From the sequence record NC_031127.1: a stretch of DNA of 64,000 nucleotides, one strand, 5' to 3'. Made by a program: the position numbers and the translations under genes. Positions 1 through 64,000 of the stretch are shown piece after piece. Each line of letters begins with the position of its first letter. Positions within the stretch are counted from its first letter, which is position 1. The notes below the pieces were generated by a model, which searched no databases, was not told the origin of the DNA, and was given only the letters and a program-made list of their open reading frames with translations.

Positions 1-28
1 TAAGGAAGATAATCACTACGAAGCCACA

Positions 29-853
29 ATGACCGCGAGCTTCGAATATGACCGCCCGGAAGAAGTCGGGTGTGTCTATCCGTACATCATCAATCAGACA
101 CCGTTGCCGGATGCCTACTTCCCGCAAATCGATCCGCCGTGGATGGAAAACGAAGACGGTGTCGAACGCAGCGAAGTGCAGACATCCTTTGACGGTACGT
201 GGTGGCAGAATGAACGCCGTCAGTTGATTCGACTGCCTTACCTGTTGTGTCCACCAGAACAACTCCACCGTGTCCATTCGCCGTTAGAGGCAAAGCTTCT
301 GCGGATGTTCGGTACCGATGTGTGTTTCGGTGAGGAGAACATGTCGAACCCGGTGGTGATGTCAACCTCTGACTTGCCGTATGAGTGGAACCCGGTACTG
401 CTGCCGTACATCGAGCACTGCCGCACGATTGACCCGACGGGGATGACGGGTGTGTTCCGTACCGAGCTGTTTGAAAACGGTTTACGTATCGAACCCCGGT
501 TGTACCACTGGCAGGATGATGAGTTCTCCTTAACCCGTGAGATGGATGTGCACAAAGCCTACTTCCTGACCGAGTCAGTGATTTACGACTGGCGGGGATT
601 AGACCTCTGGCCGCTCCAGAAATACCCGAAGGCCGCAGAGCTGCTCATCAAGTGGTTGTTCCCGAATCTGGACTTCCCGGATTGGTGGTGGGACTTACCG
701 ACGCTCCCGCCGAGTGCGTGGGAAGAGATAGAAGACAAAACCACCCAAGACGAGACCGGTGCAGGCACCAACCGCAAGCATTTGCTACTGACTGTCTTTA
801 ACACCACCATCATTGCAATACGAGGTACTTCGAATGCTGCAAGCGAAGGGTAA
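29..853 (+). CDS. Hypothetical protein, first gene of a structural operon
   Basis: 274-aa ORF; stop overlaps the start of the next gene; no recognisable motif. Confidence 0.75.
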   Translation: MTASFEYDRPEEVGCVYPYIINQTPLPDAYFPQIDPPWMENEDGVERSEVQTSFDGTWWQNERRQLIRLPYLLCPPEQLHRVHSPLEAKLLRMFGTDVCFGEENMSNPVVMSTSDLPYEWNPVLLPYIEHCRTIDPTGMTGVFRTELFENGLRIEPRLYHWQDDEFSLTREMDVHKAYFLTESVIYDWRGLDLWPLQKYPKAAELLIKWLFPNLDFPDWWWDLPTLPPSAWEEIEDKTTQDETGAGTNRKHLLLTVFNTTIIAIRGTSNAASEG

Positions 854-2165
854 GGGTAAAACCACATTCGAGCCGGTTAAGACGGAACCCGAATACCTGA
901 ATCAAGCTCAAGACGGCGTCAAGGAAAAAACCAACATCGTCACAGAGCCCACCAGAACGACCGTAGTCGATTTAGAGCGTACGCCTGCCGTTAACCTGCT
1001 TCCTGTCGTTGAAGGCTCCTCGTGGCCGCTGCTGGCGTATTATCGACGGTTAATGGGCAAGAACGACCCGAAGATGCTGTTCGACCCGAAACAGGACACG
1101 CCGGTACAGCAATACGACTGCATCCACTATCTGGAGCTGCGGGTTAACAGTCCCTTGTCGCGTGACCAAGACGGGGGCAACAAAACCTTCACCATGTCGG
1201 GCAGTGCCACCATGGCCACGTCCGTGGTACCGAACGAAAACGATATCTTCACGGCCTCCCTTGGAGATAACCGTGTCGGTATCTTTAACGTCACCACTAC
1301 CACCCGTAATTCGAACAACAAGGTTGCCACCTATTCCATTGAGTACACCTTACTCTTTGAAATGTCACCTGCCCACAAAGCCATACTGGACAAGTGTACG
1401 GCGCATGAGTTCTATTACGTTAAGGAACGTGCGTATACGGGTGGTGACACCTTACTCACCCCGAACGAGTACAACGCGTACTTGGCACTCGGTGAGCATG
1501 TCAAGGGGATTGAGGAGACGTACCTGCGTCGTTTCTTTAACGAGGACGCGCAAACGATTCTCTTCCCGGATGACCGTTACGGGTATGCCTACGATGTGTT
1601 CTTGGCGCAGTTCGTCCGGGACATTGGCCTGCGTATGGTGGGTAAAGATGTGCGTATCTATCCGCACCCAACCAAACCGATTCGTGATATCGAAACGCTG
1701 TTCACGGTCATCATCGCCCAACAACCCCTGTTCCTGCAAGATGTCAATCGCAAGAACAAAGGGTTGTCGGTGCGGTCGTTCCGTACCATGCAGACGTACA
1801 ACAACGTGGGTTGGTCGAAGATTGCAGTAACGCGCTACTTCTCTGACGATGCGCCGTTGCGTCAAATGCCTGCGGAATGGCCGAAGTTCGATGACTTTAC
1901 CAGCATAGATGTGTTGCTGGAAGGCTCGAACGAAACGGTGCCGGGCTTCCTGCCGTTAACGTACACGCCATACCTGCTGACTGACGTGTTTTACAACGGC
2001 GGATACAGCTCCGGGCTGGAGTACGCACTACAGCAGTACCTGAACAAACAACCGCTTTCCACAAAGCTGGCGCTGGATTTGGCGAAGCAGGTTCACAAGC
2101 TGCCGAAGACCGCGCAACTGTATTACGTACCACTGGTGTACGTATTGTTGAAATACGCGAGGTAA
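834..2165 (+). CDS. phiKZ-like virion structural (tail/baseplate) protein
   Basis: ORF track 813..2165, ATG at 834 preferred; segment PNENDIFTASLGDNRVGIFNV resembles conserved phiKZ-like tail proteins (recall, unverified). Confidence 0.6.
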   Translation: MLQAKGKGKTTFEPVKTEPEYLNQAQDGVKEKTNIVTEPTRTTVVDLERTPAVNLLPVVEGSSWPLLAYYRRLMGKNDPKMLFDPKQDTPVQQYDCIHYLELRVNSPLSRDQDGGNKTFTMSGSATMATSVVPNENDIFTASLGDNRVGIFNVTTTTRNSNNKVATYSIEYTLLFEMSPAHKAILDKCTAHEFYYVKERAYTGGDTLLTPNEYNAYLALGEHVKGIEETYLRRFFNEDAQTILFPDDRYGYAYDVFLAQFVRDIGLRMVGKDVRIYPHPTKPIRDIETLFTVIIAQQPLFLQDVNRKNKGLSVRSFRTMQTYNNVGWSKIAVTRYFSDDAPLRQMPAEWPKFDDFTSIDVLLEGSNETVPGFLPLTYTPYLLTDVFYNGGYSSGLEYALQQYLNKQPLSTKLALDLAKQVHKLPKTAQLYYVPLVYVLLKYAR

Positions 2166-2168
2166 GGC

Positions 2169-2711
2169 ATGAGCACGCAGAACAAGACTGCGGCATTCCA
2201 CCTGTTCCATTCGTGGGTCGGGTGGCGTATCCCGGAGTATTCTACCCTGACCGCGTATGCGACGCAGGAGTATGGTTTGTTTCTTCCTGAGGACAAACAG
2301 AAAGCCCGTGCTATCCTGTTGAACAAAAAGTTCGTGATGTACCGCCCCTTCGAGATTGCCCAGTATCTGGCAACCGGGGGTGCGTTGGACATTAACGATC
2401 CGCAAGACGGGATTAAAGTGTACGGCTGGATAATGGAGCACTTGGCAAACTGGATTAAACACATCGAGACGCCACAGCTGATCCCACAACCTATCCCCAT
2501 CGTGGGGCTGCGTGAATTCAACGTGCTCGCCAACAAACTCTTCCCCGTGGCAAACCGTTATGGTTACTTCAAAAAGCCCGAAGCCACCATGGCGGATGCA
2601 GTTGCGTCGTTGTTCGGGGAAGTGAAGTTAACGCAGCAACAACACCGGTTTAACGATACGCTGATTAAACGCATCGAAGCCGGGTACCGTAAACGTGGAG
2701 GTAATCGGTAA
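2169..2711 (+). CDS. Hypothetical conserved jumbo-phage protein
   Basis: 180-aa ORF tightly coupled to both neighbours (TAAGG SD; stop overlaps next ATG). Confidence 0.7.
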   Translation: MSTQNKTAAFHLFHSWVGWRIPEYSTLTAYATQEYGLFLPEDKQKARAILLNKKFVMYRPFEIAQYLATGGALDINDPQDGIKVYGWIMEHLANWIKHIETPQLIPQPIPIVGLREFNVLANKLFPVANRYGYFKKPEATMADAVASLFGEVKLTQQQHRFNDTLIKRIEAGYRKRGGNR

Positions 2712-4015
2712 TGGCCTATGGTCGCTTTCAACAGATTGTAAACTACCACATCGCGCAAGCGGCCGGATTGCCTCCCGTCGAGTACAACGCGGTGGTCACC
2801 GTGAGAGGGATTCCCCTGACGGTGATTCGTGTGCACTCCCTGATACACTCCGGGAACTTCTTCGAAGACATCACGACCCTGACCCATTTGACGTTGGTGG
2901 TGCCGTTCTCGCAGATGCGTATCGCCACCGCAAATTCCGACGGGGACTTAAAGGTGCAGATTACCTTGCGTAGCGCCAACCGCTTACTCGCCACGTACGC
3001 GTATCGCGGTATCGTGGTAAACAACCGTGACCCGGACATGGAAGCCCAAACCATGTTCTCCGGTCAGTCGGATGAGAAAGCGATTGCCTTCGTCACCTTC
3101 GAGCTGATGGATGAGTCCATCTGGTTCTTGCGTCTGCGTAACGTCAAGGTACGTCACCAAGAAACGGACGCCTTAACAGTCGCCCGTGCTATCTTGGCAG
3201 ACACGCTGCCTGACTCGTCCAACGAAGGGGAAGTCTTGTCGCTTGCCTACGAGAAAGAAGAACAGCAACTTTACCGTAACATCATTCTGCCGGACAGCAC
3301 GACCTTTATGGAAGTGTTTGATCAGTTGCAAGAACGTTATGGTATCTACAGCAAAGGGTTGGGTGTCTACCAACATTTGCGACGCTGGTATCTGTATCAA
3401 TTGTGGGACGAGGAGAAGTTCAACACCGCAACCGAGAAGGTGGTCATCTATAACCTTCCCCGCGAAAAGGCAGCCCAGATAGACAAGACCATCCACATCA
3501 CGCCGGGTGTTCTCTACCTGATTACCGGTGGGGACACCACTACCGTCGTGAAGACGGACGAGAACGCCCTGAATCAAGGGACGGGTTACCGTGTCGGTTC
3601 TATCCGTGCATTGGATAACCGTGCGTCTTCGTTTACACCGGGCGGTGTCAGTATGACCACACCAGACAAATTCGTTTCACAAGCTAACCCGGTGGACTAC
3701 GCCGGAAAGGTGACGAATGCGCCGGTGGCCAAACAAGGCTTTACCGACAACGACAAGCCGCTTCGTGCGAAGCTCGCCCGCTCAACCGGCACCTTTATCA
3801 AGGTGACGTGGAACCGCGCTGCACATGGTCTCATTAAGCCGGGGATGGCGGTGAAGTATGTCTATGCCAATGAGTACGGCATTTACAGTCGCTACGGTAC
3901 CGTTGTAGGTGAGGTCTTCCAAGCCGGTCTGGACGGTGGGTCGATTGCTACAGCGAACCACAATACCCAATCAGAACTTACCCTCTGGTTAGGGAAACAA
4001 AAAAATACAGCATAG
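2711..4015 (+). CDS. Putative virion structural protein (baseplate hub-like)
   Basis: 434-aa beta-rich ORF in the structural operon; hub assignment is inference. Confidence 0.5.
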   Translation: MAYGRFQQIVNYHIAQAAGLPPVEYNAVVTVRGIPLTVIRVHSLIHSGNFFEDITTLTHLTLVVPFSQMRIATANSDGDLKVQITLRSANRLLATYAYRGIVVNNRDPDMEAQTMFSGQSDEKAIAFVTFELMDESIWFLRLRNVKVRHQETDALTVARAILADTLPDSSNEGEVLSLAYEKEEQQLYRNIILPDSTTFMEVFDQLQERYGIYSKGLGVYQHLRRWYLYQLWDEEKFNTATEKVVIYNLPREKAAQIDKTIHITPGVLYLITGGDTTTVVKTDENALNQGTGYRVGSIRALDNRASSFTPGGVSMTTPDKFVSQANPVDYAGKVTNAPVAKQGFTDNDKPLRAKLARSTGTFIKVTWNRAAHGLIKPGMAVKYVYANEYGIYSRYGTVVGEVFQAGLDGGSIATANHNTQSELTLWLGKQKNTA

Positions 4016-4052
4016 TGCCGTTCTATGTTAACGTAACCATAAGGACTTTGTA

Positions 4053-4850
4053 ATGAACTCAGTTTACGCCCTCCGCCTACCTGGACAACTTATCCAGGAG
4101 ATTGAAGCCCACGAACAGAAAAACTTTAGCCGCCCGTCGAACCTGTGGGATCGCATCGTTAAAGTTTTACCGCGTGACGGCGAAATCGCACTGTTGTACG
4201 TCATGGCGTCCAGCCTTGATGCCAACGTGGCTATCATTTATACCCAAAATGGTGTGGAGCAATGTCGTCAGCTGCCGATTAGTGAAAAAGGCTCTCTGGG
4301 CCAACTGCTGTTCCTGCACTGCATGACCACCCTCCCGGTCTGGTCTGCGCTGCGTGGCCAGTACGATTTCGAATACATCTACTTCTACGGCCAGAAGCTG
4401 TCCAACGACATCATCGTTGGTGATCAGTCGACCTACCCGCGTTATGTTGAACGTATCACGCCGCAAGACACCGCTGATGCCGGTGACTACGAATTCAACA
4501 TGTTCCGCTTCCAGTTGGTCGGTGAATCCCGTGACCCGCAGAACACCGTGGCCCTTCGCGCTGCGATTCGTTGTGTGGCTCGCTCAACTACCCGTGAGCT
4601 GTCAACCAACATCAACGAAATCTTCCCGGTGCTGCAATACGGCCCGCTGATCACGTTCAACTCCTACGTGCCATTCCCGTGCCAGATTCTGACGCCGTAC
4701 GATAACGAGTGCACACTCGGTGCGGCGAAAGAATACGGTCTGCATGCGCAGGACGCTGTGATTGCCATCAGTGATGAACGTATTGTCATCAACGCACTGC
4801 AAGGTGTACAGGCCATGGACGTTCCGCCAATGACCGTGATGGGGCAATAA
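4053..4850 (+). CDS. Hypothetical protein
   Basis: 265-aa ORF, SD TAAGGA, followed by a terminator. Confidence 0.75.
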   Translation: MNSVYALRLPGQLIQEIEAHEQKNFSRPSNLWDRIVKVLPRDGEIALLYVMASSLDANVAIIYTQNGVEQCRQLPISEKGSLGQLLFLHCMTTLPVWSALRGQYDFEYIYFYGQKLSNDIIVGDQSTYPRYVERITPQDTADAGDYEFNMFRFQLVGESRDPQNTVALRAAIRCVARSTTRELSTNINEIFPVLQYGPLITFNSYVPFPCQILTPYDNECTLGAAKEYGLHAQDAVIAISDERIVINALQGVQAMDVPPMTVMGQ

Positions 4851-4860
4851 AGAATAAGAA

Positions 4861-4900
4861 GCTGACCTCCTTGTGAGGTCAGCACTTTCTATTTCTTTCT
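4861..4900 (+). terminator. Intrinsic terminator
   Basis: gctgacctc-cttgt-gaggtcagc stem followed by a T-rich tract. Confidence 0.7.
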
Positions 4901-5015
4901 CTAAACAGAGAAACAACAGGACAACATCATTTATCGTTTATTGTAATAAAAACGCTCTACGTGCGTTACAGAGCGTTTAAATGCCATATCTGGCTCACTC
5001 GTAGTAAAAATAATC

Positions 5016-5044
5016 TCAGATATATATTACCTAGGTGAGAGTTG
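5016..5044 (+). promoter_or_regulatory. Early promoter motif, copy 1
   Basis: tcagatatatattacctaggtgagagttg; contains TATATTAC (phiKZ early consensus); identical 29-mer at 52565. Confidence 0.8.
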
Positions 5045-5083
5045 TACAATAATCCTTAACTAATTACATATCTGGAGATACCT

Positions 5084-5263
5084 ATGAATACTTTAGAACG
5101 TATGGCTGCTGCACGTAAAGCTCGCATGTCCGAAAACAACCCACACGGTTATCAGTCAGAACAACTGCGCCACTCCGATGCAGTTCTGACTCGCAGCATT
5201 AACGAAGGCAAGAAAGTTGACGATGTACTGGCCAGCGCCATGGACCGTCTGAACAAATTCTAA
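5084..5263 (+). CDS. Small early protein, 59 aa (not in ORF track)
   Basis: Manually translated MNTLERMAAARKARMSENNPHGYQSEQLRH...MDRLNKF; SD GGAG; directly downstream of the early promoter. Confidence 0.8.
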   Translation: MNTLERMAAARKARMSENNPHGYQSEQLRHSDAVLTRSINEGKKVDDVLASAMDRLNKF

Positions 5264-5299
5264 TTCTACCATCTCTAATCGACTATCGAGGACTACATC

Positions 5300-5437
5300 A
5301 TGTTCAAACACAAACGCGCTATCCTGACCATCGTTGCAATCATGGCCTTCGGTTCACTGTACTTATCTGTTTCTACTGACTACGACACCTGCCGCGCTAA
5401 CGGAAACTCCGTTAATCTGTGCACCGGTCGTGGTTAA
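5300..5437 (+). CDS. Small early membrane protein, 45 aa (not in ORF track)
   Basis: MFKHKRAILTIVAIMAFGSLYLSVSTDYDTCRANGNSVNLCTGRG; SD GAGG; one hydrophobic segment plus a Cys pair. Confidence 0.75.
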   Translation: MFKHKRAILTIVAIMAFGSLYLSVSTDYDTCRANGNSVNLCTGRG

Positions 5438-5443
5438 TCCAAT

Positions 5444-5472
5444 AGGTAGCCTTCGGGCTACCTTAATTTTTT
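5444..5472 (+). terminator. Intrinsic terminator (cUUCGg loop)
   Basis: aggtagcc-ttcg-ggctacct followed by T tract. Confidence 0.8.
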
Positions 5473-5493
5473 GTTTACACAAGGACTATCAAG

Positions 5494-6210
5494 ATGACCC
5501 TGTTATTGAATCGCTTCGACCTGTCACCCCGTTACCCAACTTTACGTCATGACCCTAAACTGATTGCCGAAGTGGAAGACATTCGCTTGGCGGTATCCGA
5601 AGACCCGAACGGCGAAGACAAGATTTTCGTGGTCATTTATAAAGGTCAGGTTATCTCTGGCGTCTCTTTCAGTAAGCCCAGTTATCCGCGTGATGAAGAC
5701 AACCAACGTGAGCAACGTAACGCGGCATACACTGCGCTGAGTTATGCCTCATCCCACCTGATGGCAGTTACCCCCATCTTTGCAGAGCGTGCGGTGCTGG
5801 TAGGTCAGATGGTCGCGTTGTACACCCTGACTAACATGGACGAATTCTACAACGACGATCGTATTACGCAACGCCTGCAAGAAGACCCACGTAAAGCCCA
5901 CAACGCCTCTGACTGCAAGCTCGATGCCTTAGCGCTGTTGTCTGAGCTGTATCACGTTTGCCCCACCTTTGACAATAACGGCATCGTTGCCCAGTACGAA
6001 AACGTCAAACTGAACGTACTGACCTTGTGGGGAATTGAAAAGATTCGCTACAAGCTGACCGCCAAAGGTGGCACGTACGAACTGACTGCATATGTCGATG
6101 TCGGCTTCGAAGAAGACAGCCGCGACACGGTTGACAATTTTATGTCGCAGTTTGAGTTCCCGCTGCAATCCATCCCTGTTGACCAGAAAGAAGAAGGAGA
6201 AGACGAATAA
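5494..6210 (+). CDS. Hypothetical protein
   Basis: 238-aa ORF, SD AAGGA. Confidence 0.75.
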   Translation: MTLLLNRFDLSPRYPTLRHDPKLIAEVEDIRLAVSEDPNGEDKIFVVIYKGQVISGVSFSKPSYPRDEDNQREQRNAAYTALSYASSHLMAVTPIFAERAVLVGQMVALYTLTNMDEFYNDDRITQRLQEDPRKAHNASDCKLDALALLSELYHVCPTFDNNGIVAQYENVKLNVLTLWGIEKIRYKLTAKGGTYELTAYVDVGFEEDSRDTVDNFMSQFEFPLQSIPVDQKEEGEDE

Positions 6211-6602
6211 TGCGAAAGAGTCGTCTGTTACTGGCGTTAAAGTTTTTGTTTAAAGGTAACATTTTTAAGTGTCGTCACCGTATGGGACGTGTGAAGGATT
6301 TCCTGTACGGCCCAAAGAAATACCACCTCACAGAGCCACGTTGCCTGTGGGATGAGACACTCGACCACAAGTTCCGTGTGGTACGCTACCGCAGGGTATA
6401 CTGCTGGTACGGAAGACTCTACTCACCATTTCGTCGGACTCACCACAAAGGTCTGGAGTTGGAAAACGGGGTCATCGTGCCCCATGAAACCATCGCAGAT
6501 TATCTGGCAGCCCTGAAAAAGGCTGATGTAGTGTTTCCGCAATTAGTTGCGAACCTGAGAAAGGCGACCGACGAGTTGTGTAATTCACGCATCGAAGCCT
6601 AG
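6210..6602 (+). CDS. Hypothetical basic protein
   Basis: 130-aa ORF coupled to the previous gene by TAATG overlap. Confidence 0.7.
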   Translation: MRKSRLLLALKFLFKGNIFKCRHRMGRVKDFLYGPKKYHLTEPRCLWDETLDHKFRVVRYRRVYCWYGRLYSPFRRTHHKGLELENGVIVPHETIADYLAALKKADVVFPQLVANLRKATDELCNSRIEA

Positions 6603-6608
6603 TTGTAC

Positions 6609-6645
6609 CCCCAATCTCTTCGGAGGTTGGGGTCTTTATTTATTT
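6609..6645 (+). terminator. Intrinsic terminator (UUCG loop)
   Basis: ccccaatctc-ttcg-gaggttgggg followed by T tract. Confidence 0.7.
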
Positions 6646-6716
6646 TCGCAAAGAAAATAAAAGTCGGTTACTCCCCCGGCAAGGAGAGTAACCTTAATCA
6701 CATTGGAGTGACCAAT

Positions 6717-6860
6717 ATGAACAACTTTGTAAACCACTTACTGGCGCAAAAGAAGCGCACTGAGCAATACAACCAACGTGTGGCCGAGGTGCAACGCGCC
6801 CCAGCGCCGCGCTCACGGCTTAAAGGCTTAGGGGGTGAAATAGTATTCACTAAACGGTAA
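6717..6860 (+). CDS. Small hypothetical protein, 47 aa
   Basis: MNNFVNHLLAQKKRTEQY...; SD GGAG; 3' part of track ORF 6603..6860. Confidence 0.65.
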   Translation: MNNFVNHLLAQKKRTEQYNQRVAEVQRAPAPRSRLKGLGGEIVFTKR

Positions 6861-6877
6861 TTGATAAGATAACTAAC

Positions 6878-6903
6878 CTAGCCGGTGTTACAGCACCGGC
6901 TAG
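6878..6903. terminator. Hairpin between convergent genes
   Basis: ctagccggtg-ttacag-caccggctag, 10-bp stem. Confidence 0.55.
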
Positions 6904-6995
6904 TAATCCCACCATAGTAAGACGCTTATTTTTTTTGTCTCGGCAGGACACATAACTGCCCCTGCTGGAGACCGAAGTCTCCAGCTGAGTTAGGC

Positions 6996-8561
6996 TCAGA
7001 ATAAATCGTCGCCCATGCCACCGGTAAAGTGGTTGATAGAGGATGCCGTCACGGTCATCTCTTTGTCGCAATCCCAAGGTAGGATGCCAACGTCTGCAAA
7101 CGGTATAACAGTGTAATGATGTTTCTCATTGGTATCAATGATGGTACGGTGTTTACCACGTTGCACTTCTAAGAAGCTGTGACCGTTGACCACACGCTTG
7201 TTGAAGTACACCTCACCATCGGCTTCGTTATCCAGACTCGTACAGTTATCGTACAAGCCACGACCGGGCAGGTTCTTACAGAAGCCAACCGGGTCTACCG
7301 CTTTCAGACGTTTCCCTTCTGGAGAAATCTGGTGCGGTGCTAACAGGAAACCGTGGTTACGCACGACCTGAATGTTTCGGGCCATACGGTAAATCTCTTT
7401 GATGTCACTGCCTGCAATCCCGTTACCGTGTCCCGCTTTGTTGATGGTGCCAAGGTAGTCGGCACGAATCCCAACAACGTGGAAGCCGTCACGTTTGTAG
7501 TCAGTGATAAGGTCGTTCAGGTAATGCACTTTGAAATCGGTGTTCGTGTGTTTCTCAAACGAGTATTCCCACCCGTTCGCACGAATCTTACCAATCAGAT
7601 AATCAGCCATTTGCTGAACATGAGCAGCACGTTCTTCATCGGTGGCCGTCTCAGGCAGGGTCATTACCGGTGCAGCACCTTCAAAGTGACCGTAGATAGC
7701 CTGATAAGCGTAAGCGATGTTCACGTCCAGTTCGTTCTCAAGACTCAAGTCCAGAATCAATGGAGCCAAGTTACCTTTTACGTTCGCCATGACTTTTTCC
7801 GGTGTGTTAAACAACGGAACCGAGATAGCGGTCAAGAGACTAAACAGAGACTTACAGTTAAATGGCAGCGCAGGCATGAGCCACAATTCTTCGGTAATCC
7901 CTTTGTTACACCCCATCATTTGATTGATGGCTTTCCAACCGGTCTTCAAACCGTTACCGGCAACCTTACGGTTAATGTCGCTGAACGTCTTCACAAACGG
8001 TGCTCGGTCTGTGGTAATCAGCTTGTTCACCTGTGAAGGAATCTTATTATGAGAACGTTCACCGAACGTGGCCATCGATCCCGTCAGATCTTTCAGCGCT
8101 GTCTGGAGGTCAACGCGGGTTTCTGTTCCGTTCAACACGCCGAGTGTACGACCAAGGTATTGCTTTAACTGCACGCCTTGGATTGCCTGACGCAATTGGA
8201 AATAATATTGGGAGAGGGTTTTGTTCAGATAGTCGATACGTTCTTCTTCGGCTTCCGGCAATTCCTCAGCATCCATGAATTTCACAATCACATCGTATAG
8301 AGGGCGTGTTTGCGTGGTTGCCAGTTTCAAGCGCTTCATGACATTGGTGTGGTTGTATTCCATACCACCGTCGATGACTGATGTTATAATGTCTTTGATT
8401 TCAGCTAATGCCGAGCGCTCGTCACCTTCTTCGACGTAATCGGGGAGCTTGACCTCGTGGAGCACTTTTCTTATGACGTCATGATCTTTATCGGGCTCAG
8501 ACAGAAGGCTCTCTGCGTATAAGGCGGCTAAGGCTGTTATCAACATCATTTTACTATTCAT
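6996..8561 (-). CDS. dnaB: DnaB-like replicative helicase, phiKZ type
   Basis: LKTGWKAINQMMG, variant Walker A ALPFNCKS, LSLENE, ADYL, PHQIS, VQRGKHR; 521 aa; next to the capsid gene as in phiKZ-like genomes. Confidence 0.85.
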   Translation of the reverse strand: MNSKMMLITALAALYAESLLSEPDKDHDVIRKVLHEVKLPDYVEEGDERSALAEIKDIITSVIDGGMEYNHTNVMKRLKLATTQTRPLYDVIVKFMDAEELPEAEEERIDYLNKTLSQYYFQLRQAIQGVQLKQYLGRTLGVLNGTETRVDLQTALKDLTGSMATFGERSHNKIPSQVNKLITTDRAPFVKTFSDINRKVAGNGLKTGWKAINQMMGCNKGITEELWLMPALPFNCKSLFSLLTAISVPLFNTPEKVMANVKGNLAPLILDLSLENELDVNIAYAYQAIYGHFEGAAPVMTLPETATDEERAAHVQQMADYLIGKIRANGWEYSFEKHTNTDFKVHYLNDLITDYKRDGFHVVGIRADYLGTINKAGHGNGIAGSDIKEIYRMARNIQVVRNHGFLLAPHQISPEGKRLKAVDPVGFCKNLPGRGLYDNCTSLDNEADGEVYFNKRVVNGHSFLEVQRGKHRTIIDTNEKHHYTVIPFADVGILPWDCDKEMTVTASSINHFTGGMGDDLF

Positions 8562-9114
8562 GGAGCATCCTTCAATGCGAATTCGTTTTAGCCCTGCATG
8601 GGAAGTTCAACCTAACATAGATAAAGTAGCCAGCGTTAAAAAGTTGGAATTACTCCAACCGCTGTTCTTTAACTGGTTATATGACTGTGCTCCTGTTGCA
8701 TTCAGTTCAAAGCTGTTGCCGGACTGCTCGCGTGAAACCATCTACAAATCGTTGATGGCACCTCCGCTGCTTCCAGTTAAATATTATGACCAGGTGTTTG
8801 ACTTGGTTAGACAAGGTTCGAAAGAGTCCCTTTCCGATTTATATGGGGAAGCTTTCACCGAACAGTTACGCTGGGCTTTTGTCCAACGTAACGATGTTAT
8901 AGTGGCGTCTCTAGTTGAAGCGAAGGCCGGACATCCGGGTTTCACCCTCAGCGACGAACGCGCCGCGAAAAAGACGTTCTGCGCAGAACTTTTTAAATAT
9001 GTGCGTACCAAGACTCGCGTCGTGGATGATTCATTCAGCACGTCTACGCAGTTTGCTGCTCATGAAGTGCTGACGCAACTCTACGCATGTCATTTATCAC
9101 ACAAGGTAACTTGA
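8560..9114 (+). CDS. Conserved hypothetical protein upstream of the capsid gene
   Basis: 184-aa ORF; start may be 8575; stop abuts the capsid ATG. Confidence 0.7.
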   Translation: MEHPSMRIRFSPAWEVQPNIDKVASVKKLELLQPLFFNWLYDCAPVAFSSKLLPDCSRETIYKSLMAPPLLPVKYYDQVFDLVRQGSKESLSDLYGEAFTEQLRWAFVQRNDVIVASLVEAKAGHPGFTLSDERAAKKTFCAELFKYVRTKTRVVDDSFSTSTQFAAHEVLTQLYACHLSHKVT

Positions 9115-9115
9115 A

Positions 9116-11437
9116 ATGAAAGAAACTCGAATCTCCAATCTGGAGCGACTGATTGAGCAAGGCAACACTCTGGTTGCTAACTCAGCAGTTGGCACCACCA
9201 CTGCGGATCTGTGGAAAACTGTTGCAGTTGGCGAATCTGTTCGTAGTAACGCACATGCATTCTCTACCGCTGTAAATAGCGCTGGGCAGGCGTATGCTGC
9301 TGTATACGGCGGTAAGCCAATGTCGCACGCGGCACAGGTTGCTTCTGCCATGATTCTTTCTGCCATGGGCAACGAAGAAGAGTTCATGTCCAAGCCTGCT
9401 CGCGAATCTTCCGACAAGCGCTGGAACAACTACATGGAAGTTGCCATCCCTGGCCAAGCTTCCCTGAACGCTGACTACGGTAAAACACCGCTGGTTGCGA
9501 CTGAATACTACACCAACAAAGATCTGGACAAAAACCTGGGTCTGACTTGGACTCTGAACGTCCGCGCGCTGGAAACCCAGTCTGCGTTCGCTGAGAAACT
9601 GTTCCCGACCATCACTGTTGACACCAACGACGTTGGTATCACCGTGCGTACCAAAATCACCACCGTAACCCGTGGTATTCTGAACGCGCTGCTGGCGAAA
9701 GACAGCGTCATCGACGATCGTAAACCGCTGCACAACGCACTGACCGACCACACCGTACTGCAAGACGATGCTATCCGCATCGTGCCGTACGTGATGGAAG
9801 ACGGCGACAACGCCGAATACTTCGTGAGCGATGACATCATCGAAAACGAAACTGTGCGTCTGGGCCGTGTGCCGCCGTACCCGACTAACTATCTGGACAT
9901 CAGCAAGCTGAAAGGCAACCTGTTCCGTCTGGCAGCGCATCCGGGTATCGTAGCTGAAGGTTACGACGAAACTGACGAAATCGCACCGGGTGCTGCACTG
10001 GGCTCGCTGCTGGTTTCTGTCCGTAAGCCGGGCGACGATGTGAAGGCTGGTAAGAAAATCATCCTGAACACTCGCGACATGCAGTTTGCAAGCTTCCAGC
10101 GTCCTCCTGAAGGTGACGGTCGTGAGCTGGTCCTCCAGTTCCGTCGTACTCAGTTCGCGCTGAACGGCGACTCTCTGGATTACAAAGGCGATGACATCCC
10201 TGCGCTGTCTGCCCTGAAACAGAGCAAGTACACCCTGCGCTACGTGATCAACATCACCATGAGCCTGTTCACCAACGGTCAGCGCTCCGGCCAGTACGAA
10301 ATCAGCGGTGCCAACCTGTCTATTGAAGACCTGGTTGATGCAACTGGTGCAGAAGTGTCGATGGATTCCGGTATCGGTAAAACCATCATGGACAACCTGA
10401 AAATCGAACTGCTGGGCTGGCGCTTCGACGGTACTCGTACCAACGAGAACCGGAGAACTCAGGGCCTGCTGCTGGACCCGGTCTGGGAACAAGAGAACTA
10501 CAAGCTGCAATACGGTTCTCCGATCATGACCAAACAGCCGGTTGGCGTTGAATACGACGACGCTGAACGTCTGGATGACCTGGTGTCTGCGGTTAACATC
10601 CGTAACGAAATGCTGGCCATCACGCAGACCCTGTCTTACACCGATGCGGTTAAGCAGGCGAAAGCAACTATGGTTACACAGTGGGATAAAACTGCTATCC
10701 GCGGTCTGGGTCGCCACTGGGTTGCTCCGTGGTACGAAGAAGTTGACTTCAACGTTGACAAAATCGTCCAGTCTCTGGAAACCAAAGACGCGCTGATCAA
10801 CGCCCGTCAGGCGCTGCTGCAACGTATCGCTGACCAGGTAACTCGTGCTATCCAGGATAGCCGTTACATGCCTGCTCTGCGTCTGTTGACTGCAAACCCG
10901 CAAGCTGTACCGAAAGTTGTGATTGCAACTGACGAACCTACTGCTGCAATGCTGCTGCTGCAAGTTGGTGAAACTCGCCTGCTGGGCGACCGTTACGACT
11001 ACGAAGTTGTGACCACCAACGATGACCGCTGGCGCATCAAGAACGAGGCTGACGGTTCTTGGACTCGTCGCCTGCAATGGGTTCTGAAAGTTGACGGTGT
11101 TGAAGAAGGTTCTTACTGTGTTCTGAACTGGGGTAACCACTTCTGGTCTCCGATCATGGTAACCAACATCAACATCCAGCGTAACGGTTCTACCAGCAAA
11201 GAACTTGCTGTGCAGCCTCGTAACGCGCACATCTGCCACTGCCCGATCACTGGTCTGATCTGGGTTAAAGGTATCACCAAACTGGTTGAGCAGAAACTGG
11301 CTTACAACGTTGTTACCACTCAGAGTGGCGACGGCGCAACCGCAGGCGGCAACGCAGGCGATGTAGCTGGTGATGCTGGTACCGCTGGTGTTACCACTCA
11401 GAGCGCCGGTACTTCTACCACTGCTCCGAAAAGCTAA
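9116..11437 (+). CDS. Major capsid protein precursor, phiKZ/SPN3US type
   Basis: 773 aa, strongly biased codon usage, candidate A-x-E maturation site LVATE|YYTNKD, C-terminal ELAVQPRNAHICHCPI, strong terminator downstream. Confidence 0.9.
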   Translation: MKETRISNLERLIEQGNTLVANSAVGTTTADLWKTVAVGESVRSNAHAFSTAVNSAGQAYAAVYGGKPMSHAAQVASAMILSAMGNEEEFMSKPARESSDKRWNNYMEVAIPGQASLNADYGKTPLVATEYYTNKDLDKNLGLTWTLNVRALETQSAFAEKLFPTITVDTNDVGITVRTKITTVTRGILNALLAKDSVIDDRKPLHNALTDHTVLQDDAIRIVPYVMEDGDNAEYFVSDDIIENETVRLGRVPPYPTNYLDISKLKGNLFRLAAHPGIVAEGYDETDEIAPGAALGSLLVSVRKPGDDVKAGKKIILNTRDMQFASFQRPPEGDGRELVLQFRRTQFALNGDSLDYKGDDIPALSALKQSKYTLRYVINITMSLFTNGQRSGQYEISGANLSIEDLVDATGAEVSMDSGIGKTIMDNLKIELLGWRFDGTRTNENRRTQGLLLDPVWEQENYKLQYGSPIMTKQPVGVEYDDAERLDDLVSAVNIRNEMLAITQTLSYTDAVKQAKATMVTQWDKTAIRGLGRHWVAPWYEEVDFNVDKIVQSLETKDALINARQALLQRIADQVTRAIQDSRYMPALRLLTANPQAVPKVVIATDEPTAAMLLLQVGETRLLGDRYDYEVVTTNDDRWRIKNEADGSWTRRLQWVLKVDGVEEGSYCVLNWGNHFWSPIMVTNINIQRNGSTSKELAVQPRNAHICHCPITGLIWVKGITKLVEQKLAYNVVTTQSGDGATAGGNAGDVAGDAGTAGVTTQSAGTSTTAPKS

Positions 11438-11457
11438 GCCTTAGGCTAACGCGGAAT

Positions 11458-11493
11458 ACCCTACTCCTTCGGGAGTAGGGTTTTTCTTTTTTT
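11458..11493 (+). terminator. Intrinsic terminator (cUUCGg loop)
   Basis: accctactcc-ttcg-ggagtagggt plus long T tract; same core at 40106 and 52506. Confidence 0.9.
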
Positions 11494-11506
11494 GTCTAAA
11501 TTTTTT

Positions 11507-11530
11507 GAGATAGATATTATCTAAGGGAAG
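11507..11530 (+). promoter_or_regulatory. Early promoter motif, copy 2
   Basis: gagatagatattatctaagggaag. Confidence 0.7.
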
Positions 11531-11562
11531 CAACAACCTTTTCATTTATAAGGAGTATTATC

Positions 11563-12315
11563 GTGGATATCGATTTGTTACCGGTAGTTGAGTTTACTGG
11601 CGTGAGTAGTGTTACCCCCGTCTTTAACGGACGCGGTTACATTGTTCAATTCACCAACACATCGTACGGGCGTATGTGGACAAACTTCGAGTGTATCGAG
11701 ACGCCTATCTATTTAAGCAGTGATGCTCACGCAGCATTGCTTGCCTATATCGCGGAGCAGAAGAAGCTAGCAGAAAAGAACGACGGTTGGGGTTACAGTT
11801 CTGAATTCTTGGTTCTCGGCAATGTCCGTTTCTGCTCCCAACACTTTAGTGTGCATTGTGGTCCTGCTGAGGAACGTGTCCATCATCTAACCGAACTCTA
11901 CGTGGCGTTGGCCAACGGTCTGATGTTGAATGACACGTACGAGTGGAAGCCACTTCCATGGGGCCATGAAGGTTCGATTGTTTCGCACTCGAAGCGCCCA
12001 GACGCTGAACTAATCATTTCGGCTGATCAGGGAATGGTAACGTACCTGCGACAAGAGTTCGTCGAATCCCCACACGGACACCACCATTTGCAAGCCCTGT
12101 TTAGGGAACGCAACTATGAACAGATGGAGAGTCCGGTTGTTGAGACAGATATCGAACTTATCAACCTAGCCGATCGTCTTTATAACATCGCCTCGACGGG
12201 TACATTCCCAAACGATGGTTACACGCTGTCTTTGGAACTCGGTTTGGGTAAACTGGACATCGCGAAGATGGACAAAGCCCGACTCCTGAAATTGGCTGAA
12301 ACCCTTATCCCGTAA
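11563..12315 (+). CDS. Hypothetical early protein
   Basis: 250-aa ORF, GTG start, SD TAAGGAG. Confidence 0.75.
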   Translation: MDIDLLPVVEFTGVSSVTPVFNGRGYIVQFTNTSYGRMWTNFECIETPIYLSSDAHAALLAYIAEQKKLAEKNDGWGYSSEFLVLGNVRFCSQHFSVHCGPAEERVHHLTELYVALANGLMLNDTYEWKPLPWGHEGSIVSHSKRPDAELIISADQGMVTYLRQEFVESPHGHHHLQALFRERNYEQMESPVVETDIELINLADRLYNIASTGTFPNDGYTLSLELGLGKLDIAKMDKARLLKLAETLIP

Positions 12316-12366
12316 CATTTTTACGCCAGAGGCATAGCCTATGTGCCTCTTTGAATCCACGCATTC

Positions 12367-12390
12367 TGAGATAGATATTATCTCTGTGAA
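12367..12390 (+). promoter_or_regulatory. Early promoter motif, copy 3
   Basis: tgagatagatattatctctgtgaa. Confidence 0.65.
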
Positions 12391-12422
12391 TTGACGATTG
12401 GTTTTAAAGCTGGAAGTAAATA

Positions 12423-13514
12423 ATGAAACGACATAATCTAGATATCGCACCGGTTATCTCGAAGAAGCCTATTCGGCATAACGCCCTTAGGAAAACCTTC
12501 ACTTACGAGAATAACACCGGCACGCCAGTCTACGTTACGGATTCAACAGGGTCGTACATTATCATTGAGCCCAAGAGAAATGTTATTTCACCGAACGCTA
12601 TCGTGGTCTATGTCACGTACAGCATTCCGGCGGGAATGGCAAACCTCATCGGCATCGCAGACACCCTACCTGCGGCTGTCTATCAGAATCTGTGTCGTGA
12701 GCTGGATAGATTTGGTGAATCCACGCTGATGTACATCGTGGAAGATCCCGTACCCATTTTACGTGGAGAAGCTATTGTATTGGAGAACCTGGGGTTATCC
12801 TTCTCGGTTCGCCCATTAGAATTAGATAAGACACCTGTTCATCGCAATGGCCAAGCGACGGAACTGACGTTGGGTATTGTTGTAGTGCAGCGCCACGATG
12901 ACACACGCGTAATAAAGTGGGTGCGGTATTACAACACGATGGTTCAGGTGGTTCCAATCAAGGCGAAGTTTTACGAGCCGGGAATGTATCTGGTGATGAT
13001 GAGTGGAGATATTGTAGAAGGAAGTCGACTGCTACATTTCGACTTCGATGACCCAATGTCACCGATGCGGGGATTTGAAACAGAAGAAGCAGCTCGCCAG
13101 TTCAGGTGGGTTACGGATGCAGTTCCTGCATTAACTGATCTCAGAAACAAACTCGAAGCGCAAATCGCCGCCAACGACTTGTCTCATGCCCAGCACAAGC
13201 AACAATTAGATGTTGAGCATAGACGCAAGCTTAACGAAATGACAATCGAACGGGAGCAACAGGCCGCCCTCTTCAGGGAACTGGAGATGAAGGTTAAACA
13301 GCGAGCAGAAGAACGAAAAGACAGCTTTGATGAACGGTCTACATTACGTAAAGACCATTACGACGAACGGTCGACCGTCAGGAAAGACCAATCGGATGAA
13401 CGTAAGGAACATTACGAAAACCGTTCACAGACACGTAAAGACGCGTCTGAAACATTGAAAGCTATCCCGGCGATATTAGCAGCGGGGGTGGCTATCGTAG
13501 CGATGCTTATGTGA
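12423..13514 (+). CDS. Coiled-coil protein with C-terminal membrane anchor
   Basis: 363 aa; charged repeats RKDSFDERSTL/RKDHYDERSTV; terminal hydrophobic IPAILAAGVAIVAMLM. Confidence 0.75.
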   Translation: MKRHNLDIAPVISKKPIRHNALRKTFTYENNTGTPVYVTDSTGSYIIIEPKRNVISPNAIVVYVTYSIPAGMANLIGIADTLPAAVYQNLCRELDRFGESTLMYIVEDPVPILRGEAIVLENLGLSFSVRPLELDKTPVHRNGQATELTLGIVVVQRHDDTRVIKWVRYYNTMVQVVPIKAKFYEPGMYLVMMSGDIVEGSRLLHFDFDDPMSPMRGFETEEAARQFRWVTDAVPALTDLRNKLEAQIAANDLSHAQHKQQLDVEHRRKLNEMTIEREQQAALFRELEMKVKQRAEERKDSFDERSTLRKDHYDERSTVRKDQSDERKEHYENRSQTRKDASETLKAIPAILAAGVAIVAMLM

Positions 13515-13527
13515 GAGGAGAGAATGT

Positions 13528-15297
13528 GTGTTTGCAGATGCGATAAAAGAGTTAAAGGCGTCCGGTAAGATTGTCCCCTTTAACCGCGCAGTGGCAGAAG
13601 GCGTCGGCTATGCACAAGCAAAAGATGGTATCCATGAACGGGTGTACGGGATTCTGAAACGCGAACTCACGTACGATGCAGAAACCAACCCAAGATTGCC
13701 CATCGGGTTAGCGGTGCAACAATATCGTTTCATGTCACCATTCGAAGCCTTTATCTTTAAGGTGGCAAAGGCAGACAATCGTCAAGCACGGGGTCGTGCA
13801 CCAGTCTCCATTGCCAGAACCGATCAGTATATGATCATGGCCAACATCCGTATTCCGGGAGAGAACAGACTTACTGCACGTCCGATGTATCTGCCGTTTA
13901 TACGTCGCGGTGGATTGATGTACTCGTGGGGTACTTTGTACCATGTTGCGCCGGTGATTCACCAACCGGGTATCTGTCGCGAGCACGGCGGTATCTTCAT
14001 TAACTTCGACTTCACCCGTAAAGTCTCACTGAAATTCTGTAAGCACTCAGTGAAGATTCTGGTTAACGGGAAAAAGGAGGAAATCTTCCTGCCGGGTACA
14101 TCGAACCTGTACGTCCCTAAAACGACGCAGGGACAAGATTCCGATGAGAAGCCTCTGTTGTATTGGTTGTTCGGTAAGTACGGCTTTAAAGAAGCTGTAG
14201 AGCGTTATACGGGCGCACGCGTTGCCATTTGGCCATCGTACAATCTCAAGTCTATTGATTTGGATAAATACGTGGTGGTGCAATCGGGTGAACCGCAACT
14301 GGGTAAAAACATCCAGTATGCGATTGTTGTCCGTCGCGAAGATTTACCGAGCACCGAGAAGTCGCGCTGGGATCAGAACGAACACATGCTGTTGGCGATG
14401 TGTGCAGCTTTCTACAAAGCAGCGCATTTCTACGCAGGCCGTCGTACTGGTCGGAGTCAGCAACGTAACGCATTGGCACCTCTGTTCACCTCTATCAACG
14501 AATTCGATGTTGATGGTGACATTGCCAACCTGAACTCTAAGGATATCTGGAAGGAGATTCTGGGACGCAGTATTCAGGGTACGAAGCCTTCTGATGTGGA
14601 TTTGCTGCGAAGCATGAACAGCCACTTCATGGAGTGTGAGCGTTATGTGAACAACACGTTCCGTGCCGAACTCATGGCGGTGGACCCGGACATCGATCCA
14701 GAGATGGATATGTTCGACTTCCTGTACTACACCACCAAGATGATGGTTCGCACACGTTTGACCAAGCAGGATGATTTCTCGTCCATGTACGGCAAACGCT
14801 TAACCGTTACCGATTACCTGTTGCTGGCACCAAAAGGTTTCACCAGTACGATCTCCAACATCCGTTGGCGGTTGAGTCAGCTGGAGAACCGGACAGCCGA
14901 AAGTTGCCACGAAACCATTCGTGATGAGTTGAATAAGAAGATTGTACCTAACCTTGTCTGTCGTGGTATCACGTCGAACGGGGGCATCAACTTCTTCAAT
15001 GCATCTACTGAATCGATGGTACTGGCGGTCTCTACGCACGCAATTGGTCAGACGGAAACAGACAGTAAACGCGGTAAGAAAGGTAAGACCGTTAACCTTA
15101 ACGACCGTACCAAACACGCTTCGGCGTCGCACCTTGAATGTGGTAACGTACACTTCATTCCGAAGTCTGCCCCGTTCAAGTCTAACATCCTCAATGCATA
15201 TATGGTGACCAGCCGCCAGCTTGTGATGATGCGTAACCCGAAACTGAAGAAAGAAATCGAAGCCGCCGAGATTGACATCGCGCAAATCGGCCGATAA
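13528..15297 (+). CDS. Non-virion RNA polymerase beta-like subunit (N-terminal beta part, phiKZ gp123-like)
   Basis: RPMYLPFI, YHVAPVI, MYGKRL, and RTKHASASHLECGNVHFIPKSAPFKSNILN aligning by eye to RpoB RDVHxSHYGRxCPxETPEGxNIGLIN. Confidence 0.8.
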   Translation: MFADAIKELKASGKIVPFNRAVAEGVGYAQAKDGIHERVYGILKRELTYDAETNPRLPIGLAVQQYRFMSPFEAFIFKVAKADNRQARGRAPVSIARTDQYMIMANIRIPGENRLTARPMYLPFIRRGGLMYSWGTLYHVAPVIHQPGICREHGGIFINFDFTRKVSLKFCKHSVKILVNGKKEEIFLPGTSNLYVPKTTQGQDSDEKPLLYWLFGKYGFKEAVERYTGARVAIWPSYNLKSIDLDKYVVVQSGEPQLGKNIQYAIVVRREDLPSTEKSRWDQNEHMLLAMCAAFYKAAHFYAGRRTGRSQQRNALAPLFTSINEFDVDGDIANLNSKDIWKEILGRSIQGTKPSDVDLLRSMNSHFMECERYVNNTFRAELMAVDPDIDPEMDMFDFLYYTTKMMVRTRLTKQDDFSSMYGKRLTVTDYLLLAPKGFTSTISNIRWRLSQLENRTAESCHETIRDELNKKIVPNLVCRGITSNGGINFFNASTESMVLAVSTHAIGQTETDSKRGKKGKTVNLNDRTKHASASHLECGNVHFIPKSAPFKSNILNAYMVTSRQLVMMRNPKLKKEIEAAEIDIAQIGR

Positions 15298-15321
15298 GTA
15301 TACTTTAAGGAGAATCATTTA

Positions 15322-16890
15322 ATGGCAATTTCATCCAGTGCAGTCGTGAAAATCATCGAAAGTCGTTTAGCGGCTGGCAATGACACGACGCTTACTGCCA
15401 TCAATCAGACCATCAGCGAACGTGGTATCAGTGCGCAAGATGCACTGGACATCGCTATCCAGATTGGTGACATACTCCTGGGTAAGGGCGTTGCTCAAGA
15501 CAAGATTGTAGAGAACATTATTTCTGCGTACAAAGCCGCTGCGTATCAGCTGTTGCAGAAAGCCGGTATCGCGTTCCAGAGTGACCCTGGCCTACATGAA
15601 CGTCTGAACAAGTTCTTCCAAGAGGTGCGGGCCATGATCAAAGCCGCTGCCCAAAGTTCCACTGGAACCTTAGGCGGGTTGGTCGGTACCGCAATTCCGG
15701 GTGCAAGTTTGTCTGTTGCTCCAAGTGCGCCAGTGACGTCTTCCCCAATCGGTGATTTGGGTGGGATTCAAGTTGGTGATGGTATCCCCGTAACTCCGGC
15801 AGCTACCAGTCCGGGTCTTAGTGCAGTTAGTGCCACGCCGCTTGAGGCGTTTGCAGAAACTCCCGCAGCCGCCAAAGCCGCTGCACCACAACAACCCGCG
15901 CCAAAGGTGAATCCCGTGTTAAACGCTCCGGTTAAACAGATTATCGAGGTAGAAGATTTGGAAACGTACGCAGAACATGAACTGTCAACGCCACGTACAC
16001 GCGTGTCGGTCAGTGCGAAAGATGCCAATGAGAAAGTCAACGAGTTCCTGACCACCGGTAACTGGGTTGAACCACTGGCTGATCTCTTGGCTGGGAAAAC
16101 CAATGCGGTGTATTACGCGGGCGCAGATATTCTGGTGCGTGCTAACCGTGTCACTCGCCGTTATCTGGTTAACCCGACGAAAGATGCCGAGTTCGAAACG
16201 CGTATTGCGGAGTTCACTTCGCAGCACGAATCTCAGCTGGCGCGTCTGGATGATCTCTATGGAATGGATGACCCTGAGAAAATCATCAATGCGGTAACCT
16301 CGGTTGTGCAGAAGATGAAAGAGAACTTCGTCTCCTTCTACACCGACATGCTGCGCGAAGGTGCGGCCTCTGAAATCGTGGCCTCCGAAGTAGCTCGCTT
16401 CACCAACGTTGCACTGGGTACCATGTCCATTGCGGTACACAACGCACTGAGCCTCGGCACCAACCGTTGCCAGAGCATTCCAACCAATCCGAAGATTGAG
16501 CTGGAACGTAACATGGATGACCTGGAGTTCTTCTCTGACATCCTGTACCAGAAAACCGTTGGCGATAATGGCTACACCACGGAGCCGGATTTCTTCCGTG
16601 AGCTGTTCATGATGGTGGCCTCTTCCCTGCGTAAAGTTAATGTGCGCTACAGTTCTGGTGAACTGATCGTACGTCACGAAATCGCAGAGATTGTGATTCC
16701 GGGTAACTACCCAACCCTGAAACGCAATAACGTGGTGGGCAAACATTCTCTGGGTGCAACGCATGACCCGGTGACCACCATCTTCGAAGAGTTCGTCCGT
16801 AACAAGCCAGAAGTGAACGTCATGCTGAAAGCCGATGAAAGTTATCTGCTGCTGAGCACTGGCGAAAACACTGCGCCGATTTATTACTAA
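15322..16890 (+). CDS. Conserved hypothetical protein with Ala/Pro/Ser-rich linker
   Basis: 522-aa ORF, SD TAAGGAG, terminator downstream. Confidence 0.8.
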   Translation: MAISSSAVVKIIESRLAAGNDTTLTAINQTISERGISAQDALDIAIQIGDILLGKGVAQDKIVENIISAYKAAAYQLLQKAGIAFQSDPGLHERLNKFFQEVRAMIKAAAQSSTGTLGGLVGTAIPGASLSVAPSAPVTSSPIGDLGGIQVGDGIPVTPAATSPGLSAVSATPLEAFAETPAAAKAAAPQQPAPKVNPVLNAPVKQIIEVEDLETYAEHELSTPRTRVSVSAKDANEKVNEFLTTGNWVEPLADLLAGKTNAVYYAGADILVRANRVTRRYLVNPTKDAEFETRIAEFTSQHESQLARLDDLYGMDDPEKIINAVTSVVQKMKENFVSFYTDMLREGAASEIVASEVARFTNVALGTMSIAVHNALSLGTNRCQSIPTNPKIELERNMDDLEFFSDILYQKTVGDNGYTTEPDFFRELFMMVASSLRKVNVRYSSGELIVRHEIAEIVIPGNYPTLKRNNVVGKHSLGATHDPVTTIFEEFVRNKPEVNVMLKADESYLLLSTGENTAPIYY

Positions 16891-16902
16891 GTGAATCAAA
16901 CA

Positions 16903-16937
16903 GGTGACCTTCGGGTCACCTTGTTTTATTTTTTTAA
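16903..16937 (+). terminator. Intrinsic terminator (cUUCGg loop)
   Basis: ggtgacc-ttcg-ggtcacc plus T tract. Confidence 0.85.
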
Positions 16938-16950
16938 TCAGGAGAAAAAG

Positions 16951-17217
16951 ATGTTAACTGTCGATATTCTGAATCACGAAGGTAAGAAACTGTTTGACTT
17001 CGATCTGTCGGTGACGGGCGGAAAGGTATTGGAATTCGCCAAAGCCTGTGATCGCAACGAAACAACGGTCATCAAGAACAAACGCAGCGTGCGTTATTCG
17101 ATGGTGAAAAAAGAACTGGATGCGTGTTTACGGGGAACTTTAATTGCGCACCACTTAGCCCACCTCAACTCTCTCGACCCCCATTTTACCTTCATTACTC
17201 ACGATTATTATAGATAA
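16951..17217 (+). CDS. Hypothetical protein
   Basis: ATG at 16951 after SD AGGAG, within track ORF 16891..17217. Confidence 0.7.
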   Translation: MLTVDILNHEGKKLFDFDLSVTGGKVLEFAKACDRNETTVIKNKRSVRYSMVKKELDACLRGTLIAHHLAHLNSLDPHFTFITHDYYR

Positions 17218-17240
17218 CGTGATACACGCTGAGGTGTAAG

Positions 17241-17546
17241 ATGGTCAAGTTGCTTGTAATCGAGTTAAATCAGTACCGGGATGTGTTGCATCGGTTCGAG
17301 CTGCCTGACAATGTAGCGACTACCGCGTTCTTGGAACGCTTCCGTGGAACCAGAACAGCCGTCTACAGTGGTCGTCGCTGGACAGTCTATTATAACGTGC
17401 GTGGTGCACTCACAGACGCGTTAACCGCAGGGAAGGTAAAGGAGACCACCGCATTTTTAAAAGCCTACGAGAAAGACCCGCTGGCGATTGGTATCATGCT
17501 GGCCGAGAAAGAACAGATCGGTCGTCCTGCCCAACCGGACGAATAA
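17241..17546 (+). CDS. Hypothetical protein
   Basis: 101-aa ORF, SD GAGGTG. Confidence 0.7.
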   Translation: MVKLLVIELNQYRDVLHRFELPDNVATTAFLERFRGTRTAVYSGRRWTVYYNVRGALTDALTAGKVKETTAFLKAYEKDPLAIGIMLAEKEQIGRPAQPDE

Positions 17547-17556
17547 AAAAGAGCAA

Positions 17557-17598
17557 ACTCCTACCCGTAAAGGTAGGAGTTGTGCTGCTTATTTTTTT
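17557..17598. terminator. Bidirectional terminator between convergent genes
   Basis: actcctacc-cgtaaa-ggtaggagt, A tract upstream and T tract downstream. Confidence 0.75.
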
Positions 17599-17604
17599 TG
17601 CTAT

Positions 17605-20343
17605 TTAGACGGTTTCATCTTCCGGATTAATATCCAGAGGATCGCTACCATCACCAGCATCGCCATTATCCCCAGCGTTGTTTCCATCGTCAGGGTTAAG
17701 AGCGTCATCTGGATTATCGTCTGGATTGTCATCAGGGTTGTCGTCCGGGTTATCGAGAGGATTATCGTCCAGCGGGTTGTCGTCCGGGTTGTCATCTAAA
17801 GGATTGTCATCCAATGGATTATCACCACCACCCCCACCAAAGTTATCATCCCCGCCACCTTCTCCACCCATATCGCGCTGCTTAGCCAACGTCTCAATCT
17901 TACCAGACGTTGTTTTACCGAGCTGCATGATAGTGTTGGAAGCTTCACGGATTTCATCACTGATCATCTTCACGGTCTCAGCACGTTTCTCTTTATCGTA
18001 AATCAGGTCGAAGAATTCATTCTCGATACCCTGTTTACGCAGCCACGTACGGACATAGAAGTTCTTCACCATCGTCTTAATGGTGTTGGCATCCAGCGAG
18101 ATACCCGCATCCTGCATCATCGTGGTGATATCATCCGTCACTACCAAGTCTGCCAGCTTCTCAATGAACTCTGTACGTTTGTCGAACAGTTCCATTTGTG
18201 AAGAGGCCGCAGACGTATCCGGCGGTGGCAGCGTGACTTTAATACCGTTGATAAACTGACGCATGTACATAGAGGCTTTCGCCACGTACTGATCTTCAGA
18301 TGTATCCGGCTCTTTGTCTTTGATGTACTCCACACAGGCTTTCAGCAGTTCTGCTTGCAGGCTTGGTGAAGACAGCGTGGACGTCACGACATAGCGGGTC
18401 AACGGTTTTTGCAGAATCTCTTGCTTCTTCATGATCTTTTGGGTGACCAGCAGGGACTTGGAGAAGATTTGAGATGCAAACTCGATGTTGTCCGGCGTCA
18501 GTACCAAGTCCGGGTCAACGTCCGCGATGTGGCAGGTACGACGCAGTAACTGCTCGTCGAGTTCCTTATCGGGCGCTTTGTAGTCCGGTGTGGTGTCCGA
18601 CACAGACACTTTACTGCTTGGGTAGTAATCGTTCCCCTCAACGTTGAACGCAATCCCCGAGTTGGTTGCCATTGACCAGATGTCATCCATATTCCCCCAC
18701 ATCGGCTGGCGACGGTTGAAGGAGTTCAGGATATCGGACTTCATACGGGCAACAGTTTCTTCCCCGTTCATGGCATCCGGTGACAACTGAATGTCGTACT
18801 GCATGTGGCGCGCAGAGTTCAGGATAGAGGTGTTCATGGTGGCGAACAGCAGTGCCATACGCACAGACGAGATAATGAAAGAACGTTCAGTGATGGACAC
18901 ACCAAAACCGTCTTCATCAAAGTCAGTAGCAAAGTAGCACAGGTTCTCAGCCGGAATGTAGACCACCTGCGTGTGACGTTTTGCTAAGTGGCGAGTCAGC
19001 ATGATACGGCCAAAGGTTTCTGACACATTCATGTCCAGCTCAGCACCGCCCAACGCATCACCCAGCGCAACCGCTAACTGGTTCTCAGCAATCTCACCGA
19101 AACGGCTAATCAGACGGTTAGCAATCTCAGGCGTGACCTTCGCGTTACCTTCACCCATCCCGATGGCGGAACGGTTAATGATGGAGTCGACCATCCCGTC
19201 ATTATTCAGGTAGTTCATGAAGTTCGCATCGCCGTACAGAGACGAGCGTGCGTTAATGAAGTTACCCAACTCATCGACGATTGCCAGATAACCGATCGGG
19301 TTCATCACGTCATCGCCCAGTACCAACGGCATGGTGGATTCAGCAGGCAGAACACGCTCGGTGTATTCAACGTGGTTTACGTCGTCCATCATCGGCTTCT
19401 GCATCTCGCCGTACATCATGGTCTGTGGCGTGGTGCGATACGTTTCGTTCAGGTCGGCGATGTTGATGCCGTCGTATTTGCGGTCTTGGCTCTCTTTGAA
19501 GGCATCCGCTTCAAATGTTCCAGCCCCGGTAGGCGTTTGAGGCTTTTCATATGCAGTCTGTTCCAACTGCCCGTAGAAGGACGCCGAGGCGTTCTCGCGT
19601 GCAACACGACGGACGGTTTCCGGCATCAAGAAAATGTTGGGGTTGTCGGTCAGCGTCAGTTTGATAGAAGCCATGTCACCGACTTTCTTCGAATCAAACA
19701 GCGAGTCCAGTTTAATCTCGATGGTCTGCGGACCGTCAGGACGCGTACGCCCATTCAGTATGCTTTCAATCCCAACCTTACGCTCATCCGGCTTAGAAAT
19801 CTTACCGAGGATACCACGCTGCTGATTAAAGAAATCAATGCGCTGGTTCTTGACAGATTCCTGTGCGACCTTCGTGTCCAACCCAAACAGTTTATCAAAC
19901 CCTGAGTCGGAGAGCAGAAGTACCGGCGTTGCACCTTTGAATTTAAGGGCATCGTAAATCCACTTGTACAGCTTAGTCGGCAGCTGACGTTTGTTGTCGT
20001 GGAACTCACGTTCGATGCGTACCATCTCCTGACGCAGGTCAAGAGGCATCTCGGCTACGCAATCGTAAATAAGACTGGTGTTCACCAAGTCTTTCGACGA
20101 CAACAGAGAAGAGGTGGCGATAGTGACAATCGTTTCGAGTTCAGGCAATGCCTGATAGATACGCTGTGCGTTCTTCGCTGTACGAATACGCGAACTGGCG
20201 ATACCTGTCAGTTCTGAGCGAGTTGGTGTGGTGCCTCCCTCCTCGCGCTTACCGCGCTCTTGCGAACCGCTTGGGCCGGTTGCCTTGCGCAGGATGGCGC
20301 TAACTGCTGGGTCGCGCGCCTGTAACTTACTAATATCGTCCAT
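17605..20343 (-). CDS. Portal protein, phiKZ/SPN3US type
   Basis: 912 aa; LPELETIVTIATSSLLSSKDL, KFKGATPVLLL, YFATDFDEDGFGVS, YNVEG-like FNVEGN; candidate VAQE|S site; acidic tail; head-to-head with a baseplate gene as in phiKZ-like genomes. Confidence 0.8.
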   Translation of the reverse strand: MDDISKLQARDPAVSAILRKATGPSGSQERGKREEGGTTPTRSELTGIASSRIRTAKNAQRIYQALPELETIVTIATSSLLSSKDLVNTSLIYDCVAEMPLDLRQEMVRIEREFHDNKRQLPTKLYKWIYDALKFKGATPVLLLSDSGFDKLFGLDTKVAQESVKNQRIDFFNQQRGILGKISKPDERKVGIESILNGRTRPDGPQTIEIKLDSLFDSKKVGDMASIKLTLTDNPNIFLMPETVRRVARENASASFYGQLEQTAYEKPQTPTGAGTFEADAFKESQDRKYDGINIADLNETYRTTPQTMMYGEMQKPMMDDVNHVEYTERVLPAESTMPLVLGDDVMNPIGYLAIVDELGNFINARSSLYGDANFMNYLNNDGMVDSIINRSAIGMGEGNAKVTPEIANRLISRFGEIAENQLAVALGDALGGAELDMNVSETFGRIMLTRHLAKRHTQVVYIPAENLCYFATDFDEDGFGVSITERSFIISSVRMALLFATMNTSILNSARHMQYDIQLSPDAMNGEETVARMKSDILNSFNRRQPMWGNMDDIWSMATNSGIAFNVEGNDYYPSSKVSVSDTTPDYKAPDKELDEQLLRRTCHIADVDPDLVLTPDNIEFASQIFSKSLLVTQKIMKKQEILQKPLTRYVVTSTLSSPSLQAELLKACVEYIKDKEPDTSEDQYVAKASMYMRQFINGIKVTLPPPDTSAASSQMELFDKRTEFIEKLADLVVTDDITTMMQDAGISLDANTIKTMVKNFYVRTWLRKQGIENEFFDLIYDKEKRAETVKMISDEIREASNTIMQLGKTTSGKIETLAKQRDMGGEGGGDDNFGGGGGDNPLDDNPLDDNPDDNPLDDNPLDNPDDNPDDNPDDNPDDALNPDDGNNAGDNGDAGDGSDPLDINPEDETV
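17620..17870 (-). repeat. Low-complexity acidic repeats (DNPLD/DNPDD)n in the portal C-terminus
   Basis: GGGGDNPLDDNPLDDNPDDNPLDDNPLDNPDDNPDDNPDDNPDD; 12/15-nt degenerate DNA repeats. Confidence 0.9.
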
Positions 20344-20358
20344 TGGGGTCTCCGGAAA

Positions 20359-22542
20359 ATGCAGAGGTTCAATATCTTTAGAGACCAGTCCATCCAGTTG
20401 GCGATGTCTTTGATTTTTAAATCAGAAGCCATTGCTGAGCAGATGAATCTGGCTATAACCGAGAATGGCGGTTATGTGTCGAATGACCGCACAACGTGGC
20501 GGTACTACCTGCATTTGGCAGGTCGTCGACATGAAATCGACAAACCGATTTTGTTTAAATCGGTCGAAAGCGGCGAGGAAATAGAGCTTACGGTGGCCAA
20601 CTTGGCTATTCATAAGAAAACCTCGAACGTCTATCGTTCCAACACCGAGTATATCGAAAACCTCATCGAGGCGTATCCCGACTACGCGGTCTATATAAAA
20701 GGTGTCTTTTGGCCTGTGAGTTTAGAACGGGCCATCTCCCTAAATGATTGCAGTATCATGTACTACGACTCGAAGTATGTCGAAGCGCAAGAGCAGTCAT
20801 TGATTCACGATTTAGAAGCAAAGATTCGTGCCACGCACGTCCGATATTTTGCCCAAGGATGGCGTGTACACAACGATGCGTTCGTGCTGGCGTTCTACGA
20901 CATGCTCTACCCTATGTTGCCTGCCTTTATCATGCAGTTGCGACATGAGAAGCAATTCACCGTTGAAACACACAGTTACTACGTCACCGAGTTCCTGGCC
21001 TCGCACCAAGAGCTGCACGAGTTTATTCCTTACCTAACTCAAAAACAGATGTTCACGCTATACCGTAACATCCGTTATTGGGAGCGCAACTCCGGCAAGA
21101 AAGAAATCTTCGACTGGATGGTGGAAACCCTCCTCACAGGTTGGAGTATGCCTGCCGTGGCGTACAATGTTGGCCAGTTAATTCACGACCCCACCACCGG
21201 GTTAGATGAAGACTTAACGCCGAAGCCGACAGGGTACCAGCAAGCTCTAAACTATAAAGAGCGTACGTCAGGCCGTGATTTGGATTTGGTTGCAACCGCT
21301 GACCTCATCCAGAAAGAGTTGTCGTTGGCCTCCGAAAACGGTCAACACCAAGTTGAGTACCAGACAGACCTAGACACGCGTCTGGGCCTGACGCAATATC
21401 CTAACCTGTCCACGAAGCTTGTCGAAGTGACCGCCATTGACCCCGAAGCTATTGAGCGTTGGGAGTATATGCACGGCCTCTTTAATGAGTGGTTACACTT
21501 AACGGCCAGTGGAAAGTACAACATTTATCACGACATCCTTAACCCGACCAATGGGGACACGTTGAAGCTCTCGTCTAAAGAGTTGTTCGCGCTGTACCTC
21601 TATGCTGGGTTCAAAGGTTTCTCCAATATTGAGTTGACCACCATCCCTGCGTTCCATGCCATGGACGTCCAGATTAAACGCTGGATTACCCCGGAAGAAA
21701 TGCACAACGCAATCTACCCAGATAGCTGGGTTGGGCGTTACGATGGTATGGTTAACTATTTCGCTGACACACAGTACGAGGTCATTGGGTCGCTGACCAG
21801 CAACGATGAGTTGTTCGATGCAATCTCCACGATGTTAGATAATAAACGTAAGCGCTACAGTTATGTTTATAACCGTCGTAAGATTCCTGACCGTGCAGCG
21901 GGCTTGCAACTGTTTGCTTACATGTATCGGAGCTACCGTTGCGATTTAGAACTGCCGTATACGGACTATGAAGAATTCTTCAGAACGTACGGAATCGACC
22001 ACACATTGATTTCGAACGAGACGTGGCAGGACATTGCAACTGATGCGTTCAATATTGCAACAAACATGGAGAACCGGGCGGTTCTGTCTCAAGGTGAGAT
22101 TCAGCGTGCAATGGTAAGGTTGATGAGTAAGCTCTCATCGTACACCATCCATTTTGCTGCACGTATGGCGTCTGACTCGTACGACATTACCGATCCTATC
22201 ACACCGATTCTTGGGGACATACCGGCTTCCGCACACGCGTCGATGTCGGTTGACCATCCTCATACCGGTGTGCAGGATGTGGCTGTGAAGTCGAAGATGT
22301 CCACCTCAACACCGCTCGCGGTGATGCCCGATATCGTCGCCTTAAAAGCACCCCGTCGTTTGCGATACCAAATGGATATCGCTATGGGTATTCAGGTAAC
22401 GATGCATCAGCATCAGGTGGTTAACATTTCTGAGCCGTTAGTGGGCGTGGACGTTACTGAAAACGTAAAAGACAAAGCCTACTTGAGCGATAAGATTAGG
22501 AAGCGTGCCCTCGATGGCTTTATTAAGGGCGAGTATTTCTAA
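20359..22542 (+). CDS. Baseplate/virion structural protein (phiKZ gp128-like)
   Basis: 727 aa; TWRYYLHLAG, ETHSYYVTEFLASH, LYRNIRYWERNSGK; synteny with portal. Confidence 0.65.
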   Translation: MQRFNIFRDQSIQLAMSLIFKSEAIAEQMNLAITENGGYVSNDRTTWRYYLHLAGRRHEIDKPILFKSVESGEEIELTVANLAIHKKTSNVYRSNTEYIENLIEAYPDYAVYIKGVFWPVSLERAISLNDCSIMYYDSKYVEAQEQSLIHDLEAKIRATHVRYFAQGWRVHNDAFVLAFYDMLYPMLPAFIMQLRHEKQFTVETHSYYVTEFLASHQELHEFIPYLTQKQMFTLYRNIRYWERNSGKKEIFDWMVETLLTGWSMPAVAYNVGQLIHDPTTGLDEDLTPKPTGYQQALNYKERTSGRDLDLVATADLIQKELSLASENGQHQVEYQTDLDTRLGLTQYPNLSTKLVEVTAIDPEAIERWEYMHGLFNEWLHLTASGKYNIYHDILNPTNGDTLKLSSKELFALYLYAGFKGFSNIELTTIPAFHAMDVQIKRWITPEEMHNAIYPDSWVGRYDGMVNYFADTQYEVIGSLTSNDELFDAISTMLDNKRKRYSYVYNRRKIPDRAAGLQLFAYMYRSYRCDLELPYTDYEEFFRTYGIDHTLISNETWQDIATDAFNIATNMENRAVLSQGEIQRAMVRLMSKLSSYTIHFAARMASDSYDITDPITPILGDIPASAHASMSVDHPHTGVQDVAVKSKMSTSTPLAVMPDIVALKAPRRLRYQMDIAMGIQVTMHQHQVVNISEPLVGVDVTENVKDKAYLSDKIRKRALDGFIKGEYF

Positions 22543-22567
22543 TCTATTGACATAAGCGAGAAATTGT

Positions 22568-23092
22568 ATGCCGTATCGTATCGACCTATCGAAACCACCC
22601 CACGAAATACTGGTGAATCGCATCAACTACGTCTGGGGTACTTCTTATAGACCAGACCAGGTTGAATTCAACAGTCGTGGCGCATGGCCGCTGACGAAAG
22701 AAGAACGACGTGCGCGTGGCGTCGAATCTAAAATCGCGGCACGATTTAAAAACGGGGTAATGGGCTTTCAGGAGTTCCACCTTACCCGTGCCGACCTGAC
22801 CGAACTGCTGGAAGGGGTTGTGGTAGAAGTTCCGATGGGTATTACGTGGAGCCACTACCTCGTCCCTTACATCATTGATGAGTTAGGTTTACAGTTGGGG
22901 CCGTACGATTTGGTGATTGAACCGTTAGAAGGGGATTTCACCACGTACGTCGCACGCATCGAACCGCATCATCCTTCATTCAAAGGGACGATTGATATTA
23001 AGTTCGTTGACCCGACCCCACGTAAGTTAACCGACCTCGTCACGAAATACAAACTTGACGGATTCCGCGTAGGAGAATTTTTCGATGGCTAA
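22568..23092 (+). CDS. Virion structural protein with the N-terminal domain seen in the tail paralog array
   Basis: KPPHEILVNRINYVWG resembles the KPSxExxxxLINxxN starts at 55487-61607. Confidence 0.55.
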   Translation: MPYRIDLSKPPHEILVNRINYVWGTSYRPDQVEFNSRGAWPLTKEERRARGVESKIAARFKNGVMGFQEFHLTRADLTELLEGVVVEVPMGITWSHYLVPYIIDELGLQLGPYDLVIEPLEGDFTTYVARIEPHHPSFKGTIDIKFVDPTPRKLTDLVTKYKLDGFRVGEFFDG

Positions 23093-23969
23093 TACCAAGG
23101 TGTATGACGGTAAGTTGTCCACAGCGACACTTAGCGCCATGCGTTTAGCAAGTGCGTTGATTTGTGGTGCCGATGTAAAGTACCCACAGAACTCAACGCT
23201 CAATGAGTTTTTCAAACTGATGACCGGTAAGCTGCCAGACCCATCGGTACGACCGAGTCTGAAGTATATGTCCATCGGCTTCGCAGGTCACAAATCCATC
23301 AAGGTGAAAACCATTGACAGTTTTGTGCCGATTGCGAAAAGTCCTACTGCGTCGGGGATGTTCAGTCACGTACCGTTTGTGTTGCGTACCCTCGATAACG
23401 ACCTGAGCGATGAACAGCGTAAAGATTATGCGTTCCGTACTCAAGTCAATGTTGAAGGCCGTAACTACTGGGCGTATTACCTGAAGCGTCTGGATATGCG
23501 TTCTGTTCAGACGACCGACCTCGAAACAATCCGCGAAAACGGCGTGCCGAAGACGGAAGACTTCGTCTACAAAGACAGCGACCTGAACCCGATCCCTAAA
23601 GACCTGCCAGATTATGACTACGACGATGACAGCACCGTCGAAATCCCGGACGGTCGTTATGTTCAGTCGGGCTGCGACATCGTTATCAACTGGACGGAGT
23701 TCGACATTCAGGAATACCTGAACGTGGCGGCCATCATGTTGGGTGACGCTGGTTCTGCTATCGTGTCTGAAATCGCGCTGTGCTCTGGTGTGGACTTCAC
23801 CACCGGTGGTCAATCTGCAACTGGTTCGCCGTTCTCGTACGAAGAAGCCATCGGGGTACAGGTTCTGTATCACATCAGCCTCTTTACTAACCTTGCACAA
23901 ACCAACGACCAGCTGGGTCTGACGATTCGTGTGGGTCAGCCTGCGCCGTTCTATCTGGGACAAGCGTAA
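23085..23969 (+). CDS. Virion structural (baseplate) protein
   Basis: 294 aa; HVPFVLRTLDNDLS, YWAYYLKRLD, IVSEIALCSGVD typical of phiKZ-like tail proteins (recall). Confidence 0.6.
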   Translation: MANTKVYDGKLSTATLSAMRLASALICGADVKYPQNSTLNEFFKLMTGKLPDPSVRPSLKYMSIGFAGHKSIKVKTIDSFVPIAKSPTASGMFSHVPFVLRTLDNDLSDEQRKDYAFRTQVNVEGRNYWAYYLKRLDMRSVQTTDLETIRENGVPKTEDFVYKDSDLNPIPKDLPDYDYDDDSTVEIPDGRYVQSGCDIVINWTEFDIQEYLNVAAIMLGDAGSAIVSEIALCSGVDFTTGGQSATGSPFSYEEAIGVQVLYHISLFTNLAQTNDQLGLTIRVGQPAPFYLGQA

Positions 23970-24619
23970 TGTTGATACCTGAACCGCGTCTCCCGGACAA
24001 CATGGTGCGGATTGTGGGTGTCGACCCCGGCACCTCACATCTCGGGTTAGCGGTTCTGGATTGGGAATACGGCACAGAGCAGGCCGAAGTGGTGTGGGCA
24101 GAAACTCTACACGTCAAAGACCCGACACACGACTCCTCTTTTGGAGAGACGGTGGGGCGGCGTGATGCTCGCATGATACAACTCGAAGCCTTATTCGAGG
24201 AATTCCTTCGGTTAGCTCGGCCGACCTTCCTTGCAACAGAAACCCCGTTCATGAAACGGGGTAAGCTTTCCGCCTATGAGTCCGGTGTTGAATTGCAATT
24301 GATGTTGCGCCGTTCCTTGTGGCGCGTCTTTCCGACGAAAGTCATTCACGGTTATCACCCCATTATTGTGAAATCTTATGTTGGTGTTGATGCGAGAGGC
24401 ACTGATAAGGAAGACATGAAACGCGCAGTCCAAAAACTGTACGCGAACCACACCCATGTCGACCTCAGTACCTTGGACGAACACAGTAACGATGCCGTCG
24501 CTGTGTGCAACATCTTCGTGAGGCTTTCACTGCTCAACTTAAACAGTCTCCTGCCGCCCAAAGAGAAGAAACCGAAAGGCTCCTTTTCCAAACGTCGGCG
24601 TAAACGGAAAAGGGGTTAA
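23969..24619 (+). CDS. ruvC: RuvC-like Holliday junction resolvase
   Basis: IVGVDPGTSHLGLAV, LATETPF, KSYVG, DKEDM, DEHSNDAVAV carry the RuvC acidic tetrad pattern. Confidence 0.9.
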   Translation: MLIPEPRLPDNMVRIVGVDPGTSHLGLAVLDWEYGTEQAEVVWAETLHVKDPTHDSSFGETVGRRDARMIQLEALFEEFLRLARPTFLATETPFMKRGKLSAYESGVELQLMLRRSLWRVFPTKVIHGYHPIIVKSYVGVDARGTDKEDMKRAVQKLYANHTHVDLSTLDEHSNDAVAVCNIFVRLSLLNLNSLLPPKEKKPKGSFSKRRRKRKRG

Positions 24620-24621
24620 CC

Positions 24622-25176
24622 ATGTCACTGTCTCAACAGGATGCTACCGCACAAGCGTTAGATGTCCTTATTCAAGCGGGCACCAACAAGCTCAGCATTG
24701 AAGAGGCCAGTAAAGTGAAAGACGCGGCTGCTGCTCTTGGGCATGCGGATATCATCGATGTCACCAAGCCTGCCAGCGTCATACTGTCTGTTCTGCGCCC
24801 GATGTTAATCGCGCAGATTGGCCAGTTGGCAGACAACCTCGAACAGCGCGCAGTCGGTGCTGTAGAGGGGCTGGATGCAAAGTATGGCAAAGAAACCATG
24901 ATGACCTTGTGGCCGAACTTTGGTCGCGGGGTGAAGTTCATCGTGATGCTGTTAGCGTTGGCGACCGTTGCCGTTGCGGGGTACCTTGCGTACTACACCA
25001 TGCACACGCCAGAAATGGACTCCATGGATGTGGCTATCGTGGGACTTACCCCACTGTTTGGACTGGCGGTGTTCTGCACTTGGCCAATCAAAACACTGGC
25101 GTACAGTTCGATGGCGATTGCAGCCAAAGTCGTTGAGGCGAAACTCCAGAAAAAAGCGACCGCAACCAAGTCGTAA
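24622..25176 (+). CDS. Membrane protein with two predicted TM segments
   Basis: FIVMLLALATVAVAGYLAYY and VAIVGLTPLFGLAVFCTW; basic C-terminus. Confidence 0.75.
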   Translation: MSLSQQDATAQALDVLIQAGTNKLSIEEASKVKDAAAALGHADIIDVTKPASVILSVLRPMLIAQIGQLADNLEQRAVGAVEGLDAKYGKETMMTLWPNFGRGVKFIVMLLALATVAVAGYLAYYTMHTPEMDSMDVAIVGLTPLFGLAVFCTWPIKTLAYSSMAIAAKVVEAKLQKKATATKS

Positions 25177-25179
25177 GTC

Positions 25180-25213
25180 TCTCGCCCTTCGGGGCGAGAT
25201 CTTTTCTTTTTTT
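25180..25213 (+). terminator. Intrinsic terminator (cUUCGg loop)
   Basis: tctcgccc-ttcg-gggcgaga plus T tract. Confidence 0.85.
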
Positions 25214-25263
25214 GTCTTAATACGCGAGTTGTAATTTATGTGAAAACGATTAGGGGGATAACC

Positions 25264-25887
25264 ATGAATCTATTACAGATGCGCGTTCGCACGGCACTGA
25301 TATCTGCGACGGGGGTTCTGAACGCCATACCGAAGCTGCCTAAAATAGTGCTCGGTGATGAAATCAGAAAGCGGCTTATTGTCAGTATGCTTGAAGAACA
25401 GACGTGGGCGAAGTACAGAACACTTCCTGCGGGTTATTCACAAGTAAGGCCACCGTATGTGGGTCAAACGCTAGACATGCTTAAAACGTTGTTTAAGGGC
25501 GCTAGCGTTGACGATGTACAACATGCGTATCGGTGTCTGGCGAATGCGACAGACAAACTACTCGCTCGGAGCTATGGCTTATGGCCAGAAGGTTTACCCG
25601 AAGAGGGTTTCGATGACAGTTACCCTGCGGGTGCGCTGTTGTTTGACCACGGGGTGTCTTACCGATTCCACAAGAACTTCATCCATGCAGTTTGGCTACG
25701 TCCAACGGTAGACATGAAGGAAATGTCAGTTGCTTCCTACATCGACTTCATTTGCACACATTGCGGCGACGTCGACGTCAAGGGCTACACGGTGCGTGAA
25801 CTAACACCATCGATGCCTATCGAAGATTTCCTCGGCGATGTGCACACCGATTATTTGGAGAGGAAATTATGCTCTACATCGAAGTGA
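25264..25887 (+). CDS. Hypothetical protein
   Basis: ATG at 25264 after GGGGA, within track ORF 25240..25887. Confidence 0.7.
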   Translation: MNLLQMRVRTALISATGVLNAIPKLPKIVLGDEIRKRLIVSMLEEQTWAKYRTLPAGYSQVRPPYVGQTLDMLKTLFKGASVDDVQHAYRCLANATDKLLARSYGLWPEGLPEEGFDDSYPAGALLFDHGVSYRFHKNFIHAVWLRPTVDMKEMSVASYIDFICTHCGDVDVKGYTVRELTPSMPIEDFLGDVHTDYLERKLCSTSK

Positions 25888-26345
25888 GTCCTGATAAGGT
25901 CTCCGGTGACCTGTTCCCCGGATTGCGTAAATGGATTGATGACCAGAACGAACACCGAGGTCAACCCATCCGTGTGGTCATGGCAGTGGAAGATGATATT
26001 CCGATGGGTGTTATGGCCTATGCCGATGGCCAGATACTCTACATCTACGTACCGGAAGAATCTCGCCGGGGTGGTGTCGGTACGGCATTACTGAAACGGG
26101 CGGTGTTGGAAAGTAAGCGTTCGGTGGTCAGCGCAAAGGTGCACCCGTCGAACGTTGATGGATTATGTTTCATGCTCAAGTGCGGCTTCGCTATTGATGG
26201 TGTCATGATCGGTTTGGATAATGTACGTTATCATCGTATGACGAATAACATCGTCGTTGTACATACGCCGCCGGAGGAGAAGCACTTAGAAACGTTTGTG
26301 ACGAATGTGCCGATATTTTTATCGATGGCGGAAGGTAATTTCTAG
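25869..26345 (+). CDS. GNAT-family N-acetyltransferase
   Basis: Motif A YIYVPEESRRGGVGTALL; VHPSNVDGLCFMLKCGF. Confidence 0.85.
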   Translation: MLYIEVSPDKVSGDLFPGLRKWIDDQNEHRGQPIRVVMAVEDDIPMGVMAYADGQILYIYVPEESRRGGVGTALLKRAVLESKRSVVSAKVHPSNVDGLCFMLKCGFAIDGVMIGLDNVRYHRMTNNIVVVHTPPEEKHLETFVTNVPIFLSMAEGNF

Positions 26346-26361
26346 CCGCGAGATTATAACA

Positions 26362-26847
26362 ATGTTACGTGTTGTGTACGAGACACGGTGCTTGGACGAT
26401 GTCCAATCAAAGCCAGTTTGTCGCGCTGAAATCGTGCCCGCCTCGGCGGTGGACAGAGCAGCGTCCACACTTCGGGGTGTGCCGGTGAAGTTTACACAGT
26501 GTGACGAACATCGCGAGAACAAACCTTATAAGACTATACCGGCAATGCGGCCCAGTAAGCGTAGAAGTTATGCCGAATTAAAGCAAAGACTTTATCGGCA
26601 TTACCGTCGAAGTGCTTGGAAACAGTTAGTGATGCTAGTCATTGACGATTTCATTAAGAACCTCGATTGGGAAGAAGTGCTTAAAGAGGCGGGCTTCCGC
26701 ACTCATTCTTTCACGTACCACTGGCATCAATTCAAAAAACAGTACGACCACGAACTTCGTTGGTCACCTGCAACCCGAAAGATGTTTGCGCGTCTTGAGG
26801 GGCAGGACTGGCTCCTACCGTATATGGAAGAGGACAAAAAAACATGA
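26362..26847 (+). CDS. Hypothetical basic protein
   Basis: ATG at 26362 within track ORF 26305..26847. Confidence 0.65.
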   Translation: MLRVVYETRCLDDVQSKPVCRAEIVPASAVDRAASTLRGVPVKFTQCDEHRENKPYKTIPAMRPSKRRSYAELKQRLYRHYRRSAWKQLVMLVIDDFIKNLDWEEVLKEAGFRTHSFTYHWHQFKKQYDHELRWSPATRKMFARLEGQDWLLPYMEEDKKT

Positions 26848-27236
26848 TGCGCATTGTAGCAGCTTTTATTTTAACGGTTATTTCGTTTACAGTTTCTGCA
26901 AACTTTAATCCCTACGTAATGGAAGGGTTCAAACCTTCCAATCCGGGGGATGTTCGTGTGAAGTTTACCGAGTTGGATAACCCGACCACGGTAGCGGAGC
27001 ATGGCGGGTTTGCTGTCGTGAATACAGGCCGGTCAGAAAAATGCCCCGCAGGGGGTTTCTATCTGGTTAACCTGACCCGCAAGACATATCAGTTCGTCGA
27101 TGCGGGTTCCTGTCAAAAGGATATTCGTGTGTCATTGTCTGGCCCATTCCCAGACAAACTTTCAGTCGTAACGGAGATTTTGACGTTCACTTACAAAGAC
27201 ATCGTTACGGCACGATACCCACTCTACAGTTATTGA
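26844..27236 (+). CDS. Secreted/periplasmic protein
   Basis: Sec-type signal MMRIVAAFILTVISFTVSA|N; two Cys in the mature region. Confidence 0.75.
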   Translation: MMRIVAAFILTVISFTVSANFNPYVMEGFKPSNPGDVRVKFTELDNPTTVAEHGGFAVVNTGRSEKCPAGGFYLVNLTRKTYQFVDAGSCQKDIRVSLSGPFPDKLSVVTEILTFTYKDIVTARYPLYSY

Positions 27237-27243
27237 GTGGTTT

Positions 27244-27277
27244 TCTCTCCCTTCGGGGAGAGATCATTTTATTTTTT
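27244..27277 (+). terminator. Intrinsic terminator (cUUCGg loop)
   Basis: tctctccc-ttcg-gggagaga plus T tract. Confidence 0.8.
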
Positions 27278-27311
27278 AAGTCACCGGTGAATGCTATAGG
27301 AGGTGTCAATC

Positions 27312-27914
27312 ATGACCATAATCTATCGCATTGCTGTAATCGGTTCACGGGAAACAGAAGAAGCGACCATGAGCGAAATGTACATGGCGTTGCTGCGCGG
27401 ATTCAATATGCTGCACCACAGGGGCTACAAGATTCTGTACAGTAGTGGTGGGTGCTGGAAAGGCCCTGACCAGTTACAGTTCAGGTTTGCTCAACAGTGG
27501 GCGAATACCATTGACCAAGACACCGGTAAGAAGGTCGTCTGGGACGATGAGTTCATCTGTTACTTAGCCGACAACAAGAAGATGGGTTGGCTACCGGGAT
27601 TGCACCGTAACGTCGACTTCCGTGTAATCGCACAGGACGAACGCTACCGCGATATCGTACGAAAGTTACACTCTTACCCTGATAAGCTAAAAGAATTCGC
27701 CTGGGCGCTTCATGGGCGCAATTTGAACATCATTATGGGGGATAATCTCGATACGCCAGTAGATGCCGTCTATTATTCGGCACCGTTGGATAAAGACGGT
27801 AATCCAACGGGCGGTACCGCGATGGGTGTGAAGTACGCCAAGGAGTGTGGCATCCCTTGTTATAACCACGGTTACGATGCCCGCAAGTGGCTGGAGACCG
27901 TGCGTTTATTATGA
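27312..27914 (+). CDS. SLOG-superfamily (DprA/Smf-like) protein
   Basis: IAVIGSRET, SSGGCWKGPD, GRNLNIIMG, TGGTAMGVKYAKECGIPCYN. Confidence 0.75.
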   Translation: MTIIYRIAVIGSRETEEATMSEMYMALLRGFNMLHHRGYKILYSSGGCWKGPDQLQFRFAQQWANTIDQDTGKKVVWDDEFICYLADNKKMGWLPGLHRNVDFRVIAQDERYRDIVRKLHSYPDKLKEFAWALHGRNLNIIMGDNLDTPVDAVYYSAPLDKDGNPTGGTAMGVKYAKECGIPCYNHGYDARKWLETVRLL

Positions 27915-27941
27915 CCTGGCCGCATACCTGAGGACACCACT

Positions 27942-28214
27942 ATGAAACCCTATCCATTCTGGAAACGTTTATACTTTGCCTTTTTCCCAGACAAAGACCC
28001 GAGAACGGTTAAATACATCTTCACGTTCGATCGTGAGGAAGATGAGTTTTGGGCAATGCTGAACGGTGACTATCCGGGATGGACGGCTATCTTTCCGTTC
28101 ATGGAACGGAGTGAGCCCCGTGTGATTCACTATCATGACATCCACGGGGACTTAGTGGCTATCTGTGTACGGTGGCCAAACCGCAACTATTACTACACCG
28201 TTAAGGTGCGTTAA
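27942..28214 (+). CDS. Hypothetical protein
   Basis: 90-aa ORF, SD GAGGA. Confidence 0.7.
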   Translation: MKPYPFWKRLYFAFFPDKDPRTVKYIFTFDREEDEFWAMLNGDYPGWTAIFPFMERSEPRVIHYHDIHGDLVAICVRWPNRNYYYTVKVR

Positions 28215-28230
28215 GACAAGGGGTGTGGCC

Positions 28231-28590
28231 ATGCGTGTAAAAAGAACAAGTGATGGCAAACTGTCATTCTTGTGTCCGGGTTGTGGCGTACGCCATACGG
28301 CGTCAGTTTCTTCATCTGGTGGCCCACAGTGGTCGTGGAACGGTGACGTAGACCGTCCCACGTTAACGCCATCTGTGTTGGTGCGCTCCGGGCACTATGT
28401 TCCTGGACACGACAAATCTGGCTGTTGGTGTACCTACTACGCTGATCATCCTGATGAAGATCCCGAAGACAGTTTCAAATGTGGTGTCTGCCACTCGTTT
28501 GTGACAGACGGAAATATCCAATTCTTAAACGATTGTACACATGCACTGGCCGGGAAAACTGTTCCTCTGCCTGAGTTGCAGGAGGACTGA
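28231..28590 (+). CDS. DUF6527-like Cys/His metal-binding protein
   Basis: FLCPGCGVRH, WSWNGDVDRPTLTPSVLV, CHSFVTDGNIQFLNDCTH. Confidence 0.65.
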   Translation: MRVKRTSDGKLSFLCPGCGVRHTASVSSSGGPQWSWNGDVDRPTLTPSVLVRSGHYVPGHDKSGCWCTYYADHPDEDPEDSFKCGVCHSFVTDGNIQFLNDCTHALAGKTVPLPELQED

Positions 28591-28592
28591 TT

Positions 28593-29759
28593 ATGTCGTC
28601 ACCAGATTTAGATTTTATTACGCTGTGTGAGGATTTTGACACAGTGGTTGCCTTGGAGTCCATTGGGGTGGGAATGAATAACCCGATGATGCGCTCTATT
28701 GCCTTGCGATGGAACGTGTTAGATGAAGCCGAGGCGGAGTGGGAAGAAGCGGTTGCCCGTGAGTCCAATGCGATGATGGAACGGGCACAGGCGGTCGCCG
28801 ACGGTGCTGCACAAGGTAGCATCGCGAAGAAGGTTGCCAAAGACGCCGGTAAGGCTGCGGTGGGTGTGGGGATGGGTGCTGCCCGTCTGGCCGGTAAAGG
28901 GACTGTTAAGGGCGCGAAAGCCGCAGGTAAAGGCGCTAAACACCTTTCGAGCAAACTGCTGGATAAATTCAAAGAGTGGGCAGAACACTACGGTCCTATC
29001 TTTAAAGAGAAAATCGCGGACATGACGTCGAAATCCACCACGATGGAAAAGCGTCGCCAGAAGCTCGAGTCCAAACTGCACACGGCGGAGATTCACCCGC
29101 AGGATGTCCGTGTCCTGACGTGGGCGAGTTGTGTCTGTTATGAAGACAAACCCGACCTTGCCAAGTGTATCGAGTTGTCGAATCACAGTGAAGCGATGGC
29201 TGCCGCGGTGAAAGAGTACACCGTGAAAGTTGACCAAACCAAACTGGTTGTCGACCGCCGTAAGAAGAACGATGACGGTACGCTGGATAAAATTGGTTAT
29301 CCGTCAAACGCCGCGATTCACCGTGCTTCAGGTCTTCTCGGACGCTTTACCGAGAACGATGTCAAGGCCCGTCCGTTAGCCGGTAACGTTATCATTGTTA
29401 CCCGTGGGTTCGGTGCAAAAGAGAAGGTGGAGTTTGCCGTTGCCCGTGAAGCCAAAATCGGTGGCAAGTTCGAAACGCTGTCTAAGGCCGAGTGTGAAAA
29501 AGCATTAGAAGCCGTTAAGCGTATTGCACAAGCCCTCGAAGACCGCAGTGCTAAGCGTGGCGTCTTCAGCTACACCGGCATCTATGAAAACATGGAAAAG
29601 CTGCGTGAGCACATGAAGGATTTGGACGGGAACGAGCTGCGTGCCGTTACGCTCCAGTTCAAGAACGCCATGGCTGTCGAAGATGCGTTTACAACAGCGC
29701 TCGTTCGTGTGGGTGATGGTCTGCTCAATTGGGTGCAGGCGTCCATTAAGGCGGGTTAA
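28593..29759 (+). CDS. Putative internal head/ejection protein with propeptide
   Basis: VVALE|S maturation-type motif near the N-terminus, Lys/Ala/Gly-rich amphipathic region; layout of phiKZ-like inner head proteins. Confidence 0.6.
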   Translation: MSSPDLDFITLCEDFDTVVALESIGVGMNNPMMRSIALRWNVLDEAEAEWEEAVARESNAMMERAQAVADGAAQGSIAKKVAKDAGKAAVGVGMGAARLAGKGTVKGAKAAGKGAKHLSSKLLDKFKEWAEHYGPIFKEKIADMTSKSTTMEKRRQKLESKLHTAEIHPQDVRVLTWASCVCYEDKPDLAKCIELSNHSEAMAAAVKEYTVKVDQTKLVVDRRKKNDDGTLDKIGYPSNAAIHRASGLLGRFTENDVKARPLAGNVIIVTRGFGAKEKVEFAVAREAKIGGKFETLSKAECEKALEAVKRIAQALEDRSAKRGVFSYTGIYENMEKLREHMKDLDGNELRAVTLQFKNAMAVEDAFTTALVRVGDGLLNWVQASIKAG

Positions 29760-29761
29760 GC

Positions 29762-30238
29762 ATGAAAGTCGTTTTAGTTTCTAAGTTAACATCCCGGCTG
29801 GGCCAGAAGTTCCACGCCGAGTTAACCGATTTGCACAACAGTCTCTATAACGACCAGCAGGCCCGTCTTAAAGACCTGAATGGCCGAAGTGGCTTTAATG
29901 AAATCGATGATGTCTCCGAAGTCTGGAGCGAAGGACAGCAGGCTGCCGTGGCTGTAGACGACGAAGGTCGTGCGGTGGGGTTCCTGTCCTTCTCCATTCA
30001 GACCGGTCGGTCGAACATGGGCAGTAAGTGGTTGTGGATTTACAACTTCTATGTCAACAACGACCAACGTGGTAAAGGTGTCGGTCTTCTGCTGATGAAC
30101 GCGGTGCGTGACCACGGGAAAGCCAAAGGTTGTGGTTTCATGCAGCTCTACGTGCTGGACAATAACCAGCAAGCGATTGCGATGTACCAGAAGTTTGGTT
30201 TTCGCACCGAATATCGGGATATGGTGAAGGAGATTTAA
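29762..30238 (+). CDS. GNAT-family N-acetyltransferase
   Basis: FYVNNDQRGKGVGLLLM; LYVLDNNQQAIAMYQKFGF. Confidence 0.92.
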   Translation: MKVVLVSKLTSRLGQKFHAELTDLHNSLYNDQQARLKDLNGRSGFNEIDDVSEVWSEGQQAAVAVDDEGRAVGFLSFSIQTGRSNMGSKWLWIYNFYVNNDQRGKGVGLLLMNAVRDHGKAKGCGFMQLYVLDNNQQAIAMYQKFGFRTEYRDMVKEI

Positions 30239-30844
30239 ATGGCAACTGTTCGCAATGTGCCCCATCAGGAGGGTCGTCGTTATACGTTTGGTGTGAAGCG
30301 GCATTTCCTCGGTTTCCGTCCGGGATGGAAAGTGGTTCGCGTTGCGGGCAGTTTCTGGCAACTCCCACCTAACGTGTTGAAGCATTACTCGGCAGAGCAG
30401 ATACAACATTTCCTCACACTCGCGGACTGGAGACAGAAAGAGTCCTTTAACCGCATCAAGTGTAATGAAATTGGTAAGTCTCGGAATGCAACCGAGCGGG
30501 GTGTTTATTGGACGGGGCAGAACGCATTTCAAACGGGTGGTTTTGTTGGCCCAACAGAAGTGCGGGAAGTCGAAGGGCAACTGGACGGCAGAAAGTTTAT
30601 CGGTCTGCACATCCACTGTCCTGATTCCCCTCAGTATGACTACCTGCTTGTTACCGATAAAGATGTGACCTTCTCGACGTTCTACAAGTACCTCTTGTTT
30701 TACAGCGATAAGATCTACTTCTACGCGTTCAATCGTGATACGCCGTGGGATATCGGTTTCCCTTACTTACGCCTACGGAGTAAAGAGGCATGTTCTATCG
30801 AGAACTTCAACAGTATACCGACGCTTTGCAAAGAAGCGAGCTAA
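30239..30844 (+). CDS. Hypothetical protein
   Basis: 201-aa ORF, SD AAGGAG. Confidence 0.7.
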   Translation: MATVRNVPHQEGRRYTFGVKRHFLGFRPGWKVVRVAGSFWQLPPNVLKHYSAEQIQHFLTLADWRQKESFNRIKCNEIGKSRNATERGVYWTGQNAFQTGGFVGPTEVREVEGQLDGRKFIGLHIHCPDSPQYDYLLVTDKDVTFSTFYKYLLFYSDKIYFYAFNRDTPWDIGFPYLRLRSKEACSIENFNSIPTLCKEAS

Positions 30845-31158
30845 AGCACGACAGTAACTTTGATGATGTCACGGATGTCCTTTCTCAATTTAAAGACCTC
30901 GTGGTAACCGTTAAGACTGACCCAATCGGTGTACAGTCGCGGGGGTTAGACCTTGTGATTGCCAACGAACATGGGCGGTTCCATTTGCGCTTCCGTTACA
31001 GTAAGGATTTTTTACTCACCTTATTGTGTCACGTTGAAACGAATGGCCAGCGACACAAAGTGCGTTGGTGGGACGATTATTCTAAGTTCGAGTACGCAGA
31101 AGCGGAACACCGCCAAACCGTATACGACTTTATGCGAGCCGTAATTAACGGATTTTGA
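30790..31158 (+). CDS. Hypothetical protein
   Basis: 122-aa ORF overlapping the previous gene, SD GAGG. Confidence 0.65.
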   Translation: MFYRELQQYTDALQRSELKHDSNFDDVTDVLSQFKDLVVTVKTDPIGVQSRGLDLVIANEHGRFHLRFRYSKDFLLTLLCHVETNGQRHKVRWWDDYSKFEYAEAEHRQTVYDFMRAVINGF

Positions 31159-31168
31159 GAGAGCGAAA

Positions 31169-31768
31169 ATGCCTGAGATGATCTTAGACTCGCTTTTCCT
31201 GATTACCAATGCGTACATTGATAAGAATGGTAAACTGCCGGTGCGTATCTGCGTCCGGCGCAGCGGCGTGAGCCGTCTGTATCACATTACCAAAGTCTTA
31301 GACATTGCGTGTAAAGTAACCGGGATGAAGCGACCGAAAACCCTGAACAACTTCAAACACGTTCAGGGTATTTTACACAAAGCCATGTGTGACATGCACC
31401 GTAAGCGCCGTCACTCGCCGTACCATCCATTAACGCGGGCATCAGGAGGTGACGTGGAGTATCGTGAGAACATCGTTAACCTGCGGCCGGGTTATTGCAA
31501 TGTTGCGGGGTTAGGCGCACAACGCCTGCGGAACATCATTCAGGGCAAGAACGCTGAACCGACTCCGCAAGAAGCAGAACACGCAATGTCGATGTTGCGC
31601 GCTGCTGAACTCGTGGTGGTGGATACCGAAGTCGAAGCGTACCGTATGCAGTTCTTCTTGACTGAACGCGGACTAACGGCTTTGGTGGTCTACGGTGAAA
31701 CAGCGGACAAGCTGAACCTGCCGAGCACAGATGGTGAATGGTCGAAACCGACCGTTGAACACCAGTAA
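31169..31768 (+). CDS. Hypothetical basic protein
   Basis: 199-aa ORF followed by a terminator. Confidence 0.75.
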   Translation: MPEMILDSLFLITNAYIDKNGKLPVRICVRRSGVSRLYHITKVLDIACKVTGMKRPKTLNNFKHVQGILHKAMCDMHRKRRHSPYHPLTRASGGDVEYRENIVNLRPGYCNVAGLGAQRLRNIIQGKNAEPTPQEAEHAMSMLRAAELVVVDTEVEAYRMQFFLTERGLTALVVYGETADKLNLPSTDGEWSKPTVEHQ

Positions 31769-31773
31769 AGTTT

Positions 31774-31810
31774 ACCCACCCCTCGGGGTGGGTTTACTCT
31801 ATCTTTTTTT
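31774..31810 (+). terminator. Intrinsic terminator
   Basis: acccaccc-ctcg-gggtgggt plus T-rich tract. Confidence 0.7.
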
Positions 31811-31833
31811 GAATAGATATTATTTAGGTGAGA
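31811..31833 (+). promoter_or_regulatory. Early promoter motif, copy 4
   Basis: gaatagatattatttaggtgaga. Confidence 0.65.
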
Positions 31834-31921
31834 TAACAATAGTTATCTTTTTTTACAGCAGATATTCTAAGTATGCCGATGTGTGCCGGTTAAAGCACAC
31901 CACATCCTACTAGGAGACATT

Positions 31922-32671
31922 ATGAAATTGGAACACGCCGTCGGACACCCACTGAAAACGCTGCGCAGTAACCCGTACATGGAAGAAGTCTGGACACTTA
32001 ACCATCCGGATGCCGCTCACAGTTTCCACTTCTTCAAAGCGAACGATAAGAAATACTCAGCGAAAGGTGTCGTGGTTGAGAAAGGGATTGATATCATCGT
32101 CGAAGTATTGCCGAGTATGGCCGACATGAAAAAGTTAATCGGTGCACGCGGTTTCGGATGGAAGTTAGAGAGCTTTTATCATCCTCTCTATTTGAGGATA
32201 GGCGAGATTGCCTTCAGACGTTGTTTGGGCAACGCAGATTTTCGCGTGGCACTAGCAAAGAACGACGGTGAGTTTGTCAGGAATTATGATCCACTAATTC
32301 ACAGTTTGTTCTTAGCGTATGGCTTGGCAACAGCCGAGATACGACCAGGAAAAGAGGGGATTTGGCCGTACGAAATTCTAACGTGGAATAGCACCTTCCG
32401 TGCGAAGTACCATACCGGAAAAGAGTTGTCAGGTCGCCGCAAACTTACTTACCGCCAAAGCAAGCATCCGGAACTGCCATGTACCGCAGAAATGGATATG
32501 CGTTTTGATGTCAAGCGTCGATGTAACACAGCGCCTAATTTGACGATTACCAGACGGTATCTTCTCGAGAGTTGGCCAAACTCCAAAACGTTTGTTGCGT
32601 CCCCAGAAAACAAACCGTATTTGGATATCCTTTTGGCAGAGGCGGATAGCACCGATACCAGACAGTTGTAA
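31922..32671 (+). CDS. Hypothetical early protein
   Basis: ATG at 31922 after AGGAG, within track ORF 31883..32671. Confidence 0.75.
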   Translation: MKLEHAVGHPLKTLRSNPYMEEVWTLNHPDAAHSFHFFKANDKKYSAKGVVVEKGIDIIVEVLPSMADMKKLIGARGFGWKLESFYHPLYLRIGEIAFRRCLGNADFRVALAKNDGEFVRNYDPLIHSLFLAYGLATAEIRPGKEGIWPYEILTWNSTFRAKYHTGKELSGRRKLTYRQSKHPELPCTAEMDMRFDVKRRCNTAPNLTITRRYLLESWPNSKTFVASPENKPYLDILLAEADSTDTRQL

Positions 32672-32676
32672 TTCTA

Positions 32677-32706
32677 TAAGCGACCTTCGGGTCGCTTATT
32701 TTTTTG
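32677..32706 (+). terminator. Intrinsic terminator (cUUCGg loop)
   Basis: taagcgacc-ttcg-ggtcgctta plus T tract. Confidence 0.85.
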
Positions 32707-32769
32707 TTCGATTACACCAGTTGTACATAATGTGTACAGAACACTTAAAGCTTTAATGGGGAAAACGTA

Positions 32770-33411
32770 ATGACAGCCATTACCGCGGCCTTCGATGGTC
32801 ACGATTATGCTGGGAAGTCTACGATGGTGCAGAAGGTTCGTGCCGTCTTAGAAGGTCTTGGTCTGCGAGTGAAGGTGGTTAACCACCCGTGTGCGGATAC
32901 CGAGACAGGGCAGTTTGCTCGCCGCCAGTTAGTGACTGGTGTGGCAGATGCTCTGGTTGCACGGGCAATGTGTCAGGATTTCGAATACACACTGCAATAC
33001 GTCGTACCCCAATACGACGTGGTTTTGCTTGACCGTTGGGCACCCGTGACAATCGCGAACCAAGGTGACGAGGGCCGTCAGGAAGTCTTCCGTTCTGGTG
33101 TGTGTAACCAACCGGGTTCTCCCCAGATTTATGTTTCGATGGAAGTTGGTTTTGAAACCGCCAAACTCCGTCGCAGCAAACGTCTGGCTGAGAAAGGGTT
33201 GGACTGGGATGATGCGGTCAGTGGTAAGATGTTCGAGTCGGAAGAAGCGTGGGATGCGTATCGCGATCGCTATCGTTATGCGTTTCAGATTCTGACCGAG
33301 GGCGGGGATAAGTTCCAGTGGCTGAAGTTTGACGAACAGTCTGACCAAGTTACGGCACCGCTCACTATCGCGACCGCAATCGCAGTGGCGTACGTGAACA
33401 AACTAAAATAA
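32770..33411 (+). CDS. tmk: Thymidylate (dTMP) kinase-like
   Basis: AFDGHDYAGKST P-loop, VVNHP, VVLLDRW, AKLRR. Confidence 0.75.
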   Translation: MTAITAAFDGHDYAGKSTMVQKVRAVLEGLGLRVKVVNHPCADTETGQFARRQLVTGVADALVARAMCQDFEYTLQYVVPQYDVVLLDRWAPVTIANQGDEGRQEVFRSGVCNQPGSPQIYVSMEVGFETAKLRRSKRLAEKGLDWDDAVSGKMFESEEAWDAYRDRYRYAFQILTEGGDKFQWLKFDEQSDQVTAPLTIATAIAVAYVNKLK

Positions 33412-33416
33412 GAAAG

Positions 33417-33453
33417 ACCCCTCTTACCTTCGGGTAAGAGGGTTTTATTTTTT
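33417..33453 (+). terminator. Intrinsic terminator (cUUCGg loop)
   Basis: ccctcttacc-ttcg-ggtaagaggg plus T tract. Confidence 0.85.
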
Positions 33454-33491
33454 ACACCAACCAATAGTCCTATGCTTTATTCCACAAAATC

Positions 33492-33516
33492 TCAGATAGA
33501 TATCATCTAGGTGGAC
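33492..33516 (+). promoter_or_regulatory. Early promoter motif, copy 5
   Basis: tcagatagatatcatctaggtggac. Confidence 0.7.
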
Positions 33517-33559
33517 ATTGAAATCAATGTCTTATTGTACCCACAAGGAGAATCAAACA

Positions 33560-33910
33560 ATGCGTTATATCCATGATGCTACACGTAATGCTAAAAACAA
33601 GTTCGTCAACCAGATGAGCTTCATCATTGAAAAGATTGTTGAAGACGGTGTAAAGCAGCGTGAACTTGCTGACGTTGCGAAAGTCTCACCTGGCGTCATT
33701 AGCAACATCAAATTCGGTCGTGTTGACCGTGTTTCATTTGACGTCGTTAAGCGTGTCGCCGATGCCCTGCGTCTGGAATATACAATCACCGTAACGTCCC
33801 GCTTTGGTAAGGCTACCGAAGTCGTGACCGTACAAACCGGTTATGAATATATGAGACTCAATGCCGCATGGCAGGGTCACCAGGCTAAGTCCGTCCGTAC
33901 CGCACACTAA
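33560..33910 (+). CDS. XRE/Cro-C1-type helix-turn-helix protein
   Basis: VKQRELADVAKVSPGVISNIKFGRVDRVSFDVVKRVADAL; ATG at 33560 after AAGGAG. Confidence 0.85.
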   Translation: MRYIHDATRNAKNKFVNQMSFIIEKIVEDGVKQRELADVAKVSPGVISNIKFGRVDRVSFDVVKRVADALRLEYTITVTSRFGKATEVVTVQTGYEYMRLNAAWQGHQAKSVRTAH

Positions 33911-33921
33911 TCGAGGTTACC

Positions 33922-34386
33922 ATGAAAGCAATTTATGCCGCTGGTAAGACCCAGCACATTATCGCCCCACACGACGAATGTTGCCCACACCTCCATCCGT
34001 GGCAAATCGCCCCGTACTACACCGCGCAAATCGTCGGCCCTATCCGTACGGTGTTCTACACTTGTAAGTCGTGCCACGAAGCGTTACAGAACGAAATCGC
34101 GCAGAACTTTATCCTCTGCAACGATTGCCGTAAACCGATGGCCCCGGAAGAAGTGATTTGCTGGTCGCCGTATGACACAAATCCTGCACAGCCGACCATC
34201 TATCTGTGCAAAGACTGTGAATGTGGTACGAAACACTTTGACCGTGTGGAGTACGACCGTGCGAACTTCGTGCAAAGCTACCCGGTGAAACAACGTAACC
34301 TCCGCCTGCTGGCGACAAGCGATGCCGGAATGAACATGCGTTATATTCCGGAGCCGATTCGTCGTCCGTATGACACACACATCTAA
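33922..34386 (+). CDS. Cys-rich zinc-finger protein
   Basis: CKSC, CNDC, CKDC and a CC pair. Confidence 0.75.
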   Translation: MKAIYAAGKTQHIIAPHDECCPHLHPWQIAPYYTAQIVGPIRTVFYTCKSCHEALQNEIAQNFILCNDCRKPMAPEEVICWSPYDTNPAQPTIYLCKDCECGTKHFDRVEYDRANFVQSYPVKQRNLRLLATSDAGMNMRYIPEPIRRPYDTHI

Positions 34387-34484
34387 AAGTAAAGTAAAGG
34401 GGGTCTTTCCCCCTTCTTATTTTTTGCCTTTTTACGCAACTTCCCTTTCCTGTGAATAACAAGAATTTGTTGCGGGGGAAATCG

Positions 34485-35492
34485 ATGCAATCGATAGCGC
34501 AATCAACCATCATTAAACCGTCGGTCGAACCGACAGAACAGCAAATCAATATCACCATTGAGCGACTCACTTGGGGTAGCGAAAAAGCACGCGAGTATTA
34601 TCATGCCTTTGGGTCACGTACCATTCCGATTAAACGGTTGAACGTTATCCTCAAAAATCCGCAGTACCAAGTCTTCGGTTTGCGTAACGACAGACATAAG
34701 CCGCTTGGGTATATCTCGGTCATTACCACCATGGGCGATGAAACACTCATCATTCACCATGCAGAAGAGATTATCTCTAAGTCTCTTAACAAAGTGGCGA
34801 TGATGATGTTGTTGGATCACGTCGGGTGCCGCTATGCGATGACGGTTGACGGGTCGTCTGATAACTTCGACTTCCGCAATCGCATGGGCTTTAAGCTGAT
34901 TGAAAACAACTGGATGGTGAACTGTAAACCGTACGAGAAACTTCCCATCGATAAACGGATTGTGGATGTCTCTGGTTTAGAGTCACTCAGCGAACATCAG
35001 CTTGAGCAACTTACCGGTTTAGTCCGCTACACCATCTACCGCGAAGGGCAGACTGATCCGTTTGGTCGGGAAATCTTCCGTGAAGTGTTACCAGAGTCGG
35101 TCATTGAACGTGGGCGCACCAGTCAGTATAAAACGCTGGTCTGGATGGATGCGGGGGATATTCTCGGCGTCGCACAACTGCAATACGCACAATGGGGTGA
35201 GGTTATCCTGAGTGGGGTTGGGGTTGATGGTTCCCATACGGGCAAGCGTATCGGGCGCAATCTGGTTGCCGCGGCAATTCAGAAAGCGGGCATGTCTCAC
35301 GAACACCTGATGGCCACCACCTTTGCAGACAATGGGCCAATGAACCACCTGTTTGGAAACCTCTTAGGTTGGGATATGTTGCCGGGGTCAATTGGCGTGG
35401 AGTTGGTTGAGAACGCGGTGAGCTGGAAGAAGTCGAAGAAGTATCTGGGTGTGACAGCCGGTCACGGTGCCCCAATGTACAAAGGGGATTGA
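34485..35492 (+). CDS. Tandem-domain GNAT acetyltransferase
   Basis: C-domain LSGVGVDGSHTGKRIGRNLV and TFADNGPMNHLF..LGW; N-domain ends NFDFRNRMGF; ATG 34485 preferred. Confidence 0.75.
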   Translation: MQSIAQSTIIKPSVEPTEQQINITIERLTWGSEKAREYYHAFGSRTIPIKRLNVILKNPQYQVFGLRNDRHKPLGYISVITTMGDETLIIHHAEEIISKSLNKVAMMMLLDHVGCRYAMTVDGSSDNFDFRNRMGFKLIENNWMVNCKPYEKLPIDKRIVDVSGLESLSEHQLEQLTGLVRYTIYREGQTDPFGREIFREVLPESVIERGRTSQYKTLVWMDAGDILGVAQLQYAQWGEVILSGVGVDGSHTGKRIGRNLVAAAIQKAGMSHEHLMATTFADNGPMNHLFGNLLGWDMLPGSIGVELVENAVSWKKSKKYLGVTAGHGAPMYKGD

Positions 35493-35493
35493 G

Positions 35494-36315
35494 ATGCGTT
35501 CTATTTTAAAATGGGTCGGTGGAAAGAAGCGAATCATCCAACCCCTGCGTAAGGTGTTCGGTGACACCGATTGTTTCGTCGAGCCGTTCGTGGGCGCAGG
35601 TTCGGTATTCATGAACACCAACTTCCCGAAGTACATTCTCTCTGACTACAATCCCGATTTGGTTGCGGTGCTCCGTTCTGCGATGGAAGCCCCGGACGAT
35701 TTGGTGGAAGCTTGTGAGCAACTCTGGACTAACGGGTGTGACCCTGAGGTTTATGATGCCCGCCGGGCGATACTCAACGACCGTGAGAACGTCACCGTCG
35801 AAGACACCATTGACCGGGCAGCTATCTTCATTTACCTGAACCGTCACGGGTACAATGGGTTGTGTCGCTACAACAAGTCGGGCGGGTACAACGTCCCTTA
35901 TGGCGACCACCCAACCAAACCGTATTTACCCAAAGAAGAAATTCATGCTTTCTGGAAACGCTGCACCGAATCCGAAGTAGACTTGCGCTGCTGTGGCTTT
36001 GAGGAGACGATTATCAATGCACCGAAAGGTTCACTGATTTACGCTGACCCTCCGTACATACCCAGCTCGAAGACTTCCTCGTTTGCGCAGTATCATAAAG
36101 CGTCCTTTAACCAACAACACCAACGCCAATTGGCTAAACTCCTGAAAGAAGCACATCTTCGTGGTTGTCGTGTAGTCCTGTCGAATTCTGATACGCTGCT
36201 CACCAAAGACATCTACTATGGCTTCCAATGGGAGACCGTAGAGGTGGGGCGGTATTTAGGGTCGAAGGCTGAAACCCGTGGACGTGTGAACGAGTTGATT
36301 GGTGTTCTGGAGTAA
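35494..36315 (+). CDS. dam: DNA adenine methyltransferase (Dam family)
   Basis: LKWVGGKK, EPFVGAGSVF, LSDYN, YLNRHGYNGLCRYNKSGGYNVPYG, DPPY, LSNSD. Confidence 0.95.
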   Translation: MRSILKWVGGKKRIIQPLRKVFGDTDCFVEPFVGAGSVFMNTNFPKYILSDYNPDLVAVLRSAMEAPDDLVEACEQLWTNGCDPEVYDARRAILNDRENVTVEDTIDRAAIFIYLNRHGYNGLCRYNKSGGYNVPYGDHPTKPYLPKEEIHAFWKRCTESEVDLRCCGFEETIINAPKGSLIYADPPYIPSSKTSSFAQYHKASFNQQHQRQLAKLLKEAHLRGCRVVLSNSDTLLTKDIYYGFQWETVEVGRYLGSKAETRGRVNELIGVLE

Positions 36316-36317
36316 CC

Positions 36318-37112
36318 ATGCACCTGTTATCGTATCCACCTGTGTACGAGCGACCTGTCCTCCTTAACGGTCGAGAGGTTGAAGTTGAACGTATCTGGCA
36401 AGGCATTAAACAAACCCATCCGTTAGCGATGGACGAGGAGCATTATCTGGTGGTGTCTAACACTCGCCAGACGCTCCTTGTATTAAGTGGCGAACGTCAC
36501 GGCGATGTGTTCCATATTCTCAATATGGTGCCGATGACCGACAAGCCCTTTTACCAGTGGAAAAACCTCATGCGTCAACTCGAAGTGGTTCACTTCGATG
36601 TGGTATTAGACCCAAGTGCTCATGTCGAGCACGGGATATGTCAGGCCATGGGACTTGAGTTCGTGACAAAGCGTGTGAAGTTTACCCCGTTTGATGTTTC
36701 GCGTTTCAACACGCGTGCGCCGATGATTCATCGTCAGGAGAACTGCTCTCTTGATGAGATGGAGCGTGTGTGTCAGATAACGAAGAAATCACTGCCGGGG
36801 TACAAGCACATCTTAAAGGAAGTGGCGTTCGGTTTTATGGAAACGTTGGTACGCAAACAAAACGACAAGATTACGTCGGTGTTGTTTGTTAGCCAGACAC
36901 CTAATACCGTCACCGTCGCTAACTACGTTTCTGTGTTTCATCAACAGGACAGGCAGTATGCGCAGGACTTCTCGGAGTTCTTCCGATACTTACTGAAACT
37001 GTGCGGGACACAGAAAAAGTCGTTGTATATCTCGCTGGACGCTAAGGCAGAGATACCGACTTACGATGGTATCACTCATGAGGTGGTGACACATCATTAC
37101 ACGATTGCTTAG
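36318..37112 (+). CDS. Degenerate tandem GNAT-like protein
   Basis: GNAT-like strand/helix pattern twice (HGICQAMGLEFV; NDKITSVLFV); no canonical acetyl-CoA loop. Confidence 0.5.
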   Translation: MHLLSYPPVYERPVLLNGREVEVERIWQGIKQTHPLAMDEEHYLVVSNTRQTLLVLSGERHGDVFHILNMVPMTDKPFYQWKNLMRQLEVVHFDVVLDPSAHVEHGICQAMGLEFVTKRVKFTPFDVSRFNTRAPMIHRQENCSLDEMERVCQITKKSLPGYKHILKEVAFGFMETLVRKQNDKITSVLFVSQTPNTVTVANYVSVFHQQDRQYAQDFSEFFRYLLKLCGTQKKSLYISLDAKAEIPTYDGITHEVVTHHYTIA

Positions 37113-37119
37113 GAGGGTT

Positions 37120-37881
37120 ATGAGAGAGATAACGAAAGAGGTGCTAGATGGTACGTATGACCAACCGCTCGGGCGTGGTGTATTAGACTGGCGTATCTTA
37201 GATCTGGCCCCCATGGAAACAAAACACATTGTTGAAGTGGGGCGTTGGCGTGTGTACCTAAAACGTCATCGTATCGAGGAAACAGCGCTACTGATTTCCG
37301 TTGACCGTTTTGGGGATGTGGAAGAACCACTGAATCTGCTCCCTGATGTGCTGGACGTCAAGGCAGTCTTTGCTTACTCGACGACGACTGCGGATGAAGC
37401 CCTTAAACGAATAGGGTTTGATCTGCATGCAGTGAAATATATCATTCCACCGCGCGAGGGTATCAGACCACCGCCGAAGATGATTGAAAACTGCCTGTTG
37501 ACGGACCAAGAAGCGGCGTCTTTTAAACTGGCCGCCATCGAAGAAGAAAGCATCCGTAAAGCGGCGGAAGCGTACGGTATGGGCACAGCTGCGTTTCACC
37601 GTGTCGACTTTGGGCACGGACGTACGGCAGTTGCGCTTATCAATATCGTCGATGAACATGCCACACTGCTGACGCACTGGGCAAGTGACTTCCAATCGCA
37701 AATGACGGTTGCTGACATCTTTAACTACATTGCCTCCTGTCAGAAGAACGGCGGGGAGTACGTGGTTAACCGTCAAACGTTCGATGACCCAACCCCTCTG
37801 GTGGAAACGCTGGAAACCCTCCACACCACGACACGCGGTGTTTATATTATCACAAAAGGAGTATCTACCCATGCAAACTAG
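37120..37881 (+). CDS. Degenerate tandem GNAT-like protein
   Basis: DEALKRIGFDL and GHGRTAVALINIVDEHATLL patterns; SD GGAGG; ATG 37120. Confidence 0.45.
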   Translation: MREITKEVLDGTYDQPLGRGVLDWRILDLAPMETKHIVEVGRWRVYLKRHRIEETALLISVDRFGDVEEPLNLLPDVLDVKAVFAYSTTTADEALKRIGFDLHAVKYIIPPREGIRPPPKMIENCLLTDQEAASFKLAAIEEESIRKAAEAYGMGTAAFHRVDFGHGRTAVALINIVDEHATLLTHWASDFQSQMTVADIFNYIASCQKNGGEYVVNRQTFDDPTPLVETLETLHTTTRGVYIITKGVSTHAN

Positions 37882-38167
37882 CATCAATCGTTCTGTCGCG
37901 CGTTCTAAAGAAGTGGTTTACGATGTGGTCTCTGGTGAAAAGACCCTGTTCCGTGCGGTGATTGTCGAGAACAACGAACTGCTCGTGGTCTATCCGGGTG
38001 GCGAGTTCTCTAAAGCGGAAAAGGTGGCACTGGATAAACTCATCACCAAAGCGAAACACCGCGACGGGATTTCTATCCACCGTGTGGTTAATGGTCGTGA
38101 GTTAGTGGAGAATGGCAAAGACTTAGAAGTGCGTCCCGTGAGCACGCAAGTCAACGCCTTTGTATGA
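37871..38167 (+). CDS. Hypothetical protein
   Basis: MQTSINRS..., 98 aa, SD AAGGAG, within track ORF 37709..38167. Confidence 0.75.
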   Translation: MQTSINRSVARSKEVVYDVVSGEKTLFRAVIVENNELLVVYPGGEFSKAEKVALDKLITKAKHRDGISIHRVVNGRELVENGKDLEVRPVSTQVNAFV

Positions 38168-38194
38168 CACCACTAACGTTATAGAGGAATCGCA

Positions 38195-38695
38195 ATGGAT
38201 GTTATCGATTTCGAACAGCTTCCACAGCACGACTTCGACCTCGGCGTCCGTGACATGGATTGCGGCTTCGAAGAAAAGGCGCGTGCGCTGTTCCAGAAAT
38301 ACGGCGAACTGATTATGGGTACCGACCATCCAGACATCACACTGGATGAGTTCGAGAAACTGATCGTTGGTCTCATCACGACCCGTGCACAGGACAGAGC
38401 GTTGCTGAACGAGTTGAACTTTACCACCGTGTCCCCCGCGGATGCTGCCGGTATCCTGTCGCAGTCCATCGTGCCGAACGATGAGATTCTCGACAAGGTT
38501 GCTGAGCTACGTGGCCCGTTCGACACAGCGGTAGAAGACTACGCGCAGCAGTTAGCGGAATCGGAATACGCGATGGTCGCCCCTGAGGGTGAGCAGCTGC
38601 CGTCTGATGAGCAAACTGAAACTGCCCGTCTGCGTCTTGCGCGATATGTCATTACCAGCGTGCTGGTTGATGACCGTGAAGATTGTCAGCTCTAA
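38195..38695 (+). CDS. Acidic hypothetical protein
   Basis: 166-aa ORF, SD GAGGA, terminator downstream. Confidence 0.75.
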   Translation: MDVIDFEQLPQHDFDLGVRDMDCGFEEKARALFQKYGELIMGTDHPDITLDEFEKLIVGLITTRAQDRALLNELNFTTVSPADAAGILSQSIVPNDEILDKVAELRGPFDTAVEDYAQQLAESEYAMVAPEGEQLPSDEQTETARLRLARYVITSVLVDDREDCQL

Positions 38696-38702
38696 TGAAA
38701 TG

Positions 38703-38735
38703 ACCTCACCTTCGGGTGGGGTTTATTTTTTTTTG
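38703..38735 (+). terminator. Intrinsic terminator (cUUCGg loop)
   Basis: acctcacc-ttcg-ggtggggt plus T tract. Confidence 0.8.
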
Positions 38736-38794
38736 CCTTTTTACAGAATAGCACCTATCTATGTCAAACCAAATAACCCTGAGGATTAAAAGCA

Positions 38795-39130
38795 ATGTGG
38801 CTTAGCGCAATTCACCGTGATTTACCAAAAATCGTTGACTTCGGTACCAGCGTGACTGGCGACCCGAATGTCGAACCGGTACAAATCGATGTGGGTCTGG
38901 CGAAGTTCGACCGCATGGAAGAAGGTCAGTTCGTGGTTCTCGATGCTGAAGAGAACGAATACATGCTGTTCCACCCGGAAGTGGATGTCGCGGGCATCGT
39001 TGACGGTGTGTGGTTAGCATCGTGGCACGATAAGTCCACGGACAAGTGGATGTGGGCGCTGGCAAAACAAGTCGGTGATAATTCATTCGTTCTGGATACC
39101 AAGCACCATGTTGAGCCCGTCCCTCATTGA
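38795..39130 (+). CDS. Hypothetical protein
   Basis: 111-aa ORF, SD GAGGA. Confidence 0.7.
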   Translation: MWLSAIHRDLPKIVDFGTSVTGDPNVEPVQIDVGLAKFDRMEEGQFVVLDAEENEYMLFHPEVDVAGIVDGVWLASWHDKSTDKWMWALAKQVGDNSFVLDTKHHVEPVPH

Positions 39131-39434
39131 TGTCCGCGATGAGCTGTCGACGAATGATTACCTCATTCGGATGCAGTCCGCGTTTCAAAAGCCGTTAGGT
39201 GGCCCACCGGAAGCACGTCAGGTGTACGCACAGGTCATCGGGGTGGATAACAAAGAGGTTCACTTCACGAACCTTGAAACCAAACTCGACTTCACCATGC
39301 CCCTGAACGTGTTTCTGTTTGTGCCTGCTCTCGGTTTGCCAGTTGAGATTAGTCGCGTGCATCACCGCATCTTCTGTTGGCCTGATGTCCACAAAGAGAA
39401 CAGCGATCCTATCCAGCTGCAAATTCGCCTGTAA
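39108..39434 (+). CDS. Hypothetical protein
   Basis: ATG at 39108 within track ORF 39075..39434. Confidence 0.65.
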   Translation: MLSPSLIDVRDELSTNDYLIRMQSAFQKPLGGPPEARQVYAQVIGVDNKEVHFTNLETKLDFTMPLNVFLFVPALGLPVEISRVHHRIFCWPDVHKENSDPIQLQIRL

Positions 39435-39445
39435 CGTATTACTTT

Positions 39446-39470
39446 TCAGATAGATATTATCTAGGGGAGA
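39446..39470 (+). promoter_or_regulatory. Early promoter motif, copy 6
   Basis: tcagatagatattatctaggggaga. Confidence 0.75.
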
Positions 39471-39513
39471 AGATTGTTTTCTCCCTCACATTTTAATCTA
39501 TAAGGAGTATCTC

Positions 39514-40098
39514 ATGTACAATTACGTTGTGTTGGGCCGCAAAGGTAGCATCGTCAGATTCGTCTTTAAATCTGACCCACCTGCCAAGCCGCGCGCGTTG
39601 GATTTAGCGGGCTTCGATTATAAAGGCATCCGCAAAGGTGTACAGCTGGACTTCAACGGTGACGTGAAGCCGGAGAACCTTTTGTATTCTGGCGATGTGA
39701 AGCCAAGAAAGCTTGTCGCCATCGGTGGAAAGAAACCCGCGAAGGCTGCAAAAGAAAGCAAAAAGGCACCGAAGGCTGAACCGACTTTCATCGTTGTTAA
39801 ACGTGTGAAGCAGGTCATCGAATATAAGATCTGCGGGGACGAGTCTGCGGAACCGTTAAACGAGACTCTGAAGATTAGTCTCGCCGGTTACGACTACAGA
39901 AAGCTGCGTAAGGACATGACCTTCCAGTTTGAAGGCGGTAAGATTGCTGCGGAGAATATTCGCTACTGGCCGTTCCGCGGTACTTCAAATAAGCTGCCGT
40001 TGCCGAAGCTTGAAGAAGTTGCACCTAAAGCGAAATCCGCAGCGGTGTCCAAGCGCGGTGCCACACCAAACGTGTCTATCCTGCGTAAGCACTTCTAA
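39514..40098 (+). CDS. Lys-rich early protein with an internally duplicated domain
   Basis: LAGFDYKGIRKG..ENLLY and LAGYDYRKLRKD..ENIRY; SD TAAGGAG. Confidence 0.8.
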   Translation: MYNYVVLGRKGSIVRFVFKSDPPAKPRALDLAGFDYKGIRKGVQLDFNGDVKPENLLYSGDVKPRKLVAIGGKKPAKAAKESKKAPKAEPTFIVVKRVKQVIEYKICGDESAEPLNETLKISLAGYDYRKLRKDMTFQFEGGKIAAENIRYWPFRGTSNKLPLPKLEEVAPKAKSAAVSKRGATPNVSILRKHF

Positions 40099-40105
40099 TC
40101 AGTAC

Positions 40106-40142
40106 GTCCTACTCCTTCGGGAGTAGGACTGTTTTATTTTTT
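40106..40142 (+). terminator. Intrinsic terminator (cUUCGg loop)
   Basis: gtcctactcc-ttcg-ggagtaggac plus T tract. Confidence 0.85.
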
Positions 40143-40153
40143 AAGGACTGTCG

Positions 40154-40681
40154 ATGACTACTTTTATTGCGGGCAAGAACTACCTCGCCGCAGACCGTGC
40201 GGTAATGAAAAACCGAATGGTATTTGAAGATGCGAAGATTCGCACTATCAAAGGACGCATCGCGTACTTCTTTGGTTCAGAGCATCCCACACCAGACGAA
40301 CGCAAGTTGCTGGAAAAGAACATCTACGATTACATCTTCGGTAAGCAGAAAGCCCACGAGGCAGCAGAGTTGTGGTTGCTGCACTTCATGGAAAGCAATA
40401 CGCTGGTTGTGATGACCCGCAAGAAGACGCTGACCTTCAGTGCTATCTCACGGCTTGCTGCGTGGTCGCCGGAGCTGGGTGCCCCAACACGCCACACAGG
40501 ACTTACCGTAACCGAAGACCTGCTTGAAACACCCGTCGTTTATGGCTCGGGTGCAGAGTTGGCACGGGCAGGATGGGCATGCGGATTACAGCCTGAGAAC
40601 ATCATTCTCATGGTACAGAAAATAGACCCGATGTCAGGGCATGGCTGCGATGTGGTTTACAGAGAGGGCTTGCGAAAATGA
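40154..40681 (+). CDS. Ntn-hydrolase, HslV/proteasome-beta-like peptidase
   Basis: M-TTFIAG (N-terminal Thr), LAAD, KIR, VYGSGAELA, KIDPMSGHG. Confidence 0.7.
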   Translation: MTTFIAGKNYLAADRAVMKNRMVFEDAKIRTIKGRIAYFFGSEHPTPDERKLLEKNIYDYIFGKQKAHEAAELWLLHFMESNTLVVMTRKKTLTFSAISRLAAWSPELGAPTRHTGLTVTEDLLETPVVYGSGAELARAGWACGLQPENIILMVQKIDPMSGHGCDVVYREGLRK

Positions 40682-41226
40682 GTACCGTTTCTATTGCTGG
40701 TTTCGTTGTGAATGGTGTGGTCTACGTCAACACCGCTGTTCAATCCATGCACCTGATGGCACCGTACAACCCTGAGGCGGGTTTCGATAAACTCGGATGG
40801 TGGTTCCCGAACGATGGGCAGGATAAAATTAGTGACATCTTGGTTAATGGGGATGACTGCGAACGCCATGAGGACATTACCTACTCCGGTAGTGTGCTGC
40901 GTCACGATGGGCGATTCTACGACGTTAAATTAGCTGGGCCAAACTACCGATTAATTTTCCTCCATCAACCGACCCCCGTGATGGTCTTTCCAGCCGACAC
41001 GGAATCATCGTTTGTGGCGACCTTTATCGAGCACTTGTCCTTGCACCCCGACTTGGACACCGAAGGGCCTGGGTGGAGCGCAGAGCGTATCATGAAGATA
41101 CTGTCGTGCTTCGCAGGCTGTCACAACTTCAAACCTTTCATGACTCTGGATGAACTCAAAGCCAAAGTCCAAGCTATGCCGGAATGTAAATTAGCGCCAT
41201 TCCCCCGCCAAAGAAAACCGGAGTAG
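40678..41226 (+). CDS. Hypothetical protein, possible degenerate Ntn-fold paralog
   Basis: 182 aa, coupled to the previous gene; similar strand/helix spacing but lacks AAD and GSG. Confidence 0.6.
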   Translation: MSTVSIAGFVVNGVVYVNTAVQSMHLMAPYNPEAGFDKLGWWFPNDGQDKISDILVNGDDCERHEDITYSGSVLRHDGRFYDVKLAGPNYRLIFLHQPTPVMVFPADTESSFVATFIEHLSLHPDLDTEGPGWSAERIMKILSCFAGCHNFKPFMTLDELKAKVQAMPECKLAPFPRQRKPE

Positions 41227-41287
41227 GAACGCGCGGATTTATAACAGCAGCATCCCTTTTAATGACAAACACAAGAGGATTATCAAC

Positions 41288-41899
41288 ATGCAATCTGTAG
41301 CCCATGCTTTATCTCCAGTCGCTTTTCCACAGTTCACCGGTCTTCAGGTTTACATGCTTCAGGCCACAGCGGGAACCCTCGCGGACGTAGCACCAGAAGG
41401 TTATCGCGACCTCGTTAGTGAGATGCTGAAAGATGGTAACATTCCTGCGGACACACAGGTCTGGCTGACGGTTGATGAATCGAACGTCAAAGCCGGTAAG
41501 AAGCAACGTCGTGGTGGTGCACACATCGATGGCAACTACGACCTCTTCGCAAGTGACTGGTGCACCGGTAGTTCTGGCTGGTTAAACGGGGTGCCGGGAC
41601 GTGAACTGACGCTTGAAGAACACCATCGTAGTTATCAGGAGTTCGGTGGTGGGATGCTGATTGCCTCCAACCATGCAGCCTGTCAGGTGTGGGAAGGGGA
41701 AGTGAACGGTATTCCGGGCCAAGGTGGCGACTGTGAGCATCTTCGTGACCAACTGGAAATGCTCCCGACCTATCTGATGGAAAGCAACCGAGCGTACCTG
41801 ACGAACTCGCAGTGTGTGCACGAGTCGTTACCATTAAAAGTTGACTTTCCACGTCAGCTTGTGCGCATCACTCTGTCCGAGCAGTACAAATTTAATTAA
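41288..41899 (+). CDS. 2OG-Fe(II) oxygenase-like protein
   Basis: RGGAHIDG (HxD), distal CVHES (H), RQLVRI (2OG-binding Arg). Confidence 0.75.
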   Translation: MQSVAHALSPVAFPQFTGLQVYMLQATAGTLADVAPEGYRDLVSEMLKDGNIPADTQVWLTVDESNVKAGKKQRRGGAHIDGNYDLFASDWCTGSSGWLNGVPGRELTLEEHHRSYQEFGGGMLIASNHAACQVWEGEVNGIPGQGGDCEHLRDQLEMLPTYLMESNRAYLTNSQCVHESLPLKVDFPRQLVRITLSEQYKFN

Positions 41900-41925
41900 T
41901 CTAAAACCACAAAGAGAATCAGAAT

Positions 41926-42588
41926 ATGGCGAAGCAAAAGAAAACCCGTAACAAAAAATATAACCCACAGCAAGCCCATGCAGAAACAGCCCGTATGGTG
42001 GTGCAAAACTCATTAGCCCGCATTTCCTTTATCGGTGCATCTAACCGCCGCATTCAACCCTACGGTGGTCGCGGCTTCCAATTCACCGTCAATCGCCCGG
42101 TACGGGTAACGGTCAGTGCAGCATTGGCTGAAACACTGTTCGAAGACCCACGGACATGGTCGGTGTGGATGGCGCATTATGCCGTTAATGCGGAAGGTGT
42201 CGTGGATGTGGAGTCTGGCGTTCTTCGCTTAGACGAATATACGTTGACTGACTTCACGGAAAATGTGGACAAGTTAGTGGAGCACATGAAACCTGAGCGC
42301 ATGATGGATAACCCGGAATACGTGGGCTACGCATTCTTTGCTTCACCAAACGAGCGTTACGATTTCACGCATGACACCACGGACGAACGTCTGATTGAAA
42401 ACTTCATGGCGTCGGGTGTGCTGGAGAAGGAGAATCATCTTTCACAACACGTTCTGAATGTTACCAAGGAAGAACTTATCATCATGCTCATGGCGGACCA
42501 TGCCAAGTTTGATACCAACATCAGTATTCACCATCGCGGCGAGGGGGATGATTACCACGTCGCAAATAAGCAAGTTATCGGAGAGTAA
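41926..42588 (+). CDS. Hypothetical protein with basic N-terminus
   Basis: MAKQKKTRNKKYNP; 220 aa. Confidence 0.75.
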   Translation: MAKQKKTRNKKYNPQQAHAETARMVVQNSLARISFIGASNRRIQPYGGRGFQFTVNRPVRVTVSAALAETLFEDPRTWSVWMAHYAVNAEGVVDVESGVLRLDEYTLTDFTENVDKLVEHMKPERMMDNPEYVGYAFFASPNERYDFTHDTTDERLIENFMASGVLEKENHLSQHVLNVTKEELIIMLMADHAKFDTNISIHHRGEGDDYHVANKQVIGE

Positions 42589-42591
42589 GAA

Positions 42592-43158
42592 ATGAAGTTC
42601 TGGGAGCGTTTTTGTCGCTTGTTTAAAGATGTCCCTGAGGCCCAGTCTGACGGTGACCGTTATACCCAAATCGTGCGTGACTACTTCAATGCAGGTAATC
42701 ACAACGTCGTGGAACTCTGTGATGCTATTGGCATGACACCACGCTCACTGTACTTTGCGGTTAACGACGACAACGTACGGGCGAACATTCTGCCCCGCCT
42801 CCCTGAAAAGATGCGGATGGAATTGCGTGATGAACTGACCGCGCGTGCGTTCAGTCGTCAGGCCGTCTCGTTAATTCGTCCGAGCACCGCGAAGTACGAT
42901 TTCGAAAACCTCAATGAGTTAATGGCACACGTACACCAGTTGTTCGAAACCTACCGCCTCGAACGTGGCGAGAAAGTGGACACCTCTATTAAGGCGTACA
43001 TCCACTCCCTTACACCACGTACCGTGCGTATCGCCTTCGTAGGCGGCGGTCACGAATTCAATGTGGGTATCATTGAAGGTATTAACGTTGTGCAGCAAAA
43101 CCTGCTTATGGTGAATTATGGAAAACTTAACGCCCGTGGAAATCGTCAATGTTTTTAA
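42592..43158 (+). CDS. Hypothetical protein with a possible HTH
   Basis: NVVELCDAIGMTPRSLYF resembles an HTH recognition pair. Confidence 0.65.
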   Translation: MKFWERFCRLFKDVPEAQSDGDRYTQIVRDYFNAGNHNVVELCDAIGMTPRSLYFAVNDDNVRANILPRLPEKMRMELRDELTARAFSRQAVSLIRPSTAKYDFENLNELMAHVHQLFETYRLERGEKVDTSIKAYIHSLTPRTVRIAFVGGGHEFNVGIIEGINVVQQNLLMVNYGKLNARGNRQCF

Positions 43159-44863
43159 CCGTTATGTCCACGGTCAAGAACTGGCAAAAAAGATGTTGGC
43201 GATTGCTCTGCGTAACCGCGTACGGGTAGCACTGCTACCCCTCGGTGAACGTGACAGTGTTCGCAAACAGAATCTGTTGTTACTGGGGCCAACTGGCTGC
43301 GGTAAAACTGCGTTGATGCGTGTATTGAAGACGCAGTTTGGTTTACCCGTGTTAGAGCTGGACATGACAGGCTTTTCTGAGACGGGCTACGTGGGGCGTA
43401 ATCTCAATACCGTGGGGACGGACTTACAAACCCTCACGCGTTCAATCGCTTTGCCGGACTGGTACGTAGAAATGCGCACCGGGATGCAGCTCGAAAAAGA
43501 CGAGCAGCGCTATACCCGTGAAGAACTCAAAGCGTTAGAAGAAAAAGAGTACGAAGTGGAAAGCGCTGCACGACAGGCGGAATGGGATGCAGGCCGTGAT
43601 GCTAAAAAGCAACACGAACAAACGCTGAAAGATTTAGGCGTGTTCCCGGACGACGATACCTACAATCATTATCGCATGGTCTATTACATGCGTGCGTTTT
43701 TAGTGGGGTATCATGCGTTAAAGAACCTGCCGTACGACGTCATTGATTTCGCGGACATTGAAATGATTCATGGGCAGAAGCTCATTGATGTCGCGAAGAC
43801 TGTGGTTGGTCTTGTCGAGAAGATGGCTGGCAGACCGATCAACAGTATCGATGATCTCAATGAAGATCTCAGCGAGCGCACCGATGAGATGATGGAGAAC
43901 AATCCTGCCTTGTTGGGTGAGTTCATGGGACTGATGGCCTACAACGAAGTGTTGGAAGCCATTATGGAACTTGGCACCGATCGCCTCAGCAGTAACCCGG
44001 CGGCGGCCTGTGTCTCCTCCAGCGATTGGTACGACGTCGCGCACTCTTTCGATGAAGCGGATGAACAGGATATCCCGCCAGGCATTGCTTGGCGTCCGAT
44101 GGACTTCACGGAGTTTGCGCTCTACATCTGTGTGATGTTGGTGCGTGACCCGGAAGGTCTGGAGGAAGTCTTCGAAGACTGTGATGACTTCACCCGCTTC
44201 GCCGACAAGAAACTTTGGAGCTACACCATCCCTAAACCGGAAGTGGTGCAGCCTAAAGGGAAGCGTAATGTGTTGTCGAAGAAAGACCTCGACAAGGTGG
44301 CGAACTGTAATGGTCGCGACTTCGTGGAGAACTTCGGGGTGGTGTTCTTAGATGAGATTGACAAACTCATTGAAACGGATACCACGGGAAGGACACACGT
44401 CTCCCGCAGCGGTGTACAGCGCAGTCTGCTCAAGATGGTAGAAGGCGGCTTGTACGCCGGGATTGACACCACGAACATTCTGTTTGTCGGTGCCGGTTCT
44501 TTCGCAGAAGCGCCTGTTACCAAACTGATGCCAGAACTGCAAGGGCGCTTTACCTTGCGTGCCGAGCTGGAACCGTTGGATAAAGAAGCACTGATTGCGA
44601 TTTGTCGAATGGATAGCAGTGAGTTCCATGCAATGGTTCGACTCTTGCGAATCGAGGGTGTGAAAGTCAACTACGACCTTGACACCTTTGAGTACATTGC
44701 AGAGAAGACCGTTGAAGCGAACTCGGTAGATAACCTCGGCGCACGGCGCTTAGCCGCGATTGTCGAAGCGTTGTTCCAAGACGCGTTGTACGAACCCAAC
44801 AAGTACACGGAAAAAGGTTACGACCTGACAGGTAAAACCCTGCGTGCTAAGGAGAAACCGTGA
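43118..44863 (+). CDS. hslU: HslU-like AAA+ unfoldase
   Basis: LTPVEIV, YVHGQELAKK, GPTGCGKT (res 57-64), ETGYVG pore loop, VFLDEIDK, GVQRSLLKMVEG, PELQGRF, NLGARRL. Confidence 0.9.
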   Translation: MENLTPVEIVNVFNRYVHGQELAKKMLAIALRNRVRVALLPLGERDSVRKQNLLLLGPTGCGKTALMRVLKTQFGLPVLELDMTGFSETGYVGRNLNTVGTDLQTLTRSIALPDWYVEMRTGMQLEKDEQRYTREELKALEEKEYEVESAARQAEWDAGRDAKKQHEQTLKDLGVFPDDDTYNHYRMVYYMRAFLVGYHALKNLPYDVIDFADIEMIHGQKLIDVAKTVVGLVEKMAGRPINSIDDLNEDLSERTDEMMENNPALLGEFMGLMAYNEVLEAIMELGTDRLSSNPAAACVSSSDWYDVAHSFDEADEQDIPPGIAWRPMDFTEFALYICVMLVRDPEGLEEVFEDCDDFTRFADKKLWSYTIPKPEVVQPKGKRNVLSKKDLDKVANCNGRDFVENFGVVFLDEIDKLIETDTTGRTHVSRSGVQRSLLKMVEGGLYAGIDTTNILFVGAGSFAEAPVTKLMPELQGRFTLRAELEPLDKEALIAICRMDSSEFHAMVRLLRIEGVKVNYDLDTFEYIAEKTVEANSVDNLGARRLAAIVEALFQDALYEPNKYTEKGYDLTGKTLRAKEKP

Positions 44864-45054
44864 CGTATTTGACGCTCGCAGTTGTTTGGTTGCTGGCTCT
44901 GGTGGGTGTAGGCCACTTAGCCAGTCAACTAACGATTAAGTTTAAGTGGGACATGGGCATCTCTGTTTTACTCGCGGCGGTAGGGGGTTGGGCTATAACC
45001 TTCCCCTATATCTACTTCGTTGTTGTACCACTTTATCAAAATATCGGAAATTGA
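44860..45054 (+). CDS. Small two-TM membrane protein
   Basis: 64 aa with two hydrophobic segments; GTGA overlap with hslU. Confidence 0.7.
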   Translation: MTYLTLAVVWLLALVGVGHLASQLTIKFKWDMGISVLLAAVGGWAITFPYIYFVVVPLYQNIGN

Positions 45055-45058
45055 GAAC

Positions 45059-45532
45059 ATGGAAAAGAAAACTGAACGTAACTTGATTGAAATCACAGGC
45101 AAGGGCGAAGACAACAACGGCAAGTTCTATTCCGTCGTGTTGTTAGACCAGTCCAAGATGAACGCTAATGGTCGTCAGTATAACGGCGATCTTGCGCATC
45201 TGGTGCGCGGTATCAAACGCATGCCGCGACTGTTCTGTGAAGTTGACCCGTATCACGATTACCGCTTCCAGTTCCCGGTAACCGATGACCGTTCTGTTTC
45301 TGGACCATGTACGGTCGACATGAAAAACGTTTGTGCATCTATCGAGAACATCCGTCACGATAAGATGAACCAGCGTGTGTCGGCTGAGCTGCGTCCGTGG
45401 GGCCCGCAGGCTTCGATGGTGCGTGATCTGTTGGACGGGGTCAACCAGAACGTGACCTTCGGGATGCGTGCGTTGGCAACCCCTGATGGCAAGATTGATA
45501 AAGTCATCACATGGGATTTGTTACCAGAATGA
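45059..45532 (+). CDS. Prohead-protease-fold protein, probably inactive
   Basis: NANGRQY, KNVCASI, LRPWGP, VTFGMRA, VITWD follow the T4 gp21/phiKZ gp175 motif order; catalytic H and S positions altered. Confidence 0.6.
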   Translation: MEKKTERNLIEITGKGEDNNGKFYSVVLLDQSKMNANGRQYNGDLAHLVRGIKRMPRLFCEVDPYHDYRFQFPVTDDRSVSGPCTVDMKNVCASIENIRHDKMNQRVSAELRPWGPQASMVRDLLDGVNQNVTFGMRALATPDGKIDKVITWDLLPE

Positions 45533-45563
45533 ATATCGCCGAACTGTTCTAATGAAAAAAAGC

Positions 45564-45587
45564 TCAGATAGATATTATCTTGATGAG
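45564..45587 (+). promoter_or_regulatory. Early promoter motif, copy 7
   Basis: tcagatagatattatcttgatgag. Confidence 0.7.
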
Positions 45588-45657
45588 CTTTCCATTATTA
45601 GTTCCAAGGAAGGTGCGTTTTACAATTACAATAAATTAAAATAATAAGGAGTCCGTC

Positions 45658-45834
45658 ATGGATAAAATTTATATCGTTACAGCAATCCTCTTTACCATCG
45701 CCTGCTTACTCAGCTGGCGTGTATCATCTAACATGAAACGTCGTAAGTGCCCACCGGGTGCTATCGCGTTTGGTGTTCAAGCCTGTGTTTATGGTTTTGT
45801 GGCCATCTACACCGGTGTGAAGTATTTCATCTAG
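45658..45834 (+). CDS. Small early two-TM membrane protein, 58 aa (not in ORF track)
   Basis: MDKIYIVTAILFTIACLLSWRVSSNMKRRKCPPGAIAFGVQACVYGFVAIYTGVKYFI; SD TAAGGAG. Confidence 0.8.
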   Translation: MDKIYIVTAILFTIACLLSWRVSSNMKRRKCPPGAIAFGVQACVYGFVAIYTGVKYFI

Positions 45835-45845
45835 CAGTAAAAAAG

Positions 45846-45873
45846 GGGCACGGAAGTGTCCTTTTTCTTTTTT
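45846..45873 (+). terminator. Intrinsic terminator (GNRA loop)
   Basis: ggggcac-ggaa-gtgtcct plus T tract. Confidence 0.65.
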
Positions 45874-45893
45874 CGTAAAATAAGGAGTATCAA

Positions 45894-46958
45894 ATGCCAC
45901 GTCTCTTAGCGTTTACCGGTGGAATTGATTCCACATGGGTGTTGCAGAAGTTAATTCAACAACCGTCATCCGATGGCGGTGAAGTGATTCATCCGGTGTA
46001 CATGGATTTCTATCAAGGTTCTCCGGCAGCCATTGTCGAGTTCCTGCTCGGCAGCGAAATCGCCCTGCGGCTGTTAAAGCACAACAAAGACAATTATAAA
46101 GAGCCGCTGGAATGGCGCTCACCCCCGTTGCAAATTTTCACCAGCTGTATTATCGGTCGCTCAAACGGAAACGAAAGTCGCCTGATTCAACAGGGTAACA
46201 CCGTGTTGGGTTTGGCACACCTGATGAATGCGGTACAAGCTCGCCATCCGGGGTCTACCGCCTTAACCGGCTGGAACAAAGCCGATTTCATTGAAAACAG
46301 TGCGCTGCAAGGCGAGTGGTCTGAAGAGGATTACCTGCGCCTGAAAAAACTCTACAGTGAAATGATGTTCTTCCAAGACCATCACTATCGCTGTTCTCCA
46401 CTTCTCACCCCGGCGTGGGATATGGAGAAGAAAGACATGTGGGATGCACTCCCGACTGATGTGCAAGAACTGATCACTGTGTGTTCAACCTACATGTTTA
46501 AGATTTACCATGTTAAGTCCGAGAACGCGCTGTACATCTCCTGTAACCCACAACACTTCGGTAAGTCTGTGCGGTATCTGGCCCGTGGGATTAACCTCAC
46601 GGCTGCCTGGCGTATAGCGATTGACGACGAGTTCCATCGCCGTCTTAACACAGACAACGTCCCGAGTAACCACTTCGCTGGAAGCTTCCCAAGTGAGTTG
46701 CTATCGTCGACCGAAACGAAGCACCGGCCATCACTGCGCATGCGTTCCGATGACCGCAACCTGCAAATCGAAGCCTACAGTATCGATGAGTGGAAAACGA
46801 AGTTTGACCATGTAGAAGATATGCTAAAGGTGGAACGTGAACGAGAACAAGCCGAGTACCGTGCCCAGCGAGAAAAAGAGAAAGCTGAAAGTCCGGACAG
46901 TGCAAATCGCGAAGTGGCGGAAGGCGAAGTCGCTGTTTCCAGCGGTGCCGCTGATTGA
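45894..46958 (+). CDS. QueC-like PP-loop ATPase, non-canonical
   Basis: LLAFTGGIDST PP-loop, PVYMD, LTPAWDMEKKDMW; no CxxCxxC zinc cluster. Confidence 0.65.
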   Translation: MPRLLAFTGGIDSTWVLQKLIQQPSSDGGEVIHPVYMDFYQGSPAAIVEFLLGSEIALRLLKHNKDNYKEPLEWRSPPLQIFTSCIIGRSNGNESRLIQQGNTVLGLAHLMNAVQARHPGSTALTGWNKADFIENSALQGEWSEEDYLRLKKLYSEMMFFQDHHYRCSPLLTPAWDMEKKDMWDALPTDVQELITVCSTYMFKIYHVKSENALYISCNPQHFGKSVRYLARGINLTAAWRIAIDDEFHRRLNTDNVPSNHFAGSFPSELLSSTETKHRPSLRMRSDDRNLQIEAYSIDEWKTKFDHVEDMLKVEREREQAEYRAQREKEKAESPDSANREVAEGEVAVSSGAAD

Positions 46959-47262
46959 TGTCACGGTTAAATCCGGTATCAAAGCCTTAGCCCCAACGTG
47001 GGACTTTCTGATGGTGTACAAGAACTCCGACAAAGGTCCCGAGGCTGAAGACGCCTACACGAAAAAATATAAAAGCAGAATCCAACAGCTCAAACAGGAT
47101 GACCCTGATGTGATGTTGGAACTGCTGTATCAGGATGAGATTATCCTGATGTGTTATTGCCCGTCCGGTAAGTTTTGTCACCGGCTTTTATTAGTTGATG
47201 AGTTCAAAGCCTTAGGCGATGAACACAATGTCGAAGTAACCTACGAAGGAGAAATCACATGA
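46837..47262 (+). CDS. DUF488-family protein
   Basis: IDVTVKSG, LAPTWD, YTKKY, ILMCYCPSGKFCHRLLL; GTG start with AAGGTGG SD inside the upstream gene. Confidence 0.7.
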   Translation: MNENKPSTVPSEKKRKLKVRTVQIAKWRKAKSLFPAVPLIDVTVKSGIKALAPTWDFLMVYKNSDKGPEAEDAYTKKYKSRIQQLKQDDPDVMLELLYQDEIILMCYCPSGKFCHRLLLVDEFKALGDEHNVEVTYEGEIT

Positions 47263-47651
47263 GTTTTGATATCAAGAACGACACCCTGCGCATCATTGTT
47301 CCGGTCGGCACTATTCCCGGTCGTGAAATCCCACTTTTTGAAAACGCCACGGCGTTAGCCAAAGAAGCTTTCGAAGCTGCGGGTTTCGAGAAAGTGGAAC
47401 TGGTTGAGAAACCGGCAGCGTTTTTCACCCGTGCTTACAGCGACAGCGGGCAGGCTTGGGCTGCACTGTATAACTACGGTTTGGTATTACGCTCGTCGTT
47501 TACGCCGTACGTCACCATTGAAGAACTGCAAAAGCACGCAGCCATCATCAATGTGTGGCATGACATCTTCAGCCACAAAATCCCAACGGATACACTGATC
47601 AGATTCTCGCCGACCCTGACCATGATTGCCGTTAACGATTTGGCCAAATAA
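47259..47651 (+). CDS. Hypothetical protein
   Basis: 130 aa, SD AAGGAG. Confidence 0.75.
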   Translation: MSFDIKNDTLRIIVPVGTIPGREIPLFENATALAKEAFEAAGFEKVELVEKPAAFFTRAYSDSGQAWAALYNYGLVLRSSFTPYVTIEELQKHAAIINVWHDIFSHKIPTDTLIRFSPTLTMIAVNDLAK

Positions 47652-47676
47652 ATTAGCACCCACAAGGAGTATCAAC

Positions 47677-48579
47677 ATGCAGGCTCAATTTATCCGCGTA
47701 CCGTTGTTTTCGAAAAATACCATCTCCGACAACATTGTTCTTCAGAATCTAATCGATACCACCCACAAACTTTATACGCTGGCGAAAGACAAGTTTCCGC
47801 ACATCGAGGGCTATAGCGTCCCCGAAGAAACACGCACTTACGTACTGATGGAGAAGTACGCCCGTCCGGCTTACCGCGCATTATCGACGCTGGCACCCGA
47901 TTCGGAAGAAGCAGCGAAAATCATTGCGTTATTGCACGAAGTCTATTGTGGTATCGCGGCGGACGATTGTGTAAACGTCGAACCGACGCCAGCGATGCTG
48001 TTGGCTATCAACAATCAGCACCTCCAGTCTGACATGTACATGCGTGCTGTGTTAGAAAGTAAACCTGGGTTCATGCGCAGGAGTATTGCTAACAACGGGC
48101 CGCGCGTTAAAAACCCTATCAATAAGGATATCACGCTTATCGGTGTCGCGGATATGCCTGCCGATATGCAAAAGGCTATTCTCGAAACGATGGCGCGGTT
48201 TAACGCAGGCAGAAACACGTTGTTGACTGGCCGCGACCGTAACATTATTACCGGTCCGGTGAGTTTCAATTTGAATTACCTCGGCGACGGTAAGTGGGAA
48301 GCCGATATCCACATTGTGGCTCAATCAGTTTCCGGACAGATCTGGCAGTTCATCATTGAACGTCTGAAGGCAGACACTGATTCAACCGAAGATAAATATA
48401 TCATCAACGGTGATAAAATGGTTATCGAGATGGCCCAAATGTTGCCGGAACGTCAGATGAGTGATGTTGTTATCAAACTGGTCACCAATGGTCTCAAAAA
48501 CACCATTATCCATGCCCTGTTGGATATCAGCAAAAACCGTTATCAAAATGAAATTATTCTTCGTTCCCTGAAGAAATAA
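47677..48579 (+). CDS. Hypothetical protein
   Basis: ATG at 47677 after AAGGAG, within track ORF 47626..48579. Confidence 0.8.
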   Translation: MQAQFIRVPLFSKNTISDNIVLQNLIDTTHKLYTLAKDKFPHIEGYSVPEETRTYVLMEKYARPAYRALSTLAPDSEEAAKIIALLHEVYCGIAADDCVNVEPTPAMLLAINNQHLQSDMYMRAVLESKPGFMRRSIANNGPRVKNPINKDITLIGVADMPADMQKAILETMARFNAGRNTLLTGRDRNIITGPVSFNLNYLGDGKWEADIHIVAQSVSGQIWQFIIERLKADTDSTEDKYIINGDKMVIEMAQMLPERQMSDVVIKLVTNGLKNTIIHALLDISKNRYQNEIILRSLKK

Positions 48580-48603
48580 GCAGTCCCCACAAGGAGTATA
48601 AAA

Positions 48604-49122
48604 ATGGAAATGAACTTTTACACTAAGCGAGAGTTAACGCACCTCGCAATGTTAAAACAACCGGGTATGGCCATTGACCCGGAAATCAAGATTGACCCGC
48701 TCAAAGAAGAAATCGCGTTGAGCTACCCGGAAGCCGAGTGGAACGACTGGTACTGCAAGGTGAAGATGGTGTCTTACGCGCTTCTGGAGCTGGCACGCTA
48801 CAACACCTGCAAACGTTTGCAAGGTTGGGTCTGGTATGTGCCCCGTACGCCGTCTCAGTTAGCCTTTGAGACAAATCCCGAAGAGAAGGTGGCTATCCGC
48901 CCAGTCATCCACCCTGAGCGCTTAGAGGTCCATCTGGAAGCGATTTGGAACCGTCCGCGTACGGAGCTGGCGGAAATCGTTCGCATTATCCAGCGGGTTG
49001 AGATGCCGGGACTGACGTGGGTAACCTGGGACTCGGTTGATGTCAACAAAAACTTCTGGGTATTAAGCTGGGTCGGTGGACCGTTCCATAACCACAACCA
49101 TATCTACCTGAACCGGAGATAG
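48604..49122 (+). CDS. Hypothetical protein
   Basis: 172 aa, SD AAGGAG. Confidence 0.8.
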   Translation: MEMNFYTKRELTHLAMLKQPGMAIDPEIKIDPLKEEIALSYPEAEWNDWYCKVKMVSYALLELARYNTCKRLQGWVWYVPRTPSQLAFETNPEEKVAIRPVIHPERLEVHLEAIWNRPRTELAEIVRIIQRVEMPGLTWVTWDSVDVNKNFWVLSWVGGPFHNHNHIYLNRR

Positions 49123-49126
49123 CCCG

Positions 49127-49402
49127 ATGCTTGACCGTCTGCTCTCCTTGATTAACAAACGTCAGCGTGACCTCTTTCAGCGTAACCTGCGTCTGGAAGA
49201 ACAAAAGCTGGAAGCGGAACAGCGTGTCCGTGCGCTCGAAAAGGTGGTGTTGGAAATGACCGACGTCGCGATATCGCATTGCGTGGTGATAAAAGCCGGT
49301 GTCGAGCGCAGTGACGGGCCATCCATTCGCCTGTCGACCGATACGCTCCATCAGCGCATGGTGGGCTACCGTACCAAAGTCAAAGAACTGGATTATTTCT
49401 GA
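49127..49402 (+). CDS. Small coiled-coil protein
   Basis: 91 aa, heptad-like LRLEEQKLEAEQRVRALEKVV. Confidence 0.7.
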   Translation: MLDRLLSLINKRQRDLFQRNLRLEEQKLEAEQRVRALEKVVLEMTDVAISHCVVIKAGVERSDGPSIRLSTDTLHQRMVGYRTKVKELDYF

Positions 49403-49728
49403 TGAAAGATGTAACGCCTTTTGATGCCAAGTCACTCGGTGGGATGTCGCCAGAGCAATCGCTTTCCTACCTCGCAAGGGGTGGGAAGATTCTGGATGAC
49501 ACCGACACAGCTGACCGGTTGTTAACCATGATGGTGCCCCTGCGTGATAACTACTACGAGATTGTGCCGCTCGCAACCGAGTATGTGGTACGCACGCCGG
49601 GGCGTGAATACGAAGCATTGAGAGCGCCTCGCAGCGTAGGCGGGGTGATTCTATTGATGCGTAACTTTAACGACGCTGTAGAGCGCTGTGGGCTGTATAT
49701 CGCCACAGGTGGAACGGGACACTACTAA
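49402..49728 (+). CDS. Hypothetical protein
   Basis: 108 aa, TGATG coupling. Confidence 0.7.
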   Translation: MKDVTPFDAKSLGGMSPEQSLSYLARGGKILDDTDTADRLLTMMVPLRDNYYEIVPLATEYVVRTPGREYEALRAPRSVGGVILLMRNFNDAVERCGLYIATGGTGHY

Positions 49729-50147
49729 TGTTTGGATGGCTTACACGACTGTCGAAATTGAAGCAGGAAAACGCCGAGCTAAAAGAGTTGGTGGTAACGC
49801 TGCGGGAACTCAATGAAACTGATGAACGTATGCTTGCATCCACCATGGCTTCCTTAAATGATGACATGATGCGCGGGCGCGTATGGGTCGAGTCATACCG
49901 GTGGCACATTTGCCGGATGAACGAATCCACGCAGAAGTACATCAAGGAATACGAGGAGTCGTATCAAAATACCGCCAAAGAACGAAACATCCACATTAAT
50001 CACGAACCGATACCGACGTTCGATTTCCCGACCTCACCACCGGACGAAATTGTTGTACGTCCCCGTGATAAGTACCGTACGCCGATTCGTGGCACAATAG
50101 AGATTAAAGATCTCAGCACGTATATTCAACCAAAAAAGGAACAGTGA
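49728..50147 (+). CDS. Hypothetical protein
   Basis: 139 aa, TAATG coupling. Confidence 0.7.
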   Translation: MFGWLTRLSKLKQENAELKELVVTLRELNETDERMLASTMASLNDDMMRGRVWVESYRWHICRMNESTQKYIKEYEESYQNTAKERNIHINHEPIPTFDFPTSPPDEIVVRPRDKYRTPIRGTIEIKDLSTYIQPKKEQ

Positions 50148-50566
50148 TGTACCAACTGACATTGTCAAACGGTTTAACAGTTAGCTTAGTTCAACCCACG
50201 GTTGAAGATGTGCGCAAGTTCACCCACAACCAGCGCGATGCCCGCACGTCGCAGACTATGTGGATTCTCAGCGAAAACGGTGAGTTTATCTTACCGAAGT
50301 TTGTGAAATCGGAGCGCGGTGAACATCTCGCGATTAACCGTTTTCTTGACCGGATGCAAAAGGTCGGTACGGAATATGGCTTAGCCGTGTGTACTGCGGA
50401 ACTGCCGGACGACCTCGTGCTGATGTCAGATGAGCTGATGCACCTGTCCGTTGAGTATTTGGCGATTATCGATAACTATTGTAAGTACCCGAATGCCCGT
50501 ACGTTCATCATGATGTCGAACATGGCGTCGCATCTTTGGAACGTGCACCACCGCAAGAAACACTAA
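50144..50566 (+). CDS. Hypothetical protein
   Basis: 140 aa, coupled, SD AAGGA. Confidence 0.7.
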   Translation: MMYQLTLSNGLTVSLVQPTVEDVRKFTHNQRDARTSQTMWILSENGEFILPKFVKSERGEHLAINRFLDRMQKVGTEYGLAVCTAELPDDLVLMSDELMHLSVEYLAIIDNYCKYPNARTFIMMSNMASHLWNVHHRKKH

Positions 50567-50590
50567 GAGTAACCTAAAAGGAGTATTAAA

Positions 50591-51931
50591 ATGTTGAAAC
50601 CTCGTAAAGCAAAAACCGGTCTGGTAATCGTTACTCGCTATTCTGCGGGACTCCGTGGATTCCCAGAAGGGTTTGCGGTGTACTTGGGCAAGAAACTTGT
50701 TCGCTACATCGATGGCGTAGAAGTCGGTGAGATTGTGGGGCCATTAGGTGCACCTACCTTACCGGTCTTTAACCTGCCGAAAACCACCCGTGTGATATAT
50801 CGCCAATTACAGAATATGTTTTGTCGTGCGACCATCGGCATGGGTACCAAATACTACGGCCTGCGTAAGTTAAAGCCGGTCGCTAAAAAGAAAGACACCT
50901 ACATGGAAGAGTTGCAGGAGTCACTGTTCGGTAAACCGGATTACAGTCACATCGGTATTAACGCCAACCGTGACGCGGGTATGCAAACGTCGATGGACAC
51001 GCTGTTTAAGGGCGGGATTCACAACGGTAATGACAAACTGGCCCGTAAGATTGCCAATAACCCCGGTGTGTCCGGTGCGTTTGATAATCGTGTTGCCGGA
51101 CTGCTTCAGCAAGGTACGGGACATTCTTTACTGACAAGTGACTGTCGCTCCATCCGGTCTATTGCGTTGCAGATGGCGCAGCACAATGTCGATACGGCTA
51201 TGCGTAAGTTGAACTTCTCTAACGTTACGGTGCTGTACAGCACCGACGTGTTGAAGGATGTCGAGAACGAACTCCGTACCTGTCACGATGATCGTAACCA
51301 CATCAACCGAATGCTTGAGCTTCGTAAAACGCTGCCGTTAGCGGGTACCTACACACTCGTTGATGATCTGGTTAAGCTACCGCTGATGTCTCAATTGACT
51401 GAGTCTATCTGCGCAGCCGGTAAACGGGCAATGGCAGAACTGCCAACGGAAGACGCCGCTGAGTTGGATGACCCGACTCCAGAGACGTTAGTGGACTGGC
51501 TGATTCTGTTCGGTTCACTAAACCAACCGAAGACGGTGGACTATCTTTCCACGTTGAACGTCGGTGGCAGTGGGATCTCTTCTGAGGAAACGGCGGCGTT
51601 GTATAAGCGCATTCGTGAGCGTGCTGGAATTAACGATGGGGATGAAGCAGTTGCCAGAACGGTGGCGATGGCACGGGCAATTAGTCCGCACCTTCACGAC
51701 CCTTATGCTTACTCACGCGCGTTGCGTAACGGCGAACCTGTGCTGTACATGGATCTCGAAATGCCGACGGATACCAGTAAGCTCAAAGACCTGTTGGTCA
51801 AGGAAGAAGATTTGCCTAAGTTGATGGCCAACTACATCAAGGTTCGCCAAGGGGGCAAAGGCGAGATGTTCACCCTCGACTCTATCCCTCGTGAAAACAG
51901 CTTATTGAAGGACGAAGACGACAATGCTTAA
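50591..51931 (+). CDS. Hypothetical protein
   Basis: 446 aa, SD AAGGAG. Confidence 0.8.
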   Translation: MLKPRKAKTGLVIVTRYSAGLRGFPEGFAVYLGKKLVRYIDGVEVGEIVGPLGAPTLPVFNLPKTTRVIYRQLQNMFCRATIGMGTKYYGLRKLKPVAKKKDTYMEELQESLFGKPDYSHIGINANRDAGMQTSMDTLFKGGIHNGNDKLARKIANNPGVSGAFDNRVAGLLQQGTGHSLLTSDCRSIRSIALQMAQHNVDTAMRKLNFSNVTVLYSTDVLKDVENELRTCHDDRNHINRMLELRKTLPLAGTYTLVDDLVKLPLMSQLTESICAAGKRAMAELPTEDAAELDDPTPETLVDWLILFGSLNQPKTVDYLSTLNVGGSGISSEETAALYKRIRERAGINDGDEAVARTVAMARAISPHLHDPYAYSRALRNGEPVLYMDLEMPTDTSKLKDLLVKEEDLPKLMANYIKVRQGGKGEMFTLDSIPRENSLLKDEDDNA

Positions 51932-52496
51932 ACCGAAGAAACGCAAGGACCGTGTATACTTGATGCGGGCAACGAACGGCGGTTATGTGGTGCGCAGCGA
52001 AACCAAACGACGCGCGCTCACCCAAGACGCTATCGATGGCATCCTGTTGGTCTACAGTCCAGAGTACAGTTATCCGTGCGCAAACCGTGTAGTGCGATTA
52101 GTTCTGGATATGGTTTACCGGAACAATCGTAAGAAGGTTATGTTGAAAGAGTTCTCGTGGGAAACCTTCACGCCAAGTCCGGAGAAGTTCCGAGTCCCGA
52201 CTGATGGTGTGATGGGTCGTGAGTTGGATTGGAGTCGACTTTTGACGAAGCCGGTTATCTCTGAGAACGCGAAAGCGGCGATTGGGGGTTTGGAAATCAA
52301 AGGTGTGCAGCTGAAGCAATCGAAGCTTAAAACTGACGACATCCAAGAACTGGTTAAAGAGTTCGGGGTTGTCGCGGAGCAGCAACTGATTGACCGCTTC
52401 ATGCGAAACGAACAACCTACCCAAGAAGAGTATGAGCAGGCGCAGGCTATCGGCCGTTTGATGCTCCACCGCTGGTTAGAAAAGCAGAACTGTTAA
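51924..52496 (+). CDS. Hypothetical protein
   Basis: 190 aa, overlaps the previous stop, terminator downstream. Confidence 0.75.
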   Translation: MLKPKKRKDRVYLMRATNGGYVVRSETKRRALTQDAIDGILLVYSPEYSYPCANRVVRLVLDMVYRNNRKKVMLKEFSWETFTPSPEKFRVPTDGVMGRELDWSRLLTKPVISENAKAAIGGLEIKGVQLKQSKLKTDDIQELVKEFGVVAEQQLIDRFMRNEQPTQEEYEQAQAIGRLMLHRWLEKQNC

Positions 52497-52505
52497 AAGG
52501 CAGTG

Positions 52506-52542
52506 CCCTACTCCTTCGGGAGTAGGGTTTCTTCTTTTTTTG
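52506..52542 (+). terminator. Intrinsic terminator (cUUCGg loop)
   Basis: ccctactcc-ttcg-ggagtaggg plus T tract. Confidence 0.85.
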
Positions 52543-52564
52543 TTTACTCGCAATAAAAAATATT

Positions 52565-52593
52565 TCAGATATATATTACCTAGGTGAGAGTTG
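52565..52593 (+). promoter_or_regulatory. Early promoter motif, copy 8
   Basis: Identical 29-mer to 5016..5044, contains TATATTAC. Confidence 0.8.
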
Positions 52594-52645
52594 AGTAATA
52601 ATCTTCTCTTAACCATCCTATTAATAGACTATCGAGGAATACATC

Positions 52646-53071
52646 ATGAACACAGTTATCACTCTGAACGACACCATCCGTGAAGTAGCTCGCCGTAACC
52701 CAGCAGCTCTGTTATCCGTAGTTGGCATGTATGCGGGTACCGGTCGTGTCAATGATATCCCGGTGGAAACACTGGAAGCTGCAATCGAGAAAGCGCACGA
52801 AGCAGGACGCAACACACCTGTTCCTAATCGTGAAAATTTCGACAGTGACATGGCCTACAACGACCAAGTCAATCAGCTGACCATCATCAAAGCACTGGCA
52901 ACTAATCTCTGCTATGGCTTTACTGCGGATAACATCCCAGACATGATTGATGAAATGTACGACCGTATGGAAAGTCATGAAGAAGTGTGGGATGCCTACA
53001 CGGCCATCACTGTATCCACGCGTCGGATGGAAGAAGCTTTCATGGAGAAAGCGAAAACCGAACTGTTCTAA
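52646..53071 (+). CDS. Early hypothetical protein
   Basis: 141 aa, SD GAGGA, directly downstream of the promoter. Confidence 0.8.
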   Translation: MNTVITLNDTIREVARRNPAALLSVVGMYAGTGRVNDIPVETLEAAIEKAHEAGRNTPVPNRENFDSDMAYNDQVNQLTIIKALATNLCYGFTADNIPDMIDEMYDRMESHEEVWDAYTAITVSTRRMEEAFMEKAKTELF

Positions 53072-53143
53072 TATACCTACCCCTACCCAATTGGGTAGGG
53101 GTTAACTTAACTTATCTTAAAATATAAATACTGGAGAATCACC

Positions 53144-53365
53144 ATGCGCAACTTATTCACTACTAACAAAGCTATCGTTGAAACTGTTAAACCTGCTGGC
53201 AAGAAAGAAGACATGCTGGACCTGCTGCTGAAACTGAACAGCAATGAGCTGACCGCAGTTATGGCTGAGATGAAAAAGGGTGACCCTATGGTCAGCAAAG
53301 TCGAAGCCATCTACGACCGCAAGTCTGATGGCAAGATGAAAAGCACCATGCTGTTCATGTGCTAA
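53144..53365 (+). CDS. Small early hypothetical protein
   Basis: 73 aa, SD GGAG, biased codons. Confidence 0.75.
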   Translation: MRNLFTTNKAIVETVKPAGKKEDMLDLLLKLNSNELTAVMAEMKKGDPMVSKVEAIYDRKSDGKMKSTMLFMC

Positions 53366-53390
53366 GGGTAAATGATGCGACAACCAATAC

Positions 53391-53418
53391 GCTGACTCTC
53401 GGTTACCCGAGAGTCAGC
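53391..53418. other. Perfect 12-bp hairpin
   Basis: gctgactctcgg-ttac-ccgagagtcagc. Confidence 0.8.
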
Positions 53419-53545
53419 TGAGGCGTGTGTGTCATTTATTTTTTTTTGATTTTTCCCGTGGTTGACACACTCTTCTTTTTTCTTGTTGGATAAGCGGCAA
53501 GATGCTATGGACGTCACCCCATCACTTACATGAGGAACATGCACC

Positions 53546-55348
53546 ATGGTTATCACTGCTACTGCTTCTGACCGTTGTGCATCAATTGGCGCATTGCGCG
53601 CGAGTGAGCCGGTATTCCCCGGACAACGTATTGATTTGAAAGAATATCGTCAAGGCTCCGGCTTTGGTGGTGGTTTCTTTATTCACGACGACACCGACAC
53701 GTCAACTCCTGATGATGGCGGCTATTGTGTTGTCACCCCTAAAGGTGCTCGCTGGAAACGTGCACTGAACTCCCTGCATGAGCTGAACATTTGTCACTTT
53801 GGCGCAGAAGGGAACGGAGTCGATACCGCAGACGCGTTTGCGCGAATGATGGCCTTCTCCCAAAAGAACATTCCGGGTATGGGCGTGCAGTATCCGACCG
53901 GTACCTTTAAACTGTCGAAATTCACCAACACAAAAGAACTGGGACGCTTCCGCGTCGCCGGTGCTCCGATTGACGCTGACTACGGTTACTTCACGGGCAC
54001 CACGCTTTACGGCAACAACGACCAAGAAGGGTTCATCTTGGATATTGTTGCACGACGTACTGCTATTTCGAATATCAACTTCGAAGGGGCAGTCGATATC
54101 AACGCGGAGAGCAACAAGAAGGTTGCCGGTAAGATGGGCTTCCTGCGCAACACCTGTCCGGGCGGTCAGTACATCCGCGTCGGTAACTGGACCAGCTCGT
54201 TTGTGGGTGGTGTGACCTTTAGCATCCTTGATGCGTTGGACACCAAGTTCGACCAGTTCTACGTGTCTAAACACACCAACAGCTTTATTCGTGGTCGTTG
54301 GTCTGGCCAGACGTGGGGTGTGTGGGATCACGAAACCGCCATTGAGCTGTGCAACTTCAACATCCAGAGTTGTACTGGCCCACATGCGCTTGACCTGCCG
54401 CGTGCGACACAGTCACAAATTACCAACGGTTGGATTGAGCACACCGAGAATCCGGGCGACCTGTCTGATGGCCATTGGCTGATTGACAACTTCTCGATTG
54501 AAGACTCGGGCAAAATGCTAATTCAAAACGCCCGCCTAACGCGCCATCACATCAACCTGCAAGGGACGAGTGGTTTCGACAAGGGCACTGGCGTATCGAA
54601 TTGGCCGGGGCTGTCTGGGTACGAGAAAGGTGACCTACAGCTCGAATGGCACGGCATTGAAGCCGCGGGTTCTATTGCTGCAAAATACTTTGCCCCCATC
54701 GGTCGCATGGATAACAACAAAGCTACTTCGCAGTGGTTCTATCTGGGCAGCATCCGTACCACTGGTGTGGGTGAGAACGTCAAGATTACCCTGCAAGGCA
54801 CCCGTGGTTATAACGGTGTGAATGCCAGTGAAACCCGTTTGGGTGGCGGTGGTAGTGCACACGGCGCGGGTATCATCAGTATCAAAACTGTCTCGTCTAA
54901 CTACGCCGATGTGCAATGGGATGGAAAAGGTTCCTGCCCGGTGAAGAACGTGAAGTTCACGAAGCCGTTCAAGAACACCTGCCACCTCTTCGTTGAGTTG
55001 TTTGACTGGACGCGTTACATCTCACCGAAAGTTGAGGTGACTTCGAAGTCACGTTTTGAAGCCGGTATTCCATTCGACTTCAGTTTCGTAGGCACACCGA
55101 TTTCGCTTGAAGAAATGCAAGCGTTGGCTGATGCGCAGACTGCGGCAGCGGGTAACACCGTGACATTGAACGATGCCATTACCGGCATGTATCTGGGTGC
55201 CAAGAACGGTATCGGTTGGAACGGAAACGGTGAACTGCTGTTACGCTTTGCATTAACTAACGGGTATTTACCTGTGCGGATTACCGATCCGGTAACCGAA
55301 CGTGTAACCCAAGGGTACATCAAAGTCGAAACATCGTTGCCGGTGTAA
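53546..55348 (+). CDS. AmsF/WceF-like tailspike-fold (parallel beta-helix) glycan-active protein
   Basis: SIGALRASEP..GQRIDL..GGGFF..DDGG..ARWKR..HFGAEGNG head region, then LDLPRATQSQITNGWIEH; resembles Erwinia AmsF/Pantoea WceF by recall. Confidence 0.65.
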   Translation: MVITATASDRCASIGALRASEPVFPGQRIDLKEYRQGSGFGGGFFIHDDTDTSTPDDGGYCVVTPKGARWKRALNSLHELNICHFGAEGNGVDTADAFARMMAFSQKNIPGMGVQYPTGTFKLSKFTNTKELGRFRVAGAPIDADYGYFTGTTLYGNNDQEGFILDIVARRTAISNINFEGAVDINAESNKKVAGKMGFLRNTCPGGQYIRVGNWTSSFVGGVTFSILDALDTKFDQFYVSKHTNSFIRGRWSGQTWGVWDHETAIELCNFNIQSCTGPHALDLPRATQSQITNGWIEHTENPGDLSDGHWLIDNFSIEDSGKMLIQNARLTRHHINLQGTSGFDKGTGVSNWPGLSGYEKGDLQLEWHGIEAAGSIAAKYFAPIGRMDNNKATSQWFYLGSIRTTGVGENVKITLQGTRGYNGVNASETRLGGGGSAHGAGIISIKTVSSNYADVQWDGKGSCPVKNVKFTKPFKNTCHLFVELFDWTRYISPKVEVTSKSRFEAGIPFDFSFVGTPISLEEMQALADAQTAAAGNTVTLNDAITGMYLGAKNGIGWNGNGELLLRFALTNGYLPVRITDPVTERVTQGYIKVETSLPV

Positions 55349-55354
55349 TATTGT

Positions 55355-55390
55355 GTGGGGCACCTCGGTGTCCCACTTTATTCTTTTTTT
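55355..55390 (+). terminator. Intrinsic terminator
   Basis: gtggggcac-ctcg-gtgtcccac plus T tract. Confidence 0.75.
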
Positions 55391-55486
55391 GTGCCAAACA
55401 AGATGGGCCTTTAATATGCTGGCAGGGGGTTAACATTACCGCGGTAGTGTTTGGCCTTATTACACCTTAATAACCGAGTTAACGCG

Positions 55487-56281
55487 ATGTCTTTTAAATC
55501 CAAACAGAATCTGCTTAAACTCATCAACAAAGAGAACAAAATCTCCCCGGAGCTGACGTTCGATGATGTTGATATCTCTCTGCCGGAGGTGGTTTCAGTC
55601 GACGGTCGTGATTCAAAGGTTACGTTAACCTCGAAAATCAGGGGCGACGAAGGATCACAGGTTGAGGTGACATACCACCGTCGCGATCTACCTGACTATA
55701 TTCTCGGCGATCTGAGGTTCGATACAATCGGTGTGGTCACGACCCACGATTATATTCCCGCGCTAAACGATCGTTTCGATTTGAACCTGCTTCCGGAAGA
55801 CCTGGAAGACGCCCCGGTCGCGGGTGATTCGCATACGGTAGTTGCCGTGCCGACATCACACGAATGGCGTGGGAGCGTTACATTACAACTTGTTACCGCA
55901 GTACCGTTAGCATCTGTTGTCCCTCTTACTGAATTAGATGGACTGTTGTATCCTGATCATCAAACGACGACGCTGGGGCAAGCCTCCGTGTACTCGTACT
56001 ATTTGGATGCAAGTAAACTGGCTAGCTGGGTTCCTTCACTGCGCGCCGGTACAGCGGACATGACTGCCTTTGCGAAGGCGTTAAATACGATTGTACCTGA
56101 GCTGTGGGTAAATGAACTCAATGCGGTACCTTACAACCTTTCACAAGCAGTAGTCCAGTTTTACGGCAGCCCGTCGATGATTGCTGGTACGAACCCGGCG
56201 TTTGACAGTGTCCTCGGCTTAGAGTTGGGTCCACTGTGTACGAACTTCCAGGGCACCTTACTGCTGCACTTTAACAACTAG
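55487..56281 (+). CDS. Tail-associated paralog A1
   Basis: KSKQNLLKLINKEN ... GTLLLHFNN; ATG 55487 preferred. Confidence 0.75.
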   Translation: MSFKSKQNLLKLINKENKISPELTFDDVDISLPEVVSVDGRDSKVTLTSKIRGDEGSQVEVTYHRRDLPDYILGDLRFDTIGVVTTHDYIPALNDRFDLNLLPEDLEDAPVAGDSHTVVAVPTSHEWRGSVTLQLVTAVPLASVVPLTELDGLLYPDHQTTTLGQASVYSYYLDASKLASWVPSLRAGTADMTAFAKALNTIVPELWVNELNAVPYNLSQAVVQFYGSPSMIAGTNPAFDSVLGLELGPLCTNFQGTLLLHFNN

Positions 56282-56290
56282 GAGGGCTGA

Positions 56291-57133
56291 GTGTCTATCT
56301 ACAAGAAACCCTCACGCGAGATGTTGTTAGATGCCATCAACCGCCAGAACAACCTGACGGCAAAACCCCTGACATGGAACCAAATCGCTTCGGGTTATCC
56401 TGAAGAGGTGTTGACTCCTGGGGCTGATCGCAATACCCGTGTGCTGTTATACGGTCTGAACGGTCAGGGCTATAAAGGGAACGTCACGATTGAGTACGAC
56501 CGTATTCTCATGTCGATTTTGTTCCGCAATGTGATCCCAGTGGTGATTACCAATCCGGTCGATAAAGTTTCCCAACTGTTGCCTGCCATAAACGAGAAGT
56601 ACGGCCTGTCACTGGTTGCTAGCGACATTGAAGACTTCTCCGTGAAAGACATGGGTGAGAATTGGATTGCAGACGTCAACATTAAACCGGCCTGTCTGGC
56701 TTGGAAGGGTACGTTCAAACTGCGTTACGCGAAGTTCTTCCCGAACCTTGCCGATGCGGTCATGGACCAAGCCCTGTTGGCGATTATCCCACCGTTTACT
56801 GTCGCTGCGAAACCGCAAGCGGAATACGTGGCGTACGGATACGACTGGACGAACATGCTGCAACAGTTCGGAACCGATTGGGCGTACAACCGTGCGCTAA
56901 CTGCTGATGATGTGGATTTGCTCAACGAGGTCGTGCCATTGAAATTTGGCTACGTCACCGGAGCCACTGCACAAACCGGGCAGATTGCGTTACAGGGTGC
57001 GCGCTTTATGGGAACGGCTGCCGTTACACCGGGTGACCAGTATGACGACTCGTTCCAGCGTGTGGCGGTTATCAAGCTAGCGGCAGACAGCAACTACGCG
57101 GGTAATCTCATCCTTCACTATCTGCCGATATAA
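56291..57133 (+). CDS. Tail-associated paralog A2
   Basis: KPSREMLLDAINRQN ... GNLILHY; GTG start, SD GGAGG. Confidence 0.75.
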   Translation: MSIYKKPSREMLLDAINRQNNLTAKPLTWNQIASGYPEEVLTPGADRNTRVLLYGLNGQGYKGNVTIEYDRILMSILFRNVIPVVITNPVDKVSQLLPAINEKYGLSLVASDIEDFSVKDMGENWIADVNIKPACLAWKGTFKLRYAKFFPNLADAVMDQALLAIIPPFTVAAKPQAEYVAYGYDWTNMLQQFGTDWAYNRALTADDVDLLNEVVPLKFGYVTGATAQTGQIALQGARFMGTAAVTPGDQYDDSFQRVAVIKLAADSNYAGNLILHYLPI

Positions 57134-57141
57134 GGATTCCC

Positions 57142-57987
57142 ATGCCACTTTTAGCTACCGCAGAAGAAGTTATTCTGAAAGCGTTGAATACCGAAAACAG
57201 TCTCGACCTTAAAGTCGCAGAGGTGGTCTTCGGTACACCGGCCATTCCTACAGAACCGGACGATGTCACCAAAGCCCAGGGCTTAAACAGCATGGTGCGT
57301 ATCCAAGCATTGGCGACTGCTAATGCCATTGGAGCCACCACCGTGTACTACGACCGGGTCGACTTTGCCGACATGTTTACCGGCGTGGACGGTATCCAGC
57401 CGATGCGCATTCCCGCGCGTTTAGATGCTGTCTTTACCGCACACCAAATCGTGGGGTTGATTAACCAATACTACGGTTTGAGTCTACGGGCGAATGATAT
57501 TGTTGATACGGACATCGACCGCAAAACCTGGATGATGGATTTGATTGCAACACCAACCTCCTTAGGGTGGATTGGACAGCAGCAGATTCAGCTGTTACCA
57601 GGTGATGCCCTCCTGCCGATCAACTTTGAACCGGTGACGGTGATGCCGTACGAGTACCCGTACTTCAATACGAAGGTCGGGCAATCCGCAGTGTATTCGT
57701 ATCCATGGCGTTTTGACAATTATGCAGCAGAGTTCCAGAACGCTGGGTTGTATATCACCCCTGAGCGTCTGGCGCAGATTCTGAAGACAGTCACCGGCGA
57801 CGGGTGGATGGTGTACCGTAACCCGGTTAACTACAACCTGAAAGAAGCCATCGTGGTGTATAACGGCCCGAACAAAGCATCGTTCCCGACCAACCCCTCG
57901 ATTGACAATGTTCTGGTAGTCGAGCTGTCACTGTACAGTCTTAACCTTGGTGGACGTTTGTACCTCCACTACAACGATCCTGATTAA
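57142..57987 (+). CDS. Tail-associated paralog A3
   Basis: EEVILKALNTEN ... GRLYLHYND. Confidence 0.75.
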   Translation: MPLLATAEEVILKALNTENSLDLKVAEVVFGTPAIPTEPDDVTKAQGLNSMVRIQALATANAIGATTVYYDRVDFADMFTGVDGIQPMRIPARLDAVFTAHQIVGLINQYYGLSLRANDIVDTDIDRKTWMMDLIATPTSLGWIGQQQIQLLPGDALLPINFEPVTVMPYEYPYFNTKVGQSAVYSYPWRFDNYAAEFQNAGLYITPERLAQILKTVTGDGWMVYRNPVNYNLKEAIVVYNGPNKASFPTNPSIDNVLVVELSLYSLNLGGRLYLHYNDPD

Positions 57988-58007
57988 TCCTGAGTAAGGG
58001 AAGTTAA

Positions 58008-58919
58008 ATGAAACCTTTAAACAAAACGTCTGACCTGCTGGTTCTGGACTTCATCAACGAAAAGAACCCAGGTGCCGACCTCGAGTTGGGCAAAGTCAAA
58101 CTGGGTACGCCGGTTCCGATTACCGAAGAAGACGCCGACCGTAACACCTCGCTGGAACTGACCGCACGTAAGAACTCCGGTTACATCGGCAAACAAGGCG
58201 TTACCTACGACCGTTTGGAAGGTGTGTCGCTGTTCCGTAACGTCACTGCGTATCTGGACGTTAAGCTGCCGAAAACCACCACCGATCTGCTGCCGACCCT
58301 GAACGCGCAGTATGGCCTGAAAATCACCGAAGACGATATCGTCCCGGCGGCGATTGCAGACAACACCAACCCACCGTTGACTGACCCGGAAGCGCCAGAC
58401 CCAGCTCCGGTTGATCATGACATCGTCTTCAAAGACGACTGCTATGCGTACCTTGGTAAAATTGCGGTGAAAATTGGGCCACGTCCACAGGTGGGTGAGC
58501 GTTTGAGCTTGGTCGTTACCCAGACCAAACTTGATGGCTTGGTGTACCCGGATGGCCCGTCTGATGATAAAGGTCAGGCGTACATCTACTCCTACGGCGT
58601 CGACGCCTCGGCAATTGCACCGTTCTTGGATGTGCAGGCAACTGGCGTTATGGCCAACGATACCGCGTTTGCGGTTGAGCTGAACAAAGTGGTGCCTGAG
58701 CTGTGGGTTGCGGACGATGCTGTCCACGACTACAACCTGAAAGGCGCGAACGTGCTGTACGTGGGTCTGACTGCGGATGACGGTACTGCAACCGGTACCG
58801 ATCCGAAGAAACCGGTAGAAGGTGCGAACCTGTCCTACAACAAAGTGATGTTGCTGGAGCTGGACGACACCAAGTGCTCTAACTTCACCGGTATCATGTT
58901 CCTGCACTTCAATGCCTAA
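58008..58919 (+). CDS. Tail-associated paralog A4
   Basis: KTSDLLVLDFINEKN ... GIMFLHFNA; Pro-rich insert PPLTDPEAPDPAP. Confidence 0.75.
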   Translation: MKPLNKTSDLLVLDFINEKNPGADLELGKVKLGTPVPITEEDADRNTSLELTARKNSGYIGKQGVTYDRLEGVSLFRNVTAYLDVKLPKTTTDLLPTLNAQYGLKITEDDIVPAAIADNTNPPLTDPEAPDPAPVDHDIVFKDDCYAYLGKIAVKIGPRPQVGERLSLVVTQTKLDGLVYPDGPSDDKGQAYIYSYGVDASAIAPFLDVQATGVMANDTAFAVELNKVVPELWVADDAVHDYNLKGANVLYVGLTADDGTATGTDPKKPVEGANLSYNKVMLLELDDTKCSNFTGIMFLHFNA

Positions 58920-58990
58920 GTAGGTCTCGCTGGGAGGGGGAAATCCTCCTCCTGGCGTTCTCCTTTCTTTTTTAGGCCGAGGAGGCTAGC

Positions 58991-59830
58991 ATGGCTTTAT
59001 ACAGTCTGTCTCAGCGACAGTTCCTGTACGATGCGATTAACGCGGAGAACCCAGGGGCCATTGAGCCGATGGGGCTGAACAACGCCGACATTGGCGTACC
59101 GAAAGCCATTCCCGCGACCCCCAGTGGAGCCAACACCGAGATTACCGTTCGTGGGCGTCAAGGGCGTGGTTACGTGGGCGTACAGACCTTCCGTTACAAA
59201 CGTCTGTCCCTGAATGATTTGTTCAAGAACATGACGCCACAGGTGACTTCTCCGAATGCGTACGGGTGGCTCAACGTATTGTCGAAGAAGACCGCGTTTG
59301 TGCAAAACATCAACGGCCGTTATGGCATGAATTTGGTGCCGGACGATATCCCGGATGTGTACGTTTACCTGAACGTGAATAACACAGTGTCAGTGAAAGC
59401 GAGCTGTATTCAATATATCGGCTCCATTACCTTCCTGTCTATCCGGGGCAAGAACAACTTGGAAGAACTGGTGGTGAACGATATTCTGAACGAACTGTCA
59501 CACCCAGTCCCGCCGAAAGACGGGAAGAAATCCATGGCGCTGTTGACTTACGGTCAGGACTTTACTGACGAAGTCCAAGTCATGAACTCGTTTAAGAACG
59601 GGCGTCTGGATGTGGGCAGTAACTTTGATAGCGGCTACACCACCAACTTGATGGCAACCTTGGTTGCGCGCGGACTACCAAGCTTTGACCCGACCGGGGT
59701 AAATGTGACCCGTTCGAAGACCACAGCCGTGACGGGTGCGAACACAGCGTACGATAACGTGCTGGTATTGAGTGATATTACCCTCGATGCCAACGTCGCT
59801 GGCAGCTGCATGCTTCACTACAACGATTAG
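58991..59830 (+). CDS. Tail-associated paralog A5
   Basis: QFLYDAINAEN ... GSCMLHYND; SD GAGGAGG. Confidence 0.75.
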   Translation: MALYSLSQRQFLYDAINAENPGAIEPMGLNNADIGVPKAIPATPSGANTEITVRGRQGRGYVGVQTFRYKRLSLNDLFKNMTPQVTSPNAYGWLNVLSKKTAFVQNINGRYGMNLVPDDIPDVYVYLNVNNTVSVKASCIQYIGSITFLSIRGKNNLEELVVNDILNELSHPVPPKDGKKSMALLTYGQDFTDEVQVMNSFKNGRLDVGSNFDSGYTTNLMATLVARGLPSFDPTGVNVTRSKTTAVTGANTAYDNVLVLSDITLDANVAGSCMLHYND

Positions 59831-59840
59831 GAAATAACTA

Positions 59841-60728
59841 ATGGCTATTTATCAACCTTCGAAAGACGTCCTGTTGGCGGCAGTGAACAGCCAGAACTCG
59901 CTGAGCGTTAAGATGACCGACATCGTGTGGTCTGCACCGAAGGACATCCGTGGGACCGACAAGGAAACCACCACCCAGCGTAACACGATGGTGAAAATCA
60001 CCGCTGACGGTGTGGTAGGCTCTACTTGGTCGGGAAAGAAAAACCTGTACTACAACCGCATGAAAGTGCAAGACCTCGCCATCATCCTGGGTGATACCCT
60101 AGCGATTGGTCCGTCTAACTCGACACTGCATGCTGCTTTGGTGGGTCTGAATCAGCGCTACGGTTTTGCGCTGGAAAACACCGACTGGTTAGAAGCCGAC
60201 ATCGAATGGAACGGCGATAAAACCGCCGGTACCGTGAAAGTGACCGCTGACCCAGACTCCCTAGGCTGGATTGGCACCTACACCTTCAAAGTAGTGAAAG
60301 GTGACGAGTCCTTGGTGTCCTCTGTAACCACCAACGTCCTGACCGGTCTCAAATACCCGAACGGGCAGATGGGTTCCGAAACCGTCAGTGCGATTATCGC
60401 TCCGGTGTACTCGTACCCGTACAACTTCACCAAGTACCGCGACACCCTGTTGGCGTACACGCCTGGTGTCCTGTCTGGTCAACCACTGACCGACATGGTC
60501 AATCTGCTGAAAGACATCACCGGGACGGCGTGGGTAGCAACCACTGCGGCTTCTTACGGTCTGGCGGGTGCAGAAGTGCTGAGCGTGGGTCTCAACGATC
60601 CAGTTGCAATGCCAACCAACGCGAAGTACAAGTACGCCTTGGCCCTCAAACTGCCTGCGACCTGTACCACCATCGTCGGTACCCTGTACCTCCAGTTCAA
60701 CGACCTGGACGACCCAAGCGAGGTATAA
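59841..60728 (+). CDS. Tail-associated paralog A6
   Basis: QPSKDVLLAAVNSQN ... GTLYLQFND. Confidence 0.75.
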   Translation: MAIYQPSKDVLLAAVNSQNSLSVKMTDIVWSAPKDIRGTDKETTTQRNTMVKITADGVVGSTWSGKKNLYYNRMKVQDLAIILGDTLAIGPSNSTLHAALVGLNQRYGFALENTDWLEADIEWNGDKTAGTVKVTADPDSLGWIGTYTFKVVKGDESLVSSVTTNVLTGLKYPNGQMGSETVSAIIAPVYSYPYNFTKYRDTLLAYTPGVLSGQPLTDMVNLLKDITGTAWVATTAASYGLAGAEVLSVGLNDPVAMPTNAKYKYALALKLPATCTTIVGTLYLQFNDLDDPSEV

Positions 60729-60731
60729 TGA

Positions 60732-61559
60732 ATGCTCAACTATGCTAAGCCGTCGAACGAACTGGTCTTTGACCTGATTAACCGCGACAACCCGAACCTG
60801 CCGTTCAAAGCCGATGCATCCAACTGTATCGTTGAGAAGGTGACACGGGTCTCGGTTAACGCCGCGTCCAACAACCGTAATACTTCTGCACGTCTGCGTG
60901 GCGTGCAGGGCACCGGCTTCCGTGATGCCATTACGGTGTATTACGACCGTGTTGATTTGGCACGTCTGTTGCCGTGGGGTACCACGGTGCAGGCTCAGTT
61001 CGTGACCTTTGATGCGCCTAACCTGCATTCGGCGTTTGCGGTGCTGCTCGATACCTACGGGGTAAACTTCTCGGCTATCGACATCACCAACTATGGCCTG
61101 AACGGGGTGAAGCAAGCGAACTACACCTCGACCACCACCATTAACGCCCTGACAAACTCCCCGGCCTACGTCGGGTCAGCTAACGTGCGTTACAGTCGTG
61201 GTCTGCCGGTACTCGACACCTCGATTACCAAAGAGGTGTTAGTGGCACTTCAGGAACCGGTTGACCCGGCGCTGAGTCAGAAGTGTATTGACATGCTGAC
61301 TTATGGTATCGATTTCACCGCGTACCGAAACCTGCTGACGGTCGACGCTTCTGGTCTGCCACAATGGGCGGGGCTGCGGAAGATTCTGGATGACCTCGGC
61401 GTGCCGAGTTATTCCGGTCCGTTGAACAGCAACACCGTGCAGGACGTGGCAACGTCAACGGCCCAATTCGCCAACAAAATCTATGACCGTGTGGTTATCC
61501 AAACGGGTATCGATGAAGCGGGTGTGAAGGGTGTGGCGTACTATCACTACAACAGCTAA
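60732..61559 (+). CDS. Tail-associated paralog A7
   Basis: KPSNELVFDLINRDN ... GVAYYHYNS. Confidence 0.75.
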   Translation: MLNYAKPSNELVFDLINRDNPNLPFKADASNCIVEKVTRVSVNAASNNRNTSARLRGVQGTGFRDAITVYYDRVDLARLLPWGTTVQAQFVTFDAPNLHSAFAVLLDTYGVNFSAIDITNYGLNGVKQANYTSTTTINALTNSPAYVGSANVRYSRGLPVLDTSITKEVLVALQEPVDPALSQKCIDMLTYGIDFTAYRNLLTVDASGLPQWAGLRKILDDLGVPSYSGPLNSNTVQDVATSTAQFANKIYDRVVIQTGIDEAGVKGVAYYHYNS

Positions 61560-61564
61560 GTGTG

Positions 61565-61588
61565 GGGGTCCTTCGGGACCCCTTCTTC
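61565..61588 (+). terminator. cUUCGg hairpin, probable terminator
   Basis: ggggtcc-ttcg-ggacccc followed by ttcttct. Confidence 0.65.
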
Positions 61589-61606
61589 TGGCGATGCGGA
61601 GTCCCT

Positions 61607-62980
61607 ATGCTTTTTTATTCTAAGGAGGCAGCGCTGCTCGTGTATGACCAAGTCAATCGGGATAATCCTGACTTGGTAGTAGAGTTGACGCCAGCTATCG
61701 CCGCCTTAACCAGTGGCCCGACAGTAGTATCGTCAAACGGCCGCAACACGAAAGCTGTCTTTACCGGATTTCCGGGTTCGGGGTTGCAAGGTAACGTAAC
61801 CCTTTTTTACGACCGCATTAACCTGTCGACTTTATTTAACTTTGTACCGAAAGTCTACATGCCGGATACCGTGCGCAATTATCGTGACGCGTTACCGGTT
61901 ATCAATGAAGCTTTAGGGTTGTCGTTGACCGCGAACGACATTACCACACCCGATGCGCTACTGACACAATCGTCAGCCGCACCCCAGTCAGGCAAAATCA
62001 CAATCGTCGGTAACTGTCCGGCCTTTACCGGTGCCATCAGCTTTACGTATATGCTGGAAGGGGCAGGCTTTTATCCTGACTCAGGCCCTGGACCGAAAAC
62101 CTTATTACAAGGTGACAGCCTGCGTGGTTATTTCGGTGTGGTGGATTCCGCTGAACTCTTTACCCACAAGGCGATTATCGACGCCGTGTTCTTAAAAGGA
62201 ACGAAGCCGGTGTTGAGTCCCGGTACCGAAGGGTGGCACAAGTTCTTCTATCAAGGACGGGTGCTGTACTTCCCGGTGAGCGCTATCGGCTACACTATTG
62301 CTTGGCAGACGTTGTACGGCGAAGGATTGGTCTATGGCGTAGATGGCCCTGGCCCCTATCCGTCGGGCACGCCGGTTGACCAAGGTCGCATTATTGCTGC
62401 CGACTCCGTCAGCGAAGGCCGCTTCTATTACCGCTGTCGTTTACCGTCGCTGGGCAAAGACCCGGTGTCGGCGACCAACCTGCTACCGGCAACGGAATAC
62501 GCGGGCAGTGAACTAGAGATGTTCAATTATCTCTATAACGGAAAGTGGGCAGCATTGCGGGGCGCTGCATGGACGGTGTACATCATGACGCAGGCCAGTG
62601 TCGTGGGGACGTTAACCAACCACAAGGTTATTACCGGTTCTCTTGCCGCTTCAACCAACATACCGAAAACCATGGCGAGCACGAGTTACACCTGGTTCCC
62701 GGTGCTGGAGTTGGTTGACAAAAACGGCACGACCTTAGGACTGGAAGAGATCAAGGGTAACGTTGATCATACGCTCTACCCGATTCTTTTCGATACCACT
62801 AACACGATGGAACTCCATCCGGTGGTGTTAGGTAATCCACGTACCGTTGAATTTGCCCCGGTGCTGTTCTCTGCGGATAACAGTATGGCGTTGCATCCGG
62901 TGACGTTAGGCTTACCGAAGACCGTAGACTTCACCCCCATCACCTTTACGGCTGAGCTATATACCCCGCCGGAAAGTTAA
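61607..62980 (+). CDS. Chimeric tail-associated protein (family A N-domain + family B C-domain)
   Basis: LLVYDQVNRDN and LFYDRINL (family A), then GDSLRGYFG/WQTLYGEGLVYG (family B); ATG 61607. Confidence 0.75.
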   Translation: MLFYSKEAALLVYDQVNRDNPDLVVELTPAIAALTSGPTVVSSNGRNTKAVFTGFPGSGLQGNVTLFYDRINLSTLFNFVPKVYMPDTVRNYRDALPVINEALGLSLTANDITTPDALLTQSSAAPQSGKITIVGNCPAFTGAISFTYMLEGAGFYPDSGPGPKTLLQGDSLRGYFGVVDSAELFTHKAIIDAVFLKGTKPVLSPGTEGWHKFFYQGRVLYFPVSAIGYTIAWQTLYGEGLVYGVDGPGPYPSGTPVDQGRIIAADSVSEGRFYYRCRLPSLGKDPVSATNLLPATEYAGSELEMFNYLYNGKWAALRGAAWTVYIMTQASVVGTLTNHKVITGSLAASTNIPKTMASTSYTWFPVLELVDKNGTTLGLEEIKGNVDHTLYPILFDTTNTMELHPVVLGNPRTVEFAPVLFSADNSMALHPVTLGLPKTVDFTPITFTAELYTPPES

Positions 62981-62992
62981 GAGGTAGTTATC

Positions 62993-63988
62993 ATGTCATT
63001 TACATTGCGTTGGAAGAACCCAAACGTAATTGCCACGGTGGTGAACATCTATCGTGACGTCAAAGATATTTCTGTTAGTGCACTACCTGCTCCGATTGCG
63101 ACGTTGTCGAACGGAGAAACCGAATGGCGTGATACCACCGCCGTGGGTGGGTCGACCTACTACTATTTGCTGACTGTGACCGCGAACGGTAAGACCGTGG
63201 CGACAGCGAGCCAGAAATACGTGGTGGAGGTCAAGCGCGGGATTGGTCCGATGACCATTATCCAGGGCGATGACCGTCTCGGTTTTATGGGCAATGTACC
63301 GTACGATGAGCAGTGGCAGCCTACTCAGATGCCTGCGAGCTTTCAGGCAATGTACCCGACGCTACTGACTGATCGTGTCAGCCTGAGTAAGTTTACCCGC
63401 AACGGTAAAATCCTGTACCTGCTCAATAGCAGCGCACAGTTCCTCGGACAGCAGTCGTGGGCGACGTTGTATCAGGCAGGGTTGGTGTACGGGACGGATG
63501 ACTTTGGGCCAGTTGGTGGCCACGGGACGTTACCCGATACCTTGCAGGATGCAAAGATTTATCACAATGGTGATGTGTATCGGATGCGTCTTGCGCGTGG
63601 ACTTACCGAAGAAGGCCAGTCACCAGCGTTTGCGTTTGACAGCAGCCTACATTTGAAAGACCACGATGCGGTCTCTGCGCTTACCGGATTTAACGAATAC
63701 AACGACCTGCTGTACAGCATGGTGGTGGATGTCCCGGTCAAACAGCGCTGGGCGAACTGGAACCAGCTTGGGTCGAATCTGTTAGGTGCGGGCAGTGTTG
63801 CCAGTAACTCGGTACTGATTAACGGTGGGGTACTTTGCCAAGAACACGACACGGCGACAGACAAGATTCTGCAACGTGGGTTGTTCTTGGCCACGACCCT
63901 GACGGCCACGTCGGCTATTCAACGTATTAACTACACCACCCCTGCTCAGCTAGGGCGTTACTTCCCTATCTTTGAGCTGGTTGAGTAA
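62993..63988 (+). CDS. Tail-associated family B protein with N-terminal Ig/FN3-like domain
   Basis: FTLRWKNPN..VNIYR..YYYLL; GDDRLGFMG, WATLYQAGLVYG. Confidence 0.7.
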   Translation: MSFTLRWKNPNVIATVVNIYRDVKDISVSALPAPIATLSNGETEWRDTTAVGGSTYYYLLTVTANGKTVATASQKYVVEVKRGIGPMTIIQGDDRLGFMGNVPYDEQWQPTQMPASFQAMYPTLLTDRVSLSKFTRNGKILYLLNSSAQFLGQQSWATLYQAGLVYGTDDFGPVGGHGTLPDTLQDAKIYHNGDVYRMRLARGLTEEGQSPAFAFDSSLHLKDHDAVSALTGFNEYNDLLYSMVVDVPVKQRWANWNQLGSNLLGAGSVASNSVLINGGVLCQEHDTATDKILQRGLFLATTLTATSAIQRINYTTPAQLGRYFPIFELVE

Positions 63989-64000
63989 GGAACGGTCATG

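Follow-up and report, generated by a model that had tools for sequence, protein, structure and literature searches.

Genes for a DNA methyltransferase and for several proteins resembling GNAT acyltransferases lie next to each other in the genome of Erwinia phage vB_EamM_Huxley, an SPN3US-like jumbo phage. This arrangement raises the question of what the products of the cluster have in common and whether the methyltransferase takes part in the same process. The window analyzed here is the whole stretch of 64,000 nucleotides from sequence record NC_031127.1. A preliminary description of this DNA, made from the sequence alone, proposed an operon of three tandem-GNAT proteins with Dam inserted among them. 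No literature on these genes was found, and the SPN3US proteins gp104-gp107 were not found mentioned in the accessible parts of the SPN3US virion and essential-gene papers. Comparative genomics, profile searches and structure prediction were brought together to characterize the cluster.

Results and discussion

Layout of the transcription unit

The bounds of gp116-gp119 re-read from the sequence agree with the RefSeq annotation of phage Huxley and yield the spacers of 1, 2 and 7 nt between the four genes that had been reported in the preliminary description. The start of gp120 overlaps the end of gp119 by 11 nt. Since comparably tight packing (2 nt and 0 nt around gp108) occurs elsewhere in this phage region and is normal across it, the spacing of gp116-gp119 is not distinctive by itself. 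The terminator scan identified two terminator-like hairpins that bracket six genes, gp116-gp121, so that the tightly packed cluster described earlier is retained but the unit is longer, extending from hairpin to hairpin. The letters G, X and Z in the list of features denote the families of the respective proteins; a further family of paralogues, Y, is encoded in other phages.

34397..34436, + strand: upstream boundary, a G+C-rich terminator-like hairpin with a T-run, followed directly by CTTTTTACG, a candidate phage promoter motif (terminator and motif scans)
34485..35492, + strand: gp116 (G), 335 aa, probable acyl-CoA N-acyltransferase (Pfam, C-terminal GNAT)
35238..35255, + strand: degenerate acetyl-CoA pyrophosphate loop T-G-K-R-I-G of gp116, residues 252-257 (sequence)
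35494..36315, + strand: gp117, 273 aa, Dam-family N6-adenine DNA methyltransferase, E. coli-Dam-like (Pfam, TIGR00571, PDB)
36318..37112, + strand: gp118 (X), 264 aa, tandem-GNAT fold with domains at ~1-130 and ~131-264 (AF2, Foldseek)
37120..37881, + strand: gp119 (Z), 253 aa, tandem-GNAT fold with domains at ~1-115 and ~116-253 (AF2, Foldseek)
37871..38167, + strand: gp120, 98 aa, small conserved protein, part of the gp116-gp121 unit (phrog_7896)
38195..38695, + strand: gp121, 166 aa, conserved and very acidic protein whose gene closes the unit (charge, synteny)
38702..38745, + strand: downstream boundary, a hairpin and T-run resembling a terminator, after which comes the next CTTTTTACA motif (terminator and motif scans)

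Terminators also bracket the corresponding six genes in SPN3US and Kwan, following the sixth gene in both phages. The motif scan produced six matches in the window, five of them on the + strand, and three of these five are located directly after terminator hairpins; SPN3US, ChrisDB, Caitlin and Kwan all keep the hairpin together with TTTTTAC ahead of the orthologous gene. We infer that the motif following the upstream hairpin is the promoter of the operon. All four genes gp116-gp119 evolve under purifying selection (dN/dS 0.035-0.097, with values of 0.05 for gp116, 0.07 for gp118 and 0.07-0.10 for gp119).

The two closing genes are conserved as well: gp120, assigned to phrog_7896, comes after Y or Z in 14/14 related loci, and gp121 is present in all 14. 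The latter protein has a pI of 4.1 and a net charge of -23, similar to its orthologues SPN3US gp109 (-23) and Kwan gp136 (-21). Neither gp120 nor gp121 has a Pfam or PDB match. Further single-domain GNATs, gp101 and gp108, are encoded nearby in the phage, and a 214-aa Huxley protein flagged as GNAT-like by Foldseek was not found in the window.

Tandem-GNAT folds of gp118 and gp119

Sequence searches do not assign gp118 and gp119 to any Pfam (as whole proteins or as halves), NCBIfam or PADLOC family. Word-index protein searches returned close relatives only, an exhaustive profile search with gp118 identified 8 representatives among 1.84 billion proteins, and the X and Y/Z alignments, used as profiles against PDB sequences, gave chance matches only. 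The AF2 models, built on alignments as shallow as 10 and 12 sequences, have a pLDDT of 91.3 and a pTM of 0.82 for gp118, and 88.0 and 0.77 for gp119, for which the five models span 68.6-88.0, with two scoring lower. In both halves of the two models, the secondary structure elements follow the order beta1-alpha1-alpha2-beta2-beta3-beta4-alpha3-beta5-alpha4-beta6, and dozens of crystal structures of GNATs are matched by Foldseek with probability 1.0. For gp118, the best PDB matches are tandem GNATs, with VipF at E=8e-12 over ~250 columns, and further matches include 3tt2, MAB_4324, ORF14, MshD, Eis and WecD; for gp119, the best match is also VipF (E=4.6e-8, 251 columns), with further matches to 3iwg, 3frm, ORF14, WecD and MshD. 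Both proteins align with tandem GNATs over almost their entire length (246-300 columns). The preliminary description had made its reading depend on GNAT folds in the products of the genes at 36318 and 37120, and AF2 and Foldseek identify both gp118 and gp119 as tandem GNATs.

The signature Q/RxxGxG/A is absent at the predicted beta4-alpha3 junctions of gp118 (residues 73-80 and 206-211) and gp119 (residues 64-73 and 189-190), and none of the X, Y or Z families has a pyrophosphate-loop motif at the beta4-alpha3 positions. The QPLGRG stretch of gp119 (residues 15-20) was considered as a CoA loop and rejected, as it sits in the N-terminal coil, away from the junction. GNAT domains hold CoA largely through backbone amides, so the missing glycine motif is no proof that gp118 and gp119 have lost CoA binding.

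gp116 and its acetyl-CoA loop

The C-terminal domain of gp116 (residues ~161-335) is the sole sequence-detectable GNAT domain of gp116, gp118 and gp119. Pfam Acetyltransf_1 (PF00583) matches residues 195-295 with E=1.8e-8 and 35.1 bits (cutoff 20.7), and a PDB profile search with the gp116 family retrieves GNATs only, VipF and ORF14 among them, and for the C-terminal half only. The N-terminal half (~1-160), searched alone against Pfam, yields no family. This half probably represents a GNAT domain that has degenerated: over 274 columns, the gp118 model can be aligned with the BFVD model of the gp116 orthologue of Kwan (E=4e-14, TM 0.58), and the latter model together with a collinear hhalign match indirectly supports gp116 as a two-domain protein. 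The earlier assignment of two GNAT domains to each of the three proteins thus holds directly for gp118, gp119 and the C-terminal half of gp116, and indirectly, via the Kwan model, for the N-terminal half of the latter.

The TGKRIG loop falls inside the Pfam match. In the gp116 family alignment, H251, G257, R258 (directly after TGKRIG), L260 and A263 are invariant, the motif-A region and the N..H-L-F/Y motif-B region are conserved, and the strict Q/RxxGxG/A motif is present in the orthologues of SPN3US (RKRGIG) and pEa_SNUABM_29 (QRKGIG). Judging from these residues, it is plausible that the C-terminal domain carries the CoA site. The Huxley loop, however, fails the strict motif and even the relaxed pattern, so that gp116 itself may be impaired. 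The claim that the protein encoded at 34485 alone keeps a recognizable acetyl-CoA loop is accordingly upheld as regards the lack of the motif in gp118 and gp119, but has to be qualified for gp116, the loop of which is itself degenerate.

Gene order in related phages

The order (G)-Dam-X-(Y)(Z)-small-acidic, with the members in brackets not present throughout, is found in 14/14 related loci, and the downstream paralogue set among these 14 is X+Z, X+Y or X+Y+Z. The Dam-X-(Y/Z)-small core is common to four genera and one metagenomic lineage. In Erskinevirus (Asesino and phiEaH2), Dam-X-Y-small-acidic is kept and gp116 is absent: no homologue or remnant of this gene was found near dam in the two phages, and no Erskinevirus record is among the phage-collection matches to gp116. 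A search for related loci in IMG/VR with the gp116 family alignment returned known isolates only. In the relatives, the spacer between G and Dam is loose (30-80 nt) whereas Dam-X-Y/Z stays tight, and order and tight coupling are kept over deep divergence, the X orthologues being 20-27% identical.

These observations bear on the proposal of the preliminary description that gp116, gp118 and gp119 could form one heteromeric acyltransferase, in which gp116 would be catalytic and gp118 and gp119, which have no motif, would be scaffold subunits; a role of these two as specificity subunits is a variant of this proposal. The fold is common to all three proteins, their genes are translationally coupled (spacers of 1-7 nt, overlaps in relatives), the CoA loop is kept in gp116 only, and every locus encodes X and, in addition, Y or Z or both; complexes of catalytic and auxiliary GNATs do exist, for example the eukaryotic Nat complexes. 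However, the loss of gp116 in Erskinevirus and the varying paralogue set argue against a fixed heterotrimer that would require gp116 as its catalytic subunit, and the loose spacing of G relative to the tight Dam-X-Y/Z segment also speaks against it. The division into one catalytic and two scaffold subunits thus appears unlikely.

Possible kinship of the GNAT-fold proteins

Among the viral structural neighbors of gp118 beyond its own family (BFVD), gp116 orthologues are the closest, followed by Y and Z proteins. Profile-profile alignments are weak but collinear, N-terminal domain to N-terminal domain and C-terminal domain to C-terminal domain. BLASTP gave no match of gp116 to gp118 or gp119, and only a 30-residue match between gp118 and gp119 (E=0.001). 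In the all-versus-all domain comparison with hhalign, the lowest E-values were those of X_N-Y_N (0.0014) and Z_N-Y_N (0.002), and all pairs with G were insignificant, so that sequence cannot prove the paralogy of G with X, Y and Z; their homology is suggested by fold similarity and adjacency, the similarity at the sequence level not being significant.

The variable copy number and the loss of G in one lineage are also consistent with independent host-directed effectors, where the GNAT-fold proteins would each act alone, with host proteins or metabolites that differ from one to the next as their targets. The clustering, including the presence of Dam, would then be an accident of duplication and insertion. 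The additional single-domain GNATs gp101 and gp108 fit this possibility, as does the common occurrence in jumbo phages of several GNATs for which modification of host proteins is predicted (PMC7824862). Conservation of order and tight coupling despite the low identity of X orthologues speaks against such an accident. Besides, this scenario overlaps heavily with the explanation preferred below, differing only in that X and Z are taken to be active enzymes, and yet X and Z have no cofactor motif; it is possible but doubtful.

Dam and DNA modification

The gp117 protein matches the Pfam D12 methyltransferase family (PF02086, E=1e-51) and TIGR00571 dam (235.9 bits versus a cutoff of 114.85). Its nearest solved relative is E. 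coli Dam (PDB 2g1p, E=1e-57, compared to 1e-9 for T4 Dam), and its translation contains the catalytic DPPY and the SAM-binding FxGxG; methyltransferase matches of Dam are all that PADLOC reports. From the similarity to E. coli Dam, gp117 is predicted to be specific for GATC. This site occurs 92 times in the window, compared to 231 ± 13 expected (2.5-fold depletion), and such strong depletion indicates that it is under selection.

The link of Dam to the GNAT-fold genes is physical: they belong to the same operon. Independent variation of the position of dam, named in the preliminary description as potential counter-evidence, was not observed, Dam being in the same place in every relative examined (14 loci). 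However, in most of these phages the genes on either side (upstream those for a thymidylate kinase and an HTH protein, downstream small genes) show the same degree of collinearity. As the genomes are collinear over their whole length, a functional connection with Dam cannot be read from synteny.

Mom, the expression of which depends on Dam, has historically been linked to this methyltransferase. A DNA- or nucleotide-modification module can be envisaged in which Dam and the GNAT-fold proteins share a substrate, as in Mom-like adenine acylation or in a further modification at or near GATC, with the motif-less paralogues using a non-CoA donor or acting as readers. Dam-X-Y/Z-small is the invariant, tightly packed core in the four genera and the metagenomic lineage, and the GATC depletion would fit such a module. 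Mom of phage Mu, which modifies adenine at N6, is itself a member of the GNAT superfamily, and for some jumbo phages GNAT-based modification of DNA has been predicted (PMC7824862). In addition, the structural matches of gp118 include the aminoacyl-tRNA-using A-PGS (4v35) and MprF (9j8q), at ranks 36-38 with E about 3e-7, below the CoA-dependent tandem GNATs, as well as a viral FemAB model (BFVD, E=2.3e-4), a resemblance that provides a lead towards an alternative donor. Against this module, the match of gp118 to Mom of Salmonella phage FSL SP-031 in BFVD is marginal (E=3.8e-3, rank 37, TM 0.24), and Pfam and PHROG show no sequence-level match to the Mom family. No DNA-binding domain was found, and the X, Y and Z proteins are neutral to acidic (pI 4.6-7.1), which is atypical of DNA-binding proteins. 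Whole-genome collinearity explains the synteny equally well, and no literature report of hypermodified DNA in SPN3US-like phages was found. Joint action on DNA or nucleotides thus appears very unlikely.

A bolder version extends to the entire Dam-X-(Y/Z)-gp120-gp121 core as a DNA-modification or anti-restriction module, where the motif-less GNATs would use a non-CoA donor or read m6A, adding or protecting a mark on phage DNA, and gp121 would be a DNA-mimic inhibitor. This is speculative and highly improbable; if true, it would amount to a previously undescribed epigenetic counter-defense system of nucleus-forming-type jumbo phages.

A proposed duplicated tandem-GNAT family

The explanation that we favor, to which we would give about an even chance, is that of a clade-restricted, duplicated tandem-GNAT family that comprises a probable acyltransferase and paralogues without the cofactor motif and probably functions in host takeover or counter-defense. 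The gp116-gp121 unit would be built around this family of tandemly duplicated two-domain GNAT-fold proteins. Among them, gp116 is most likely a working acyl-CoA-dependent N-acyltransferase, with the cofactor site in the C-terminal domain and the N-terminal domain as its degenerate partner within the chain, an arrangement that other tandem GNATs share. In contrast, gp118, gp119 and the Y proteins of other phages would be old duplicates that have kept the fold under purifying selection and lost both pyrophosphate loops; acetyl-CoA is most likely not needed for their action, and they would be pseudoenzymes that bind ligands or proteins, or would use another donor. The dam gene, far closer to enterobacterial Dam than to T4 Dam, was probably acquired and is now located between the first and second paralogues; predicted to be co-transcribed with the GNAT-fold genes, it need not share a pathway with them. 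The role in host takeover or counter-defense is guessed from what the unit encodes, namely a methylase, a family of acyltransferases and, at its end, a strongly acidic protein; no defense-related family beyond the methyltransferase matches of Dam was reported by PADLOC.

The operon is hereby redrawn as one of six genes, with gp116 as the dispensable member. The analysis assigns to the GNAT superfamily two families of unknown function, phrog_9941 and phrog_15621, and the related SPN3US gp107-like family, all of them two-domain proteins that lack a cofactor motif. This small array of fast-diverging paralogues next to a probable active acyltransferase and Dam, which is conserved in four or more genera of SPN3US-like jumbo phages, offers a starting point for studies of pseudoenzyme evolution in phages and of any acyl modification imposed on the host or the phage.

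Comparison with known systems

Mom and the anti-CRISPR AcrVA5 are both single-domain phage proteins of the GNAT fold that are directed against host defense. The comparison with AcrVA5 drawn earlier found no counterpart here, with no named AcrVA5 match among the 50 Foldseek PDB matches listed for each of gp118 and gp119 or among the complete set of PDB sequence matches. Within the E. coli Dam/DpnM family, gp117 is a full-length match above the curated cutoff that differs in being phage-encoded, in a genome depleted of GATC. FemABX and A-PGS/MprF have the tandem-GNAT fold and use aminoacyl-tRNA as the donor instead of CoA, but are not the closest fold to gp118.

The solved tandem GNATs, namely VipF of Legionella (6wqb, 6wqc, 7wx5), ORF14 of the clavulanate pathway (2wpw), MAB_4324 of M. 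abscessus (7q3a) and the mycothiol synthase MshD (2c27, 1ozp), have two GNAT domains per chain of ~250-330 residues, like gp118 and gp119. The identity to these enzymes is 8-14%, and the TM-scores of 0.45-0.5 with high rmsd indicate that the domain arrangement of gp118 and gp119 is different. Unlike the four enzymes, gp118 and gp119 are without a CoA loop in both domains, and, unlike the solved tandem GNATs, three tandem-GNAT proteins are encoded side by side in one Huxley operon.

A six-gene unit around dam

The genes considered here lie in the Huxley genome (240.8 kb, genus Machinavirus), where the window coordinate equals the genome coordinate minus 62000. The genes and the hairpins found by a terminator scan are the following.

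34397-34415, + strand, terminator-like hairpin with a T-run
34485-35492, gp116, annotated "putative GCN5-related N-acetyltransferase"
35494-36315, gp117 (Dam), annotated "DNA methyltransferase"
36318-37112, gp118, annotated "hypothetical protein"
37120-37881, gp119, annotated "hypothetical protein"
37871-38167, gp120, overlapping gp119 by 11 nt
38195-38695, gp121, next after gp120
38702-38723, + strand, terminator-like hairpin with a T-run

The spacers between gp116, gp117, gp118 and gp119 read from the sequence are 1, 2 and 7 nt, as the preliminary description had claimed; such spacing is ordinary in Huxley and so carries no weight by itself. The bracketing terminators delimit an operon running from gp116 to gp121, so that the unit predicted from the sequence is larger than the four genes originally proposed and comprises six. 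In SPN3US and Kwan, strong terminators flank the same six genes and none was found inside. The region 34400-38200 matches Erwinia phage vB_EamM_Huxley (NC_031127.1) with 100% identity and nine close relatives with 82-99.8%. Comparison with two relatives revealed strong purifying selection on the upstream gp115 and on gp116-gp121 (dN/dS of 0.035-0.097 at dS of 0.39-1.76 for gp116 to gp119). These are real genes, and none is broken.

Both hairpins are followed by the motif YTTTTTACR, a candidate promoter of a phage RNA polymerase, which occurs in the window at five sites on the + strand and six on both strands, three of the five + strand sites being located directly after terminators. The hairpin and TTTTTAC upstream of the gp116 orthologue are retained in four other phages (SPN3US, ChrisDB, Caitlin and Kwan). 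Modules consisting of a hairpin terminator and then YTTTTTACR repeat at 33419-33456, 34397-34436 and 38702-38745.

GNAT folds and the cofactor loop

The preliminary description assigned two GNAT-like domains each to gp116, gp118 and gp119. In gp116, the sequence match to GNATs is limited to residues 195-295 (Acetyltransf_1, E=1.8e-8, above threshold), and a profile of five orthologues matched only GNAT structures in the PDB, among them the tandem GNATs VipF and ORF14, and only with its C-terminal half; the N-terminal 155 residues of gp116 have no sequence match to any family.

Neither gp118 nor gp119 has a match in Pfam, NCBIfam or PADLOC, both fall in PHROGs of unknown function, and the gp118 family is very small, with 8 members recovered when 1.84 billion representative proteins were searched with a profile. 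The AlphaFold2 model of gp118 (10-sequence alignment; pLDDT 91.3, pTM 0.82) consists of two successive beta-alpha-beta units of GNAT topology and has 232 Foldseek matches in the PDB at E ≤ 0.001, the best of which all come from proteins with two GNAT domains and extend over about 250-300 columns: VipF (E=8e-12), 3tt2, MAB_4324 ("tandem repeat GNAT"), the "tandem GNAT protein" of clavulanate biosynthesis, 3frm, Eis, WecD and MshD. For gp119 (12-sequence alignment; pLDDT 88.0, pTM 0.77, models 4 and 5 being weaker), the best match is also VipF (E=4.6e-8 over 251 columns), 3iwg, 3frm, ORF14, WecD and MshD are further matches, and the top matches are the same set as for gp118. The two GNAT-like domains are thus supported for both proteins, and the absence of GNAT folds named beforehand as refuting was not observed. 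With TM-scores of just 0.45-0.5 to the solved tandem GNATs, the models pack their domains differently.

GNATs hold the CoA pyrophosphate at the beta4-alpha3 junction. No glycine-containing loop is present at the predicted junctions of gp118 (residues 73-80 and 206-211) or gp119 (residues 64-73 and 189-190), and no member of the gp118-type (X) family or of the family of its SPN3US gp107-like paralogue (Y) matches the CoA motif there. A formal match in gp119, QPLGRG (residues 15-20, window 37162-37179), lies in a predicted N-terminal coil and is kept in gp119-type (Z) proteins of Machinavirus and absent in Wellingtonvirus. The original claim that a recognisable acetyl-CoA loop survives in gp116 alone holds, although in Huxley this loop, TGKRIG at residues 252-257, is itself degenerate. 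The strict Q/R-x-x-G-x-G/A pattern occurs in the orthologues of SPN3US (RKRGIG) and pEa_SNUABM_29 (QRKGIG) and is relaxed in ChrisDB and Kwan; H251, G257, R258, L260 and A263 are invariant in the family alignment.

Kinship of the GNAT-fold proteins

Structure gives a clearer signal of kinship than sequence. Sequence similarity has all but vanished: BLASTP detects no match of gp116 to gp118 or gp119 and only E=0.001 between the latter two, and profile-profile comparisons are weak but collinear, both for X against Y/Z (E=1.6e-4) and for X against the gp116 type, G (E=0.022, 197 columns across both domains); when the domains are split, the best pairs are N with N and C with C. Among viral models, the nearest to gp118 beyond its own family is the Kwan gp116 orthologue (E=4e-14, TM 0.58, 274 columns), followed by other GNATs of this phage group and, after them, by the Y protein of phiEaH2 (E=5.9e-9). 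The match to the Kwan model is indirect evidence for two domains in the gp116 family as well, and we infer that G, X, Y and Z represent an old tandem duplication series.

Two single-domain GNAT acetyltransferases, gp101 (25869-26345; Pfam E=2e-5) and gp108 (29762-30238; E=1e-19), are encoded within 9 kb upstream of the unit, which, with gp116, gp118 and gp119, brings the number of GNAT-fold genes within 12 kb to at least five. Foldseek against viral models also revealed a further GNAT-like family of about 213-215 aa in these phages (E 1e-7 to 1e-6), including Kwan A0A1B2IE03 (215 aa) and Huxley A0A1B2IDM8 (214 aa), the latter encoded outside the window, which contains no ORF of 214 aa.

Synteny across relatives

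The locus was read, with tblastn scoring, in 14 relatives from Machinavirus (two types), Seoulvirus, Wellingtonvirus, Erskinevirus and one 239.5-kb metagenomic contig, whose gp118 relative ranks among the most distant detected. Gene order is [G]-Dam-X-[Y][Z]-small-acidic (small, gp120 type; acidic, gp121 type) in all 14.

Composition of the locus by lineage
Huxley-like Machinavirus, Wellingtonvirus, metagenomic lineage: G present; X+Z after Dam
Seoulvirus: G present; X+Y after Dam
ChrisDB-like Machinavirus: G present; X+Y+Z after Dam
Erskinevirus (Asesino, phiEaH2): G absent; X+Y after Dam

X is followed only by Z in Huxley and only by Y in SPN3US, and both Y and Z follow X in ChrisDB (gp123, gp124; 5905-7463 of its locus), Caitlin, pEa_SNUABM_4 and pEa_SNUABM_9. 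The position of Dam is fixed, with none of the independent variation that would have spoken against the original proposal. Spacers range from 1 to about 80 nt between G and Dam, and the Dam-X-Y/Z-small junctions are 0-14 nt or overlapping. The neighbouring genes (upstream those for thymidylate kinase and an HTH protein, downstream small ones) keep their order just as well in most relatives, and because of this genome-wide collinearity conserved adjacency cannot alone show functional coupling.

No Erskinevirus record was found among 48 phage records matching gp116, nor any gp116 remnant near dam in Erskinevirus. What the preliminary description observed is confirmed and its fold inference is correct; its mechanistic reading is partly supported. 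This loss of G and the varying set of paralogues weaken its heteromer of gp116, gp118 and gp119; a smaller complex, an X-Y/Z pair, may form.

Possible functions and comparison with known systems

With this analysis the GNAT superfamily gains two or three new, highly diverged families, and a conserved unit of six genes is delimited. In the literature searched, no paper on these genes was found, and neither the virion nor the essential-gene papers on SPN3US, nor the supplements consulted, mention the SPN3US counterparts of gp116-gp121, gp104-gp109 (locus-tag numbering, gp100 being thymidylate kinase). In the reading with the most support, gp116 is probably an enzymatically active tandem-GNAT acyltransferase, and gp118 and gp119 would be diverged paralogues that kept the fold and not the cofactor loop, most likely binding proteins or pseudoenzymes, or enzymes using another donor.

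A DNA-modification module of Dam and the GNAT-fold proteins has only circumstantial backing, in gene adjacency, in Mom as a precedent (PMC7824862) and in weak fold similarity to transferases that depend on aminoacyl-tRNA; the marginal Mom match and the neutral to acidic charge of X, Y and Z speak against it.

The last gene product, gp121 (166 aa), has a pI of 4.1 and a net charge of -23, and its orthologues are similarly acidic (SPN3US gp109, -23; Kwan gp136, -21). Although no family or PDB match was found, its charge profile is like that of DNA-mimic anti-restriction proteins.

Dam itself may be a co-transcribed passenger or have an independent anti-restriction function. GATC is strongly depleted in the window (1-64000; 92 observed versus 231 ± 13 expected from dinucleotide-preserving shuffles), in a phage that itself encodes an E. 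coli-like Dam. By Pfam (PF02086, E=1e-51) and TIGR00571 (235.9 bits, cutoff 114.85), gp117 is a full-length Dam-family enzyme, and E. coli Dam (2g1p) is a far nearer match to it (E=1e-57) than T4 Dam is (1e-9), which suggests capture of the gene from an enterobacterial source.

Follow-up and report, generated by a model that had tools for sequence, protein, structure and literature searches.

Does the Erwinia jumbo phage vB_EamM_Huxley (Machinavirus, Chimalliviridae) build its own ATP-dependent protease? The question arises from a 64,000-nucleotide stretch of its genome (record NC_031127.1; hereafter, the window), in which a first-pass annotation had read four co-oriented genes, i.e., a hydrolase with an N-terminal threonine, a coupled possible paralog, an HslU-like ATPase and a prohead-protease-fold gene, as a phage-encoded HslUV- or proteasome-like module. 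The open reading frames at these positions on the + strand are the deposited Huxley gp125, gp126, gp130 and gp132 (100% identity). We give roughly an even chance to a different reading, in which the block is made up of a dead protease copy and two accessory modules, each of two genes and each evolving on its own, with the ATPase independent of gp125. The evidence that would join gp125 and gp130 in a single protease is weak, and another reading is better supported than an obligate HslUV-type complex; a non-canonical partnership of the two is possible, but that they do not cooperate is likelier than that they do. The gene identities are not new, as they have already been named in GenBank annotations of relatives and in two papers.

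Organization of the locus

Nine co-oriented genes, gp125 and gp130 among them, lie between two strong intrinsic-terminator-like hairpins on the + strand. The first (40106..40129; 10 bp stem, UUCG loop and T-run) is located in the gp124/gp125 intergenic gap and probably bounds the transcription unit on its upstream side; in phage Caitlin, a comparable strong hairpin follows the homolog of the upstream gene gp122, at a similar, not identical, position. The second (45841..45866; 11 bp stem, T-run) is the probable downstream boundary. The gp130 gene is 2.4 kb downstream of gp125 with four genes separating the two, and no strong terminator was found between them in Huxley; gp125 and gp130 are probably on one transcript. 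Among the other genes on the + strand, gp127 (41288..41899, 203 aa; PHROG 8970) is also found in Caitlin, and gp128 (41926..42588, 220 aa; PHROG 6965) is kept throughout the SPN3US-like supergroup, ATPase-less phages included. Two are small and hydrophobic: gp131 (44869..45054, ~62 aa), which judging by its sequence probably spans the membrane, and gp133 (45658..45834, 58 aa), the final gene ahead of the downstream terminator.

gp125 is a divergent proteasome-type peptidase

gp125 (40154..40681, + strand; 175 aa) begins with M-T-T and carries AAD at residues 12-14, K28 and GSG at residues 131-133. In an alignment of 23 family members, M1, T2, T3, D14, G131, G133, A137, G144 and D158 are invariant and R15, K28 and Y169 nearly invariant, with Ser or Thr as the residue between G131 and G133. 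Because the motif residues are invariant or near-invariant in this alignment, the motif match is not due to chance. T2 aligns with HslV Thr1, and D14, K28 and GSG fall on Asp17, Lys33 and GSG in alignments to the E. coli and T. brucei HslV. The only family model matched by gp125 is PHROG 1040, "peptidase HslV family" (E 2.7e-10); searches of gp125 and 15 family members against Pfam and NCBIfam gave no match to the Proteasome or HslV models. Its AlphaFold2 model (pLDDT 88.8, pTM 0.82) was compared with the PDB by Foldseek, and each of the best 50 matches is an HslV or a 20S beta subunit, with TM ~0.55-0.60 across them and 4hnz as the best (E 1.5e-7, TM 0.59). The model thus identifies gp125 as a true, divergent HslV/proteasome-beta Ntn fold (alpha-beta-beta-alpha sandwich), and the first-pass call of an Ntn-hydrolase with an N-terminal Thr is borne out. 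Motifs and model together make it look like a catalytically competent Thr1 peptidase of the proteasome family. It differs from bacterial HslV (of HslUV, or ClpYQ) in a shorter first beta-hairpin and in falling below all curated HslV and proteasome models.

The module proposal also leaned on the premise that HslV and proteasome homologs need an AAA+ partner, which is too strong: an unfoldase is not known for BPH and Anbu, and none has been reported for the phage protein PPH (Fuchs et al. 2021, PMC8665760). PPH, AAH and BPH are, as gp125 is, compact Thr1 proteasome-like proteins without a propeptide, some of them in tailed phages, with no AAA+ partner demonstrated (PMC8665760); relatives of gp1, a second Huxley Ntn protein considered below, likewise occur in small ATPase-less phages. 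PPH, however, has ~140 aa and is without helix H2 (PMC8665760), whereas in the gp125 model the first helix pair is complete (residues 47-62 and 65-79). Ntn-fold proteins are also predicted in other jumbo phages, including Special G, RisingSun, Noxifer, Psa21, RSF1 and RP12.

gp126 is coupled to gp125 but is not a detectable paralog

The stop codon of gp125 overlaps the start of gp126 (40678..41226, + strand; 182 aa) as ATGA, i.e., gp126 is translationally coupled to gp125. This part of the first-pass description, "coupled possible paralog", stands, but paralogy is not detectable. Profile-profile comparison of the gp125 and gp126 families gave a probability of 0.2%, likewise for gp126 against E. 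coli HslV, and the N-terminus is unconserved in gp126 homologs (MST, MTT, MKD or MDI); on these grounds we do not take gp126 for a detectable gp125 paralog. gp125 does have a real paralog in gp1, which is encoded outside the window. In relatives, gp125 and gp126 occur together or not at all: the pair is also found in a metagenomic phage (L008), with an identical overlap, and as neighboring genes in CR5, and both are missing in Caitlin, ChrisDB, another metagenomic phage genome (UViG L017) and Wellingtonvirus, despite syntenic flanking genes. gp126 could be an inactive subunit diverged beyond recognition, as one of the readings discussed below would have it.

gp130 is an HslU-clade ATPase without the HslV-docking tail

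gp130 (43118..44863, + strand; 581 aa) has Walker A GPTGCGKT (57-64), a GYVG pore loop (90-93), Walker B D412/E413, R477 and GARR (541-544), and these AAA+ motif residues do not vary among the phage homologs and E. coli HslU. HslU is the best match in the PDB (6kww, E 7.5e-49, versus 7.9e-25 for ClpX) and in NCBIfam (202.5 bits, versus 130 for ClpX), and identity to E. coli HslU is 35-38% over both AAA+ halves. The first-pass call of an HslU-like ATPase therefore holds, and we assign gp130 as a predicted unfoldase of the HslU clade. Please note that its NCBIfam score is below the hslU equivalog cut-off of 362.45 bits, with E. coli HslU scoring 791.7. At the I-domain position, between Walker A and B, gp130 has an insert (~107-392, about 285 aa) that is about twice as long as the bacterial I-domain, unrelated in sequence to that of E. 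coli and without a match in the PDB.

The C-terminal end differs as well. In bacteria the HslU C-terminal tail contacts HslV, docks into it and activates it (PMC7468587). gp130 ends ~16-20 residues ahead of this tail: residue 575 aligns with residue 418 of the 443 in E. coli HslU and only 6 residues follow, and an EDLSRFIL-like end is absent in gp130 and in the Caitlin, Kwan and CR5 homologs.

Directly upstream, gp129 (42592..43158, + strand; 188 aa) overlaps the start of gp130 by 41 nt. gp129 is confined to genomes with the HslU-like gene and is always directly upstream of, or overlapping, the ATPase gene; this adjacency is seen in Machinavirus and Wellingtonvirus and survives local rearrangement in Kwan. 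gp129 may be a cofactor or an adaptor of gp130.

Distribution of the peptidase and ATPase genes

All cultured phages with a gp125-type gene also carry the ATPase (13/13, in two clades only), and the gene order HslV-like, partner, further genes, HslU-like, within ~2.5 kb, is common to Machinavirus and Derbicusvirus. In the other direction, 14 of the 27 related phages carrying the ATPase have no gp125-type gene, and in ATPase-positive Wellingtonvirus no Ntn gene was detectable, neither gp125- nor gp1-type. The gp1-type gene is present in 18 of the 27, including Caitlin/ChrisDB and SPLA3/1252, which are without gp125, and is absent from Derbicusvirus and Wellingtonvirus, both ATPase-positive. Ntn genes without an intact ATPase, of the gp1 type, occur in SPN3US-type and phiEaH2-type phages and in phages of 40-50 kb; JN03, the one SPN3US-type case listed, keeps the gp1-type gene but, of the ATPase, only a 68-residue remnant. 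In two metagenomic phages with gp125 homologs, an HslU-like gene was not found within 10-17 kb. The first-pass annotation had named independent distribution of the two genes among relatives as an argument against a shared module, and a largely independent distribution is what we found.

One protease or two modules

In the reading we favor, module A consists of gp125 and gp126. Host methionine aminopeptidase would expose Thr1 of gp125, which would act together with Asp14, Lys28 and the G-S-G loop; by analogy with HslV and BPH, gp125 may form a self-compartmentalized ring peptidase, its assembly and activity being what we infer, as are the substrates and the independence of the two modules, and would work alongside its coupled partner gp126 as an ATP-independent peptidase. 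Module B consists of gp129 and gp130. A hexameric gp130 would use ATP to thread substrates through its GYVG pore, substrates being selected by the enlarged, unrelated I-domain, probably with gp129. Having lost the tail that plugs into HslV, gp130 would be an unfoldase or remodeler needing no gp125. The two modules may still serve one pathway, e.g., the clearance of host or phage proteins, since they are probably co-transcribed. On this reading gp125 would stand for a small branch, so far uncatalogued, of the proteasome-like Thr1 peptidases, always accompanied by a partner protein, and gp130 for a phage HslU clade with its own conserved partner; tail loss and a conserved gp129 point to a putative protease-independent unfoldase function.

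The phage nucleus, where gp116 of the nucleus-forming Erwinia phage RAY localizes, may also be where gp130 acts; gp116 is an HslU homolog encoded by an accessory gene (PMC10299810). The two share a protein family and a virus family (Chimalliviridae), but gp116 differs in its insert and continues at the C-terminus in a long unrelated extension, and no gene of the gp125 or gp1 type was seen in its vicinity. The basis for a nuclear localization is thus a distant homolog, with 25% identity to gp130.

A doubtful but serious alternative is the phage-built protease itself, in which gp130 hexamers dock in a non-bacterial mode on gp125 rings, possibly mixed with gp126, and degrade host defense or regulatory proteins or proteins of the phage. 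Much of what the first-pass annotation saw does fit: a Thr1 peptidase and an HslU-clade unfoldase that both look catalytically intact, lie in one orientation and are not separated by a strong terminator, with synteny kept in Derbicusvirus and gp125-type genes nested within ATPase-positive genomes; the depositors of a relative had even labeled the counterparts of gp125 and gp130 HslV-like and HslU-like. What does not fit is the missing docking tail, the many related lineages, more than half, that keep the ATPase without gp125, the metagenomic gp125 homologs with no HslU-like gene nearby, and an arrangement in which, different from bacterial HslUV, the two genes are non-adjacent and each is tightly coupled to another small protein; nor do gp126, not a detectable paralog, and gp132, an apparent pseudo-protease (see below), add to the module. 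If gp125 and gp130 do cooperate, they would form a virus-encoded compartmentalized ATP-dependent protease, docking unlike bacterial HslUV, in a phage family known for its nucleus-like compartment, and it could remove host defense proteins or remodel phage proteins. A more elaborate version, which we regard as unlikely, gives the nucleus-forming phages of the Huxley and Derbicus types a four-component ATP-dependent protease unlike bacterial HslUV: gp126 would build or gate the gp125 ring, the tail-less gp130 would dock via a new interface, and gp129 with the I-domain would pick substrates, perhaps in or at the phage nucleus.

It is less probable still that gp130 partners gp1 (record positions 1-474) while gp125 and gp126 do otherwise. 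gp1 is the more canonical Ntn peptidase, fitting PHROG 1040 far better than gp125 does (E 5.4e-37 vs 2.7e-10), and the gp1-type gene accompanies the ATPase in two-thirds of the ATPase-positive phages, gp125-less ones included; but it persists without an intact ATPase, is missing from two ATPase-positive groups and lies 105 kb away from gp130, and the missing gp130 tail counts here too. That gp130 takes over host HslV and directs it to new substrates is very improbable, as its resemblance to E. coli HslU in both AAA+ halves and a novel I-domain suggestive of new substrate choice are set against the absence, in all phage homologs examined, of the tail that binds and activates HslV (PMC7468587) and against the location of the RAY homolog in the phage nucleus, where it is apart from the proteins of the host cytoplasm (PMC10299810).

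gp132 is a predicted pseudo-protease

The last member of the proposed module, gp132 (45059..45532, + strand; 157 aa), is a small paralog with the S80 prohead-protease fold. The fold homology claimed for it is confirmed by Pfam Peptidase_S80 (30.3 bits, cut-off 23.4), over profile positions 88-175 of 229 only, and by PHROG 7478; in fold and family signal it resembles the S80 prohead proteases (phiKZ gp175, SPN3US gp245). It differs from them in this partial coverage and at the active site: gp132 has FG(134)MRA where gp257 has FS(154)LRA, and gp257 Ser154 corresponds to S153, the catalytic serine of SPN3US gp245 (PMC7411985). gp257 H78 (EEDHP) aligns with a gap in gp132 (EVD-PYHD), with gp132 H66 two residues off. 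With its catalytic Ser replaced by Gly, gp132 was rejected as the prohead protease; that role belongs to gp257, encoded outside the window, and gp132 itself is a predicted pseudo-protease, i.e., a dead protease copy. The small S80 paralogs of Caitlin, Kwan and pEa_SNUABM_43 likewise have no Ser at this position, and some relatives have their gp132 homologs annotated as virion structural proteins.

The gp125-gp133 locus

Over 40000-45600 the sequence shows 100% identity to Erwinia phage vB_EamM_Huxley. Huxley belongs to the genus Machinavirus, which current taxonomy places in the Chimalliviridae, the nucleus-forming jumbo phages; the positions below are record positions minus 62000 (NC_031127.1, 240.8 kb) unless another record is named. 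The deposited genes gp125 (40154-40681), gp126 (40678-41226), gp130 (43118-44863) and gp132 (45059-45532) all lie within an uninterrupted series of plus-strand genes, and the identities of the components are secure. In the Huxley record gp125 and gp126 are called "hypothetical" and gp130 a "putative heat shock protein", while the depositors of pEa_SNUABM_43 used "putative HslV-like" and "putative HslU-like ATP-dependent protease". The paper on Salmonella phage pSal-SNUABM-04 assigned HslV genes to ORF 1 and ORF 116 and stated HslU to be absent (PMC7823757). We found in that genome (MT710307.1, 106144-107871) an HslU-like gene with 97% identity to gp130, which the public record mislabels as a "putative DnaA protein".

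The two longest plus-strand hairpin and T-run sites between 38.5 and 47.5 kb fall in the gp124/gp125 (40106-40129) and gp133/gp134 (45841-45866) intergenic gaps, with no comparable site found between them, suggesting that gp125 to gp133 form a single transcription unit. Only these two long intergenic hairpins are used in the argument, because the total count of terminator-like sites was no higher than expected from shuffled sequence. Matches in a sigma-70 promoter scan were likewise not above the shuffled expectation. These phages transcribe with their own RNA polymerases.

gp125 and its coupled partner gp126

The first-pass annotation described gp125 as an Ntn-hydrolase with an N-terminal threonine, and this is borne out. 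Pfam and NCBIfam gave no match for gp125 and a single-sequence PDB search only a weak signal; PHROG 1040, "peptidase HslV family", was matched with E 2.7e-10. The family is small: a profile search against 1.84 billion representatives returned 13 relatives, to which a word-seeded search added a few. Every member starts with M-T-T, and in the 23-sequence alignment M1, T2, T3, D14, G131, G133, A137, G144 and D158 are invariant and R15, K28, I150, Y169 and R170 nearly so. The family profile matches T. brucei HslV best in the PDB, followed by 20S beta subunits (E 0.017), and hhalign places T2, D14 and K28 on Thr1, Asp17 and Lys33 of E. coli HslV. An AlphaFold2 model built from the 23 sequences reached a pLDDT of 88.8 and a pTM of 0.82 (the model from 5 sequences, with a pLDDT of 58, was unusable), and the top 50 PDB matches of Foldseek to it were HslV and proteasome beta chains only (best E 1.5e-7, TM ~0.6). 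In a viral structure library the same fold was found in several jumbo-phage proteins, including those of Special G, RisingSun, Noxifer, Psa21, RSF1 and RP12. Since the modeled fold matches HslV and proteasome beta chains and the catalytic set is present, gp125 does model as an Ntn fold and is, as predicted from both, a genuine proteasome-family Ntn peptidase. Met-Thr is a standard substrate of methionine aminopeptidase; a propeptide would therefore be unnecessary for gp125.

gp126 had been proposed as a coupled, possible paralog of gp125. The coupling holds, as the gp126 start overlaps the gp125 stop (ATGA), but the paralogy does not: the gp126 family (5 sequences) aligned to the gp125 family and to E. 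coli HslV with an hhalign probability of 0.2%, no match was found in PDB, Pfam or NCBIfam and no informative one in PHROG, and paralogy is rejected on sequence. The N-terminal residues of its homologs vary (MST, MTT, MKD, MDI). What is conserved about gp126 is its pairing with gp125. A metagenomic phage (L008) carries both genes with the identical 4-nt overlap; in CR5 the gene after the HslV-like one encodes 182 aa and matches the gp126 profile weakly (E 0.006-0.008); and both genes are absent together, with syntenic flanking genes, from Caitlin, ChrisDB, the metagenomic UViG L017 and Wellingtonvirus. The actual paralog of gp125 is, judged by profile comparison, gp1 (record positions 1-474), an HslV-family Ntn protein outside the window with an MTT start and GSGG (PHROG 1040, E 5.4e-37; hhalign 91% against the gp125 family), which is more canonical for the HslV family than gp125 itself.

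Two observations concern the surroundings of such genes. Upstream of gp125, gp124 (39514-40098) is an internal duplication of a ~100-aa domain that PHROG 12339 matches twice, and in L008 a single-copy gp124-type gene (9643-9948) precedes the gp125/gp126 pair. A distant, 186-aa member of the gp125 family lies among structural genes on a metagenomic phiKZ-like contig (L007, 10001-10561), downstream of the gene for a phiKZ-type major capsid protein; no AAA+ gene was found within 10 kb of it.

The HslU-like ATPase gp130 and gp129

The earlier assignment of gp130 as an HslU-like ATPase agrees with our searches. HslU is its best PDB match (E 7.5e-49), well ahead of ClpX, and NCBIfam scored hslU at 202 bits and ClpX at 130, neither of which reaches the equivalog cut-off of 362. 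The phage proteins and E. coli HslU share, without variation, Walker A, the GYVG pore loop, Walker B (D412 and E413, the latter correctly numbered in the first-pass annotation), R477 and GARR. About 285 residues at the position of the I-domain show no similarity to anything and have no PDB match. At the C-terminus, gp130 residue 575 aligns with residue 418 of 443 in E. coli HslU and is followed by six residues only; the ...EDLSRFIL tail is absent from the ATPases of Huxley, Caitlin, Kwan and CR5, and the RAY homolog has a long unrelated extension in its place. gp130 is thus an HslU-clade unfoldase without the HslV-binding tail, and so without a defining feature of the HslU-HslV interface. A comparison of ATPase C-termini revealed no feature peculiar to gp125-positive genomes.

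gp129 (42592-43158) runs 41 nt into the start of gp130. In every Machinavirus lineage and in Wellingtonvirus its homologs immediately precede the HslU-like gene, including the rearranged neighborhood of Kwan, and every genome that carries one also has the ATPase. No PDB match or recognizable domain was found for gp129, which is a candidate adaptor or cofactor of the ATPase. A scan of a single metagenome for the ATPase gave only cellular-type HslU/ClpX at ≤41% identity; an IMG/VR search with the ATPase alignment gave nine loci, seven of them already known phages, and one with the query A1 found only Huxley itself.

Distribution among phages

In the cultured-phage collection, with RefSeq/GenBank duplicates merged, a full-length HslU-like gene is present in 27 phages, and a more distant version occurs in the Agricanvirus/RAY group. 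The Huxley group (8 phages) has the ATPase, gp125-type and gp1-type genes. The Caitlin/ChrisDB group (5) and SPLA3, 1252 and MET_P1 (3) have the ATPase and gp1-type without gp125-type, as do SPAsTU and pEa_29; their companion STsAS has the ATPase and no gp125-type gene, and gp1-type was not detected in its 197-kb record (250 kb in its relative SPAsTU). Derbicusvirus (5) combines the ATPase with gp125-type and lacks gp1-type, and Wellingtonvirus (3) has the ATPase with neither Ntn type by tblastn, its genome start being without a gp1-type gene. Conversely, gp1-type genes without gp125-type are widespread in SPN3US-type and phiEaH2-type jumbo phages (~22), which have no full-length HslU-like gene, and are found in ~10 small phages of 40-50 kb (Klebsiella, Proteus, E. 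coli), where no HslU-like gene was detected.

Salmonella phage JN03 (MT799840.1, 105688-105891) retains an ATPase remnant, the first 68 residues only at 69% identity, ~320 nt after the homolog of gp128, a gene kept throughout the SPN3US-like supergroup regardless of ATPase presence. Most SPN3US-type phages seem to have lost the HslU-like gene by decay; SPLA3, 1252 and MET_P1_082_240 have it whole. No HslU-like gene was found within 10-17 kb of two metagenomic gp125 homologs; on the 110-kb metagenomic contig with a gp125/gp126 pair, the search covered 17.5 kb downstream. The presence/absence pattern thus indicates that the ATPase and the Ntn peptidases were gained and lost largely independently. 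All 13 cultured phages with gp125-type genes are ATPase-positive; this nesting is real, but it comprises two clades only.

One protease or two modules

We lean, at about even confidence, to two accessory modules, possibly acting in one pathway, with no obligate complex: gp125/gp126 would be a peptidase of BPH/PPH style and gp129/gp130 an unfoldase. gp125/gp126 are likened here to the BPH/PPH-type proteasome homologs, an already described class in phages; no unfoldase is known for BPH or Anbu, nor has one been reported for phage PPH (PMC8665760). RAY gp116, an HslU homolog, is an accessory gene whose product localizes to the phage nucleus (PMC10299810).

The first-pass annotation instead had the phage building its own ATP-dependent HslUV-like protease from gp125 and gp130. 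Both genes look catalytically intact, but gp130 has no docking tail and the two genes are distributed largely independently. We consider it unlikely, though it keeps some weight because gp125 is nested within ATPase-positive phages, the gene order is conserved in Derbicusvirus, and gp125 and gp130 share the putative transcription unit. A pairing of gp130 with gp1, the more canonical HslV-family protein, is in our judgment improbable. Hijacking of host HslV by gp130 is rejected, as very improbable, since gp130 has no docking tail.

The HslV-like and HslU-like labels are not new, being in GenBank and two papers. New here are the support for the gp125 fold from the AlphaFold2 model, the small gp125 family with its apparently invariant catalytic set and coupled partner, the lack of a docking tail in the phage HslU clade and its novel insert, the coupling of gp129 to the ATPase gene, and the distribution pattern of the ATPase and Ntn genes.

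gp132 and neighboring genes

gp132 had been counted in the proteolytic module as a prohead-protease-fold gene. The fold stands, with gp132 passing the S80 cut-off of Pfam along part of the profile, but the proteolytic role does not. The catalytic Ser of SPN3US gp245 is S153 (PMC7411985); its equivalent Ser154 in gp257, the full-length S80 protease of Huxley (E 1.2e-84), aligns with Gly134 of gp132. The same Ser is missing from the small gp132-type paralogs of Caitlin, Kwan and pEa_SNUABM_43, and in some relatives the homolog carries a virion structural protein annotation. A role as the working protease of the module is rejected, because the catalytic Ser is lost and the full-length S80 protease is gp257; gp132 is, by its alignment, an inactive version of that fold and no proteolytic part of the module, a pseudo-protease status that is also new.

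In some relatives an extra S80-fold paralog of 243-258 aa (PHROG 24315), likewise without the catalytic Ser, separates the HslU-like gene from the gp132 homolog (pEa_SNUABM_43, L002 8055-8783; Caitlin, L003 9694-10470). gp132 itself is flanked in the putative transcription unit by gp131 (44869-45054) and gp133 (45658-45834), both very small, hydrophobic and probably membrane-spanning. The N-terminus of gp134 (45894-46958), LAFTGGIDST, is similar to the motif of PP-loop ATP pyrophosphatases, with no Pfam or PDB match to the protein, and a DUF488-N3a protein (46837-47262; Pfam PF22751, E 1e-10) follows and overlaps it.

Follow-up and report, generated by a model that had tools for sequence, protein, structure and literature searches.

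What might a phage gain from an HslU-type ATPase that carries an unfamiliar domain at the substrate-selecting site and lacks the tail by which HslU activates its peptidase? The question is raised by a gene in the window analysed here, a stretch of 64,000 nucleotides from sequence record NC_031127.1. AAA+ unfoldase biology is set by two add-ons, a domain that picks substrates and an element that couples the motor to a peptidase, and both differ from the cellular pattern in this gene. Its product, gp130, is HUXLEY_130 of the jumbo phage Erwinia phage vB_EamM_Huxley (100% identity), where it is annotated as 'putative heat shock protein; HslU domain-containing'. Relatives are annotated as 'heat shock protein', 'DnaA' or 'hypothetical', and in a published genome paper Huxley is said to have no HslU. 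The open reading frame and its parts are as follows.

43118..44863, + strand: gp130, HslU-clade AAA+ ATPase, an ORF of 581 aa (stop included in the span)
43118..43435, + strand: N-terminal part of the AAA+ large domain (residues 1-106), pairing with E. coli HslU 1-105 and S. aureus HslU 22-124
43286-43309, + strand: Walker A, GPTGCGKT (residues 57-64)
43385-43396, + strand: pore-1 loop, GYVG (residues 90-93)
43436..44302, + strand: I-domain replacement (residues 107-395, 289 aa), acidic, all-helical in the predicted model, fast-evolving and family-confined
44303..44830, + strand: rest of the AAA+ large domain and the small domain (residues 396-571), pairing with E. coli HslU 243-412
44351-44356, + strand: Walker B, D412-E413
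44546-44548, + strand: R477 of box VII, ELQGR
44744-44749, + strand: R543/R544 of GARRL
44831..44863, + strand: short C-terminal end and stop codon (residues 572-581), G-x-x-L-R and then a variable tail

The initial annotation placed the start at 43445. The ORF opens at 43118, and 43445 is codon 110, at the start of the insert; the residue numbers given with it nevertheless fit the 581-residue frame. The best PDB match of gp130 is HslU (7.5e-49), covering both halves of the protein, with ClpX second (~1e-24). When aligned to E. coli HslU (1g4a_E) by phmmer, residues 1-105 pair with 1-105 and residues 399-562 with 243-412. The first pairing confirms that Walker A and GYVG fall at E. coli numbering, as had been proposed. 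Because both halves pair in this manner, D412/E413 correspond to E. coli D256/E257, giving an excess of 156 residues where about 155 had been estimated. The alignment offsets place R477 at E. coli position 325 and R543 at position 393.

The catalytic motifs (Walker A and B, GYVG, ELQGR and GARRL) are invariant in 25 family members, down to 42% identity. All of them lie among the 113 invariant columns of the family motor, and 46 of the 106 columns of the N-terminal part are invariant. Identity of the motor to bacterial HslUs is 30-40%. A full-length match was obtained to phrog_4339 (4.6e-204, residues 1-578), while the hslU model TIGR00390 matched two stretches only, at 202.5 bits (1.1e-59), below its NCBIfam equivalog cut-off of 362.45 bits. 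Since the PDB match to HslU is so strong and the same features are common to 24 relatives over this range of identity, they cannot be put down to chance. As judged from its sequence, gp130 is an HslU-clade AAA+ protein unfoldase carried by a phage, with a complete ATPase module, and from the motifs we infer ATPase and unfolding activity. When IMG/VR was scanned with the family alignment, six family loci came up, the other hits being ClpX-like genes.

The insert sits at the HslU I-domain site, E. coli 106-242 corresponding to gp130 106-398, and measures ~289 residues versus ~137. From the pore loop to Walker B there are 322 aa in gp130 and 156-190 in ten cellular HslUs. The description of a roughly doubled I-domain is thus correct for length (about 2.1-2.2 times that of E. 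coli) but not as a duplication: no internal repeat was found, the two halves are unrelated, and an internal duplication was rejected. Neither phmmer nor MAFFT aligned the insert with HslU I-domains, and it holds no Pfam domain. Structure prediction and a Foldseek search of residues ~110-400 had been suggested as a check. The AF2 model of residues 105-400 is confident (pLDDT 81, pTM 0.69) and comprises 14 helices and a single strand of 3 residues. Foldseek matched this model to no chain in the PDB, HslU chains included (best E 1.4, TM <=0.22), and in BFVD only to a family member (8.8e-20). A protein search with the insert region alone likewise returned family members only. A known domain was rejected on these results, and the earlier statement that the I-domain does not resemble that of HslU is borne out by phmmer, MAFFT and Foldseek alike.

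The insert has a net charge of -27 and a pI of 4.5. Its identity to relatives drops from 42% to 21%, compared with 53-77% for the AAA+ parts, so that its rate of evolution is about double that of the motor. Both sequence and predicted structure support a domain without relationship to cellular I-domains, one that has replaced, rather than duplicated, the original. It represents a new candidate substrate-recognition fold.

At the other end, gp130 terminates in GKTLRAKEKP. The family alignment closes with G572-x-x-L-R576 followed by 1-12 variable residues, and the phage proteins (25 full-length) stop 12-14 residues short of the conserved, aromatic-containing end of cellular HslUs, which reads DLSRFIL, DLSKFIL or ERSQYEL among the retrieved sequences. 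From Walker B to the C-terminus there are 169 aa in gp130 versus 186-189 in cellular HslUs. The absence of a DLSRFIL-type tail, noted initially for gp130, therefore extends to the whole family. In HslU the tail, which carries a strictly conserved aromatic residue (E. coli Phe441), inserts between HslV subunits, and both tail and residue are needed for HslV to be bound and activated (PMC4106860, PMC6429459). As the HslV-activating tail is missing throughout the family, canonical activation of host HslV is unlikely, in agreement with the original proposal as far as sequence can tell.

One alternative is that gp130 is a normal HslU, docking on host HslV and activating it, with a larger I-domain as its only peculiarity. 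The similarity of the motor to bacterial HslUs and a loop before box VII of similar length to that of HslU would suit this reading. Nevertheless, the residues missing from the end include the aromatic one needed for activation, the score of 202 bits falls below the 362-bit equivalog cut-off, and gp130 may not meet host HslV if it is nuclear like its homologue in Erwinia phage RAY (see below). Activation of the host peptidase is accordingly given almost no weight. The same loss of the tail, together with the sub-threshold score, could mean that gp130 is what remains of a captured hslU, decaying and without function; in the SPN3US-like phage JN03 the HslU-like gene is indeed reduced to a short N-terminal remnant. 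Decay is nevertheless very hard to reconcile with a full-length intact frame in at least 25 relatives from several genera, with the invariance of the motor columns and with an insert that is predicted to retain a confident fold.

The surroundings of gp130 hold the following features.

40106..40129, + strand: terminator-like hairpin with a 10-bp stem and a T-run, just 5' of gp125
40154..40681, + strand: gp125, divergent HslV-family (proteasome-beta-like) Thr peptidase, 175 aa, predicted; 'hypothetical protein' in Huxley records
40678..41226, + strand: gp126, 182 aa, function not assigned, with a 4-nt overlap with gp125 and its constant companion
42592..43158, + strand: gp129, 188 aa, an ORF of phrog_11712, function not assigned, with a 41-nt overlap with the start of gp130
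45059..45532, + strand: gp132, short prohead (S80) protease paralogue, neighbour of gp130
45841..45866, + strand: terminator-like hairpin with 11 pairs and a T-run, 3' of gp133

The gp125 gene lies 2.4 kb upstream of gp130, has the same orientation and is separated from it by four genes. It matches phrog_1040, 'peptidase HslV family', at 2.7e-10. With the single sequence or a 5-sequence profile no HslV was found in the PDB; only the wider family profile reached one, T. brucei HslV (4hnz, 1.7e-5), with the D-R, K and G-S-G positions of the profile (D14, K28 and G131-S-G133 by the invariant columns) paired to those of the HslV. No match of gp125 or its relatives was obtained to the Pfam and NCBIfam HslV/proteasome models. 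Across the family M1-T2-T3, D14, G131-x-G133 and D158 do not vary, K28 is nearly invariant and S132 is usual; the residues sought, namely an N-terminal Thr after Met and the equivalents of HslV Asp17, Lys33 and G-S-G, were all matched, and they are retained in a family that has diverged to ~23% identity. The AF2 model (pLDDT 88.7) gave as top Foldseek matches the HslVs of five organisms (E 1e-7 to 1e-5, best 1.3e-7; TM 0.56-0.60), with 20S beta subunits next. By sequence and model, gp125 is predicted to be an HslV-fold Thr peptidase with intact catalytic residues. A second HslV-like paralogue, gp1, is encoded in Huxley outside the window.

The companion gp126 matched nothing in the PDB or Pfam. 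It was considered as a second proteasome-like subunit and rejected, since hhalign gave a probability of 0.1 for HslV-likeness and a PDB match was absent.

No terminator-like site was found in the intergenic gaps between the hairpins at 40106 and 45841, and gp125 to gp133, which these two bracket, possibly form a single transcription unit. A sigma-70 promoter scan was uninformative (8 sites versus 8.2 expected); these phages transcribe with their own RNA polymerases.

These findings allow gp130 to be read as the ATPase of a phage HslUV-like two-part protease that feeds gp125, possibly with gp126, or else gp1, through a substitute docking interface. The catalytic residues of gp125 and its HslV fold fit such a role. 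The order gp125 then gp130, on one strand and with no intergenic terminator between, mirrors bacterial hslV-hslU, and the synteny recurs in four lineages: the Huxley group, L090, L091 and EarlPhillipIV. In E. coli HslU, Pro315 and the loop preceding it contact HslV, and the family-invariant P466 of gp130 lies one column before Pro315 by HMMER and MAFFT. Against this arrangement, the tail is missing in every family member, and the peptidase and the ATPase also occur apart. In Kwan, whose HslU-like gp148 is full-length, a whole-genome HMM scan detected no HslV-like ORF. Caitlin and SPAsTU have neither gp125 nor gp126 near the ATPase gene, and the L092 lineage keeps both with no HslU-like gene at the locus. 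HslV-like genes are moreover common in phages, many of whose records gave no HslU-like gene among the matches listed, and in RAY the HslV-like gp56 is 36 kb off and has Ser for Thr. A coupled protease is therefore a possibility that we hold only tentatively.

In its distribution gp125 travels with gp126 and not with gp130: L090, L091 and L092 have both genes of the pair, and Caitlin, SPAsTU and Kwan have neither. Linkage of the gp125-gp130 type is not seen in Caitlin, SPAsTU, Kwan or RAY. Because Kwan has the ATPase without an HslV-like gene and other lineages have the peptidase without the ATPase, an obligate pair is argued against. The distribution leans towards autonomy of gp130 over coupling to gp125. 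It had been suggested at the outset that gp130 may use a phage peptidase or act alone; gp125, along with gp1, now supplies a concrete candidate for the former, and the latter is the likelier of the two.

We regard it as an even chance that gp130 works mainly on its own, as an unfoldase or remodeller that has a substrate selector of its own and dispenses with canonical tail docking. As such, it would form a hexamer and thread substrates through its pore, with the helical domains ringing the pore entrance and selecting phage-specific substrates. It would no longer dock on or activate HslV in the canonical manner, and the gp130 and gp125 genes would be what is left, after divergence, of an hslV-hslU operon once captured, and not an obligate pair.

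Some observations at the locus run counter to autonomy. The gene that heads the putative transcription unit of gp130 is gp125, with its catalytic residues intact. Of the six lineages examined, five have at least one HslV-like gene somewhere in the genome. The order in which the HslV-like gene precedes the HslU-like one is found in four lineages. A docking surface of a non-canonical kind is also possible.

The 3' neighbour suggests a further role. gp132 matches Peptidase_S80 (2.9e-7, profile positions 88-175 of 229) and phrog_7478, 'head maturation protease' (3.4e-55), and gp130 might aid head maturation jointly with it, for instance as an unfoldase of scaffold or inner-body proteins. In Huxley, Caitlin and SPAsTU a short S80-like gene adjoins the HslU-like one; in Kwan it lies upstream. 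This adjacency may simply reflect a conserved gene block. Only Caitlin and Kwan have a gp129 homologue directly 5' of the HslU-like gene. Further, gp132 spans only part of the S80 profile, and we know of no AAA+ partner of an S80 prohead protease. The homologue in RAY localises to replicating DNA and not to capsids. A part in head maturation is thus very unlikely.

That homologue, RAY gp116, is a HslUV-family protein that co-localises with the DNA of the phage, probably within the phage nucleus (PMC10299810), and it belongs to the same PHROG as gp130, phrog_4339 (1.9e-180). Huxley is within the set of chimallin-encoding phages (PMC10299810) and is a nucleus-forming phage (chimallivirus). By analogy with RAY gp116, the one protein for which localisation is known, gp130 probably works inside the phage nucleus. 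The analogy spans some distance: the two motors are 30-34% identical, and the insert and C-terminus differ.

A bolder reading would combine these elements. gp130, gp125 and gp126 might together make up a phage-built proteasome-like degradation machine inside the phage nucleus, with a new interface in place of the tails and an acidic I-domain that picks specific proteins, perhaps DNA-binding or host-defence proteins, for destruction. We consider this doubtful; if true, it would amount to virus-invented, compartment-specific proteolysis.

In gp130 the HslU motor has been left almost untouched, the substrate add-on was swapped for a larger, family-confined domain and the coupling add-on was deleted. 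It offers a natural case for how an HslU motor works without tail docking. Since Huxley builds a nucleus-like compartment and a homologue enters one, dedicated protein remodelling or turnover in the phage nucleus is hinted at. The identification of gp130 and gp125 also corrects existing annotations, including the published statement that HslU is absent.

Compared with bacterial HslU (E. coli, H. influenzae and S. aureus; PDB 1g4a, 1g3i and 6kww), gp130 shares the AAA+ clade, the motif set and the insertion point, and begins at the equivalent residue with no extra N-domain. It differs in the size of the insert, the absent tail, the score below the equivalog cut-off and a loop after the VEG motif that is 4 residues shorter. 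Bacterial hslV also adjoins hslU, whereas four genes separate gp125 from gp130.

ClpX, the second-best match, is a sister AAA+ clade and aligns with the N-terminal part of the motor. Most ClpX chains match best at gp130 5-99, and most also have a second stretch. ClpX carries a zinc-binding N-domain and an IGF loop, and has no I-domain. In contrast, gp130 has the large insert, starts at the HslU N-terminus without an extra N-domain, and has a loop of HslU length at the IGF position. An assignment to ClpX was rejected given the insert, the HslU-type N-terminus and a TIGR00382 (ClpX) score of 119 bits, below the cut-off of 371.

Among phage proteins, EarlPhillipIV gp129 (684 aa; from the Derbicusvirus and CR5-type jumbo phages) belongs to phrog_4339, has a motor 52% identical to that of gp130 and a tail-less G-x-T-L-R end, and an HslV-like gene lies ~2 kb upstream, comparable to Huxley. 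Its insert, however, is ~100 residues longer and has no detectable similarity to that of Huxley. RAY gp116 is also a long HslU-like protein (569 aa), from a chimallivirus of the same host, and is an accessory rather than a core gene (PMC10299810, Prichard et al. 2023). Its identity to gp130 is confined to the motor. RAY gp116 has the pore loop GYYG, Walker B at 343, a shorter and unrelated insert and a longer C-terminal region; gp56 is the only HslV-like gene of RAY.

A cellular parallel is provided by T. brucei HslU1, a paralogue of HslU that fails to activate HslV and keeps the tail and its Phe (PMC4106860). It is a precedent for an HslU-family ATPase that exists beside HslV without activating it, and gp130 differs from it in that the tail itself has been lost.

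gp130, the HslU-like AAA+ ATPase under study, is encoded by an ORF of 1746 bp that matches gene 130 of Erwinia phage vB_EamM_Huxley at 100% identity. Huxley is a jumbo myovirus of 240.8 kb (genus Machinavirus, host Erwinia amylovora). Subtracting 62000 from record coordinates gives window coordinates.

43118-44863, plus strand: gp130 ORF

The position proposed as its start in the initial annotation, 43445, is codon 110 and marks the beginning of the insert, not of the gene. The record label reads 'putative heat shock protein; ATPase subunit HslU domain-containing protein'; the names given to close relatives are 'HslU-like ATP-dependent protease', 'DnaA' and 'hypothetical protein'. ORF121 of Salmonella phage pSal-SNUABM-04 (L005:7965-9698), a 97%-identical homologue, carries the label 'putative DnaA protein', and the genome paper states that the HslU subunit is not encoded (PMC7823757); label and statement are annotation errors. 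Huxley is among the phages of a study defining the core genome of nucleus-forming, chimallin-encoding phages (PMC10299810).

Walker A (GPTGCGKT, 57-64), GYVG (90-93) and Walker B (D412-E413) were all found where they had first been read. In a phmmer search of all PDB sequences, the best match of gp130 was HslU (S. aureus, 7.5e-49; E. coli, 4.9e-43), with ClpX ranking after it (~1e-24). The HslU matches always fell into two pieces, 1-105 aligning with E. coli 1-105 and 399-562 with E. coli 243-412. By this alignment D412/E413 correspond to E. coli D256/E257, so that the excess before Walker B is 156 residues, in agreement with the ~155 estimated earlier. Between pore loop and Walker B, gp130 has 322 residues compared with 156-190 in ten cellular HslUs from the protein search. 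Its PHROG is phrog_4339, 'unknown function' (4.6e-204).

A search of 5.8 billion proteins yielded 24 full-length relatives (572-586 aa, identity down to 42%) from Erwinia and Salmonella jumbo phages and from ~240-kb contigs in enterobacterial isolate assemblies. In the family alignment, the commonest residue accounts on average for 80% of a motor column and 51% of an insert column. There are 113 invariant columns in the motor, including Walker A/B, G90-Y91-x-G93, E473-L-Q-G-R477 and G541-A-R-R-L545, and 11 in the insert. Identity of the relatives to Huxley is 53-77% in the motor; in the insert it ranges from 42% down to 21%. gp130 is a conserved HslU-clade motor, almost certainly active judging by its motifs, and it is highly improbable that it is a dead relic. 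Since it falls below the curated cut-off and has neither a homologous I-domain nor the tail, three features that define HslU proper, it is called HslU-like here. In the SPN3US-like Salmonella phage JN03 (MT799840.1), all that is left of the HslU-like gene is a short N-terminal piece, unannotated; this points to loss of the gene in that lineage.

The insert spans residues ~107-395 (289 aa) in the I-domain slot. The proposal of a roughly doubled I-domain holds for its length, about 2.1 times that of E. coli; duplication was ruled out, the two halves being unrelated. An AlphaFold2 model of residues 105-400, with the family as alignment (pLDDT 81, pTM 0.69), is nearly all helix, with 14 helices, one of 39 residues. 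The lack of resemblance to host HslU noted earlier held up: Foldseek found no match for the model in the PDB (best E 1.4, TM <=0.22) and no HslU chain; the sole BFVD match was a gp130-family member (8.8e-20). Pfam contained no domain for the insert, and when only residues 107-395 were scored, a protein search gave nothing beyond the family. Within these searches, therefore, the insert is an orphan domain. It is acidic (net charge -27, pI 4.5). The cellular I-domain recognizes substrates, among them SulA, and is also able to plug the pore (PMC4106860, PMC7849044). By analogy, it is natural to infer that the substrate range of gp130 differs from that of cellular HslU, with the insert as a putative lineage-specific substrate-selecting domain.

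In cellular HslU, it is the C-terminal tail that slots in between HslV protomers and activates the peptidase; the aromatic residue found at position 441 in E. coli shows strict conservation among prokaryotes, and the loop before Pro315 also contributes (PMC4106860, PMC6429459). gp130 ends in GKTLRAKEKP, as first noted. Alignment against cellular HslUs shows the phage proteins to be 12-14 residues short of the conserved end, and gp130 has no counterpart of the tail; from Walker B to the C-terminus it has 169 residues versus 186-189. Every family member ends in G-x-x-L-R followed by 1-12 variable residues, so the loss characterizes the whole family and does not reflect a truncated Huxley protein. 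The family-invariant P466 lies one alignment column before E. coli Pro315. Judged by its sequence, gp130 is without the canonical peptidase-docking tail, which makes canonical activation of host HslV unlikely, as had been anticipated. That gp130 activates host HslV at all is given very little credence.

Five genes upstream lies a candidate phage peptidase, called 'hypothetical protein' in both Huxley records. A second HslV-family gene stands at the genome start, outside the window.

40154-40681, plus strand: gp125, HslV-like peptidase, 175 aa
Huxley record 1-474 (L006:1-474): gp1, HslV-family gene (phrog_1040, 2.5e-36)

gp125 begins M-T-T and matches phrog_1040, 'peptidase HslV family' (2.7e-10). 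A full HMMER scan of 1.84 billion representatives returned only 13 relatives, whose alignment shows invariant M1-T2-T3, D14, G131, G133 and D158 and a nearly invariant K28. The family profile matches T. brucei HslV at 1.7e-5, and the alignment brings the Asp, Lys and G-S-G positions of the two together. The AF2 model (pLDDT 88.7) confirmed a predicted HslV fold: the top Foldseek matches were HslVs of five organisms (1e-7 to 1e-5; TM 0.56-0.60), followed by 20S beta subunits. From the conserved residues, profile match and model, gp125 is a divergent N-terminal-threonine peptidase of the HslV family, probably active. Genes of the gp1 type are widespread among SPN3US-like jumbo phages and are found in phages of 40-50 kb too; the 62 phage records with relatives of gp1 include both SPN3US-like jumbo phages and Klebsiella, Proteus and Escherichia phages of the smaller size. 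Among the matches listed, none was HslU-like in these smaller phages.

gp125-gp133 share one strand, and the junctions between them are short or overlap. The features are:

38702-38723, intergenic: terminator-like hairpin with T-run
40106-40129, intergenic: terminator-like hairpin with T-run, 5' border of gp125-gp133
40678-41226, plus strand: gp126, 182 aa, no known domain, overlapping gp125 by 4 nt
42592-43158, plus strand: gp129, overlapping the gp130 start by 41 nt, weak sub-threshold DUF6744 match
45059-45532, plus strand: gp132, short S80 prohead protease paralogue
45841-45866, intergenic: terminator-like hairpin with T-run, 3' border of gp125-gp133

The three strong hairpins (9-11 pairs, 4-nt loops) seem to delimit transcription units, and no intergenic terminator-like site was found between the last two. 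The order matches that of the bacterial hslVU operon, in which the peptidase comes first and the ATPase later. It recurs in EarlPhillipIV and in L090 and L091 (metagenomic or isolate-borne lineages), which suggests that the block descends from a captured hslVU operon. gp129 homologues lie immediately upstream of the HslU-like gene in Caitlin and Kwan only. gp132 covers only positions 88-175 of the 229 in its profile; a gp132-type gene adjoins the HslU-like gene in Huxley, Caitlin and SPAsTU and lies upstream of it in Kwan. A role for gp130 in head maturation with this S80-like neighbor is most improbable. In the gp132 region, pEa_SNUABM_43 has an extra gene labelled prohead core protease, and Caitlin and L090 have a 234-258-aa gene at that position; Huxley has neither.

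A candidate for the peptidase envisaged initially was located. The distribution argues against gp130 and gp125 as an obligate pair. Caitlin and SPAsTU have no gp125 or gp126 within 12 kb of the ATPase gene; in both phages a gp1-type gene lies at another site. Kwan, whose ATPase is full-length and lacks the tail, gave no HslV-like ORF of either type when its entire genome was scanned with HMMs. In RAY the only HslV-like gene is the divergent gp56 (L094:62-610; E 5e-11), located 36 kb from gp116. Contigs of 210-224 kb, forming a further lineage, retain gp125 and gp126 in the conserved block, where there is no HslU-like gene. In RAY gp56, Ser replaces the N-terminal Thr and G-S-G is replaced by C-S-G-N-G; the protein may be inactive or have another nucleophile. 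gp126 accompanies gp125 in every case, the two being gained and lost together independently of the HslU-like gene, and may be the real partner or regulator of the peptidase. Comparison with the HslV-like family ruled out gp126 as a member. Relatives of gp125 and gp130 also occur on near-complete 210-244-kb jumbo-phage contigs in many Salmonella, E. coli and Shigella isolate assemblies (for example L091, a 243.8-kb contig of GCA_009474245.1); such virulent phages seem to travel with bacterial isolates.

About an even chance is given to gp130 being an autonomous unfoldase. That it is the ATPase of a phage HslUV-like protease with non-canonical coupling is possible, though distinctly less probable. 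RAY gp116, a homologue, was reported to co-localise with phage DNA, probably within the phage nucleus, and the authors class it among accessory proteins of the HslUV family without an assigned role (PMC10299810). Carrying this location over to Huxley would be putative, by homology within one PHROG. The two proteins differ: RAY gp116 (569 aa) is 30-34% identical to gp130 in the motor, with a different insert and C-terminus. EarlPhillipIV gp129, of the same PHROG, has 684 aa and a motor 52% identical to that of gp130, whereas its insert has no detectable similarity.
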